Shown in pieces: positions 1 through 64,000 of a stretch of DNA of 64,000 bases. The stretch spans positions 62,001 to 126,000 of the forward strand of contig JAHLWZ010000470.1 of NCBI GenBank assembly GCA_020536535.1, given 5' to 3'. The stretch comes from Pelomyxa schiedti. Taxonomy: Eukaryota; Protista; Evosea. Every line of letters begins with the position of its first letter. The first letter of the stretch is position 1. A model generated the notes under the pieces. The model ran no database searches, was not told the DNA's origin, and saw only the letters and a program-made list of their open reading frames with translations. The translations under genes were made by a program, and so were the position numbers.

Positions 1-582
1 GTGTTGTCTGGCTCCTGTGCCCGTTGTTGCACCGGTGTGGATTCAGGGTGCTGTGGCTTCTCGGTGTAACTCACGGGTGGGTTCGGGGTTCGTAGGTGCG
101 TAAGTCCTCAACATGGGAGTGTGTTGTGGAGTCAACAGAGATCGCAGTGTTTTTGTTGAAGTCAAATTGTGCCACTCAACATCAAAAACATCAGTGCCGC
201 CTTGCCGGCCTGGGTCGGCGGAGAAGCGATTACACCGGGAGAGAGGAAGGTCACTCCTTCGTCACAAAGAATGGAAAAATGACTGGGACTGCTGTATTGA
301 GTTGTATAACAACCAGTGCGTGCCTTCATTGTAGTAATGCTCTTGCACTCAGCAAGCATATTCATGGCTGTAATTCCGCACGCCACAAAGAACTCCCGCT
401 CTCGGCGCCGATATCCACACCAAAAACTAATAGTGCCCACTTTTGTACTCCGATTTTGCACTGTGGTTTGACTGAACCCCATTTGGCAAAGAGCTGCCTC
501 CCAGTCTCACAAGTACAATGTCACGGTGTCTTACATGTTCACCACAGAAAACTTGCTTGAACAGATCTACCAAGTTGGGTGA
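1..582 (+). CDS. 3' end of an unidentified spliced gene (truncated by window start)
   Basis: Plausible exon pieces (..HKEWKNDWDCCIELYNNQ.., ..SQSHKYNVTVSYMFTTENLLEQIYQVG*) separated by intron-like stretches; no family recognised. Confidence 0.3.
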
Positions 583-704
583 ATGATGGAGTACGCATTT
601 CACTGTGTCATGCAACGACTTTTAGCATGTAAAAAAAAACACGCAACCAGTGTAGTGCCACAAGGCCGTGTTAATATTTTCTACTTCCAAAAAGTATTTG
701 AGGA

Positions 705-3700
705 TTAGAACCTCAGTTTGGTGGTTGTTGTTGTTTTTCTGGGACTTGTCCTCCTGGTTGTTCTCGAAGCCGGTGTGCCACTCGTTGTATTGTCACTGGA
801 ATGTACTTTCATAGTCGTTGGGTGTGCTGCATATCCGGAAGTATCAAAGTCCACCTTGCGGCACCCAAAGAGGCAGTCCATGGCCCACCGGTGGCTCACC
901 ATTTTCAGGCCCAGCTTCTTGATCCTCTGCTTGACGTGGTGCTCGATCGTGATCAGCCCCGGGGTGCACAGGACCACGTCGATGTGGCCGTTGTCACTGA
1001 ACAGCCTTGAGACCGGGACTCCCCCGGCTGAGTGAACCAAGTCCTGCCATTCTGCCTGTGGAATTTGTTTTGGTTTTTGGTTTGCATAGTATTTTGTTGA
1101 TTGGGTGTGCATTTTGGTATTTGTATGTTGTAATTAGGTGTTTTGTTGGTTTTCCTTTGTACACACTGAATTAGGTCCTAGAACTTCAATTCGAAGCTTT
1201 TCAAATACGTTGAGTGGCTCGAAGGAAGTGTGGGTATCCCTAGTGATATTTGTGGTCTGTTATGCAAGAAAAAAGTTGAAGGGGAGAACGTACTGTGAAG
1301 GAGAAGAAGCACTGCGCGGTAAAAGGAATTTGTGTGGGCGAGCCAATGAACCCTAAAATCTTTTAGAATGTTGGTGATCTTGAGGAACTTTAATACTTTG
1401 GAAACCGACCGGAGTACCCAATTGTAATGCAGAATGGGTATTCCTTTTGCAAGAGCCAAGAGGTATTCAATTTCTTCGCTTGGGGCTGAAGCTAATAGGA
1501 CGGCATACGGAATTGCTGCAGCCAAGTGTGAACACAGCTACTCTCGAGATCACATACCAGTTTTTGAGGGAACATAATGGAGCTCCTTTAATGTTGGCAG
1601 AATTTGAGCACCGCACCGCTCTATGAGCGAGTGTACTCCTGTTTACTTCCGGTAAGTACACAAAAAAGGATAATACTCACTATACTCTCCGTGGCAGGAA
1701 GCATGCACTTTAAAAGTGACACAATTCTGATAGCCGAGAATAACATTTTTGAGATCTGGACATTATGCCAGTCTATTGGAGCCTAGAGGAAAGAAAAGGT
1801 CAAGCCAAAAAACAAGAGCTCGCTAGTGAACATTTTTCAAGGGATAAAAATCGTGCAAGTCATGGACCTTTTCATCACTGCAAATTATGAGAGGGTGAAA
1901 TACATGAGAAGTGGAATGACCTGTCACCTAATGTGGGACTCTGGTTCTTCCGTTAGAATTTTAATTGAAGGGTAATGTTACCTCGTGCTTCAGACACTTT
2001 TCTTTGTGTATTTTTCGCTTCTTGGCTCTATACCCAGTCTTTCTTTTCTTTGGTAGGGAAACACTACTGCTATCACTTGAGCTAGAACTGCTAGAACTGT
2101 CACTTGAACTCTCGCTGCTACTACTCTTGAAGTTGCGGTAAGAGGAGTCCTCACTGGAGCTACTACTTTTGTTCTTCTTCTTATTGCGTTTTTTCGTTGA
2201 AGTGCCTTCATCTGTGTGGTGAAGCGTTTCTGAATGTTTGGACGAGGAATGGGTATTTTTAGTCTTCGTTGTGGCAGTTTCCTCGTTCCGCTCCTCAATG
2301 GCGTGATGGCTTTCTGTTGTCTTTGTTTTGTGGGATGAGGGCCTGGATACTTCGTCGGTAGGGTTTGGCTCCTTTGTTTCAATATCCACGGCCTTCATTG
2401 AGGCAGATCCATCTGCTGCACAAATCGGTTGCTGAGCTGGAATGAGGTCGTCGCTTCCCATATCAAAGGTGGAGGGAGGTTCGAAGGGAGATGCTGGTTC
2501 TTCATTGATACATGTGGTAGTTGGCTCCGTGCACTTAGTGCTATCCTTTGGGTGGGGAGTATTTATGTTTTCATCCACACTTGTTACACTACTTTCCTTA
2601 TGAGTTCTGGGCTTGCTCTTGCTTCTACTTCGGCTCCTGTCCTTGCTCTTACTCCTTTTGGGTTTTTTCGTCTCTTTTCTTGCATGGCAAGATTTAACCT
2701 TTGTTGCATCCTTTTCTTTCCTTATTTCAGTTACTCGGCTATTTCCTTCCTTGAGATGTGTGGACTTCGGTAGTGTTGAATCCACGGGGGAGATGGTATC
2801 ATTTTTCCTTGAGATGTGTGTACTTCGGTGTGAATCAGAATCAGTGCACATCTTAGCATCATCGCTCACAAGTTGCGGACGATTTTTGGAGATCGCACTG
2901 TCACTCCCTTGGGGAGTTTTCGCTTGTTTGGTGGGTTCAAACTTCTTGGATTGAACAACTACTTCCTGCTTGTAAATCACTTAATTTAAACCAATGGAAA
3001 GAAGGGAACCTTTGGGGTCATATTATGCATTACAATCAATCCAGGCATATTACTCTGCGTTGCTGGCTTATCAATCCCCAATTTCTCCCAAAGATCGTTG
3101 CTATTCCGCTTTTCTGGCTTGCTGGCTGTCCTTCTTTTCTTCGGGGGTCTTCAAACGTTTCTTACACTTGATTGACTAGGAAGACAAGACATACATTACT
3201 TTGACTTGGTCTTCATCACACTCAGGTTTCCTATTCCCACGTGCAGTTTGCCATTCAATATCATCCCGATCAGAAGATTTGATAGTACGAGGAGCATTTG
3301 GATGAACCACTTCTGTCCTTTCTTCACATTTTCTCACTAAGAGCTCAGAACGTGGTTCGGGAGGTATTTTTCCAACAGCCTGATCATCTGCCTGCTTCTT
3401 TTCTTTTCTGGTCCACCCATTCTTTTTTTTTTTTCCCCTGTGTTATTCAACCGCTGATAAATGAAGACATTGTTGCTTGAATTGAACACACCTCCAGAGT
3501 CTTGAAAGGCACAGCCTGTGGCTCAGGCCTGACATCTGGAAGGGACAGAGCAAAAGGTGGATTGGCCGAACATTGACTTGGGGGTTGCGTTGCAACGTCA
3601 TCGACTTGAGTGCAGTTATCAAGGTGCTTTGTTTGTGGAATATTACCCTTGTGTTGTTAGTTTTACGCTCAAGAGCGTAATGTACCTGTGCCTCTTGGAT

Positions 3701-4939
3701 GGGTGTATATTTCGGTTGTGTTACCTGCAGGTTCACCAAGCTACTTGCTGAATCTTCTATCAAATCAATTTTTGGTTTCGAAGATAAGTCCTATTTTATA
3801 GCAAGTAAGGAAAAAACCTATGTATATAAAAGCAACACCTGAGTGGAGTGCAAGACTGGGGCCTGGCTAGGCTCTAGGTGGAGGATCAACCCCACTCCGT
3901 CTTTTGTTAAATGTTGTGGCCTTTGCTCATTTGGTTCTCCTTTGTGTTCTGAAGGACTGGCATCCTTAGTGTCAGTTTGTTCCAATCCTCTATCTCCACT
4001 TCCCTTGGAACCAACCACAGGGACTTGTTCCTCCATCAATCGTCCTTTATCACCAATTGCAGAAGGACAAACATCAACCATTTCCGTGGACTCGCCACAA
4101 ATACCACTTACAGTATCAGGAATGCACACATGATTTGGTGCATTGGGCGCAGTGACCTGCACAGCACTGTCCTTGTTCGGTGGCACGTGACCCTCATCAT
4201 CTTCTTCCAATGACAAGTGTAGTGACAATGGTCCCGTCTCTGGTGCCTTGCTGCCGCCACACAAGTTCTTTTCCCCTTCCTCTCTGTCTTGTTCAGTGTT
4301 GTCCATATCTTTATCCTTGCCCTTAGTACTGTCATTGTCATTGTCACTGTGTTGATTGGAATTGCCATTGTCATTTTCCTTGGAATTGTCAGTGTCCTTT
4401 TCATTGTCCTTCTCCTTTTCCTTTTCCTTTTGCTTGTCATTGTCAACTTCCTCGTCCTTGCAAGTGGCATTAACCATCAACAAGGGTGTATCATTTGTGG
4501 CATTTGGTTGGCCGACGACTGCCTCGTCACGTGATGGTTTTAGTGCTTCACTCTCACTGTGACTGCCGCTCCCGCCGTTACTAGTTTCTCGTCCCGCGCC
4601 ATCATTATGGGACGGTTGCTGCTGCTGCTTCTCGGGCGGCGCTGCGCCGGCGTCGTCGTCGCCATCGTCGTGCGTAGCACCAAGCAGTTGTTTCGCGGGA
4701 GCAACTTGGTTCTGAGGTGGTGGCGGCGGTTGGGGCCTGTAGTAGTCGTCGTCTTCGTCCAGGTGCAACGAGAGTGTCATGGTGCTCGTGGCAGTACTAG
4801 GTGAGTCTATTGGCGCTTGCGATTGCTGCTGCTTTAGATTTTGGGGGCGTCGCCGTGGTGGCAGTTGCTTCGGTTGTTGGTCGTCGTCCTCGTCGAGGTG
4901 CAACCACATTATGGGAGCACCGCTACGCACGCCGTCCAT
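705..4939 (-). CDS. Large disordered protein with C-terminal tandem BRCT domains (53BP1/Crb2/MDC1-like DNA-damage mediator), multi-exon
   Basis: BRCT1 motif 'EIEYLLALAKGIPILHYNWV' (1178-1525 ORF); BRCT2 'WQDLVHSAGG...DVVLC...MVSHRWAMDCL' (705-1112 ORF); long acidic, Ser- and Lys-rich low-complexity exons upstream (1961-2980, 3818-4942). Confidence 0.75.
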
Positions 4940-5028
4940 CACCTTCGAACTTATTGCTCTTTAGTCTCAGAAAAAAAAAAACAAAAAGACTTGAAGAAAA
5001 TACAAATTGGACAAGTTTTTTTATATTT

Positions 5029-6998
5029 TTACAGGCCTGTTGTGCATACATTATCTAAAACAGCAGCAAAAGGATGGGAGAGGGCTTCTTCAACCTGTTG
5101 GTCGAATTAATACTAAAGTAAAAGGGAAGAAAAGTGAACCTTGATGCGTTTGCTTGGCTCGAAGACAAATATTTGAGCTAGAAGATCGGCAAGCTGGATG
5201 TAGAGCGCTTTATCCAATGGGTCTTTCACTGCAGTAGAGTACCTCATGATCTCGGATTTGATATCACGGGTAGCATTCCCGCTTGTCATAAATTGCTGAA
5301 AATATGTTAGCGAGATTAAAAACCAGGTAACAAAAATACCTGAACCAATGTGTTAGCAGCAACATCAGACGCAGAAGGTGTAGGAGGAGTGCGGAAAACG
5401 GCAGAATCGAAATAGTTTGCGGATTTTGGATACTGTCTCAGTACCTTGTGTGACGGACGGCCAGTAACTTGCATGTGGAGCCAGAGCATCTCAGAATTCG
5501 TAGCCCCGCTGAAGGAGAAACGTGATGTTGCAAGTTCATAAACACAGCAACCTAGAGCCCACATGTCAGAGGAGGCGCATACTGGAGCTCCCAGAATGCT
5601 CTCTGGTGGGCGGTAAAATCTGGCGAACATTGTTCCTCTAGCCCTGGCACAAGTACCATTCACGGCACAACCAAAATCGGCAAGCTTACACGTGAGGGGA
5701 GAGGAAGAAGAGAGCAAGACATTATCTAGTTTAATGTCACAGTGCACCAAGGATAGTGACTTGAGGTGTCGCAAAGCCAAGAGCATTGATCTGGTGTACC
5801 GAGACACGAGTCGTATGGGAAGTCCGCACATAGAAGCACTTGTTACTGCGGTTAAAGTGGATTGAGGGTCAAGGAGAGGAGATTGAGACGAGCCGCATGC
5901 TGTAAGGTTGACAGACTTTCCTTTGTACTGGTGCAATACTTGCCTGAGATTACTGCCCATTGCCTCAAATACTAAGCACAGAGTGCCGTATTGGTCTTCG
6001 AAGGAATCCAACAGACGGATACAATGCGCAGAATCGCCCGGATCGTTATCATTTATCAGCTCTAAAATCTTCTTTTCACTTTGGGCTGCCCTTTTCCTAA
6101 ATAACATTTAGTAAGGAAAAACTTTTGTGGGTACACACGTGTTAAGTCTGTGGCATTTGATAGCAACGTCCCTGTTGTTGTTATATGTATCACTAGCACG
6201 CAAAACTCGACTGTAGATACCGTCACCAAAAACCCCAGTAACAACATACCGGTCATTGAGTATTTCACCATTGCAGATCTCTGGGGAAGAGTTAAGAATT
6301 GATGAAGGGGGAAAAAAAAACGCACTGCAGTGGCCATCAGTATCCCAGTGGTCATCTGTATCAGGTTCAACCTTCACTGTAGTAGCTTGTGGAGCGAGTA
6401 CAGGGGACTCAGGAACCACGTCAGAATGAGCACTGCAGTTTTTCGTCGATGCGGATGTCGCACTGAAAGTGGACTGGTCAGGCTGGTTTATAAGAGAGGC
6501 CTGAAGAGGTGAAGTGGAAACAGGTGGTGCGGATGAACCCGGAGGAGTACAACTATCAGAAACCGGGGAGACTTGTGTGTGAGACTCGGGAGTACGTAAA
6601 GAGTGATTTACTGCCGCCTCGTAACTGGTATCACAACTAACAACAGAGCGCAAAGTAGAAGTTTGAAGCTTCTGCACACTACAGCAATTTGTCGTTGAAC
6701 GATCTGCTTTGGAACCACTTATACCGCTGGAAGTGGGTGTCACAACAGGGGCAGGCGTAGTGGGTGTTTGCATAACAGGAACACCACTCTCACAATCAAG
6801 CAAACTACTTCGTATAGTCCGCAAACCAACACACCTAACCCTAATTTGAAAGAAAAAAAAACCCATATTAGCGACAACGAGTATCGTAAAAAAAAAAGGG
6901 GGGGTAGGCACATACGACACGAATCTGCTTCGTTTGGGAGCGAACTCACAGTGTACGGGAGAAGGGGCACGCTTACCGGTCGTCACTGCTGTTGACAT
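5029..6998 (-). CDS. CMGC protein kinase, PRP4 (PRPF4B)/DYRK-like, divergent
   Basis: GVFGDGIYSRV Gly-loop, VAIK, PRP4-type 'EKKILELINDNDPGDSAHCIRLLDSF..LCLVFEAMGSNLRQVL', HCDIKLDN, DFG, RFYRPPE, DMWALGC; ends 'HPFAAV...GL*'. Confidence 0.85.
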
Positions 6999-7146
6999 GT
7001 CGCGTTGTCTACTCTTGTTTGTTTTTTTAATTAATTTTATGAAAATTTGGAGATGAATCATCTTCCGGAAAAAAAGAAAAAACAGAAAATTCTATCAGCA
7101 GTTGCTTAGAAAAACGGGAGGGTCGATTTCGGGAGACTTGGAGGCC

Positions 7147-8631
7147 TCAGAAGCAATTATTGGCATCAAACCCACATTGGTCATACTGCTCTTGTATTTC
7201 GGCCTCAATCATTGAAACAAGCTTCTGGGCAATATCATCCTCCATCAGGAAATGATGGGGGCCTTCAAACCTATCGTTTGTTTGGTGGTTAAATTCACTG
7301 TGAGAATTCCTTCCACATACACAGTTGGACCAATGAGGGGATGAATTGTGTGCCGCTGCCATGAGGTCATTTTTTCGGCTGTTATAATTCCATCCTTCTC
7401 ACCTATAAATGGATGTATTGGACAGTGGAATGGCGTGAGGTCATCAGCGTGATATTCATATCTATCAGCAACAGTATTATCAGCCCTGACAACTGCAATG
7501 GATTTAATCAAAATATTGTGAAAGAAGTCATCCTATATATACAAACCTGCAATCAATGTGGAAACCGCTCCTGGTTTTTCAGTGATAAGCTTTTTTAGGG
7601 CTTGGTCATCATACTTGGCACATAGTGCCATAGCGTATTTCTAAGTTCCGGTTTATTTGGTTTCAATAATGTTGTGTTCGCGTACCATGGGGTCTTCGAT
7701 GAGGGTGAGTCGTTCCTCCGGTGTATCTGGATCTGGGACATGAGGTGCCTTCCTAGCACTAACAAACATGGCCAGAGGTTCCGCCAGTTCGGGGTTCATG
7801 CGTCTCATTTCTCTAAGAACTTCAAAAGCAACCAGTGTCCCAAAGCTGTGACCAAAGAAGGCATAAGGCCTGTCCAAGAAGTTGATCATAGCTGATGCAA
7901 TTCCCTGCAATGTAATAGGTAAAAAAAAGGGTCCAATGACGAAAAGAGACCTTGGCAAGTGGTTCAATGTCTAATATCAGTGGCTCAGAGTATCTGGAGA
8001 AATGACCTGGAAGTTCAACAGGACATACTTGTATGTTTGGGCCCATCAAAGCATCCCACTTCTTGAAATCTTTTTTTTGGTTTTAGTTAATTTTTTTTGT
8101 TTTGAAAAAAGAAAAATAGGCAAGAGATAGAAAAAAGAAACAGAAAATGACAGGCCATTTCGCTCACGTACCGGTGTAGTTACGACCACCACCGGGGAAG
8201 CAAAACAAATAAACTTGTGGGTCGTACTTCTTAGGCCCATCGACGTGCCCAATCAGAGGAGGCCGTGGCTCGATCGTCCCAGGATATTGAGTACCGGCTG
8301 CTTTGTCAGTCGTGGGCACGGCCTCATGGTTCGGATTCTGACTGTGATCAGAGGCATGTCCCACCGGTGTCCCTGTTGTACTGGGGGCTGCCGATGAGCT
8401 TGTTTTTGGGTCGTTTTCTCCTGATGCGGATGGAGAGGCGTTGGTCGTGCGCGTCTCTGTTGTGAGAGGAGCAACCGATTGCGGGTAGGCGTCGGGCTTG
8501 GGAGTGGAAACGGGCGTTGGATTATGGGTGCTTTCCACTTCATCACCTGCACAAGGTGCAGAAGGTGTTGTTCTTCTTCTTTTCGGGTCGTGAGGTTGGT
8601 GGGCCACTTCCGTCCCGTCCTTGTCATCCAT
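7147..8631 (-). CDS. Type II thioesterase (GrsT/RifR/OLAH-like alpha/beta hydrolase) with disordered N-terminal extension
   Basis: 'LFCFPGGG', 'VELPGHFSRYSEP', nucleophile elbow 'FFGHSFG', 'FVSARKAP', 'VRAD', 'FEGPHHFL' (catalytic His). Confidence 0.88.
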
Positions 8632-8842
8632 CAAACCGGGAAGTTTGTTCTTTCAATCAAAAACATTCTCCTTTCTAATTCTAATTTCTTCACCCCCTTG
8701 CTCCGTCGGAACGAAACGGGGAGATACAGGAAAAGAGCAATGTATACTGTTGTGCTGGGAATAATGGCTGAATCATGCCCAACTTGGAGAACCAACAACA
8801 AATTGGCGGAAATCCTTCAAGTGAAAGTTAAACTAACACAGG

Positions 8843-10150
8843 ATGGCAGCCACACGTGCTAGAACGATACAGGAGACGGAAGTCACACGTGCTAGGGAAA
8901 CAATCGAACTGTCGACGCTGGATGTTGAGTTTTGTTCAGGATCGGTGGACAGCTTTATTCTGAGGGTGACGGAACATGCCAGGAGAAGATCAAGCTGGCA
9001 CCTCCAAATCGATAACCGGAGCAGCTCGACCTTGACCAACGTATGCTGTTGTAGTTTTTCTGAAGTATAGTTACCCAAAACAAGGGGCGAATTTCGGATG
9101 CAAAAAACTTTGAGCAGTACTTGAAAGATACTCTTACCGACCCCTCGACTAGAGCATTCAGGGTGGGTTTTTTTTTCCGCCACTTTCTCCCTGCTTATTT
9201 CTTATCACTTTCTTGATAGATCCCTGATGGAACTCTTCAATTAATTTTTCCACTGCGCCTGCCTTATGGACGACCAGATTCTACTGTGATAGATCTGCCA
9301 TGTACTCAGTGGTCACTCGAGACTCTCTCACAGCTCGTGCTGGAAATGTCAGAGCAGGTGAGACTCCCACTTTTTTACGAGGTGCATTATCCTCTTTAGC
9401 TCTGGACCTTGAAGAGATTGTTAATTCCTGCGCTGGAGCCATTCATCAAACGAGTGTGTAAAGTTTTGCATTCCACTTCTTACGATTCTCAGGGATTTCA
9501 GCCACTGCTCTTTTTAGATGGGAATGACATGGGTTTCTCGGCTGACCCCTGGACATCCACTGTGTCCCCGACGGGATCCTCCCGAAAATACATGGAATAC
9601 AACACAAAAATCGTGACACAGTTGGCTCTTATTGATCCTGCTTCCCAAAGATTCACAGTTTTGGCTCTTCCTTCACCACAAACTGCTTTGGCTTTCTTCT
9701 CTGTAAGGCTCTTTTGCACCTTTTTTTTTTGATCGATGATGCTTCAGGATCGAGCAACAGTGTCACTCAATGTTGTGGATGGGTGCCTGTCTCCATTGCA
9801 ATTGATTTATGGAACAGATGAGGGCAGAATAACACAACCAACCTGGAGGAAGAACTCTGTTTCAGGCGACGTACGGACCGGAATGTGTGTACGATTGGGG
9901 GGATGGTTCCACTTCCAATGGGGAGATACCTACAAACAAGACAGCCAAGGTCCTCTGTTTGTCTCCCCATAAAAATATCTGACAACCCACAGGAAACAAG
10001 TGTTCTGCCGAAGTTGTGGGCATAGGATTGAGAGACACCGTCTACGCGCCCTACTGCGAAGCACGATCGTCGGGCATAAGACAAGCTCATAATTACACCA
10101 ACTTCCACGATGTTGGACAGATGGCTCTACCTCTCTATCTCTTTGGCGTT
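8843..10150 (+). CDS. Hypothetical spliced protein, no recognised domain
   Basis: Series of plus-strand exon-like ORFs (8843-9070, 9409-9732, 9736-9972) separated by GT..AG introns; start and end uncertain. Confidence 0.4.
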
Positions 10151-10213
10151 TAAAACACTTTTTGTAAAAAGCTATACCAGCTGGCAACAAGTGGCTGAAT
10201 AAAAAAAACCCAA

Positions 10214-12280
10214 ATGAAGGGCGATCCGGAAGACGACGAGGACACCACGTGGGTGGTGAGGCCAAGGCCAGGAGAATGGAAAATAAAGGTGAAGGAATTG
10301 GGGTGGGACAGGTTGGTGAGGTTTTCGTGCCTGGTTCTCATATGCACACTCACTTTTGGTTCTTATTACTGCTATGACCTACCAGGTTGGTAGGTGGGGT
10401 GGGTGAGTGGGGTTGCTAATTGGCTAAATGGACAACACTTGGTGCACTTGTGTTGACAATGGTTGCAATTTATAGGTGCTTTGACACAGCCTGTCATGCA
10501 GGAGTGGTTTGATATTAGTTCAGTTCAGTATGAACTATTTTACTCTCTCTATGGTGTGTACTGTGAGATTGCTAGCTGGCTGATGAATATTTCCAGCCTG
10601 GCCTAATACAGTGCTTGCATTTTGTGGAGGTTATTTGGTGGATCGCGTTTTTGGAGTGAGGTATCTCTAAAAGTGCTACATGTTCCCTATTGTCACTAGG
10701 TTGGGAGCTTTTGTTTTTTCTGGTACTGTTCTCATAGGACAGCTTTTTTTTGCCCTGGGTACTGACTGGAGATGGTTTTACCTTGCTTGTGCTGGCAGAT
10801 TTATTTTTGGGTATTTTGCAAACATGTCCTGCATTCAACTAAATTCATCAAGCCTTGGGGGCGAATGTATATCAGGTTTTTTGCTTCTCAACTGTCAAAA
10901 CGAGTAAGGCGAAATAAGTTTGCCAGAGTACATTCACATCTATGTGGTTTCGCGGACGTGAGCTTTCTCTAGCATTTGCTATTACGCTCTCGTTTGCACG
11001 TCTCGTAGACTTTCTACCCCCTTTTGCAAGTTAGAATTCATTCTATACATAATCATACAGGGAAGTGCAATAAACTTCCTTGTCTCTCCAAGATTGCAAG
11101 ATAACTTTGGTACAGATATTGCCACCTGGTTCGGTATGATGATTTAACAGCATTTGTGTAGTAAAGTAATATTCCGTGTTTAGGTTTTCTTTTGTGTTTC
11201 ATTTCTCTTGGTGGAAGTCTTATGCTTTGGCTTGCGGACAAAAGAGCGTTCGTTTGCACAGAAGTAATTTTCCGCTCATTTACTTCCAGGGAGCAAACAG
11301 GGTTCCGAGAAACCCCTGCCCAAGATGAATCAAAACCAAGCTTCCGTGATATCCTGAAGTTTCCCCTGGCTCTGTATGGTATCATTGCCATTGTAGTGAG
11401 CTACTACGTTTCCCTGTTTGTGTGGATGACAATTGGAAGGTACGTTCGGGACAATATACATATTCTTTTCTCATCTACCATAGCGCTGCCTATATGGATA
11501 AGTATGGCATGACAGATACTGAAGCTGGCGACTTTATTAGTACTCCCTATCTAGTGTATGTCCATGGTTCACGAATGTGTAATTGTAACACTCACACAGC
11601 GCGGCCTGTTCGGCACCTGTCTTTGGATTAGTAGTGGATATAACCGGGTTTAATCTCACATGGAGTAAGCTATCTTGTGTCCCTGTTTTCCTGTACTAAC
11701 ATTCACGCAAGTCCTTGGGGCATGTATATTGCAAGTGACAACTCACCTGGTGATGGCACTTACATCAGATAACTGCCCTCCTCTAGTACCAGTACTGATG
11801 ATGGGATTTTCCTATTCCATATTGGCTGCCTCACTCTGGCCGTAATTCCTGAAACGTGGGTTCTTCCACATTTTCTCATCGCAATTTTTTTTCTCAGGTG
11901 CGTCGCTCTATTAGTTCCCAAGAGATTGACAGCAACGGCATTTGGTCTCACATACTCACTACAAAACGTTGGCCTTGCCGTGTTTCCGCTGATAACAGGA
12001 GCCATTTTAGAATCCTCTGACAATAACTACTCGTACTAAAAATCCCTGCCTATGTATATTCAACCTATTAATATCTGATTAAATAAACAAGCTTCACACT
12101 GACTTATGGGACAACAGAGCGATTTCATACATGTTTGCAGCCTGTGCTGCCGTGGCTGCCATCCTGGACGTGTGCCTAATGGCCCATAATTACTTTACAC
12201 ATGGGCTACTAAACTGCAGCAGGAAAGAAATGAGGGACAGAGCCCAGGAAATGCAAGAAGAAACCCAATCTTTGCATTAA
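10214..12280 (+). CDS. MFSD1: Major facilitator superfamily transporter, MFSD1-like (lysosomal)
   Basis: 'CTLTFGSYYCYDLP' signature, 'GGYLVDRVFGVR', 'AGRFIFG/LGGE', 'TWFRGRELSLAF', 'ATAFGLTYSLQNVGLAVFP'; multiple TM segments; ends EETQSLH*. Confidence 0.85.
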
Positions 12281-12572
12281 CAACAAAACCAAGCAACCCA
12301 CAATAATCAGCAATAACTTCTACAGTAACAATCTGGCATCTGCCAAATCATTCACTGCAACAAACTGATCCCGAGTCACATTGCACGTTTCTAACAGATT
12401 GATTCGGGGCAACCTTTGAAACCAAACAACAAGTGGATCTTGTATTCCTTTCCTTTGTTGTTTTTTCGTGGTACCAGATGTGGGGGCTTTTTGGCAATTA
12501 ATTTGGTTTTTAGTGGTAAAATTGATAAAACGGGCTGTGGGCACCGACTAGATCTTGGATCGGGGGAACAGC

Positions 12573-13730
12573 ATGTACTACGAGTATAATACCGATGAAG
12601 AGCAATCGGCACGTAGGGGACTGATCGAATCTAGCTCCGTAAATAGTTCTTCCGACAGTAGTAGCAGTTGTAGTACTACCAGCAGTGAAGACGACTCGTG
12701 CGCGACTGCCATATCGCCCCAGGTTTCGGATTGGTAACACAACTTTTCTTTTTTTCGAGTTTTTCTTCCCCGTACTTACGCAAAACAGCGATTATACGTT
12801 TAAAATACTTATTATTGGTGACTGTGGTGTCGGCAAAAGTAACTATATCCCTTCCACAAAAAAAAAAAAAAAACACCAAATGGAATGGGGTGGGGCACAA
12901 AGGGGGATACGGGTCTTGTAACTTCATCTCAAGGTTGCCTTTTGCTGAAATTCACTGAAGATAGGTTCACTAACACCTTTGTATCCACCATCGGCGCTGA
13001 TTATGTATAATCCCCTTTTTTGTCAATTCTGTCCCAACTTTTTTTCTTTAGAAATCCCGCACCGTTCAATGTAATTCCAAGAAAATACAACTGGACATAG
13101 TAATTTTTGCACTTATTTCTTAAGTTTGACACTGACTTATCAAATAGTGGGATACTGCCGGTCAAGAAAGATTCCAAACCATTACGAGTTCATGTAACCT
13201 GTCAAAGTCCATTTCCTATGCGTAACTTTCTTGGACAGTTTATCGGGGTGGTCACGGAATTCTTATTGTGTACGACGTCAACGATGTCGTGTCTTTCAAC
13301 AATGTACAGCAGTGGTTGCAAGAAACCGACAGATATTCTGCTGCAAACGTCAGCAAAATGCTGATTGGTAACAAAGTAGATTTCCTCTAATTTATGGCCT
13401 GTCTTTTCCTCACACTGTATCATAAGAACGACCTCTCATCGAAGGGGGCAGTAAAATATCACACTGCTAAAGAATTGGCTGATGGTCGAGGAATTCCATT
13501 CATGTAAGACTCCAGCTCCGGAAAATAACCATCCAAAATTCACTCTCACTCCCAGGGAAACTTCCGCTAAGACCGGAACCAATGTACAACAGGCATTCAT
13601 GAAACTCACCCAAACCATCCTCTCAAACCTGGAAAATCCCACACCCCACAAGACTGCACCGGTGGTGGTAAGGAGATCAACACCACCACCAGCACAACCA
13701 AGAAGACACTGCTGCAGTAGTGCCTTCTAA
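12573..13730 (+). CDS. Rab GTPase, Rab1-like, with Ser/acidic N-terminal extension
   Basis: Spliced translation: [68 protein letters not shown]; C-terminal CCSSAF. Confidence 0.92.
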
Positions 13731-13894
13731 GCCACTCACAACAACCGGAAATTTTTTGTACTCATGATGCAACTATACTGTAAAAATAAAAAAGGTTTTT
13801 CCCCATCTCGATGTGTTTGTTTTGATAACGTTTGTGCATTATTGAAAGTTAGGGTATTGTTTCCTTTGTATTCTACACTACAATAGTATACAGA

Positions 13895-16800
13895 TTATGA
13901 TGCATTTGTAAGCTCCCTCAAAGAGGTTGGTGTATTTGAGGGCCACTTCTCACATGACCCACTGACGAATATCTGATTCAAGTCCGGAAGTGGCCTTTTT
14001 GCTTGTTCCGATTTGGGTTCCATTCTGGTTTGTTGTTAACAGGATAAACTGTAAAGATTTGTCATACAGAAGGAAGCATTCGACTTCCCCTTTGCCTTTG
14101 ATTTGAACTGGTCCTCTGGACTCGAATTTGTAGCCTCTTTGTGTTAGGAAGTCCTTGGTTTTTTCCCCCACTTGTATTCTATCAGGCACACCGGAACTCT
14201 CCAACCTTTTCGGGAAGTTAATAGAGACCAAAAGGGGAAAACAATGGCTATACCGGGATGCGAAGTTGACAGCATCACCCCAGAGGTCTGATTTGAGTTA
14301 CGGAATAAATTACACTAATTTTGAAGAAAGGTGTATACCAAAGGCCCATTTCTTCTTGCCAATTACACCAGCAACTACTGGTCCAGTGTTGATCCCTACT
14401 CTTATCCGCAACTCTTTACCGTGTGCAGCGTTATATTTTCCGAGGATATGAAACATTGCTATTGTCAGTTCAAGTATGTCTTCTGCGTGGGTGCTGGATT
14501 CTTCTGGCATTCCACCAGTCACCATGTAACTAGTTCACGTCAAAATTTGTGAATGGCAAGAGTGTGCTCACCAGTCCCCAATGGTTTTTATTTTTTCTAC
14601 ATGATAATAGTCAATCACAGAGTCCCAGGCCGAGAAAAGAGAATTGAGCATGCTGACCAGCTCCCACGGACGCATCTTGGATGCTAAAGGAGTGAACCTA
14701 GAAGGGGATTGTAAGAAGGTAGGAAAACGGTGGAACAAGTACTCGACGATATCTGCAAAGGCAACAGTGACGTGTTTGTATTTTTCTGCAATCAACTTCT
14801 CTGGATTCATTTCAAGTTTCTCTTTTATCATCTTCGGCAGGATATTGACTAGTAAAGCATCAGTGCGCCTCTTTTGTTCCTCGATAATTGCTTCTTGAGT
14901 CTTAAGGTTACTGATATCCTTGAGGAACATGGCAACTGTGGCCGCTGAAAAATTGTTGACTAAAGTGAGTATGTATGGCTTCGGGCACACCATCCTTAGA
15001 TACAACTTCAGAAACAGAAAGTAATACAGGAATTTCTTTGCCATCTGCGAAGTATGTTGGTCACAAACCACTACGTCCAGAGTAAATACCCGTATGTGAA
15101 ATAATCAGTTCCGTGTTGTTGATTGAAGGAAGTGAGCCATTAGTTGGATCGACTGTTTGCCCAGGGTCCATAAGCATTTCCATCCTGACACTGAATGGCC
15201 GCATAACCTTGTCGGGTAGAATTAGACTTGCATGATGTCCCAAAACATCTTCTGTAGCACGACCAAAGAGGCTTTCTGCACTGGGGTTGAATGACTCGAT
15301 GGTACCCCTACAAATGGTGAGTGTTTCTACTTCTCAGAACATTACCTCTCATTTAAAACAATCACGGCATCCTTGGAGCCATCAAGGAGCAACCTTGTTT
15401 TCTTCTCTTGCTCTTCCTGGTCTGAGTAAGTATTACATATTAATTGAGAGGGAAATACTGCTGCTGCTTTTACAACACCAGTGCTGGCAGAACCAGTCTC
15501 AAGAAACCGATTGATGATATCAGTTCCCTGAATAATGTTCAATGGCAGAGTCATTAAAATCTTGAGAGTTCTTTGCCATCAGGTGAGTTTATGGGCATGT
15601 GAATAATATAACTACTTGGTATGCTCAATGTTCAACCGCCCAAGTAAAGAATTAAAGACCCAGTAAAAACCAACTGTAATAGGAACACTGCGGAGCGATG
15701 AGCATTATATTTTCGAGAATAGGATAGAAACCTCAAACCCAATATTATTTTAAAGAGAACTACCGAAGTGGAGAGAGTCAGTGTGGCCTCCTCTGTATGA
15801 AATGTCAGAATGCAACAAACAAACAAAAAACATACCCACAAAAATGTCAATGAGTTCGCCACACCAACCGAAAAGTGTTGGTGCAACAGTAACAGGAATA
15901 ACATAGAACTCACTTGTCCAAGTTCGATTCCTTAATTTGGATTACTAGGGATATTAATCCGACAAAATGGAATGGTACTCTGGGGGAAGGTGACTGAAAG
16001 CCCACAAGTTATCAACAAAAATGTGAAGCATGGATTCCAACCCAGTGCAGTAGATTGAAGAATTGGCAAAAGTGGGACAAGATCGGTAGTACAGAAGGTC
16101 CCATGCTTTATTCTGCTTGTAGATCTCACTGCAGAAGGGCACTGAGGGGAAGAAGTAAAAGATTCGTGCAAATACCCAGAGGAGTACCGCAGCTGATCGT
16201 AATAGTAACGGTACTGCTCAACATAAAACGCGAAGGTGGTATTAATCTGGCTCCAGGTCAAAAAGGTTTATTGGTTGGCTATCTTTACCTCATTACCAGG
16301 CCAGGTGACAGTATCGTCCCAAATCATTTCAGACGACATGTACAGCATTCCCTGTGCACGCTGAATCATAGTCTGGCCAGTGTCAATAGAAACATCTAGG
16401 ACATATAAGCGTGAATAAGTACATTTGGCAATAAACCTTTTCCCCGTTGAGTTCTCGTAAAAACAAGCACAATCAGTACCATCAGCAAAAAAATTGTGGT
16501 CAGTGTGCCAAATGCACAGATGAAGGCAATTCGTAATTTCGTGATGATACTCATCTACCACACATAAGAAATTCTTCCTTACGAGACATGTTTCACCTCT
16601 CTATCACCTAAATCTACATGCGCAGCCGAAAAATCGTTGTCATCACCTGCTGTGACCTTACCAAGCATATTTATCGCTGTGGTCTGTTTATTGTAATGAG
16701 TTTTCTCATCGGTTTAGGGAGATTACCTTGGGAAGCTCTCGGAAAAGTGAAATTGTTGACTTCATCAGTCAGCCAATTCACAACAATAAGAGAAACAAAA

Positions 16801-19800
16801 ACCTGTCTTTCCTTTCGTAATGTATAGTCACTTGAAAGATAGAGGAGTAAAACAAGGCAAACGCTGTACACCAAAGCAATTGGAAGAACTACTCGATGGT
16901 TATCGAGGAAGTAATAAAGTCGAAACACACAAATGTAAACTTGCGTAAATAAACGAGAAAACTGTGACAGGTTTATAACCCTCTGAGATGTGGCAAGTGA
17001 AAGCCTTAAGAAGTCAGAAGAGGCAACCAATACCAGAGTTTTACATAGGTTCCACAAGAGCCTGAAAAACATTGTCCAAAAGAAAACGGAATCCAAGTGT
17101 GTAAAAAAAGTCTGCTTTCAGAGTGTTGTTGACTTCACAGTGGGTGTTAGGAATGATTAATTATGTTGGTATATACCAATAAAACCAATAAGGTCTTCTG
17201 CATAAGCCAACGCCTCTGTTGTAGCTTTGTACAGAGTTTCGTTTCTATACTCAAACCAATTTGCAGGGTCTGGATCGACTTGTGTCCTGTTATTTTTCAC
17301 ACTTAGGTTTAAGAAAATCAATTAGTAACGCACCCCAAGTAGTATTTAATGGTGAGGTCTCCTGTTTCCCAAAAAGCTCTTTCTGCTTTTGTTTTTGAAC
17401 TCGATGTGAGGGACTGGTCAAAAGCTGTGCGGGTGGTATTGATCAACAAGGGAAGAGATTCCTTCAGTTGGTCTGTGGAACGATATGTGTCCACATCATG
17501 CGCTTCAATGCCAAGAAGTCTCAAAGAATCCAAAATGGACGTTAAATCGATAATGGCATCATCTTGGAGATAATGAGTAGTGCACAAGGGTACTCAGAAT
17601 CAGCATACTGGAATATGTGATGGCCTTTGTATATTCGATGAGCTTATTACACGAAACTGCAACCAAGGAGAAAAGGACAATAATATTTACTAGTCCCACC
17701 AGAAGAGCCACTGAAAGGCTCATTCTCATACGCCGGATGGGCCAAGATCTGAAAAAAAAAAGTGAGAATAGGAAAAGGGAACTTCAAAAGTACTTGGTCG
17801 ACTCTACTCTTTGTCTATACTGCATGATAGTGCTACGCTCAGCAGTGGAAGGGGAGGATGACGCGCTACTGAAGTCAGAAACTTCTGAGCTTGTACTAGA
17901 TCTTCGACTACACGTGGAACCTCGAGGGGAGAGTGCAGCTTCAGTGCCTACAGCCGCAGACTCTACAGGTTCTTCTGCAAAGCGAAGTTGTGGCCTGGAT
18001 TAAGTGATACTCCATTAGCTGGAAGATAAAGAAAGAAGAGGGCAGACTTTGCCGCGGTCTGCTTTTGCTTGCCGCGGTTCTCATACTCTTCTGCAAGTTG
18101 CAACAATACTTCTGCTTCCTCCTTGTCATCTTTGATATCTTGTAGGAAGTTCGCTAGGTTTCGCAAACACTGCGGAGAGCGTGGGCTATCTCGTCTATAG
18201 GAAAAGGGTAGTGCTCAAGATAACAGAAATTCAACCTACAATAACTTTCTATACATGGCTTCTGCAGCAGTTTCATGCTTGTGTATGGTGGATACAATAG
18301 AAAGTAATTTATCTGTATTAAGATTTTGCTTGGCCCTTGTGAGTTGCAACCAAAACGCTGCCAGAGCTTTCTTTGTGGTTCTTGGGGAAAATCAAAAAAC
18401 AAATAACAGAAAAAAGTGGAAAACCTGACGTGGCGGCGTGCCATTTCAAGGTCTAATTGCCTTTCCTCATGAGACACACTTTCCCCCCTTCGTGTACTTA
18501 TGCAGTATCTTACATATTGAATATCAAAAGAAGTCGAAGAATCTCGTCGGACTCCATTGAGCTTCAAAGGTATTAGAGATGGAGGCCCATAAAAAGGAAG
18601 AGTAATTGAAGTGGGTAGAGCCTAAGTCAACCTTGGCAATTGCTTCAGAATAGTTCAGTTTCTTCTCAACTAGAAAGATGGAATACATTATCGTTAAATA
18701 TGGATTTTCAGGGAACTCCCTTGAGTGGTGTCAGTTTGTGGCAAAGGAAAGAAAATATGTACTTAAAGCCGGTCTGGAAAATTTCTTCAACTTTTTGTAC
18801 ATCTTGGGCAGAAGTACTAGGTTTGGTGTAAATGAATCTTGGAGGAGTTAGCCAGTTCGTTTTTCACAAGTGATATTTCTTTCTTACCGGGTTTGCATTT
18901 CACATTGAAAAGGATAGCGATAGTTTAGTCCTGGCTTAATGAACAGGGGTCGAATTTTCAATACAAACATTCGAACCTGCCAGTAGTGTCAATAAAGTAG
19001 ATGCAAGAATCGGAGAATAACCTTGAGAAGTGGCACACCAAGAAGTAAACCCAGGAAGAAGAAAGCAAGAGAGATTATCCACCAAGGAACAGATGTATGG
19101 CTAGTCCATGCAGGGTAGATTAAAGTTGATGCCAAAGTTAACCCTGTATAACTCATAGCAATACATAAATTTACGTATTTGCTATAGTATCCCTAAGCTC
19201 TACTTTAGTAGAGTACTGGTTGCCCGACTTAGCATACCAAAAACAGGACTTGGCCAGACAGAAGTAAGAAGAAAGTAACCAATACAATGGCGGGATGAGC
19301 AACAGAAATGGAATAGGTTTCAAAAAATGAACAGAGGTCAGAGGCAAGAAAAATGTCTGATAAAAGCAATGTCATCTTCGCTGCCCATAACCCAACACGC
19401 AGACGGGAATTAGGCATTGATAAAGTGGAGTCACTTGGGCGGAAGTCATTACAGCTACAATGCCGTATTAGAAACTTAAACTTAACACTGTCGAGTTGGG
19501 AGGCATACAATAGATATGACATAAAGGAGTCCAAGAATAAAAGTACAAAACAAAGGCACCCAACAGCTATAGTCCAAATATCAGCCTCTCCCACTTTAAT
19601 CAGTGGGTGCAGCAACATATAACCCATAGGCAGAAGCAAAGCAGGGCATATAACATTAGCAAGCCGCAGTACCACAAACAGCTTCCGCCACCCTGTGCAC
19701 CATAAAGCGTTAATTTTGATTCTCACAGTTCCAACAAAACACTTAGACACCTAAATTCCCCGACAGTACGAACCGCGCCTGAAACAGCAGAGCCGCTACG

Positions 19801-20378
19801 TGCAGAGCCACAAGCGCAGCCGCGATGCACAGCGCGGCGACGCACGATGTGCCGGGCACGGCGGCCGAGGCCACCGGGTCCCGGAAGTGCCTGAGTACGA
19901 AGGCAGCTCGCACGGCGTTGTCGGGCGAGGCCCCGCCGTTGCGCGAGAAGATGAAGCGGTCGTCGAACGCGAAGGTGAAGAGCTGGAACAGCTCGAAGAG
20001 CAGAAGCGGGATCCGGAGTTTCTCCAGGTCGCGGCGTTTCCATGATTGGTAGCAGACGAAAGACACAATGTCGGTGAGCTTGTTCGAGGCGCCGGTGAGA
20101 GACACGTAGGCCGTGCTCGACGACGCCGTCTGCGAAGACGACGCGTTCCCCCACGGGTCTGCCTCGTCGCCCAGGGGTTGTGGCTGAGGAGATTTTATCA
20201 GGCTGCTTGGTGGGAGCTGCCCTGTTGTTGCAGTTGCTGTGGCCGCTGCGTCTGTGGCGGCCCCGGAGTCGTAGATTGGCTCCATCCCTGGTGATCCGGA
20301 CTGTACAATGACGCCGTGGTGGGCGTTTTCTCCCACGTCCACATAGTTGCTGTCGTCTTCTGGGGAAATCCTACTCAT
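13895..20378 (-). CDS. Giant multi-pass membrane class III adenylate cyclase with PAS domain (TmcB/TmcC-like architecture)
   Basis: Several blocks of TM helices, PAS ('DAVIVLNE..GTIESFNPSAESLFGRATEDVLGHHASLILP'), coiled coil 'EQKRRTDALLVNILP', cyclase motifs 'VTVAFADIV..FT', 'EKIKTIGD', '[39 protein letters not shown]'. K and D specificity residues indicate ATP substrate. Exact stop is 13895 or 13950 depending on the last intron. Confidence 0.85.
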
Positions 20379-20705
20379 ACAGTATTTGAGAGTTGTGTGG
20401 TAGTAGAGGTGGTTGTTTGCTTGGTTTTTTTTATTTTCTGATTTTTTTTCTGTGATCTTTCGAACCGTGAGAGAAGTTTCGTCTGCCTGCTGAGAACGTT
20501 GAACTATGCTACTTGGCGGAACGTTTTCGTTGATCAATTGATTTTGACCTAGGTATCGGAATACGCGTTAACGCGTTTTCCTATAACAAGTTTCGCCGAT
20601 CTCCAATTTTCGTACACGTCCGTTAGTGGCAGGAGGGACAATCTCGGAATTCGCCGTGGATTCCAATGGACATAAAAGGGGAACTGGAATGGCCGGGTGC
20701 CAAAA

Positions 20706-22159
20706 TCACTCTGCAGTGCATTTGCTAAGGAGGGAGAAGTCCACGCAGTAACCGTTGCCTCTCTGGGTGACCATGTCGGAGAATGTTGCGTTCCAGACAA
20801 TCTCGTGTTCTTGTGCGAGATAGCTCCTTTTTCCCAGGTTTTATTCTTGTGTTGGGAGGGAGAAAGTTACCAGCGGCACTAAGTGATGTCAATGGCGAGA
20901 TTACGGGGAAGGGCCGCGTACTTGAACAACTCCACTACAAGCCTCGTCCACACCTAATCAAAGTAGGATTTTTAGTCTCAAAGACACCAATTAATGTACT
21001 GTACCTTCAAGGATAGCCACAATTTCAGCCCCTCTCTGTTCCAGTGATTGTGGAGTCGCATTGTACAGAGGACTGTCTCCTGTACTTGTTTTTACGGGAA
21101 TGTTCAAGTTACGTGGAAGAGACTGTTCATCAAGTGAACGATGGTCCAAGGTAGCGGTAAGTGGGGGGATATGTTAGTCCCAAGTCCCAGCTGGTCATTA
21201 ATATCTATATTCATTTTAGTCTATTACTTCTGAGCTTTAGTGAGGTAACCGAATTTCAGTTGGTGCATCCTGAATACATGTCGACTGTCACTCAAGCCGG
21301 GCTCGCGTCCGTCAGGGGTTTCTTTCTGAAGAAGTAGCAAGGTGAATTCAGGTACACACAGCTGTGATTTTCGCATGCTACAAACACGAAGAACCAGCCT
21401 TGGATACTCTTCATAACTCGGCCGTGTAACTTTTGTTGTTCCTTGGAGTGAATGCAATGCACTAGTGGAACTTGACTCAGAAGTAATCATGGTCTGATGT
21501 TGCGACTCAAGTTCACTTCTTCCATTTGCCCTTGCGGCTTGAAAATAGGTCTGCTTGAAGGAAACCACAGCAACATCAGAGAAAACGAACTCACGTGCAA
21601 TGCGAGACGGGCGGGATATCTTGGCAAAGACACAACCAGTAAGCACAGCAGTAAACAAGGTACTGAAATATGCTTCAACTGTAGCAACTGCGTTTACGTA
21701 AGGGGAAAGTGGACTCCACAGCCCAAAGCCAATGGTCTCCCATGTCTGAACTTGATTGACGAAACTGTTAGACCCAGCCCCAAAAAAAGGATTGTTTGTT
21801 TTTGGGTGAATTTACCTGAAAAGAAAAAACAGTCACGGTAACCTGCCACACCACTATGATTGACCATATTCACAATGCCTTGCGTATCCCAATAAAATAA
21901 CAGTGCGAAAAGCAGATTCATGCCAAGGTATAAGACACTAACACCCACCAAAAGTTTCCACCATGTAAAGTCCAACCTGGCGAGGATGGATTACTCTCCT
22001 TACTAAAAGGGAAAGAGATTCACACAAGACATGATATAAATCGGAGAACGCTGACTTGAAGCCACGTGAGGCAACACCGACGCGAGTAATTTGCAGTTTA
22101 TGAGGTTTATGCCGAGATACAAGTCTATGCACCACGTAACCATGTGGATCTCGATCCAT
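20706..22159 (-). CDS. Inward-rectifier potassium channel (Kir/KirBac-like)
   Basis: 'FSDLYHVL.DFTWWKLL', TM1, spliced pore 'DCFFFSVQTWETIGFG', TM2 'LTGCVFAKISRP', 'FVFSDVAVV', 'PRLVLRV', C-terminal 'SYLAQEHEIVWNATFSDMV...YCVDFS'. Confidence 0.9.
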
Positions 22160-22380
22160 TGCCTGGCTGTATGTATATATTAAGTTTGTATTATGGAAAA
22201 ATGAAGGCAAACTTCGGCAGGGAACCACATGCCAAACTTCAACGCAGATCTGTATCCCAAAATCGGGTGTCGCACAACAGCCGACAAGAAACCCCGCAGG
22301 TACTAGCCCGATCGGATTTTCATTTCGTTGTGAACTTGTGTGTGTTTTCTTCTTGGGATTCCCAGAAGAACGCTTCACTC
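22160..22380. promoter_or_regulatory. Short (about 220 bp) divergent promoter region shared by the Kir channel and gldA
   Basis: Head-to-head ATGs at 22159 (-) and 22381 (+). Confidence 0.5.
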
Positions 22381-24061
22381 ATGAGCAGCCAGCCCAACGC
22401 GCAAGTTGCTGCAGATGCGAGGGTGCACCACGACGACGACTTGTCATGGAAGACGGCTGTGGCAGCTCTTAGGCCGACGGTGCGGTCGTCCCTGTTCCCC
22501 GGGAAGTACGTGCAGGGACCGGGGGCCCTCGCCCGCGCGCCCGAGCTGATCGCGTCGCTGCTGCCTGAGGGGGCGCGCGCCAAGGCTTACCTTATGTGGA
22601 ACAAGCGGACTCACGTCAAGGAGATCTTGGAGTCGAACCACGTCGAATGTGTGGCCAATTGTCTGGAGGGCGAAAACACCTCCGCGACGGTCCTGGAACA
22701 CGTGGCAATCTCGAAGTACCCTTAGCTCCCCTCCCATTCCTTGTATATATACCCCAAGTTACAAATATACATACCACAAGGCGCAGTGCTTGCAATGTAC
22801 TTGTGGGAGTTGGAGGAGGAAAGCTTATCGATTGCGCAAAGGCTATCGCTCACTACTGTGACATCCCTTGCGTCATCTGTCCCACAATTGCATCCACTGA
22901 TGCACCATGTTCTGCACTATCTATAATCTACGATAGGAACGGAACGGTGGACTGTCCTTTATCCCAACAACCACTTATTTACTAAAGCCTGTGTGCAGGT
23001 GGAAAGCATACTTCATCTGCGACGTAACCCAGATATAGTCATTGTAAGAACGTGTTTATTCTCCTTAACTGAACTAAGCAAAACAACACAGGTTGACACT
23101 GAGGTCATCGTTATGGCTCCTCCAAAAACTCTTGTTGCTGGCATTGGGGATGCGTTGGCCACTTGGTTTGAAGCTGAGAGTTGCATGGTAAAACAGGCTC
23201 CAAACTGTGGTTGGTTTATCAGACCCTTTCATTCAAGTAGCTTTAACTGCCCATAGGTCCTGGTGGGTTAAGAGGAACTCTTACAGCGTATACTCTTGCC
23301 CGATGCTGTTACAAAACCCTTCTCAAATATGCAGTTGCTGCTGTCGAATCGAATAAAAGACATGTTGATTTCTTTCTAAACTCAGCTGCACCTCATCGAA
23401 ATGCAGGAAATAACCAGAATTTGAGTGCATTGTTGAAGCAAATACTCTTCTTTCAGGGTTGGGTTTTGAGAGTGCTGGACTTGCCACTGCCCATGCCATC
23501 CATAATGGACTCTCGGTACTTAGTGCAAGCTTCCCGCATAACGATGCGTGAGTGTGTTGAATTTTTTTGCGGAATCCCTGACATTTCAAAGCCCAATGCA
23601 TGGCCAAAAAGTTGCTATTGGACTTCTTGCCTCTATGTTCCTCACAAACAAGCCACCCACGAAGATAGATCAGATATCCTCCAATTGAATTCAACTCTTC
23701 AACTTCTGATTTATTATGAACTCCTTAACTGTTTCCATATATATGCCTTCTGTGAATCCGTAGGGCTTCCAACAACCCTTGCAGATATCGGTCTGCCACC
23801 TCTAACAAATGAACAACTACAAGCTGTTGCCAATAAGGTATCCATATTCAGTACTCTCTTCTTCTAAATCACACGGCAAGACATGTTTGAAGACAAGTTC
23901 GTCTCAGGAATCTATATGGAATGAACCCTACACAGTTAACCCTCAGGTGGTTATAGACTGTATCAAACGTGCAGGTTCCTTTTTCAAAAGCACTTCATTT
24001 TTTTAACTACTCTCAAGATGCTCATGGTAGAGCCCGGAAATCCACAACAAATTCTTTCTAA
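22381..24061 (+). CDS. gldA: Glycerol dehydrogenase (GldA-type, family III metal-dependent alcohol dehydrogenase)
   Basis: '[11 protein letters not shown]', '[13 protein letters not shown]', '[17 protein letters not shown]', '[26 protein letters not shown]', '[26 protein letters not shown]', 'HGQKVAIG', '[11 protein letters not shown]'. Confidence 0.93.
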
Positions 24062-24157
24062 AAGGGGAAAAAACTTCCGGCATAGTATTGCTTTTATCCT
24101 TTCTATTGTAATGCCTTGGTGTTACATGTGCTAGGCGGTATAGGTGAAACGTATAAG

Positions 24158-26307
24158 TTACAGGCACATAGAAATGCATGAAGTTTGATAGGACTCATAG
24201 GCCAGAGCATATGCGAAGTTAGTTACTACATTGACTGTTTGTGCCATTCCCGACATTGTCCAAGAGGGATCATATGCATCACAAACCTGGTGGTAACACC
24301 CAAATAATTCTGGCACAACAACAGTGTAGAAGTAGGAACTTGGTTGGTTTTCATATTCAGTGCCTGCATTGGGAGTGATTTTTCAGTCATATGAAGAGCT
24401 AATTACCAAAAGAAGTCATCACACTCGGTACTCCTTGTTTGGCAAAGCTGAAGTGGTCACTGTGGTAGTACATAGAAGGATCAATGGGAGACTCCTTGAA
24501 AAACATTTCCTCCTGTTCTGCTGCCCAGGTGAAGAGCTCCGCGAGGTTGTTTCTTGTTGTGCCTATTACGGCAAAGTCCGCAGTGAGGCCCCATAAATTG
24601 CCACCATCCAAGCTAATAGCAGCTACAAGATTGTCAACAGATATCCCTTCCGGCAGGTGGGTTACAAAGTATTCAGAACCGAGAAGGCCCAACTCTTCAG
24701 CAGTGGGGAAAAGGAATATCACCCCGCGGTTGCGTTCATCTCTGAGAGAATTTAGAGTTGCGTACGAGATTGTTGTTCTTACAGTACGGTCTCAGAAAAG
24801 GCGTATGCAATTGATAGCAATGTACTGCAACCAGCGCCGTTGTCAATTGCGCTTGGGTAAACTACACCGTTGACTATTCCCATCCCATCAATATGGGCCA
24901 CCAGTACGACGTATTCGTCACTTCGACCCTCCAAAATTCCAATCACATTCGTTGCAGTGTAAGAGTAGGAATCTTCATTTGAGGTGAAAGGAGAAGCCGG
25001 GCAGAATTCCTTTACCAAAAGTGACACTTGCAGAAACAGTGGCAGGAAGAGTCTGGGGGACCTCACCAGAGTTGGCATCATTATACCACTGGTCAAGTGA
25101 TGTCCCACAAAGAGTTGCTAGCTCTGCAGTTCTATTTTCTGCCATCTAGCTGAAATTAAATCAAAGGTTTTTGTTTGGGTAGGCTGTGAAGCATACCCAT
25201 CCAAGAAGTGAAACACCACTGACAACAGAAAGTCTTGAATATGAAGTTCCAAAATCACTTTCTACATTGCTCCACTCCTCAATAGTGGGTTCGTCCACAA
25301 CGAAAATTGCTTTGGCTTTTTGTCTTCCTGCTTCTTCAACTCTGTAACATTGGAATGAGCCCTGTCTTTGTAGAAGGATTTGATACTTGTAATCCCAAAG
25401 GGAGTAGTATAGATAGCTTTGATTTGTCCACAATCCTGCTGTTGGTTGCCCCAGAAGGGCAATGACCACTTTTCCCTCCACATTCATAGAATAGTCATTC
25501 CAACCCATCTCAGGTGCCACAATACCATAGCCAACAAATACAACATCTACAAAACGAATGTGTACTTGTAAACAAAAAAAAAAAAAAAAAAGGAAGAAAG
25601 AAAGAGATTACTTGCAGATGATATATCAACCAGGGTGGAGTCTGTCATTTCAACTTGTGTTGTAGCCAAGTACTCATTATACCAGCTAAAGGATAACTGC
25701 CAAGTCCCACTGGTACCCTCAAACAGCATTGCTGTTTGTAAAGTTGGTGTCACTTCCTTGAAAATGACTCATTCTTTTTTTTGAGGGGAAAGTAATAGTA
25801 ATCTAATAAGATTGTGAGAACCAAACCTGAAGAGGGACATCTTGGTAGTAGGAGCCATTGAAACCCCCAGGGGCAATTTCCCACTGAGCAAGTTGAGATT
25901 CCACATACAACTCTGCCAAGGACTCTCCCCTGCTCCCTGCTCCCCTTCCCTCCATTGATTCATCAGACAGGTGCATCAAATTTGCTCTTATCTAGTTCGA
26001 AAAGCTATCTATCAGTCCAACGTTTACATGTTTGTTTTTTGTAACTGCCCAGTTGCCATAAGTTGCGTTTGGGTATTCGTTTTGTTTGTTTATGCGGATT
26101 GCAGCGATGAGTGTGGCAGGGCTGGTAACAACAACAGACCATCGTCTCAGAGACTGTGTCAGTTACGTCCGTGGGCGGCTCCTCGGGCTGGTTGTTGTCG
26201 TCCACGTACCTCTCGATGTCGATGGCCAGCATGGCCACAATCAGCCCACCAAACGCCAGCATCAGCGCCGCGAACCCCACTTTGAGCAACAACGCCCTCC
26301 CCTTCAT
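24158..26307 (-). CDS. M28 family metallopeptidase with PA domain and N-terminal signal anchor
   Basis: Hydrophobic N-terminus; PA-like 'FVGYGIVAPEMGWNDY..VEGKVVI'; Zn ligands 'AHID', 'IDNGAG', 'TAEELGLLGS', 'SLDG', 'SDHFSF', 'YHQVCD'. Confidence 0.9.
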
Positions 26308-26478
26308 CCTGTTGACTGTGTGTAGTGCCGGGAATGGCCTTGGAGGGGTGTTTCTTCTGAAATGACGAAATGAAACGCGTTTGTTTTTTCCGTGTCGTTT
26401 TCCTCAGATACGGAATAGATCAAGATTTGGGCTGGTGTTGGGGTGATGTGTACAAAGTTTTTAGAAGGGTGTGGGTTC

Positions 26479-28399
26479 TCAAGATGATAGGGAGGAGAGG
26501 AGGGCTGTGGTGTATGTTTGAACAGCTTCCTGCAGACGTGCACAGAGAGCGGCAGTGGCACTGGAGTTATGTATCTGATTGGGGGTCAGCTGGAAGATGA
26601 ATGGGTTTTTTTCCGGGCAAACCATTTGTTCTAGAATAGCTTCATGCTGTTTATTGACTTCGGAAGTAGCTGTTCGAAACTGTGACGTGGTAAGACCACT
26701 GGGTAGAGATTGCTTAGTCACATACTTGCTCAGTTTCAGCAATTAACATGCTCTCTTCTTTACTCACCACTTCTTGAAAAGCCTTTAAATCAGCGTCCAT
26801 CTTCTCAAAATTTGCCTGTCCAATTGGTTTTTGATTGAGGAAAAGGAATGATGTTGATCAGAACACACCAGCTGTTGGTTGTGGAGCTCTTCCAATTTTG
26901 CAACTTTCTCGGAGAGAGATGTACATGTTGCGTTCGCATGTTCAATCTCAGAATCAATTTCCACAAGGGAGGAAGCGGCAGATTCCGAGGAAGCCTTTGC
27001 TTTATTAGCCTCATTTTTGACTTGGGCAAGCTTCTCCATATCATCAGCCACTAGGTTTAGTGCTGTCGAGCACTTGACCAGTTTCTACAGTGAATTAGGG
27101 AAAAAAAAGTTGTGCAGCAGAGTGTACTTTTTCATAGTTATCCAGAACAACCGACAAGGATTTTAGTTCATTGAACTGTCTTTCCGATTCTTGCGTAGCT
27201 TTATTTTCCTTTTCAATGTTTTCCTCAAGTTCTTTCACTGTCTAAAGGATGGGTTAAACTCAGCTAGTAATTGTGTGCTCACTTTTTCAAGTTGTTCAGG
27301 TGGTTCTACAAGTTGGGAACGAAGAATATCAGAACCTTGTTTTGTTGATTTTAACTCAAATTCGATTCGTGACTATTACATAAGTTGGCTAGGAAACAAC
27401 TAGAGAAACTCTTACTAGTTTTTCAGTCAAAGTTTCTTGCTCTGATTTCTTATTTTCTAATTCATCTGTGAGTGCTTGTTGCTTTATATGCTGAGCCAGC
27501 ACTTCAGTTTCCAGATTGCATAATTTTTTTTGTTGCTCCTCAACCTGAGACTTGAACTGCTCTATTTTCTTTCTATCAAGGATTAATAAGCAACAGTGTG
27601 TTAAGAGGCAAACACAATAGGGAAGCTCTTTCTTTTTCGGCAGAATCCAGTTCTGTTCTGAGTGCTTCCATCTGTAATTCAGCTGTTTCCTGGATTTACT
27701 GCATGATCTAATGCCCATTTCCCAAACCACCACAACAGGCAAATGAACATAAAAAAATGCTCAAGGAATAGTTACAATTGCATATAAACTGTCTGTGAAC
27801 TTTGCACGTGGCTCATCCATGTATTTCATGCAGTTTATAAATGCAGAAAACATCTGTCTCATTTTTTGAGGGTGTGGGGTAGTGAAGTCCACAGTCGGAT
27901 CAAAATCGTTATAGCCGCACTTCTGGCAAAGGTCCATCCTGAAAGTCTTAGGTAAAAGAAAACGAAAGCTGTTCCTACACATGATTCTGAAAAGTAATTT
28001 CTGCCACAGAGTCGCTAGGCAGACTTAAGAAAAAAGGGGGGGCCAGATGCATAACAAACCGGAGGAGGTCTGGTGGCAACCCTGTGGCTTTAAGTACATT
28101 CCAATCTGGCTCTCTCAGTTCCTCCATGTCTATGCCAAGTATTTGCTTCAATACGCATTCACACACACCCCTTACAATCTTTTGGTTTGTTTTGGAATCA
28201 AAGGCCAACAAAGAAAAAGCAGTACTTCTCCAGTGGGAGCCCCAATGTCGTGTTCAGAGTAAGGCATTCGCAGCCTCTTGAGCACATTGGTGATATCAGA
28301 AACAGACAACACCTGGAACGTATACGTCCCCACACCCATCACCGGACCTTCCACTACACTCACACTACTTGACGTGCTGGTGGTGTGCTGAGTGGCCAT
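26479..28399 (-). CDS. NUF2: Kinetochore protein Nuf2 (Ndc80 complex)
   Basis: N-terminal 'YTFQVLSVSDITNVL', CH-domain 'CGYNDFD..DFTTPHPQKMRQMFSAFINCMKY', followed by long coiled-coil exons. Confidence 0.78.
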
Positions 28400-28575
28400 T
28401 TGTTTAGTTTTTTTATAATTGTTTTTGTCATTTCAGAGATCTGGAGAAACGCATGGCGTTTGGCAGGACAAAATTGATCGTAATAATGTGTCATTCCTAT
28501 GACACTAGTGCCCTGGCAGATGTGTTGGGAGTTGTCAAACGGATCTGAGTCATTTTTCACTCTTAAAGTCACGTG

Positions 28576-29511
28576 ATGAAGGCGTATGTGCGGACCCCCG
28601 TCAGGCAAACACCCAAGCAAAACAAGAACCACAACGGAACTGCGCAAGTGAAACCCAATGCACCCGTTGTATCACAGTGGCAACAGGGCTGGCTGTTTTG
28701 GCTGTTTTCTGTTACGTTTCATGCCGTATCTCTCGGAGTCATTTGTGTGTGTTTGAACACCTTGAGCCAGTTCAGCTTCACTTACGGCAGCACTCTCGTG
28801 TGCGTGATTTACACTTTTGTTCATGCCGTAGGAAAATATGCCTACATCCTTGCATTGACCCACTACAAGATACTATTGGGCAACTTGGCTTCAATTTTCT
28901 TTCTTTGGCCTCGCTGTTGTGTGTAACTTGACCCCGAGAATATTAGTACCAGATGAAATCAGCCCTCGAGGATGGCTCCACGAGTTTTTATTGAGATTAA
29001 CAACCTCCTCATCTCTTGCTACGTGTATTATTTTTATGGTGCGCGATTTGAGATTCAATCTCTGTTCACTCCATGACAGATCCAGTATTTTATGAAGAAT
29101 GATGTCTTCTCCTCCAACGATCCCCGGATTGTACTAGGCATTAACGTGCTTGCACCACTTCTTGTTCTACTGGAAAGCATCTTGATGAATCACTCTCGCC
29201 TGCCACTCACATTTGGTGCCCTTTTCGAGGACGCTTTCCTAAACGTAAGTATCACTCTCCCCAAAGCCATACCTTTCACGGTTAAATAACAGATAACGTG
29301 CGGCACATTGTACGTCGGTCGAATTGTATACAGACATGCCTTCGAGCAACGGAACTACCCTTACCCAATCCTCAACTCCCGCCCACCAATTGAAGTTGCT
29401 GGCATCTGTGCCGCAGCCTTGTCCATTTGCTGGCTCGTTTCTCTGCTCTTCAATCTCCTCTGCCCAAGACTGAACAGCTACCGGGCACTCCGCAAAGCCA
29501 AGAAGACCTGA
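28576..29511 (+). CDS. Multi-pass membrane protein, probably FAR-17a/AIG1/ADTRP-like
   Basis: Several TM segments; 'GKY..LTHY', 'PLLVLLE..L..H', 'YPYPIL' resemble the AIG1 family. Confidence 0.45.
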
Positions 29512-29706
29512 CCGGCCATTCACGTGGGCACGGCGTTACCTTTTGTCTCATATTGTGAGAAAGAGAGTCTTCCTGTTGTTTATCATCGGACTTCAATTCC
29601 GCAAAAATCATCCATCGGATGAAAAAAGGCGAGACAGCGCGTTTCCTTTTTCCTCTCTTCGGCAAACAAACAAAAAACAAAAACCCAGTGATCGAAGCAC
29701 ACAGAC

Positions 29707-32485
29707 ATGAAGAGTTGGTGGTCGCAAGCGGCAGCGCAGGCCAGTAAATTTGGAATTGCTATTCCAACTGGTGACTCCAAGTCACACGAATCGCAGGACG
29801 AAAACAGTGCGTTACTTGTTGTCCCCTTGAAATTATTGGGGAAAACCTACCCTTCTTTTGCGTGCATTTATACGCGTAAAAACAATGTCTCTTTAGTAGT
29901 GTTTGGTGTATTGTATTCTGTACTGATTCTGTTACATAAGTATCCATTACTGTCAAGTCAGTTTCACTGGCTTCTTCGGGGTCATCCAATCCCCCACCAC
30001 CCCCACCAAAACCCGCTGGATTGAATAATAGTATGGGATTGGCACCCGCTTCACCAGGCGGGGGCCCAACGATGGGACTGCCTCCTCCTCCCTCAAACTA
30101 CCCAGATCAACATAGTGAGAACCTTTTATATACCTTTCCGTTTGACTAATTTTCCCCCCTCTCAGCAGTGTCACCGGCCCGCCCACAGCTGACACGTCAG
30201 GAAAGTGCCAGAGTTATGGTACCGGAACCTACAATTACGCCTGATATGGATGCGGAAACTGTAGCCATTCTGCGAAAGAGATATGAGGAAGACTTGTGCG
30301 CCCAACCAAATTTTACTGTTCCTTCTAACACTGTTTCTAGACGTCGAGCAGAACAAAAAGCAATGCTCAGAAGAAAAGCTGATGAACTCGAAAATGAGCA
30401 TAAAATGGAGCTGGTACGTCGAGAAGCCGAAGACAGGAAAAGAAAGTATGCAGGAAAATATGTACCTTGAAAGTAAGGCAATTATCCTCTAGGGCAGATT
30501 TTGACCATGTGCTGTTGGAAGTGGAGGACAAACTAAAGAAATTACAGCAAAGTGCTGAACAAGAAGCAAAAGAAAGAGGTTACCCACTATTCCAAACAGG
30601 GTGATGGTATTTAACTCTGAGCCGATTATAGAGCGAAAGCAACAAGAACTTCGGTTACGTGAAGCTGAGCGCGTTAAACAAATGAATGCATCTAAGCATC
30701 ATGAGTGTGATGTTACAGAAGGTGCAGAGCGAACTCAAATACAACACAAGAGGCAAAATGAAGATAGAGAGCGCCAAGAGAAAAGGGAACAGTGGAGGAG
30801 AGAGGAGGAAGAGCGCATGCGTCGTGAGCATGAAGCAAGACTCAAAGCCCAAGAAGAGCGCGAGCGCCAAGAATTCGAGGTACTTGGCCATTGGTCTGGT
30901 TTTATTTCATCTTTTTCAGGTTATCCAACAACAAAGGCGGGATGAAGACAAGAGGCTGGAAGATAAATTTGCCTCTGCACGAAAAGCAGAATTAGAACGA
31001 GTGGCATCAGAGGCATCAACAAGACAAAAGCAATTTGAAGACTCAGAAAGAGCGGAAGCAAGCGAGAAGGCAGTGGAGCTCGAGAAAGCTAAAAATGCAA
31101 TTCTTCACCACCGACATGAACTGGAGGAAAAAGAGAGCAATGATATTCTAAACATCAAGAAAACTCGAGAAGCCTCTGATCTGGAATGGGCCGAGGGCGT
31201 AGCCAAAGTCAAAAGAGACAGAGAAGATATAGAGCGTATGGAACTAAAAGAGAGGGTACGTAGACAACAAGAGGATATTGAACGAATGGAAGCCAAAGAA
31301 AGAGCTGAACGTGAGACTGCAGACAGGAAGAGAAGGTAGTACACATTGTATGTGAGAAAATTAAGTTTTTACGATGTAGAGAGCAACTTGAACGTGTGCG
31401 GAGGGAGCAAGAGCAGCTTGAACGTCAGGAAGTAGAAGAACAAGAAAGAAGAGAGAAAGAAGATAGAGACAGGCAGCTTCTTAAGGAACGAATTGCTACT
31501 GGTGTTTTATCTGGCAATACCACTTCTAATAGTGAGGTACCCGTTGTGATTCCACCGAAACCAGCAGCACTTTCCCAACCAATGAATGTGAGTTATCTTG
31601 TCCCCTGTATTTTTTCACATGCATATTTCAGGAACCAAAAACGCCGACACCTCCAAATAAACCAGCCTTTTCTGTAGCAGTACTTCCTCCCCTTCCAAAT
31701 GCCACGCCAGCAAGAACCCCCTCCCCACCAACAACTTCAATTTCACTTGCCACACCCAACTCTGGTGCTCCTGCAAAGAAGCTACCAGTGCCACCACCCA
31801 AACCGGTACGCCTGTGAGATGCTCACTTCCCAACAACTAACATTTTCTAGATGGACTCACCTGAAGTGGTTCATTCCCCTCCAACACCCACACCTGTATT
31901 ATCACCAGTATCACAACCTCTACCCACAACACCAGCAACCCCCACCCCACAGCCAACAGAAGCCAAGCTCAAGGCAGGGGGCGCTCCTGGAGGTATTACC
32001 CAAGTTATGCTTCTTTGATCACACTCACACCGTGTCAGGATTCAACGTTGCCATTATCACGCCCGAACAAAAGCAGCAGTATGCCGCGTTGTTTGCAAAA
32101 GCCGATATAGACAAAGATGGATATCTCAATGGTAATTTTCATTTTTTTTTTAAAAAAAAACCTCACACTCTATAGGACAGGAGGGCAAGGCATTCTTCGC
32201 TAAATCGAAATTACCATTTGAGCTGCTTGGTAGTATTTGGTATGCACTTTTCACCTAGAAGGTGTTCCCTTCCTTAAACACCTTCAGGAGAATGGCCGAT
32301 TTTGATGGTGACAAGAAACTCAATCCAAGTGAGTTTGCAGTTGCCATGCACTTAGTTTACAAGTTGAGTTCCGTTCCATTCCATTCCACTTTTATTAACG
32401 TTACAATCCCAGTTGCTTGCATCACCACAACGACTTACCGCAAAGCATCCCCGAGTCCCTAAAACAATCAGCCATGTCTTCCTAA
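29707..32485 (+). CDS. Coiled-coil/proline-rich protein with C-terminal EH (Eps15 homology) domain; endocytic adaptor-like
   Basis: Long E/R/K charged helix, Pro-rich linker, EH 'ITPEQKQQYAALFAKADIDKDGYLNG.EGKAFFAKSKLPFELLGSIWRMADFDGDKKLNPSEFAVAMHLV..LPQSIPESL'. Confidence 0.85.
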
Positions 32486-32589
32486 ACCCCCTCCTATCCT
32501 TTCTAAATCGCTTTCTAAAAACTCTAGCTATTCATCTAAGCTTCTTGTCTGTTTTTTTTAACGTCTTCGTTCAAAACCCCACGAAGACG

Positions 32590-34380
32590 ATGAGTGGCAG
32601 AGGCGTAGATTACGACAAATTGAGGGAACTGCGTAGATCCATTCACGAACAGCCTAGATTAGCGTCATGTGAGGGCGATACGTGTGACACTGTGTTGTCG
32701 TTTCTCAGTCTGTCTCATGCAGACCCACCAGCGGTTTTTTTTCCCCCCCATTTGGTGTTGGAGTGTTGGGCAACAACTCATTGATTGATTGATTCATTCA
32801 TTCGTGGATTGATTTCCTGCACAAAGGGAGTCCATGTGGTGAAGAATATGGGAAAATCTGGATTGGCTATCATTTTTGATGGGGTGGAGGCTGGCCCATG
32901 TGTTTGTTTGAGGGCGGATTTGGATGCTTTGCCCATTTCTGAAGAACACATGCGGGACAGACTTCCATATACCTCTAAGGTTAAGGCCTTTTAGCTCAGT
33001 GAAAGGGAGATACATAACACTAACGTATCAGGTACCTGGAGTTTCTCACAAATGCGGTGAGCTCACTCCCTTTTTTACCCCCCGTCTTGGTTCTCTTCTT
33101 TTAACCCCGCTCAATCATATGTTCTCCCCAAATTCAGGTCATGATGGGCACACAACCATTCTTTGTGGCGTTGCTCAGAGCTTACTGGAAAGCCCGCCAA
33201 GGCGTGGAAAAGGTGTCCTTCACACTCTTTTTCTTTCATCTTCTTTTTAGCTTATCACCTGGGAACAGTCGTTCTTCTCTTTCAACCTGCTGAGGAGAGA
33301 GGTTATGGGGCTCGGCAAGTAATACAGGATCCCCGTTGGAAATCTCACATAAATCCGTCCTTCATGTGTGCGAGTATCTCCTTAGCACCTTAATTACATC
33401 AAAAACAAGGTTCGGACTGCACAATTTACCTACCTTTGAGAAGCATGCCATCGTTTCTCGAAATGGTATCTTTGCCTCCGCTTCCACTGGTCTTACTGCC
33501 GAGTTCTCCGGGCAGTCTTCTCATGCATCACATCCTGAGGAGGTACAGTTTCTAAACCACTTCTCCCTGTAACCTTCGCAACTCACTCCTAGGGGCGCTC
33601 TCCGGCAATAGCAGTTGCCGCCACCGTTATGCAGTTACTTTCTATCCCTCCTTGCTTTACGGAATTTGGCAATGCCGCTTTAATTACTGTCGTACATAGT
33701 TCTGTTGGCGTTAAGGTGGTATCCATTTCTAAAACTTTGCTGTTGACTTCCTGTAGGACGCTTTTGGCACGAGTCCCGGTGGCGGGATTGTGCAGTGCAC
33801 ACTTAGGAGTCATTCCAACGGCGACATGCACAAATTGAGGGAGCAATCTGAGAAAGTAATCTCTACCACTTCTTCATGCTACAACTTAACCTCCAGTGTG
33901 AGGTAATATCCACACACACAAAAATTTACATCACTGACATTCCTTTCCAGCTACACTGACGAGTTTGATGCCTTACAGAATGACTCCAACTGCGTGGACA
34001 TGATTGTGGCTGCCTCCAAACAATGTGGTCTCAAGTCCATCAATCAGCCAATACCCATGCCGTGGTCAGAAGACTTCGCTCAATACACGTATCCCTCCCC
34101 ATCCCAACACAACGAAACGCCAAGGGGCACAAACTCTGATTCCCACAGGTCACTCTGTCCATGTGGCTTCTTCTGTGTTGGAATGGGTAACTCAGCACCA
34201 CTCCATGCCCCCGATTACGACTTTGATGACGACTTGGTGAGCTGCCACCCATCATAAACTCTTCTTCTTTACACTCAAACAACCCACCCACCCACCCACC
34301 CAACCCTTTGTTTCTCACAACAAACAACGAAGATCATGACCGGCGTAAGAATGTTCCTGGCTCTTTTGGCTGCTTTTTGA
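32590..34380 (+). CDS. M20D family amidohydrolase (hippurate/IAA-amino-acid hydrolase-like)
   Basis: 'LRRSIHEQPRL', 'LRADLDALPI', 'SHKCGHDGH', 'LFQPAEE', 'FGLHNLP', 'GQSSHASHPE', 'SEDFAQY', 'LHAPDYDFDD'. Confidence 0.92.
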
Positions 34381-34491
34381 TTTTGACAGCTGACACTACA
34401 ACCCTGCTTGCCAGCAGATCCAATCTATCTCCTATCTGCTGGTTTTGGATTTTTAATAAAAAGACAAAACTTGTTAATTAAGGTGGCAACA

Positions 34492-36172
34492 ATGTGGGGT
34501 ATGCCAAGAATGGGCAGTTACTACGGCTCGTGGGGTGGTGTCGGAAGCTACAGCGAGATGCCGGCGCCGTCGAGCTCGGGGGGGTCTTCGTCTTCCTCCC
34601 CCTCGTCGGCGTCGGACACTGCAGGCAAGACGGCGGTCAAGTCAAAGGCATCGGGGGCCGCCCCAGCCGCAGCGGCAGCCGCCGCCTCCTCCTCCGCGGT
34701 CGGCTCGTCCCCGCCGTCTCCGTCTCCTTCGCCGTCTCCGTCGCCCCCTTCCTCCCGCTCGTACATGTCGTCCGCAGCGGCGACGCCCCCGCCGTCTTCA
34801 TTATCACACTGGGGACGACCCATGGGACCTCCTGCGCTGCCTCCGCCGTCGTCCTCGTCTTCTTCGTCTTCTTCGTCTTCATCGTCGTCGTCGAAGCACG
34901 GCGGCGGTGGTATCTCGTCATCGTCGGCGGCGGCGGCGGCGGCGTCGAAGGAACGCCCGCGCGAGATTGGGTCAAATCACGCGTCGCATTCCCATCCTCA
35001 TGCTCATTCTCACTCGCCGCCGGAGGAGGAGGAGGAGATACTGGCGGGGAAGAAGAGGCCTGCTGCCAGCTTGCTCAAGAAAACTGGTTCAAACAAGCAT
35101 GGTGAGGCTGATGCTGATGATGACAGTGATGACGGCGACGAGGATGATGCCGGCTATGGCAAGGAGAAAGAGGGAGTGGTGAATAGGCCGAAAATCAGGA
35201 AGTCGCTGCTGTCTCAGAGGGAGCGGGAGCGGGACATATTTCAGGTTGTGCTAGTGGATACACCCAGACCGGTAAAGCCAATCCTTAGGCTGTCTTGTAT
35301 GTCGCCCCCACTTGCAATTTAACTTATCTCGTAATTTTCGCCTTGTGGGATAATTTCTAACTGTTCAATTTTTTCCTCTCTGCTTTCTCTCTGCTCGAGT
35401 ACAGCCAAGGAAGTATCTCTTACTTGCAGGAAGGTATTTACTTGGTTTTTGAGTCACACACTATGTTATTAAAGCCGGCAATCAACATCGATTAGGCCTA
35501 TATGTTGTCCAGGAAACGTGAAGGAGAGCACCAAGTTCGTGTAGAGGAGGCAATTAATGAGGTTGAAGAACCAGAGGAAGAGGAGGGAGAGGGAGAGGGG
35601 GAGGAGGAACCGGCAGAAAAAGAAAAAGGGTCTGAGGTAGAAAAAAAGTCGTCTCACAGTAAAAGGTATCTCGCTCTGACACCCTACCTTTTTGAATGAC
35701 ATTCATTTTCGTAGTAGAAAACCAAGCAAACCAGGGCTCATTCCTGAGGTCTGTACTTGGAATAGTGGTTGTACATAAACTAACCGTTCGTATAGAACAT
35801 TTTGGAGGAGCTTAGCACACCACAACATACTTTTTTAACCGGCCTTCTTATGGATCAACTGAAAGAGAAGCTTAGGTATGAGCTTACCTCCTCCGTACTT
35901 ACAGTTGACTCTGCTATAGGTCAAACGAATGCAGTGTCATTGGTTGCAAGGCAGATCTCCAAAGGCGCGTTGCTTTCAACTTCATACATGGAACTGCACC
36001 CCATTGCCCTAAATGCACTGCTCTTACTAAACGCACAGCGACAGGTTTCCTCTTCACTTGGTTAAATTGTAGTGACACTTCTCCAGACAAATTCCACTGC
36101 CGTAAACACTGCAAGGCACACCACCTCAAATCAGTTCCGTGGAAAGTGCTCCCTGCAACTGACCCCCTCTAG
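34492..36172 (+). CDS. Low-complexity (Ser/Pro/Ala, acidic) protein with a C-terminal Cys/His-rich putative zinc-binding module
   Basis: GC-rich first exon with poly-S/A/P tracts and KKRP NLS-like motif; last exon reads 'ECSVIGC...HCPKC...C...HCRKHCKAHH'. Confidence 0.5.
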
Positions 36173-36353
36173 CTTTCGTGCCTGCTTGACTGTACTCCTA
36201 GCACCAAAAATTCTTAATTCTTTATTCCTTGTGCCATGCAGAAATTCATGGGCATAGTTCGAAAAAATCAATTTCTTTTGTGAAGATTTTTCAAACACAC
36301 CCAACATTTTTTGCACACGGAATTTACAAATGATGCTGAAAGGGCAGACGGGA

Positions 36354-39018
36354 TCAATCCAGAACAACCAAAGAACCTTTTTTCCGCCAGTGTTCCCTGA
36401 GAGGAAACTTGAATGAGCGCTTCATCACCCAGAAATGCTTGAGACGAGACCACAGGTGGAAATCACCCACCATAAGGAGCAACAATACGGCAAAGAGAAC
36501 AACAAGCATCGGCGCAAAGGCCTGTGAGAAGTTAGTCAAGTATACCTATCAGACTGCAAAAACTTTACCTCCAGATAGAACTTGATCCTTCTAGATCCCT
36601 GCAACTTGAGGCACAGCAGAATCTCAATGGTGATGAAAGGTGATGACGCCACAAAAACCATTGTGGTCATGAGAAGGCCTGACCGGAACCAACTTGGGTT
36701 CCTTAAGGAAAATTAGCATCGAGGGGACTCTGCGGCTATAAAACTAACTGGTAGAAGTGTGGGTCACATAATGTGAAAGCCGATACAAAAGCGCCAATAT
36801 CTATTAGCCACAGGGGGGAAAACACTGCCCAAGAGCTCCACTGCATGATGCCTTGTAATCTGAGTAAAGAGAACACCTAAAAAGAAAAAATTAAACGGGA
36901 AAAAAGATCCACGGGACGATACCAAGAAAAAGAAGAGGGCACCTGTGCAACCAGCCAAAAACATTTTCAGAACTTTGTTCTCAAGTTCCTTGACAACTAT
37001 CTCGCGAACGAAAATGAAGGCTAGTAGGGAATTTGCAGCAAAAAGTGGTGTAAACGTGAAAAATAATCCGTATACAAAGGCATCAACCTAAAACTGAATG
37101 AAAAGAACAAAGATGAACTGGTGAAATACCTCAAGACTTATACAAGCAAATGGCGGGAACAGAGTCATTACAATGGTGAGAGCGAACCACACTGTACACT
37201 CGATCTTGGCCATTTAGATATGAAGAAGTAATGACTAATTATACTTTATCGTCACTGAAGCAAGAGCAGAACAAGTTGATCCATCCAAATAGACAGCGTG
37301 ACATAAATTCCTTGTCCATAAAGTCTCTCACAAAAAAATACCACCACAGCGCCGTGGAGCCAAGAACCATTATCGTGAGCAGCCAGCAAGGTATAAGAAC
37401 AAGACCCCTGGAAAAGGTCAGTTTCTTGAAGACCATCACTTCAACATGTGAGAGTAATACCAGTTCCAGTCTATGAACTGATCCATCTTCAAGACAACAA
37501 AACACCCAAGAAGGAGCCACAATATCACACTCGCATAATCGACGAGTGGAGAATTGAAAAGCCTCAGAAAGAATACAAACTTGTAGGAAACCATTTCCTT
37601 GTGATTCTCAGAAAAAAAAAAGTGTTCTAAGGGAAAACCTGTAGGTCCAGAATTTTCTCTTCAAATAAGAAGTTCAACTTCGATTGATGTGAGTAATTGC
37701 TTGAATTTATTCTTTATCCCTTACTTGTTTGTATTCTTCATACTCTTGTTGTTCAGCTTCAGTGGAGCCTTGAACCTGGGGGCAAATATGTCCCAAGAAA
37801 AAATGAAACCAGCTTCTTACCACACGACGTCTATGTGACATCTTCCACTTGCGAATTAGCCACTTTGTCTTGTACAGCTGTTTATAATCTCTGTTTTCCA
37901 TACATATATCAGTTTCCTAAACCAAAAAAATTGTTTTCCTCAAATCGGCCTGGGGAAAAAAAGTACATCAATTTCAGGAGTCAATTCAGCCAAACAGATT
38001 TCTCTCCATAATCTGTGGTCCTCTGATGCATCTCTCCAACGGTGTGACACCAGGGTAACTGGAAAATGATTTGTAAGTGCGAGTGCTTCCTCAGGCAGGA
38101 AAATAACCTGCACAAAGGTCCTGCATCCCTAAAAACGAGAATATAAGCATGCATATTTCGTAAGGTAAAATTTCCAAAGGGTCCTGTCATGTGGTTACTT
38201 TTGATTTTTTTCGAGTTGGATGATACCATGGCATTTCGTAGCCTTCTCCTCTGCTCACAAGAATCTGAGCCATACCTTAAGTGACCTCGTTTTGCAGTCC
38301 GTAGAGATGACGGAGTTGCAGGTGGAGTGAGTGGAATAGCACTCTCCATGGACGGGACCAACTCGTAATTCTGAATTTGCCCAGGGCTTCCCATAGTGAC
38401 TAAAGCGCTACTTGTAGTCGTGGTTGTTGTGCTAGCAGTGGTTGCACCATCACTTTGAGGGTCATTCCCATTCGCATTAGTATTGTGATTACCAGTGCCG
38501 CTCAACGTGGTTTCAACCTCGTCCACGTAGTCATTGTCAGAATCATAATCATCATCAGAGTCCTCATCGCCTCGCCTATGAGAGCAGCCACGTTGGGCTT
38601 TTGAATCGCCATAAATGGAAATTGACTCTAGTGCCATTCTCAGTGAATCCACACTCGGCGGCTGCGGCAGCGAATCAAACACGCCGCGAGCGCGGATTTC
38701 GAACGAACTCCTCTGCGAGCCGTGCGGAGGCGGCGATGGCGACGACGCCTTTGTCGGCGATTGCATGGCGGAGAGGCATCGTCGGGCGGCGCTCGGCGAT
38801 CGCGGCGGCGGCGGAGAGCTACGTGAGGGAGGGGAAGATCTGGGAGCGCCGGGGGGCGACGGAGATGGAGATCTCGATGAGGACGAGGAGGACGACGAAG
38901 GGGATGGCGAATGCGAGGGGATCAAAAGTGCGTGCTCCGCGTAGTCTTCCTCGCCTTCGTCCTCACCACCGACAGTGCTACTTATAAGATTAACCACGGA
39001 ATGAAGGGTGGCGTCCAT
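36354..39018 (-). CDS. Multi-pass membrane protein with disordered N-terminus (TMEM185/TMEM60-like C-terminal half)
   Basis: Large Ser/Pro-rich first exon (37981-39027 ORF), then many hydrophobic exons with 'VLIPCWLL', 'FIAAESPR', 'FAPMLVVLF'; family call tentative. Confidence 0.45.
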
Positions 39019-39132
39019 CGCCACCAATCAAACAAAAATTGTAATTTGTAGTTCAACGGCTTCCAAACAAAACGGGAAAAACACGGGGAGGTTCCGCAAA
39101 CTGTTTGTTACTGTGACCAGAACCCCACGGTG

Positions 39133-39566
39133 ATGCAAACAAACAAACTTCCTCAGATTCACACGGTGTCACTCAGAGTGCCATCCAGGTTCGCTTTTGG
39201 AAAGACCTGGGAAATCCAGGTTGAACACGATCGCCTACAGCTACAGCAAGAAGGACCAAATTTGACAACTTCATCACAAACTCAACTTGTGTTTACAACA
39301 GAGGCCCGGCCAGTGAGGCTGAAAAAAAAAACCAACACGGGCGAATGGGGGAGCAAGATCCCGCTCCCCCGAAGGTTTTTTCGGAAAGGACCACGTGCCT
39401 GTTGGGTATCGAACCCTTCGGGGTGAAGCTTTTCGTCGACCGGGGTCAGGTACCAACCTCACTCGCACAATTTTTTATCCAAGACCTGCTCGTTATGTAC
39501 AGCGAGATGTACCCAAAAACGGGCTTATGGGTCGGGTTTTTTCCGTCTGCTCGCTTTGGTGCTTGA
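39133..39566 (+). CDS. Possible small two-exon orphan gene, or 5' exons of the ankyrin-SAM gene
   Basis: ATG at 39133, GT..AG intron near 39313-39374 joins two open frames in phase; no in-phase splice to the downstream ORF found by eye. Confidence 0.3.
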
Positions 39567-39593
39567 TGTGCGGAAGGAGAATTGGAGAAAAAA

Positions 39594-40877
39594 ATGTCGG
39601 GGTTGGCAGCTGTTGTGCCGCCAGGCAGTAGTTCCCTGCTCAGCCAGATCCACGAAGCATGCGGCAGGATCCCCAGTTCGATAGAGAATGACCCGGAGGA
39701 CGAGTCGGCCTTCCGGTTGCTGGACTCCCTTTTGTCTCGCTACGATGGTGCGGTCGACTGGGCGATGCTGTCATCGGCGTGCACGGCCGGAAACCTGCGG
39801 GCGGTTACTGCGCTCCTAGATCGCGTCGCGCGCCTCGACTGCATCGGCAACACCACGTGGGCCGACCCAGATCCCGCCGCAATCGCGTCGGCGAACGCGC
39901 GCGAACCCGGCGCCGCAGATCCGGACGCGCCGGCGCTGGTGCCGCACCCGCTGTGGATGGCCGCGGGCGGCGGGCACGTCGCGTGCGTGTCGGCGATGCT
40001 CGACGCCGACGACAAGCGCGGCAGCCGGATCCCGTGGCGCTGCCTGGCTCAGGCTCTCGACATCGCGCTGCGGCGAGACAGGGGAGATGTTGCGGATGTG
40101 CTGCTGAGCAGGAGGAGCCCGGCGGCGGCGACCGCGACCGCGACCGCGACCGCGACGGCGGCGGCGAGCGCGTACAAGGAAGTGGTGGCGTCCGCGCTCC
40201 CGGCTATGTTTACGTTCCGGAACCACGCTGCGCTGGCGGTGCTGCTGGCGAAAAACATGGTGGCGCTGGACGTGGTCGCTACCGCAGAGAGCGAAGCCGC
40301 GGACAACCCGCTGGAGGCGCTGGCGGCGCTCGGCATCGACGTAGCTAGCGCCAAGAGGCCTGGCGCAAAGGACACTACCTCCGGCCAGAGTATGGAAGAG
40401 GACGTGGTTCTTCTGGCATGCAAGAGTGACGATAGGGACGGGGTCATGATGCTACTGGAAGCAGGGGCGCCGGTACCTCCTGGCTCACTGAGGGAAACCA
40501 AGCTAGTGGCGATGATGGGTTGGGGCTGCCTTTACCAAGCATTACAGAAACAAAAGGACAAAATCGCAGAAACCACTACACCTACACCTACGCAATTAAA
40601 TACCAACACAACTACACTACAAAATACCCCCCAGTCCGAAGCGGCGGCTGCACAAGTGCCCTCGCAACCAGTTCCAATCAAGGATATGACAGTAACCGAA
40701 CTTGGGCAATACATTACCCAGAAGTACCCCAAGCTCGCGGACTGTGTCCCGCTGTTTCAACAGGAGAAAATTGACGGCTCAGCATTCTTGATGCTAACTC
40801 AAACAGACCTCAAGGAACTCGGTTTACCAATGGGTCACAGGAAGAACCTATTGGCTGTGATTGCATCGGCACATTGA
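39594..40877 (+). CDS. Ankyrin-repeat protein with C-terminal SAM domain (single exon)
   Basis: Ankyrin-like 'SACTAGNLRAVTALL', 'PLWMAAGGGHVACVSAML', 'ALDIALRRDRGDVADVLL', 'LLEAGA'; SAM 'MTVTELGQYI...FQQEKIDGSAFLMLTQTDLKELGLPMGHRKNLL'. Confidence 0.88.
   Translation: MSGLAAVVPPGSSSLLSQIHEACGRIPSSIENDPEDESAFRLLDSLLSRYDGAVDWAMLSSACTAGNLRAVTALLDRVARLDCIGNTTWADPDPAAIASANAREPGAADPDAPALVPHPLWMAAGGGHVACVSAMLDADDKRGSRIPWRCLAQALDIALRRDRGDVADVLLSRRSPAAATATATATATAAASAYKEVVASALPAMFTFRNHAALAVLLAKNMVALDVVATAESEAADNPLEALAALGIDVASAKRPGAKDTTSGQSMEEDVVLLACKSDDRDGVMMLLEAGAPVPPGSLRETKLVAMMGWGCLYQALQKQKDKIAETTTPTPTQLNTNTTTLQNTPQSEAAAAQVPSQPVPIKDMTVTELGQYITQKYPKLADCVPLFQQEKIDGSAFLMLTQTDLKELGLPMGHRKNLLAVIASAH
40128..40157 (+). 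repeat. (GCGACC)n coding hexamer repeat encoding Ala-Thr repeats
   Basis: gcgaccgcgaccgcgaccgcgaccgcgacg within the ankyrin-SAM ORF. Confidence 0.9.
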
Positions 40878-41158
40878 GCCGTTTTCGCCCTTGTAGATTT
40901 ATATTGTACCCCGCAACTGCGGTCAAACGTGACGTGGAAAAATATTTCATAGCTTTATAAGCAGGAGATTTTCGAGCCATTTCAATGCATAATTAAGTAA
41001 AAATTCGAAGCGGAGGGCCATCAAAAACAAACAACACCAAAACAAAAAAAAAAACAAAGCAAAGAAATTTCCTTCTTTGAACGACAATACCAGTAATGTT
41101 GGCAATAAACGAGACGACCACCGGGCCGCAAACAACAACAGCAGCAGGCAGGGGAGTG

Positions 41159-42439
41159 ATGCCAAAAGTGACACCTCAACGACCGCACACGAAGGAGATC
41201 TCGTACCTGGAGTTAAATGCCACAGAAGCACAACAAATACGAAGACAGAGACTCGTGAGACCAGGTGGTACCAGGGGCCGGGGCCGTGGCTGTGTTGGTG
41301 TTGGCGGTGGCGGTGGCGTTTTGTCGCAAGTACGAATTCCGGGCGCGCCAGCAACGACAGCAATGAAACATATTGGCATGTCTGTGGACCAACACGACGA
41401 AGAGAACGAATACACAGCCTTACGTGGGGCGGACGACGACGATGAAAATACTGAAGAAGTGGCGGAAGAATCACTGGGCGATGAGGAATTTGCGGTAAAT
41501 ACACAGTGTTACGACAACATCCCATTGCCAGTCCCACGTAAGTTCTTTTTTTTCCACCCTTCTTATCCTTCTTATTCCCTATTAGAAGAGACTGCTGACA
41601 AACTCTACTCTATTTGTTCTTCATCAGTGAGTTCTTTTTTTTCTTTCTTTCCCTTCCCTTTTATTTACCTATTTGCAGCTTGATTCGTATAATGCGGGCA
41701 AGGTGACTGGAATGATAATAGATGCTCATAAATTGTGCCCGAGTACACTCCAAAAGCTGGTAGGGGACCAAGATAGGCTTATTACAGTCATTAAGCAGTG
41801 CCTTCAAAGTTTGTTCTCACCTCATTTTCAACTGGTGTAATTCTGGTTCACAGTTTTGGAAAAAGACGAATTGCAGTTTATTGAACTTCTTGGAACCCGA
41901 ATACATTCAAGGCTGAGAACCAGGTTTCCTGCTCATGTGGATAAGATCACGGGCATGATTATAAGTGCATGTGTGCAACACTACAGCTTTTGATTGTTTG
42001 CTCACACTACACAGACTCTTCTATGGGACCAATGGGGCTAAGACAGCTCGCCGAACTTCTGAATGACGAAACTGCCTTCAATAAGGAGGTCTTGACTGCT
42101 TGCAGTGTTCTCCAAAAATCCAAGACGGAAGTTAACAGCAACTCTCCTCCGTCTGTGAATTCAACTCTTTCCCCGCAACTGCTATCAGCCAACTAGGTCG
42201 CCCAGAGAGCCCACAGTTTCCTCCTATGTTGTACAAATAATAGACAAAGATTCTTTCTCAGTCATTCCTGGTTCACTTGCGTGCGAAAACAACTCTGCAG
42301 GTGGTACGAACATAATTAAAAACCAATGACTCCCTCCTAAAACCAAACAACACCTCAAAACAGACAAAATCAGAAGCCAAGAACTTTGGTGCTTTGGCTA
42401 CCAAGGCTCAAGGTACAGAAACAAGCCACCTTCTGTGAA
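41159..42439 (+). CDS. Protein with two MLLE (PABC) domains, Gly/Arg-rich N-terminus and no RRMs
   Basis: MLLE1 'ADKLYSIC...NAGKVTGMIID'; MLLE2 'LLGTRIHSRL..RFPAHVDKITGMII...LAELLNDETAFNKEVLTACSVL'. 3' end approximate. Confidence 0.7.
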
Positions 42440-42647
42440 TAGTGTGAATTTTGTAAATAAACAATTGCAATTCGACAATTCGACATTCCGACATTTCAAT
42501 TTGCGCCTTCCCCTGACTCAAAATAAATTCCGCTCCCCAGCTAGTCATTGCTTACATTCATAAGAAAACACACCAACACAATAACACAACAAAGTGAAGT
42601 ATCAACAACAAAGAGACCAAACCATAGCAACGTACTACCACCAAACA

Positions 42648-43378
42648 ATGTCTACAGAAACAGTGAGTGCGGGCAATGGGTTGCGTGACATGTTGAAGCA
42701 GTACATCAGCACCACAGAGTACCGCCGTGGTTGTGCTGTGGGTATCAACAACTGGACAGGCCTCTCACTCACAAACCCCCAAGTCCACGTGGTGCATGGC
42801 AACATGGGAATCAAGGAATTGCCGCAAGAAGTTCCTGTATGTTGTTTGTGTTTCTAACTATGGCCCAGTGATTAACCTTGTGTGTGAATGGAATGGTGAA
42901 TAGTTCTATTATATGTAATAACATACCCACTGTGGTTTATAACTGGTATATTCAAACAAACAGACTGGAATGGCTGTTCCGCTCATATTTGAGAAGACTG
43001 GGTGGGTCATGGTTGGCAGTGCTGGGGTTGTGACCTATGACATTGGGGCTACTGGTCAGCGGGTTGCGGTCATGTGGATGGTTCCTTGGCATCACCACAT
43101 TTGGGACAAGTGGTTCAATGTTCGCATAGTGCCATGTGGGGTATGCTCTTGGTCTATTTCGCTTTTCTTCCAAATAGTTTTGACCTTGCCTTTGTACTTA
43201 CATGCACGAAAAACAGTCCACAAATCATAGATTGTACCATCGCATGTATCATGAGGAGAGGGCACAGAGGGCCACAGAGGGGAAGATGACTCGTGAGGAG
43301 AAGGGATTCTTGCTTGACGCCGAGATGACCAATGATGACATAGCCACTTTGACTGTAGACCTCCACAAGGCTAAGTGA
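42648..43378 (+). CDS. Actinoporin-like (anemone cytolysin family) protein, 175 aa, 3 exons (42648-42836, 42964-43140, 43217-43378)
   Basis: Spliced product: 'RRGCAVGINNWTG..L.NPQV....G....LPQEVP....LIFEKT....GSAGVVTYDI.....RVAVMWMVPWHHHIWDKWFNVRI......HRLYHRMY...GFLLDAEMTNDDIATLTVDL'. Colinear with actinoporin RKIAVGIDNESG / LPEFVP / GAVAAFAY / [20 protein letters not shown] / MYEDLYY / MTSAGEAKMQI. Confidence 0.85.
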
Positions 43379-43478
43379 ACCCTGTAGTAGAACACACCAA
43401 CCTTTGTTTGTTGCTTGGAGAAAATAGAAGAGACTGTAATTCCAGATGTTTAGTTTTGGAATCCTTTATCTAGGTGAA

Positions 43479-45180
43479 TTACACATGCGAGCACGGGTTT
43501 GTTTGCGTTTTGAGTTCAAAGGAACTTGGCGTGGGGAAGAGTTCACAACTGGAAGGTGTGAGATAGAAGAATATAGGAACTGCAGCTTACAATTTTTCCT
43601 CCAAGAAGTCTATTTCCTTTTTGGAGGCAGGATCATCACCGAGTCCATCCTGCAGACATGCACAGTAGGGCCTACTAGCTATAGTCTTCCACACAGCAAC
43701 ATTATTGGAGTGGTCGGAAGTCCAAGAACCTCCGGAATTGTAGCCTTTGGCTATCTACAAGAAATTTAGTATGCATATGAAAATAGAGGACAAGCAACAG
43801 TGGCATGGAATTCCTCCAGGGCAACGTTTGCATGAAGGAAGGGAAAGGCTGTATCATTTCCATTTCGGAATCTATGTGAAGAAGTCACATCGAATTCTGT
43901 GAATAATCGTCACATGGAATTGTTAAACTTGAGATATAAACCAACCACGCTTCCATCTCTGATAAATTGTCTCAGAAATTTCAGTATTGATGAAGTAGCA
44001 GTAATGCCCTGCGAAATGGTGCTTTATTACTGTGGTGGCTTCTGGATTATAGTATGCATTTATCAAGTCGTTAGAGTGCCCCACAGAGCGAAACCAGGAA
44101 TTTTTTTTTGCTCTTTCAGGATTGGGTGCCCTGAAAAAGAATTTCATGTTTGTCTTGACAAGAAAAATGGTAGGTTTACCACTCACATGGCGGATTCCAT
44201 GTAGACCTGAAGCCTGTATTAGAGCGAGAATGGTGGATGGAAGGTAAATTGCCTTTAAGTGCTTTTCTACTGGGTTGAAAAAGTGGTCTTTGGGAATGGC
44301 ACGGCCAAAGAACATGTCATCATTTAGATACACAAAGCAAGGTGCAATGCCTGTGGGAAAACATTTAAAGGGGTAAAAATAAAGTGTGCACATACCAGGA
44401 ATATTATGAAGATTGGCTTCAATGGCATTCGAGTTGAAAGTTGGAAGGTTGGAGGGCGTTTTGAAAATTTGGCTGTGTGTGACAATTCGGAGTCTGGGAG
44501 ATGATGTATTTGCCCAAGTTGGTACCTGTGGAGAAATTGGTGATCAGAAAGGAGGGTAGTTCAACCTGCCCGTTTGTGACAATGATAATATTCCGAAAAT
44601 GGGGCATGAACTTCTCAACAGAACGCACAGAAAAGCTTGAGATGTGTTAGCATTCCCTGGTATATTATGAGATTGCATACCGCAAAACTCCATAGTCTCT
44701 CAGTCTCCGTAAAGTGTTGTTATTTATTTTGGTATAGCTGCGGGGTACTTGAGTGGAAATTGATAAAAAGACAGGTGCAACTTGGCAAGAATTCTAAGAA
44801 AGCCAGGATCTGATCCATTTACCCAGGTGTATACAACATCAACAGGATCGCAATATCCCGCCTCATTCACAACACTAGGAACAATCAAATCGTTGTGATG
44901 AGCACTTGGCTTCTCAGTGCTTTTTTTTTTTTTGAAAATGTCATTACATTTTGTTCCGATCGGCCCTCGCTGCAAAGAAGAGAAAAATTTACCTGGAAGT
45001 ATAAGAATCGTTGCGTGGTCTGACGACACCGCCGTCGAAATTCACCAGCTGGTGTTCCCTCGGCTGGTCATTATGGGTTTGCTGTGCATCTGTGCCTGTG
45101 GTAGTCCTGAGGCTGTGCCACATTACCAGATTGGCCACAAGCCAAAGAACGACAAAAACCACAACCCACGCCCGCACCAT
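43479..45180 (-). CDS. Stealth family hexose-1-phosphate transferase (GNPTAB/XcbA/CpsY-like), type II membrane protein
   Basis: N-terminal signal anchor; CR1 'PVDVVYTWVNGSDP'; CR2 '[29 protein letters not shown]...PTFNSNAIEANLHNIPGI..CFVYLNDDMFFG'; C-terminal 'LFPTPSSFE'. Confidence 0.92.
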
Positions 45181-45461
45181 CCTGGGCTGTGACCACGAAA
45201 ATGACAGCGTTCCGGTCAGTTGATTATTGTTAAATTCAGAAAAATAAAAGCGTTTGGCAGTTGATTACCCAGGCGACTTCACCCCTGGCACTTGGCGGGA
45301 TCAAAGATTTCAGCCGTTCTTCTTCAACATCCGTTTGCGCGTAGAGATGAGTTCACCGGCAAAGTACAGCCTAACCCCTTTTTACTGGACTTCTCTTTCA
45401 GGGCTCGGTTTTGTGAGAAAGTTTTTCTCACAGTTTGGACATTATGGGAAAAGGTTATTGC

Positions 45462-46754
45462 TTAGTCCAAAAGAGAGCAGTGTTGGTTGAGAGTGAAGGC
45501 CCCTGTTGGTAGGAACGAGGATACATCTAATGTGACCACAACCTTCCCTGATGTTGCTTCCATCACCACCACATATTGCTCTCTCACCGCAAACAGTAAC
45601 CCACAAATTCCACCAACAAACTGGTCGAAAATTGCATCCGTCTGTATGCACCTCAGTGGTTGGTCAGTGTTGTTGCAGTCCCACAGCTGGTATGACGTCG
45701 GCTTGGCTGCAGCGGTGCAGAACAAGCAGCCGCTGATTTGTGACAGGTATAGGCACTGTTCTGTGACCTTCTTCACCTCGCCGGTTGTGGAATCGACCTG
45801 GTAGACAATGCGGTCACATGAATAGTACCCAATCGGCTTCATAATGAAAACAACAGCTCCGTCCGTCTTCTCCCTCCTCATAATCAGTGTAAAGTCGCAC
45901 GTGAACGAGAACCCACAACTGTGATATTGCACCCAACTAGTTGTCGTGGACATGGTCATGAATAGCCGGCCGGTTTTGTAAGTCTTCGGCACATCAATCA
46001 AAGTGAAATCCACGTTCCAGTTATCCTTGATAAGCACAACGGCCTCGTCAGGAACCATCTTGTTGAAGAAAACACCGGATACGGTGATCCCGATTTCAGA
46101 TGTCAACTTCACAGAAACAGGTGGCTCTGCGGTTTCGTCACTTTCCGCCCCGGGTTCTACTTTCGAGATCACGAGGCTGCACCCCGGCTCCCCTGTATTG
46201 TAGTAGTAGTAGCTCGGCGCCTCGCCGGAGGCTATGCACCACTTATGGGTCGCTGCCGGCGCGGCTCCATACAAGCACCACAATTTGCTTTGGACGGTGA
46301 CTGCGCCGCGATCTTCAGTCATCCTCCTGAGGGCGAAGGGGTCCCTGAAGGAGCCAATGCTGCCCCCCTTGAGCAGGTACGTCGCGGGCGTGACCCAGTG
46401 CCGCAGGCCGGTCCTGCTGCACTCGATGCACTCGGACGTGAGCCCCAGCGTGGACCGAGACACCCCGAGGGACACGGACCACGACTCGTGCGCCCGGTAG
46501 CGGGGCTCCAGGACCGCCGTGAGCCGCGCCTCCGCCGCGGAGCGGGACGCCACGTGGTCGCGCCAGAGCAGCTGCGCCAGGGTGGTGGAGGAGCAGAACT
46601 GGCGGGCGGGGCTGCCGGCGCCGCAGCGGGGGTGGGAGGACGCCAGCAGGGCCAGGAGCTGGTGGCGGGCGGTCGTCGCGGGCGGGGCTACGAGCTGCAC
46701 GTGGGGCGCTGCCGTGACCCCAAACTCCATCGGCGGGCTCAAGGGGCGCGCCAT
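45462..46754 (-). CDS. Intronless member of a lineage-expanded family (helical N-terminal motif plus beta-rich C-terminus), function unknown
   Basis: 430-aa ORF; N-terminal 'ARHQLLALLASSHPRCG.SPA' and C-terminal 'LWDCNNTDQPLRCI...GLLF...VVMEATSGKVVV' recalled from the large Pelomyxa hypothetical family. Confidence 0.75.
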   Translation of the reverse strand: MARPLSPPMEFGVTAAPHVQLVAPPATTARHQLLALLASSHPRCGAGSPARQFCSSTTLAQLLWRDHVASRSAAEARLTAVLEPRYRAHESWSVSLGVSRSTLGLTSECIECSRTGLRHWVTPATYLLKGGSIGSFRDPFALRRMTEDRGAVTVQSKLWCLYGAAPAATHKWCIASGEAPSYYYYNTGEPGCSLVISKVEPGAESDETAEPPVSVKLTSEIGITVSGVFFNKMVPDEAVVLIKDNWNVDFTLIDVPKTYKTGRLFMTMSTTTSWVQYHSCGFSFTCDFTLIMRREKTDGAVVFIMKPIGYYSCDRIVYQVDSTTGEVKKVTEQCLYLSQISGCLFCTAAAKPTSYQLWDCNNTDQPLRCIQTDAIFDQFVGGICGLLFAVREQYVVVMEATSGKVVVTLDVSSFLPTGAFTLNQHCSLLD

Positions 46755-46949
46755 TTCACCAGTCTAACGGCTTTTTCCGTAATGGCGATCAGGGTAGAAC
46801 ACCAAAATTCCACCGAGAACCAGAACCCGCTCCAGGTGCTTGTGAAGAGCCTCTTCCAACACGCCAGAACCCAGACACTCTGCCGCCCCGAAAACTCAGA
46901 TTTCAAAGAACCATTGAGATTCTCAAAGCCATCGGACGCGTCGAGGAAG

Positions 46950-49900
46950 ATGCGGACTATGACGGGGCAGCAACAACAACAGGGGACGACACCAACGACT
47001 CCGCCAGGGACACGTGTTCGGACGCTTTTGGATGAGGGCGGGGGGGGAGGAGGAGGGGGAGGGGGAGGGAGCGGTGTGATTGGCAAGTACCCTAGGCCAC
47101 GAGGGGGCGGGGGGGGCACGAGGGGGGGCACCGCCCTCGTGCGGCGTCTGGATCCCCCTCACCAGTCCATGGTGTGCAAGGGCCCCTTGAGGAGGTAAAA
47201 CCCCCTGCCTGCCTGCCTGCCTGCCCTGCATGTTGTTGCATTGATTAGTTGCCATTTATTAATAGCGGCTCTCCCTTGCGTAATTTTTTTTTTTTTTTTC
47301 CCCCTCAACACCTGAGTGCTTGAAAACAAGGTGTGACCCTTCTACAGCCATTACTGAGGAGTACCAAGTTTATAGGTTATCTGTGAATACTCCGAAATAA
47401 TAAAATACTATTTAAAAAAGAACGAGAACTCATTTGTATACAGTGAGATTGGTCCTCATAGCAATATTGTATTTTGTCATGGGTTGGCTGAAGTCGATGG
47501 TGTAGTGCACTTGATACTTGCCTACCACAGTATTCTATTGTCTACTTTCTTGGAAGAGCAAAAGGACACTCTTTCTTGGAGGTTCTTCCAAAAAAAAAAA
47601 AAAAAGGGAAATAAATGATCAATGACTTTCCATTACAGCCAGCGCCTGCAGCTGGCCAATGGAATGGCTTCTGCCTTAGATTATGTGCACTCAAAAGGAT
47701 TTTTGCACTGTGATGTCAAATCAAATAATTTCATGGTTTGTGGCATCCAACCACTAATGAATACTAACAGTTCTCGCAAAGTTGGAACAGCAAGGGGACC
47801 AATTGATTCCCAAACTTTTTGATCTGGGTTCAGCCAGAAGGATTGGGTTGATAATTTACCAATAACTGCACAAAAAAAAAACTCATCACCACTCAGGGTG
47901 GTTGTTAAAGACACCACTGTAGCAGAGACCTTACGCTGGACAGCTCCAGAAGTGATTGTTGAGGGTACCTATACAACAAAGTGTGATGTGTACTCCTATG
48001 GCATAACTTTATGGGAGCTCATAGAAGGAGAAACCCCATTCCCTGTGGAACAAGATGATAGGTACAATTTCTTATGAGAGAAATGTATTTTTCATAGCTC
48101 TTCAAGTGATATCCGTGAATTGATTATTGCAGGGGAGAGGCCTGTTATTCCCTCATATTGTCCCATACCATTTGCACGAATAATCAAGTTATGTTGGTCA
48201 CCCACTCCAGGGAATCGCCCAGAATTCAGAGAAATAAAAAATGTTCTTTCACAAATTGGTACTCAGTACTCCCTTCTCTGTTTATGTCCAATGCCTTGTA
48301 GAAATGACTGGTTTTGATTCTCTAGCAAACCATTCAACCACTGACCTCTTGGAAATGCTCAATTCTGTGGAGGATGAAAAATTATGCTTTATTCTTGGGT
48401 TGCTGGAAAAACTATGCAGGAAGGCCCCCCTTGATGCCATGAATATGATGCAACAAATTGGCTCAAAACTGGAAATTTTCCTTTCCTCTGGGAAGTCAGA
48501 ATTACGGACAAGGTAACAAGAAACCAAATTTTGATTGACAATTTATTTCTGCCAAGCACAATCGCTTTTCTTGGGTTGCTTGTAACTCAGTGTGCACCTA
48601 ATATTACAATTCGCCCAATTATTGAGGCCATTATTTTCCATGAGACAGACCCTGTACTTTTGAAGTTGTCACTATCAGTTTACTCTTTTAGTATGTTGCG
48701 AAGAGGAGTGGGTAAAAATTACTTACAATCCTTAGTTGCTGAACCCTGTGCAGTATCACTAGAAAGAGTGAAGGCCCATATTACTTCAGAGTATTTGTGT
48801 GTTAAAATGAGTGCCCTGGACGCATATGCCACATTGGCAAAGAGACTTAAATGTACTTCCGTATCTGTATTTTAGCATTCTCATTCTTGACTTTCCTTGA
48901 GGAAGGTGCAGAGATGGCAGATCTTTGTGGAAACCATTTACCTTTCTTGTCTTCAGTGCTGATCAACACAAAAGTTCCACGTGATGTAAGCCTGCATATA
49001 TTTGAGGTACCAGGCCAGCTTCACTTGCTTTCTGAAGACAACTGTTTGAAATGTAGGTTGTAGATCAATTGATAAGCATTGATAGTGGCTGGGATCCTAT
49101 TTGGTTTTCCGAGTTTACGGTATGCCTCGAATTTGAAATTGCGTACTCACTTCTGTTAGGAACATCAACAAGCGTACTTCTTCTTGATGGTATGTGCGCA
49201 TACACGGCGATCTGATTTTGTGGTATATTTTTGCAGCAAGCTGTGCTATGCGATCACAAAATGTAATTTTCATTGACAAGTCACTACCTTACTCCTTACT
49301 CCTTACTCCTTACTCTTCTCCACTGCCAGCATACTCCTTCAGAGACGAATTTATACAAGCAAATAATCTTATAAACTGGGGCAAAATTTCATCACTGTTT
49401 GATTTTACACTTTGGGATAATTTAAATACAACTTCCTTCAATATGGCACTTGAAGGAGTATGTGTATTTTTTTTTCAACTCTCAGAAAGGTATCAAGCCA
49501 TTTACAGCCCTTTTTTTTTTAATCTTGTCCTCTGCTTCAGTCCACAGACGTTTTTGTTACCCCTGAACACAAAGGAGTCACTTGAGCTAGTGAAGTGGCT
49601 AAATCGTCTTTCTACGCCATACGCATCAACTGCCCTACTTAATTTATTGCTCCTTGTGCAATCTTATATCTCGAAGATTGGTGTGCACTAGTGAAGGGAA
49701 ATGAAACGTTAACCATGCAACCAAGGAGATCAGACACTATTGCAAGCATTTCGGCCTGGAATTCTGTCATGTGTTCTCGATATCGCCTGCAACACTACTG
49801 ACACACAGGTGGCATACGTTTGTTTGTCATTTGTTATCAATTTGCTAGAACGAAGTACATCTCTAATCTTAAAAATCCAATAAATATACCCCTTAGTGCA

Positions 49901-52035
49901 CAAATTGAACCCAAAGTACATCAAGGACTATTATGCACACTCCATAACAGCTACTATTGTATCTGAGATATGTGAAGTAATCTTAAGGAACACAAGTGGC
50001 TGCTTTGGCCTTCAAGTCTCTACTCCTAGCCACTTTTTCTTTTCCCTTACAGCCTGTATCCAGTCTAAGTCTAGCGTTACCCCACCAACCCTTCACCAGC
50101 GCAGGCTTTCCCATTGCACACTTGCTGAAATCGGTCTTCAGTTTTTTATTACAATTACAAGTATCTCTAATCACCTGTAACCACTATTTTTACTCTTTAT
50201 AGAATGTGGTTCCCTCGAAGTGGTAGAAAATGCTACCACATGGAGAGTAGTTGTATTTATGCTGCAGCCTCATTCAGTGATTCCCCTTTGTCTTCAAAAA
50301 CGTGCCTTTGATTTGCTGCTTCATACTCCCAGTTCTAGCACCCTTTTTTCCAAGGTTCCTTTAGACCTGATTCGTTCACATGCCACACGCGATAGTCCTT
50401 TGGCGCCAAGAGCCTTTATGCTTTTCACTAGGAATGCTTCCCATTGTATTTACCCAACTACTATCAAAGATCCTCATTTTTTCAGGTGCTGGCTTTCTCC
50501 AACAACATCGACTTGACAAAGTAATTGTTGAAGTTCTTCAGAGCCCAGTTGAACCCAGTGTAGGTGGCCAACCTTCTGATACAGTGTTATTCCACTCTGT
50601 AGTCAATTTCCTCTTCACATGTGTTAAACAGTGTGTGTTCTTGTTTTCATTACTGTACTGATCTCCATCAGTCCTAATTGCCTTTCTGTTGATTTTTTGG
50701 AAATTCTTATTCAGCACTGGAAAAAAGTATCCACCAGCCAACCTCTATTTGCTTACTGAAATCATAGTTATCACTTACCCCTGAAGTCAACCTGCTGCAG
50801 ATTTGTGGTAGTATGGATATCACAAACCTCGAAGCAGAGACAATTTTTCATACATCCTGGAAATATGGCGCTATAAGTATATGGATATTGCATTTCCCCA
50901 TTTAAATAGTTTCAGCTCCTGCAAATGACTCTAGTTTACCTGAGCTGCCCCCAAGTCCAAAAATTCCCAGTTGGGCACCAAGTACTCCACAGCTCACTCC
51001 TTGGAACACACAGGTGCGCCTTCATCATAAGTCCTTTCATCTGACAAACCTCAGGGACTCACTGATGTTGACGTTCACCTTTATCAGCCAACTACCAAAT
51101 ATGAAAGCACTCTTCAAAGGCGTATTATCACCCTATGGTAAAGCAATAATAATAAAAAACCCACCAAAGAACTCAAGTCATCTATAGTTTATTGTCACAT
51201 GACAATCTTGTACCAGTGCTCGCCCTTTCCTCACAATCCCCACTTGGTTTTATTGTTCCTCACTGGACTCTGGACCTGCGCTCCTTTGTCAGAAGTAGTG
51301 TTCCTTGAACCTTTTCCAGGGTTAATTGTGTTAAGTGCCACACATAACAACACAGGCGCTGCTTCAAGGTTTCTGTGGAATATCGTCGGCTCTAGTCTAC
51401 CTACACTCTTTACATGTTCCTTCCATGGGAGTCGATCCTGGTGAGAACCCTAACTTGCCATAAACAACCTATTTACTTCTTGAAAAGATAGAATTAAGGT
51501 ATTGCAATATCAGATTGAAACTCTCATGTTTCAAAGGTGTGCCTTAGTAACGACAAAGTCTTAATGAAGTTGTTGCTCAAAGGGATCCCATCCCATGAAG
51601 GTTTGTTCGAGTGCACCCTTCCCTTAATTGATTCACAAAGATATCCATTCTACTTACGGAACCTCGAAGGATCCCGTTGGCCAAATCCCTTTGAGTGATA
51701 TCTATTGCATTGGCGCGCTCTTGCACAGTATAATTCAGCGGAAAGTTGTGTGGCCTCCAGAAGTGCCGTACGATGCACTCCATCCACCTTTTTTTTTCCC
51801 TTCCAACCAACACACAGACTCACTTTACCTGGGCCTACGAACCGCAATGAGCGGGCATCACCTCCACCAAACCACTTCCCGGAATACCTTCTGCTTATAT
51901 CCCAGTGCTGCTCACAGGCACACTTTCCGCATTTCTCTTCTGTCACCCGTTTTACACATACCACAGAACCCAGGCGAGGAACCGCAGTTGGCTACTGTTC
52001 ACCAACAACTACTACTACTCAACAAAAGAGAGTGA
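46950..52035 (+). CDS. TKL-type protein kinase + helical (ARM/HEAT-like) region + C-terminal pseudokinase, multi-exon
   Basis: Kinase 1: 'HSNIVFCHG', 'MASALDYVHSKGFLHCDVKSNN', 'DLG', 'RWTAPE', 'DVYSYGITLWEL', 'CWSPTPGNRPEF'. Kinase 2 (about 51000-52035): 'HDNLVPV', 'ISSALVYLHSLHV', 'SDIYCIGALLHSII', 'LISQCCSQNPGEEP', with no HRD/DFG. Confidence 0.8.
49287..49314 (+). repeat. (CCTTACT)x4 heptamer repeat, probably intronic
   Basis: ccttactccttactccttactccttact. Confidence 0.85.
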
Positions 52036-52118
52036 AACCCACTCTTAGTACTAGGCAACAACGCAAATGAGGGCCCGGCTCATACACAAAAGAGGGTTTT
52101 TGAACCCCAAAAACTGAG

Positions 52119-52134
52119 GTTACAAATTTGTAAC
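52119..52134. other. Perfect 16-bp palindrome GTTACAAATTTGTAAC in the kinase/ART intergenic region
   Basis: Read directly; a second TTGTAACC arm follows at 52135-52142. Confidence 0.85.
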
Positions 52135-52299
52135 TTGTAACCAAGAAGAATCAAAACAACAGGTTTTGTCTTACTAGTTCATTGATTGGATTTAGCTAGT
52201 TTTCAAGCGCCCCAGTGACGTGGAAACTGTTTTCCGCAACCTAAAAAAAAAAAGACTCAACAACAGTAAAAACTGAGCAAGAGGGATGCCATACCAATC

Positions 52300-53140
52300 C
52301 TACGAATCTGCAGTGAACACAAATGCATCTCTTGTTCTGCAGAGGAAGCGAACTTTCTGCCACGGTGGAATCAGAAACTCAGCCTCCTCAGGGTGCGTGC
52401 TAACATCTCCAAGGTACTTTTTAGGCACGTTCTCGAACTTGAGCAGCACCGGGCCAAATCCCATGGCAACATCCCTCCTGGCTGAAGTAGCCGCGAATGA
52501 CTTCATTGAGAACGGCCGGTTCCGCAGGTCAGTTACTATGCTCTCCAATCTCGCCTGGTCCACGTCTATTCCCCTCCATGTGTCAGTGTCCCTGTTTGGC
52601 GTGTCACGACAAGAATGAGCCAGGGCCACGGCGATCTTGTCGACCTCCTGGGCCACGAGTGCGCCGTTTGGGCTGTCGGATAGCATGCAATCTCGTATCT
52701 TGTGGTACACAGAGTCGGTCGACCACAGCCACAGAGCTATTGCCTTGGTGCGCGCGTCGAGGTTCTTGATCGGGGATATGACAGGGAGAGGGATCTGACA
52801 CATGGAGAGGCCGCCCTGGACAACAACGTCCCAGAAATCGGGCAGCTTACGCAACAGGCAGCGAGGCAAATCGGTGCTGGGGCTGGTCGTGAATTGAAAA
52901 TCACTGATGCGCGAGGTAAATCTTGCATTTCTTTTGGTATAACTCATCCTCCCCACGGTAGATCCGACACTGAACGCTTGGAGACTTGACCTGAGCCTTG
53001 TTAATGTGGAAAAATAAAAAGAACAATAATCCGTCACTTATGTTGTAGCCGAGATTGACATGTTCCAATTTTAGGACAACAATGACATGTTGGCATGTTT
53101 GCAGGCAACATAAAGCATGGATCAAGGAAACGCAGAATGT
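52300..53140 (-). CDS. Mono-ADP-ribosyltransferase, ARTC (R-S-E, VIP2/C3-like) fold; 5' end uncertain
   Basis: 'AIALWLWSTDSVYHKIRDCM' helix, 'TWRGI' (catalytic R), 'SFAATSARRDVA.GF' (STS-like), 'DVSTHPEEAEFLIPP' (E-x-E). Intron near 52998-53037. Confidence 0.8.
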
Positions 53141-53199
53141 GTGCATTATGCTTTCTGGGATCGTGATGGTACCCTAGCCCTGAGGTAGGTCCTGTTTTC

Positions 53200-56100
53200 A
53201 GTTCATCAGTTTCCGATCACATACAACCGAAAACGAAGCCACACAGGGCTGCACGGGGGCGGCCCGGGAGGGCCATTTGCACCAATCCCAACAGTGCATA
53301 CTTCCGAGCAGAAAGTTCGCTTGTGGCGTTGCTAAAGAGGGCTCTGCAAGGGACCTGGGACCCCATGGACACACTGGCGGCAACATTCTCCCAGAGGCCA
53401 GAGCTTTTCGCGCGCTTGCGCAATTGGGCAGAGTGGTTGGTGGATAATAGATCCGAGGCTGAGTGGGAGGCAGTTGCAGTGGAGTGGGCCAAGGCTGCTG
53501 GAAGATCACAACAAACCACAGCTGAGGCACAGGTCCAGCGAGACCTCTGGGCCATTTTTAACCAGAGGTCCAAGCACTCGTACACGCGGCAACTGTTTCT
53601 CCACAGTCTCAGTGAGCTGCAAAGTTTAAAGCCAAGGCTTGCCAGAGTTATCTTGGCGCTCTCGTACATTATGAAGGTTGTTCAAAGCACTTTTTTTTGA
53701 GGGTATTTTGTCCCTCATTTCTTCTATAGTATGAAGCACCAGAAATTCGGGTAGATATAGACACAAATACCACACTCACACCATCCACCACTGCCACAAC
53801 ATCAACTACAGCAACATCCACCCCCGCAGCTGTACTCATAGCCCCAATTTCATCTTCTCTACTGCCTTTGGACCTTAGTGCCACAGCTGATTCTAGCCTT
53901 GGCTCAGCTGAGCCTGAACTGGGCACAACACTCTTCCATAAGACATGGGGTACAACCGAGACCACATGTGACTCATATTGGGCTCACAAGCTAAAACTGG
54001 AAGATATAAACAATCTTTCTGCCAAGAATTGGCCACAGCGGGATAGACTGGCCATGGAAAAATTACTCCAAAACAGCAATGTAACCTATGAAATATATGG
54101 GGAGGATAATGGCCAGGCATGTGAGCGGCTTGGATGGAGCCTTGGTTGGCCTGTTATCACATGTACTCTCTTGGAACCAAATGATGGTACCATGGGCTGG
54201 AAAATTTCACATGAAATTAACATAAAGATACACCTAGTGACATTATCGGAACTCAAATCCAAATATCTTGATGGAAAACCATACCTATTTTGTCTACACT
54301 GTTCCCAGGTTTGGAACTTGAGCATGATTCATAAATAGTGATTTTTTAACAAAAAAAAAAGAAAGACTGTGACAAACTGCCAGACATATGTCAGTAAGTT
54401 TACTTATATTTTCTGTGCACACTGCTCATAGATTTGGCATAGAATTTTTAAGCAAATCAACTCTAACCTCCGCATTGTCTTGATTGGGTTGGAGCCTATT
54501 GCACTAGAAAAAGCTGGTTTGCCCTATGGGTTTTGCTATTCACTGGTATGTTATCTTCCCCCAGTTCCTATTTTAATAAGGAGTGAAGGATATGTCACTT
54601 ACGTACCAATCAGTTCTAGCCACTTTAGCTTACCTCTTTGGTGAAGGATCCTTATTCTTTGGGACTCACCACCAAGTCCAAGAGATAGAGAAGGTGTTAC
54701 CTACTTCTTAGCTTTATAGCCAATAACTTCCCGATTTTCAGCTTGCAACAAAACTTGTTGGAAGCAGAGAACTGCTCAAAAAGTTTCTTGAAATGTACAG
54801 AGTTCTAATGTTAAAATACCAGTGGAGCTATTTTTATATTGTTGACAGAGTGTACAATGATTACACAAAAAAGACATTCAAATCCATTAGTGACTGCCTC
54901 AGGAAAGCATATGACAACATGTGCAACCCGTATACTAAGTGATCACCCTGCCAGTCTTAAATGTGAAGCAGGCATCAGAGCACAATGAGGATAGAGAAAA
55001 AATACTTGCAGAAATGCCTGGATATTGCATGGGGTGCTTCAAGGTGCATGCAGAAGTCCTCGGAATCAGCAATTGTATCTGTTCTTATCCCAAGGAACAC
55101 TGAAGGTTTCTTTTTCTCTTTTCCATATAACCATCAGCAGATTACTATCAAGTCATAAAATTGGGCAGCTTGTTGAACATAGCTGGAATATTGAGAGTTA
55201 CACCCGTTCCTGATGGTGCTCTAATCACTCCCCCTTCACCTTGGGTGATGGACAGGCTCACTTCAAGGCAACATGACCTACTCTGGTTTACAGGCTCATT
55301 AGAAAGTCTCTCTCAGTTCCGGCCCACTGTTGGTGGATCAGTAATGGAGCGCGCTGTATTTGAGGAAGTGGCATCAGGGCCCAGTCCTTTGATTACAACC
55401 ATATGTGAGAACACAGATTACTGGATTTTCCCTTGTAAATTGTCTCCATTGCCTGCATAAACCCAGTTTAAATAGTGAGGAACAAGTCAAAAGCACAGAA
55501 GTTCAAAAATGTGGCTGATGTTGACTGCAGAATTCTGATGGAAAGGGGCACTGTGGCCATTGCTGGAGATGAAAGCACTGGCCTTACATTTAAGATTGAC
55601 CTTCGCTTTGTACTTATGAAGCTCAGTTTGTGTAGTTTCTTTTATTTTGTCTCCTCTCTGAAATTGACTGCTCTGTAGAAGGTCACACAGACATCAACCC
55701 CTTCATACCATGTATGTCTATCAACAAACATCACCACTCCCAAATACATGCAGGCAATATCCAGATTTCCGTGGAACGAGACGGGAATACAAAAAAGTGC
55801 AAGGACTTCTTTATTCTGTCAACAGAAAGAAATGAGGCTTGTATGCTATCACCAAGATACTAGATTTTCTCATCCAAAATAGCATTCATAGTGTTTTTTT
55901 CCCTTTACCCTTTTACTTTTGATGTGGACCTCCAGTGTTTCCTTCATGGAATTACAGACCAGAACACACCAAATTGTGTATGTTGCCCAACCCATAATTG
56001 GGTCCCTCTCCATTTATTGGCTTTCTCTCTTCAGCTTGCTGGCAGATCCTTCCAGATGCAAATCTTTCACCACTTTGTGATTGTGTGTGGCTCACAGGCC

Positions 56101-56703
56101 CTTGCTCTAATGAAGCACATTCCAGATCTATGGGAGTCCCCCGCCAGTGATGAAGTGGTCTGGCCTGATCCATGTAGATGTATGAATTAAGTAATTACCA
56201 CTAGATTAACAACTTATTAGCTGGTGATGACCAGGTCATAAACTTGAAGTTCACAGAACTGAGAGACTTCCTTAAAGGCAAGGATCAGATTGAGTTTGCT
56301 TCCCTCAAGGAACTCATACAAGATGACCCAAAGTTGCAAAAAAAACTCATCAATGGTCACCCATCTGTTGAGGGAGCTCAGCTCTTCCTGAAGGAGGCAA
56401 AGGCTTTGAGGCTGGAACATCTTGTGTGTACTTGTGTCATTATATTTTTTGACCACCTTACAGAAGAATAATGTACGCAAATATTTGCCACCCCAGAACT
56501 ACTACCTACAGGGGGTGCTGGACCTGCTTCCAGATGAAGGCACAGTCCATGAGCAGCTCTCATCACTAACAAATAGTGTCTCAGCTGATTGTGTGGTAAG
56601 GGCATTGGGTCACAAGTTTGTGCCATATTTCATGGAGCAATACACTACATGTGATGAAAGACAAACCAACCCACCAGCTTCTAAGAAATTGAGAAAGCAA
56701 TAA
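53200..56703 (+). CDS. Paralog A: putative Crinkler/RHS-like effector (degenerate NTPase + wHTH + PD-(D/E)xK-like nuclease), multi-exon
   Basis: Colinear homology with 57961-61577 over the whole length; 'NLRIVLIG', 'AGILRVTP...LITPPSPWV', 'GGSVMERAVF', 'KIDLRF', 'GNIQIS'; C-terminal NLS-like PASKKLRK. Family call is inference. Confidence 0.6.
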
Positions 56704-57462
56704 CAATAAAAGCAAACCAGTTTTTTAAATGGTACATTCCCAAAGAGGCTCTGTTGATGTTGACAGCTTCCAGGGGTACCAGTAGTGACTAATTCGCCAT
56801 AGAACCAGTGGCTGGGTTCAAAATGTTGTTTAATGTGATGGAGTGCCATGTTATTAGAAGTTTACATTTTGTTTGTAGGTAGCTTGGGAAGATTTTTGTA
56901 TTTTGTGGTGTGTGGTGATACCGGGATGTGGGAAAGGCCTGCAGAGTACCTGAAGAGTTTCTCTCCCTTATTAACTACAACGCAGGCTGCCCACCACCAG
57001 AATCAAAGTTCCGAACCTAATCCCAAAGGCGGCAGCTGAAACAGGTGTTGTGAAATAACCAAAGGTGAAATCGACGCGGTTGTAACTCAGACCCAGCAAG
57101 CCCTACGTCTGCAGGGGTAAACTTGTTAGTGAAGCCAAACGACACCGGAGAGCCAACATATTGTTAACGTACATTTGGCACTGAAAGGTCTTTATAAGCA
57201 TGGAGACACCATGTATCCTTGCAACAGTTATTCGGGTCTCTTTATATGTTACCACCGCTGTTCTGACCTTGCTTTCTGTTGATATATAAGTCAGAAAATG
57301 TTTGTTCAGCAGGGAGGCGTTCCTCCAATCTTATAACTCACACACTGTAAGAGAATGTAGAAAACAAAAGCATTGATGTTGGGGCCGGTCTGGTTCCCCT
57401 GCGCGAGGGAGCATTCCGTGCCTGGTGCCACTTAAGATCTAATAGTTCAGGTACCTCACGAA

Positions 57463-57804
57463 AAAACAACCGACTGTCTGCAGTGCGGCTCTGTGCGCTG
57501 CCGCTTCATTTCTAATCCTCAACTTATTACACTTTTCTCACTTATTGCCCAGTTAATCTTGCATGGCCTAAAATGTCTCCACTNNNNNNNNNNNNNNNNN
57601 NNNNNNNNNNNNNNNNNNNNNNNNNNNNNNNNNNNNNNNNNNNNNNNNNNNNNNNNNNNNNNNNNNNNNNNNNNNNNNNNNNNAAAACAACCGACTGTCT
57701 GCAGTGCGGCTCTGTGCGCTGCCGCTTCATTTCTAATCCTCAACTTATTACACTTTTCTCACTTATTGCCCAGTTAATCTTGCATGGCCTAAAATGTCTC
57801 CACT
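57463..57804. repeat. 121-nt exact direct repeat flanking a 100-N gap (57463-57583 = 57684-57804)
   Basis: Direct comparison of the sequence. Confidence 0.95.
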
Positions 57805-57960
57805 GGAGCTCTGAACTTGCCGGACTCAGTTTCTGTAATCCTCCTATTGACACCCCCTTTTGGGAGATGCCACGCTCCATGGTATTCGTAACTCAAAATT
57901 GCAAACCCACATCTTTTCTTAAAAAAAAAACCACAATGAAAAGTGAAGCTATGTATACTT

Positions 57961-60900
57961 CTATGTACCATTTGGTGGGTGGGGTCTCTTTCTTGTGGTA
58001 TCAACTCTATTCTTTTTGAGAGGAACAGTAGCAGGATTTGCATTGGCAGCATCACTTGCGGCTGGTTCCTGGTCACAGTACTGCTCCCAATAGCCTGGTG
58101 TAAACTTGTGGGTGAGCTCTTTGAGGCGGAATTCAACGGCATATGGGGAGGTGAGGTTACTCAGGCCTTGTCGCACTTCATCCTTGTCAGGCAGCAGATC
58201 CAGAGCTCCTTGTAATAGGTGGTTGCCAGGGGGGATAAAATTTTTTTTAATTGTTTGCTTCTGTGGTAGTGGTTAATACCAAAAGGGAAAAAGAAAGCTA
58301 GGTTGGTGCACATACGAGAAGCTGAAGGCTATGGGTTCCGGCTTCCATGCAGAGAAACTGAGCACCCTCGGCTGATACCTCGGCATTGAGGAAATGCTTA
58401 AACAACTTCTCGTTGTTCATGATGAGCTCCTGGTGTGAGTTAAGCATAAACCGTTCCTTGCCGTGCAGCAAATCTTGGAGTTTGGCAAACTTTTCATCAT
58501 CCTCTTCTGTGAGGACTAAGTGTTAGTTGGGTTGCACAACATTTCTTTAGGTATCACATACCGGTGGGTTGCTGCCAGGTTCCAACATTCCCACTAGGGC
58601 ATGCCCACAAGTCTGGGATCTGTTTCATGAGGCTGATGGCTTCTGCACCACTAACTATGAAGAATTCTCGAAATACAGCTTCATCAAAGTCTTTACCAAC
58701 AAGCTGGCAGGTGGGAGTCAAAATGTGCAAGTCTATTGCGCAAAAACTTACACAGTTGGGTTTACATTGTTGAATGCCTCGAAGGAAATTTCGTAAATCC
58801 TCTGTTAACTCAAAGGGATATAAGCAAAGGAAGACGATCTTTGCTGGGTTTTTTGTGGATGTAAGAAGACATTAAAAGATTTTTTTTGAGAGCATACATG
58901 CGAAATTTAGAAGTGTCATCAGTATAAAGAATTCTAGACATTTTAGAGCATTACCTTCCCGTTCTGCTGAGGCTTGGACATTGCCTGTTTTATTTTTGTT
59001 GTCAGTTGCTGTCTCAGCGCATAACTGGAAGGTAGGGTAATAGACATACATGTGATGTTGGAGGGGAGGGAGCCATCTACACCTACATAAATATTAGGAG
59101 CAGGTACCAATAAATTCTGGTCCCCAAACCAATTCTCTCAAGACTGAAACATAGATCAATTTTGCAGGTCTTTCCAGTACTCTCGTCGCCAGCAACGCCA
59201 ACGATTCCTTGCCCTCTCAGTATATCACATTTCGCTTTAGCGGCATCATTGAATTTAAGGTATGACGCTCTGTTCTGCACTGGTTGTTGTCAGTGTAAAA
59301 TAAGAGTAATTGAGAAAGTTACATGGGCTCAGCCGATATTGGGATTGTCCATTAATGAAGGACAAGAACGCTGTGGGACCCGTTGCTACTTCATGGAATA
59401 GACCACGCTCCAACACCACCCCTCCAACACTGGGGCGTAGCTGACAGATTTCCTTAAGAGAAGGTGTAAACCACCGAAGGGTATGGTGTCTGGTGCTAAG
59501 CACATCCATAGCCCATGCTGAAGGAGGGGTGACCAGTGCCCCATTTTTAACTGGTGTTACCCTTAGCACACCAGCAGTGTGGAGTGTACCTCCAAGCTGC
59601 ATTATTTTGCTGTAATCTACTGGAAGTTAAAGGGATGTAAAGTTACAGAATGGTGGTACCTTCTGTATTACGGGGAATTAATATGGACTTAATGGTGAAG
59701 TTGGGGGACCTTTCTAGATAGCGAGGAGCACTCCATACAATATCCAGACACCGAGTAAAGTCTTTCTTTATTTGAGGCATCTTAGTGTAGTAGCTATGTT
59801 ACAGTTAGGGACATAAGGTGATAACTTGTTAACATACGAATTAAACAACCAGTCGTATGAACGCCTTAAACAATCACTAATGGATTTGAACTTCATTGCT
59901 TCATGATCACTGCAAACTCTGTGAAACTGGGTTAGGAGGTAAGAGTGCTTCTTGGGTACATGCATCTCAAGAAACTTCTTTAAAAGTTCTTTCTGCTCAG
60001 CGAGCTTTGGTGCCAGCTGTAAAAAGTAGGAGAAAAAAATTGTAGAATAACAGTAAACTAAACCTTTCCAATTTCTTGGTTCTGATGACAGCCCCCAAAA
60101 AATAAGGATGTTTCTCCAAATATATAAAACAAAGTATCCAGAACTGTTTGACTATCAAGAGACATGTCCTAAGGTATGGGGTCCATATTACAAGGTAAAA
60201 ATGGTGCAACAAGAGAACCAGAGTACAACTAGCTGGCATTCCTATCTCATTTAGGGTATTAGGTGCCACTCCACTCAAGACGACGCGGAGGTTGGGGTTG
60301 ACCTCTTTTAAACACCTTTCAAAGAAACGTGAGAAAAAAAAAACATAAAAAGGAATCTTACAGGTATATATCTTGGAGCCTATCACATTCCTTTGAAAGG
60401 TGAGGAGGAAAACCGGTTTGAGACTAAAACCTGAGAACACTTCAAATGATACAGACATGGTGCCCCTTCGAGGCTCTTGACTTCTAATAAGGCAGCTCGA
60501 ATGTGTATCCAATTAGATTGAGGTGTCATCAGTCATTAGAGTTACCTTGATCAAATGTTTTAAGACGTTTGGTAATGATAGCCCAGTTGAGAGTGGCTGC
60601 CAGCCGTGTCAGCACTTTAGAGGTGTCCTCTTTGATAACTTCAAAGGGGCCGGTATTGGCTTCTAGTTTCTCCTTGGCCAACCTGTCAGGTGAAGGCCAG
60701 TTTGCTGACGATAAGTTCTGGATGGTTTCAAGCTTCAACTTGTGCGCATAATAAGAGTCGGATGTACAATCGGACTCATTCCACGTGATATCGAAGAGGT
60801 TGGAGTGGAGATTAGGTTGTGGAACTGGGTATGCAACTGGGGTATCAATTGGAGAGATTATAGGCACTGGAGAAGAAGATATAGAGGATGTTGTGGTGGA

Positions 60901-61577
60901 GGGTGCCTCAATATCTTCAACTTGTGGTTTCTCGTACTAAGAAGAAGTGAGGGAAGTTGTAGTGTGTGGGAATACAAGTTGTTGTTGTTGTAAGATATAC
61001 GGTCTAGGTGACCAAAAAAAGAAGGTTTGACCTTAAGAATATAAGCAAGGGCCAAAATTATCCTAGCGAGTCGCGGTTTTGCTTCACGCAGTACTGAAAT
61101 ACTCTCCAAAAAGATGTTTTTCCCAAATGCTGCGTTGGCCTTCTGCTCGAAGATAGCATACAAAGTCTTTTCGATCGGCGGCTGTTCCGTGGCCGATGCT
61201 GGATCCGAGTTTTTGGCATCAACAGCGAGCCGTTGCGCCACCGCCAACCATTTTTCTTCGTCCGCTTCCTGTAATACTGTAGTTGCTAGTTCCTCCAACT
61301 TGGAGAACAGCCTGGGGTCGCTTTTAAAAGTAGCTGCAAGGCTACCGTCAAACACATTGTGGGTTCCATTCTTTAGAAATGTGACGGTGGCACTGTTTGC
61401 TTGGAAGAAGTTGCTGTCGGGGTTTTTCCTTGCCTTAGATTTTTTTGGTTTTTTAGTGTTGTGTGGTGACGACGTCGATGTTGATGTAGGTGACGGTGAC
61501 AGTGACAGTGACGCGGTCGCCTCGGGTGAGTCAGGATCGTCTTGTTTTGCGTGTGGTTTGTGACTGAGACGCGACAT
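57961..61577 (-). CDS. Paralog B: putative Crinkler/RHS-like effector (degenerate NTPase + wHTH + PD-(D/E)xK-like nuclease), multi-exon
   Basis: ATG at 61577; 'NLRVVLSG', 'AGVLRVTP...LVTPPSAWA', 'GGVVLERGLF', 'KIDLCF', 'GNVQAS'; basic NLS-like motifs at both ends (KKPKKSKARK; PLKKNR..RKRP). Confidence 0.62.
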
Positions 61578-61742
61578 TGTATTAGAATGTCGCGTTGCAG
61601 TGGGTGTTAGTGGTGAGCACCACTGATTTGTTATTTGGTGTGGGGCTTTTAATTTGTAGCCGAGATTTGGATGTCCCTGTTTAAGTGTTTCTCATAAACT
61701 GACATTTCGGCGTTTAAGGTTTGTTACATAAGTTTCAATGGT

Positions 61743-63598
61743 TTATGATAGGGATTAAACCTGTCAGGGTTTTTCACGGTCAGCATTGGACTCAGCACGG
61801 AGGTCTAACGGTGAAGAGCGTTTCATAATAAATTGAACAAGGAGCATAATACCTCAAATTATTNNNNNNNNNNNNNNNNNNNNNNNNNNNNNNNNNNNNN
61901 NNNNNNNNNNNNNNNNNNNNNNNNNNNNNNNNNNNNNNNNNNNNNNNNNNNNNNNNNNNNNNNTGGAATTTGTGTTGTTGGGAGTGCACCCGGCAAAGTT
62001 ATATTGTTTGGGGAGCACGCTGTAGTGTACGGCTACCACGCCGTGGCTGCTGCCATCGAGTACCATATTCCTTACACTTACTTTGTGTTTGTATGTAGCA
62101 ACGAACTCGGTTTGGTGACCAGCTTTTTTTTCCCTTTTTCTGCAGGTTAAAGGTTGAAACAAAGCTCAAGTTGAGTACTCTCGGGGACGGTAATATGCAT
62201 AGCACAATGGTGTTGAGTGTCAGTGGAGGAGAAGGAAGGAACTTCGACATACATGAATTAGTGCAGAGGTGTCACTCGAGGCTGGAACCAATGGAGGAGT
62301 GGAATGGGATGGCTGTGGGATTTGAGGGTTTGGCCAAATTGGTGTCTACTCTTGTTACGTTTTGTGAGGCGGAGAGAATATGTAAGGCTGAAGCTGTGAT
62401 GATAGCGTATTTTGCATCTCTGTTTGGGACATTGTGAGTGGCACACTTCATCCTCCGAATCTCATCTTTTTTATCAGAGGTAAATCAGCTGAGTTGTCAA
62501 CATTGGCAACTTTGCCTATGGGAGCTGGGTTGGGCTCCAGTGCGGCATTTGCTGTTAGTTTGTCCGCGACATTGCTTCATGCCAGTGGCACACGTGCATG
62601 CGATTTTTCTTGTGCGGAATGCAATGTTGAAACAGGTCAATCACATAACTATCACTTCCCTCTAAAATTCATCAGGAAGTGTATGTGAATGCCAAACAAA
62701 TCTTATAAATAACTGGGCCTATATTTCAGAGCGTGTTCATCATAGTAACCCATCTGGAATTGACAACTTCGTAAGTTCACATGGTAATACCACCAACCTT
62801 TCCTTCATTGTTTGATTTCCTCAAAGGAGGACTGACCTTGTTTTCGCGGGGAGGAGACAAAAAGCAATCCAGGCATAACTTTACCCAATGCCACTCTCCC
62901 TCATATGTATTTTGTAAAGTCTTTTGGTGCAGAAACAGCGAAATTTTAACTCTCGTAGAACCGAGGACATGGGATTGTTCATTATTGACACATGTGTCAC
63001 TCGAAAGACTGGCCAAGTTGTTGACCATGTCGCATGCAGACGGAAAGCACAAACGGAAGTTGTTGATGCGGCCCTGAAAGAAATAGATAGAATCTCCATA
63101 GAGTCCTTTTCTCTTCTCGGTACCGTTGTTACCACCAACTGCTCTAACACTCTACAAGAGAAACGGGATGCATCAACCTTGCTCCCCCTCATCGACAGAA
63201 ATCAGGACCTCCTCGATAGGGTTCTGGATGTAGGCCATGAATCACTCCGCAGAGCCCATCAAATATGTTTATCAGCAGGTTTGCATATGAAACTAACTGG
63301 TGCTGGATGGGGAGGCTGTGCCTATGCTCTCGTTCTTCCAGGTTCTACTCCACATTCTGAAATTACAAACCTCTCAANNNNNNNNNNNNNNNNNNNNNNN
63401 NNNNNNNNNNNNNNNNNNNNNNNNNNNNNNNNNNNNNNNNNNNNNNNNNNNNNNNNNNNNNNNNNNNNNNNNNNNNNTTATGATAGGGATTAAACCTGTC
63501 AGGGTTTTTCACGGTCAGCATTGGACTCAGCACGGAGGTCTAACGGTGAAGAGCGTTTCATAATAAATTGAACAAGGAGCATAATACCTCAAATTATT
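61743..63598. repeat. 121-nt exact direct repeat at gap edges (61743-61863 = 63478-63598)
   Basis: Direct comparison of the sequence; gaps at 61864-61963 and 63378-63477. Confidence 0.95.
61964..63377 (+). CDS. MVK: Mevalonate kinase (GHMP family), partial between assembly gaps
   Basis: 'SAPGKVILFGEHAVVYG', 'LPMGAGLGSSAA', 'ERVHHSNPSGIDNFVS', 'KLTGAGWGGCA'. Confidence 0.93.
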
Positions 63599-63921
63599 AG
63601 AGCTCTGTCGGAACTGTCCATTAAGATGTCCCCCACTTTATAACTACGGACTCGATGAGAACAAGTTCCTGTGGCTTACCAACCTGCATGCCGATTAACC
63701 AAGTTCCTCAACGGACTGACAGTAAAAGGGGTAAAACCAAGAGACTTCCTGCCACAGTTGTAAATAAACCGCGTACTCAAAAAGTGGCAAAACGTACAGC
63801 AATTGAAGTAGTCTCGGTCATACAAGTACACAAGCACCTGTGCTTGTTCTTTGGTTTTTCTTTTCGTAGAAACCCTTCTCCAGTCTGTTTTATTACTCTC
63901 AAGACGAAAAGTTGAAAGGCT

Positions 63922-64000
63922 ATGACCAGTGGTGGTTGCATACTTCCAGTAGGAGGCACAGGTGGAATTTGTGTTGTTGGGAGTGCACCCGGCAAAGTTA
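63922..64000 (+). CDS. MVK: 5' start of mevalonate kinase (runs off window; overlaps the sequence at 61964)
   Basis: ATG 63922: MTSGGCILPVGGTGGICVVGSAPGKV; 63963-64000 is identical to 61964-62001. Confidence 0.85.
   Translation, partial: MTSGGCILPVGGTGGICVVGSAPGKV

What the first reader, a model, noticed from the sequence alone, without database searches (positions are those of the whole stretch)
52300..61577. Candidate eukaryotic effector/defence locus: ADP-ribosyltransferase plus two convergent, diverged NTPase-nuclease-like paralogs
Seen: two intron-containing genes (53.2-56.7 kb +, 58.0-61.6 kb -) face tail to tail and are colinear homologs end to end. Examples: KPRLARVILALSYIMK / KPRLARIILALAYILK; DSYWAHKLKLEDINNLS / DSYYAHKLKLETIQNLS; DMSLTYQSVLATLAYLFGE / DMSLDSQTVLDTLFYIFGE; FKSISDCLR in both; LIPRNTE in both; AGDESTG..KIDL.F; GN(I/V)Q(I/A)S.ER.GN..KC..FF; LQG.LDLLPD. 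Several intron positions appear shared although the DNA is strongly diverged, so both look maintained by selection. Inference: the order helical N-terminus, degenerate P-loop/sensor strand, wHTH-like L..G.L...PP.P, then G..E / D / Q-x-S matches the NTPase + restriction-endonuclease-fold architecture of Crinkler-RHS effectors, and both carry NLS-like tails. An R-S-E ART gene abuts paralog A head to head. Together this could be an uncharacterised toxin/immunity or paired sensor-executor module in a phagotrophic protist.
Basis: partly seen in the sequence, partly recalled or inferred. Interest (0 to 1): 0.8.

Follow-up and report, generated by a model that had tools for sequence, protein, structure and literature searches.

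The report
Amoeba pseudo-ATPase nuclease pair beside ADP-ribosyltransferase
In the free-living amoeba Pelomyxa schiedti, two old, transcribed gene copies face each other and encode proteins with a predicted AAA+ ATPase fold lacking its ATP-binding motif and a likely DNA-cutting domain, as in Crinkler/RHS-type effectors; the likely ADP-ribosylating enzyme next door is not shown to work with them.

Summary
Genes A (53117-56703, +, 926 aa; split by NCBI into Pelo_5908/5909) and B (61577-57961, -, 929 aa, Pelo_5910) of Pelomyxa schiedti are spliced in RNA. They are 46% identical and share all 16 of B's intron positions, with near-saturated synonymous sites. A third paralog (Pelo_15708) lies on another contig; no relative outside this family was found. 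An AlphaFold model of B matches AAA+/STAND ATPases (Foldseek best hit ORC1, E 2.5e-5), but Walker A is lost in all three paralogs. The nuclease domain rests on invariant E570, D640 and Q663 plus strand order; its fold was low-confidence, so untested. The head-to-head gene looks like an R-S-E mono-ADP-ribosyltransferase (R125, A-T-S, E-A-E; ESM score 0.96), with no RNA seen. Best reading: a lineage-specific Crinkler/RHS-like family of intracellular, likely nuclear, restrained nucleases. The three-gene toxin/immunity or sensor-executor module is unproven. Its only support is adjacency and a 37-bp repeat found just upstream of both ART/A and B.

The parts
52300..52947 (-). Stand-alone ADP-ribosyltransferase-like gene (215 aa single ORF; NCBI Pelo_5907 models a different 5' end, 190 aa). 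R125, A153-T-S155, E188-A-E190; no hydrophobic N-terminus
   Evidence: ESM Atlas 0.96 to ART/ADPrib_exo_Tox clusters; NCBIfam XopAI E 0.0032; Pfam ART E 0.05-0.08, below cut-off; no RNA cover in 3 runs
53038..53074 (+). Copy 1 of a 37-bp repeat (exact 14-bp core 53043-53056) in the 169-bp head-to-head gap between ART and A; candidate promoter element
53117..56703 (+). Gene A, 18 exons, 926 aa (NCBI Pelo_5908 + Pelo_5909, annotated as two genes)
   Evidence: RNA joints
53293..53676 (+). A: predicted alpha-helical N-terminal header, conserved in all three paralogs
54033..54925 (+). A: AAA+-like core and helical lid with degenerate Walker A/B (by alignment to B 263-455)
   Evidence: fold tested on B only
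55045..56125 (+). A: predicted wHTH followed by REase-like region (E581, D651, Q674-I-S676)
56176..56703 (+). A: C-terminal helical domain and basic tail (KKLRK)
57463..57804 (.). N gap flanked by an identical 121-nt duplication in the A-B intergenic region; likely assembly artefact
   Evidence: DNA contig joint
57961..61577 (-). Gene B, 17 exons, 929 aa (NCBI Pelo_5910)
   Evidence: RNA joints
59842..60696 (-). B residues 263-455: AAA+ alpha/beta core plus lid; Walker A and Walker B degenerate
   Evidence: AF2; Foldseek; VIA; motifs
58613..59720 (-). B residues 481-750: predicted wHTH, then REase-like region with E570, D640, Q663-A-S665
   Evidence: (pLDDT under 50 over 533-765)
58083..58562 (-). 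B residues 767-890: confidently modelled all-helical domain of unknown kind
   Evidence: block pLDDT 65-82; not spanned by the fold-search rows
61649..61685 (+). Copy 2 of the 37-bp repeat, about 75 bp upstream of B's ATG (76% identical to copy 1)

Best explanation
A and B are transcribed, anciently duplicated members of a small Pelomyxa family (at least three genes) whose proteins carry a predicted AAA+ fold without a Walker A motif and likely act inside the amoeba's own nucleus as restrained DNA nucleases of the Crinkler/RHS (NTPase-HTH-REase) type. Shown: gene structure, splicing, paralogy, purifying selection, loss of the Walker A consensus, basic tails. Predicted by a model: the AAA+ core at B 263-455. 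Inferred: the basic tails import the protein into the nucleus; the header, pseudo-ATPase and wHTH serve as a scaffold that binds DNA or a partner and holds the nuclease off; the E570/D640/Q663 site cuts DNA when released, most likely against invading or ingested DNA, or as a self-kill response. The ART gene is likely a separate cytosolic mono-ADP-ribosyltransferase that may share A's promoter, but it is not shown to be a partner.
Confidence: 0.45

Rival explanations
1. Same architecture, but domesticated: the proteins are chromatin or transcription factors with no toxic or defensive cutting, as trypanosome RHS proteins are.
For: T. brucei RHS2/4/6 are nuclear or perinuclear, needed for growth, and act in Pol II transcription and mRNA export (PMC6393297 passages). 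Low copy number (3 found), dead Walker A, intron-rich genes, long purifying selection and spliced RNA in an unchallenged sample (23, 83, 105, 10).
Against: Acidic and polar residues at the putative active site are invariant across 23-46% identical paralogs. No homolog was found outside this family in 1.84 billion representatives, which suits a fast-evolving conflict gene.
Confidence: 0.22
2. ART, A and B form one co-regulated conflict module: A and B hetero-oligomerise as sensor and executor, or as toxin and antidote, and the ART modifies one of them or acts as a co-effector.
For: ART lies 169 bp head to head with A. A 37-bp repeat with an exact 14-bp core sits in that gap and about 75 bp upstream of B, in the same orientation relative to ART and B. 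It is the only exact copy pair in the window; 0 of 392 random 213-nt windows gave a shared run of 12 or more. A CRN-ART fusion family exists in animals (PMC12957317).
Against: A and B are equally degenerate in the ATPase and equally intact at the putative nuclease site, so there is no sensor/executor asymmetry. Pelo_15708 is on a separate 26.8-kb contig. The genome region is compact and B is likewise head to head with an unrelated GHMP (mevalonate-like) kinase gene. The repeat was found after the fact and is inverted relative to A versus B.
Confidence: 0.15
3. A and B are delivered effectors aimed at prey, competitors or the amoeba's prokaryotic endosymbionts, as canonical CRNs are aimed at hosts.
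For: CR headers are thought to govern delivery and may be helical, with no signal peptide (PMC5289972). P. schiedti hosts prokaryotic endosymbionts (PMC10579272, search listing and abstract start).
Against: No LxLFLAK or HVLV motif and no Ubl/Crinkler Pfam match. Few copies and no sign of rapid expansion. NLS-like tails would be useless against bacteria.
Confidence: 0.1
4. The C-terminal half is not a nuclease but another fold, for example related to the phage RdRP-like clusters that the ESM Atlas returned.
For: ESM Atlas feature hits of 0.92-0.94 for Pelo_5909 to clusters with PF05183 in 19-36% of members. The region's model is low-confidence.
Against: Recognition score 1461 is below the tool's 2300 threshold. 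No DxDGD motif in any paralog. No Pfam RdRP match.
Confidence: 0.08

Closest known systems
CR (Crinkler-RHS-type) proteins with NTPase + HTH + REase C-termini (Zhang et al. 2016, read only through PMC5289972 section 11 and passages of PMC11342252, PMC6131194 and PMC11064341)
   Same: Helical N-terminal header, P-loop NTPase of AAA+ fold, predicted HTH, putative REase, basic tail, no signal peptide; free-living host.
   Different: No sequence match to CR/RHS Pfam families; Walker A lost in all copies; extra ~125-aa helical domain after the nuclease; only 3 copies found; site reads Q-x-S/T rather than ExK; REase fold not confirmed.
Oomycete and fungal CRN effectors (Ubl header, LxLFLAK, HVLVxxP)
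   Same: Likely the same type of C-terminal module.
   Different: No Ubl header, LxLFLAK or HVLV motif; not a pathogen.
Trypanosome RHS proteins (PMC6393297, passages)
   Same: Lineage-specific, NTPase-bearing, likely nuclear proteins of the CR class.
   Different: RHS is a family of over 100 (pseudo)genes with an ATP/GTP-binding domain; here 3 intron-rich genes without Walker A and no RHSP Pfam match.
AACRN/AACRNL, ADP-ribosyltransferase-associated Crinkler-like proteins (PMC12957317, abstract and first two parts of the text)
   Same: Links a Crinkler-type locus with a mono-ART in free-living eukaryotes.
   Different: AACRN(L) is one protein (Ubl header + diphtheria-toxin-like H-Y-Y ART) beside transposon TIRs; here the ART is a separate R-S-E-type gene next to NTPase-REase-like genes, and no TIRs were found.
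ORC1/Cdc6, NLR and Avs (STAND) ATPases
   Same: AAA+ core plus helical lid.
   Different: No Walker A; no repeat sensor domain; 9-15% identity in the structural alignments.
R-S-E clade mono-ARTs (PF01129, PF03496; XopAI; Lart1, PMC7949102 passages)
   Same: R, x-T-S and E-x-E motifs in order; ESM features 0.96.
   Different: First Ser of S-x-S is Ala; no close homolog besides itself; no signal peptide; expression not seen.

Membership tests
CR (Crinkler-RHS-type) NTPase-HTH-REase proteins | P-loop NTPase domain (AAA+ fold) in the C-terminal module | tested here: met
CR (Crinkler-RHS-type) NTPase-HTH-REase proteins | HTH between NTPase and nuclease | tested here: inconclusive
   Helix plus beta-hairpin at 490-530, block pLDDT 62-76 (59); not isolated in any fold search.
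CR (Crinkler-RHS-type) NTPase-HTH-REase proteins | REase-fold nuclease with catalytic residues | tested here: inconclusive
   Invariant E570, D640, Q663 and compatible strand order (83, 59), but pLDDT under 50 and no fold-search row covers the region.
CR (Crinkler-RHS-type) NTPase-HTH-REase proteins | N-terminal header (Ubl or one of several helical types) | tested here: inconclusive
   Conserved helical region 55-182, 23 positions identical in all three paralogs; low pLDDT; no header Pfam match.
CR (Crinkler-RHS-type) NTPase-HTH-REase proteins | Profile match to a defined CR-NTPase/CR-REase subfamily of Zhang et al. 2016 | not testable with these tools
   Those profiles and the paper are not held; Pfam scans gave no Crinkler/RHSP match.
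Canonical CRN effectors | Ubl header with LxLFLAK and HVLVxxP | tested here: not met
   Motifs absent in all three paralogs; header predicted all-helical.
Active AAA+/STAND ATPase | Walker A GxxxxGK[ST] and acidic Walker B | tested here: not met
   No Walker A in the AAA+ region of A, B or Pelo_15708; Walker B Asp only in Pelo_15708 (83).
R-S-E mono-ADP-ribosyltransferases | Catalytic Arg and E-x-E | tested here: met
   R125, E188-A-E190 (105); definition from PMC7949102 passages.
R-S-E mono-ADP-ribosyltransferases | S-x-S motif | tested here: inconclusive
   Reads A-T-S; second Ser kept, first replaced.
R-S-E mono-ADP-ribosyltransferases | ART fold or family profile | tested here: inconclusive
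   ESM 0.96 with recognition 2262, just under 2300; XopAI E 0.0032 and Pfam ART E 0.05-0.08, all below curated cut-offs; AF2 model unusable, pLDDT 37.
AACRN/AACRNL | Ubl header fused to an H-Y-Y ART | tested here: not met
   The ART is a separate ORF with R-S-E-type motifs; definition.
Paired sensor-executor or toxin-immunity module | Arrangement recurs at other loci | not testable with these tools
   No whole genome is held; the flanks of Pelo_15708 could not be read.

The most novel reading that the evidence does not exclude
A eukaryotic three-gene, co-regulated conflict cassette. One upstream element drives an R-S-E ADP-ribosyltransferase and two convergent pseudo-ATPase/nuclease paralogs. 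The paralogs hetero-oligomerise like paired NLRs, and the ART arms or disarms them, giving a symbiont-laden amoeba an operon-like cell-autonomous defence.
Probability: 0.12. Interest if true: 0.8.

Novelty: new variant of a known kind. Interest (0 to 1): 0.42.

Why it matters
Most CR-type proteins in free-living protists have no known job. This is a small, stable, expressed family in an anaerobic amoeba full of prokaryotic symbionts, invisible to sequence profiles and mis-annotated (A is split in two). It offers a tractable test of whether such proteins are nuclear defence nucleases or domesticated chromatin factors, and of what a dead AAA+ module does. If the shared upstream element and the ART prove functional, it would be a rare operon-like defence cassette in a eukaryote.

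Tried and rejected
A-B complex prediction (B 226-765 with Pelo_5908 170-452): no answer, score 0.00, alignments not used, partner fold uncertain; no evidence either way. Single-sequence AF2 of the ART: pLDDT 37, and its Foldseek search had 0 matches at E<=0.001; discarded. ART versus PDB sequences: 3 weak coat-protein hits, rejected. Family profile versus PDB sequences: 0 hits at E<=10. No related loci in metagenome, viral or prokaryote contigs for the family (66, 92, 93) or for the ART; these pattern scans are weak for intron-rich genes. ART had no RNA cover in 3 of 3 RNA runs (one sample, contigs only), which does not show silence. No REase fold appeared in four searches with the full model, but the AAA+ domain filled the lists. 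RdRP lead rejected. B's GDESTGKT (629-636) resembles Walker A but is not kept in A or Pelo_15708 and lies in a predicted hairpin; rejected as a second P-loop. Weak hits to ZorC (E 0.003), Rz-like spanin (0.005) and VirB4 (0.03) were treated as noise. No TIRs around the locus among the 25 longest of 102 inverted pairs shown. No ART-to-paralog homology. Three look-ups of earlier findings returned nothing. Literature: 0 papers for 'Pelomyxa schiedti'+'ADP-ribosyltransferase' and for 'Pelomyxa'+'Crinkler'; the gene ids do not occur in the 2 supplement files held for PMC8887013. Zhang et al. 2016 is not held, so these proteins cannot be placed in its subfamilies.

Full report
Source and genes. An exon of gene A matched Pelo_5909 of Pelomyxa schiedti at 100%. 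Pelo_5908, Pelo_5910 and Pelo_5907 on the same 126-kb contig are the first half of A, gene B and the ART. No whole genome is held. Translated comparison of A against the window found B as the only strong match. Spliced models give A = 53117-56703 (+), 17 introns, 926 aa, and B = 61577-57961 (-), 16 introns, 929 aa. B is identical to Pelo_5910; one GC-AG intron was located from that record, and GC-AG introns are 1.59% in this genome (PMC8887013 passage). Identity is 404/885. Fifteen of B's 16 introns share column and phase with A, and the other is one column off. dN is 0.50 and dS undefined; fourfold sites are 62/175 identical against 25.5% expected. The pair is an old inverted duplication kept by selection.

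Expression. Three RNA runs (one sample, contigs only) and one run of unrecorded kind hold the locus. Spliced joints confirm 10 of A's 17 introns, loose ends support 2, two were uncovered, and three (54930-54971, 55106-55140, 55626-55678) appeared only unspliced. Retaining any of these three would stop A early (after aa 470, 528 or 676); retention of 55106-55140 matches where NCBI ends Pelo_5908. B's equivalent of that intron is spliced. Five of B's 16 introns were among the joints displayed, with 11 further joints not displayed. Full-length A mRNA is therefore inferred, not seen. The ART had no cover.

Family. phmmer of A's C-terminal half against 1.84 billion representatives found 3 proteins: itself, B, and a third paralog whose cluster holds Pelo_15708 (988 aa, 26.8-kb contig). 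A profile search returned only B and Pelo_5908 among the 7995 candidates scored. Pelo_15708 is 23-29% identical to A and B over the whole length, header included. Pfam, PHROGs, PADLOC, NCBIfam and PDB sequences gave nothing credible.

ART. The 215-aa ORF carries R125, A-T-S 153-155 and E-A-E 188-190, matching the R / SxS / ExE definition (PMC7949102 passage) except for the first Ser. ESM features scored 0.96 to ART clusters, recognition 2262; XopAI E 0.0032; Pfam ART below cut-off. It has no close homolog besides itself among 569 candidates and no hydrophobic N-terminus. It is likely a mono-ART; activity and expression are unshown.

Is it a module? For: a 169-bp head-to-head gap, and a 37-bp repeat, 76% identical with an exact 14-bp core, in that gap and about 75 bp upstream of B. 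These are the only exact copies in 64 kb, and 0 of 392 random windows reach a 12-bp match. The repeat has the same orientation relative to ART and B but the opposite relative to A; it was found after the fact, and about 20 other chance 14-mer pairs occur in the window. Against: A and B show no division into active and inactive partner; the third paralog is elsewhere; B is equally head to head with a GHMP kinase gene. Recurrence could not be tested.

Comparison. CR proteins combine varied headers, including helical ones, with NTPase+HTH+REase and occur in free-living eukaryotes (PMC5289972, section 11 and passages, 46, 50). Trypanosome RHS members act in transcription (PMC6393297 passages). AACRNL fuses a Ubl header to an H-Y-Y ART (PMC12957317 abstract and first two parts, 94-96), unlike this separate R-S-E gene. 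A and B work like CR NTPase-REase proteins, fail the canonical CRN header test, and cannot be assigned to a CR subfamily because Zhang et al. 2016 is not held. Searches pairing Pelomyxa with Crinkler or ADP-ribosyltransferase found 0 papers.

Verdict. A real, expressed, lineage-specific CR-like family with a dead AAA+ module and an extra C-terminal helical domain: a new variant of a known kind. Intracellular nuclease 0.45, domesticated nuclear factor 0.22, three-gene module 0.15, delivered effector 0.10, other fold 0.08. Interest 0.42.

Noticed in passing
window 53038-53074 and 61649-61685: 37-bp direct repeat with an exact 14-bp core upstream of ART/A and of B; the same strand in both places, so inverted relative to A versus B. 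Could be a bidirectional promoter element or a relic of the duplication.
   Followed up: partly
window 54930-54971, 55106-55140, 55626-55678: Three introns of gene A seen only unspliced in RNA contigs, each of which would truncate the protein; possible regulated or leaky splicing, or pre-mRNA.
   Followed up: partly
window 56174-56220 versus 56180-56220: Alternative in-frame donor in gene A, 6 nt apart, seen in different RNA runs.
   Followed up: no
window ~47170-51500 (+): Protein-kinase-domain gene (Pfam Pkinase/PK_Tyr_Ser-Thr) followed by a long intron-rich region with no Pfam match in three sampled ORFs.
   Followed up: partly
window 51638-52134: A spliced transcript next to the ART's 3' end; its sampled minus-strand ORF has no Pfam match.
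   Followed up: no
window 61964-63400 (+), with duplicates at 61743-61863/63478-63598 and 61964/63963: GHMP (mevalonate-like) kinase gene amid N gaps with exact duplicated stretches; likely assembly artefacts.
   Followed up: no
window 58083-58562 (-), B residues 767-890: The best-modelled part of the protein is an all-helical domain with no assigned family; it was not searched alone.
   Followed up: no
window 39567-40877 (+) and 45462-46763 (-): An ankyrin + SAM domain ORF, and a 433-aa single ORF with no Pfam match.
   Followed up: no
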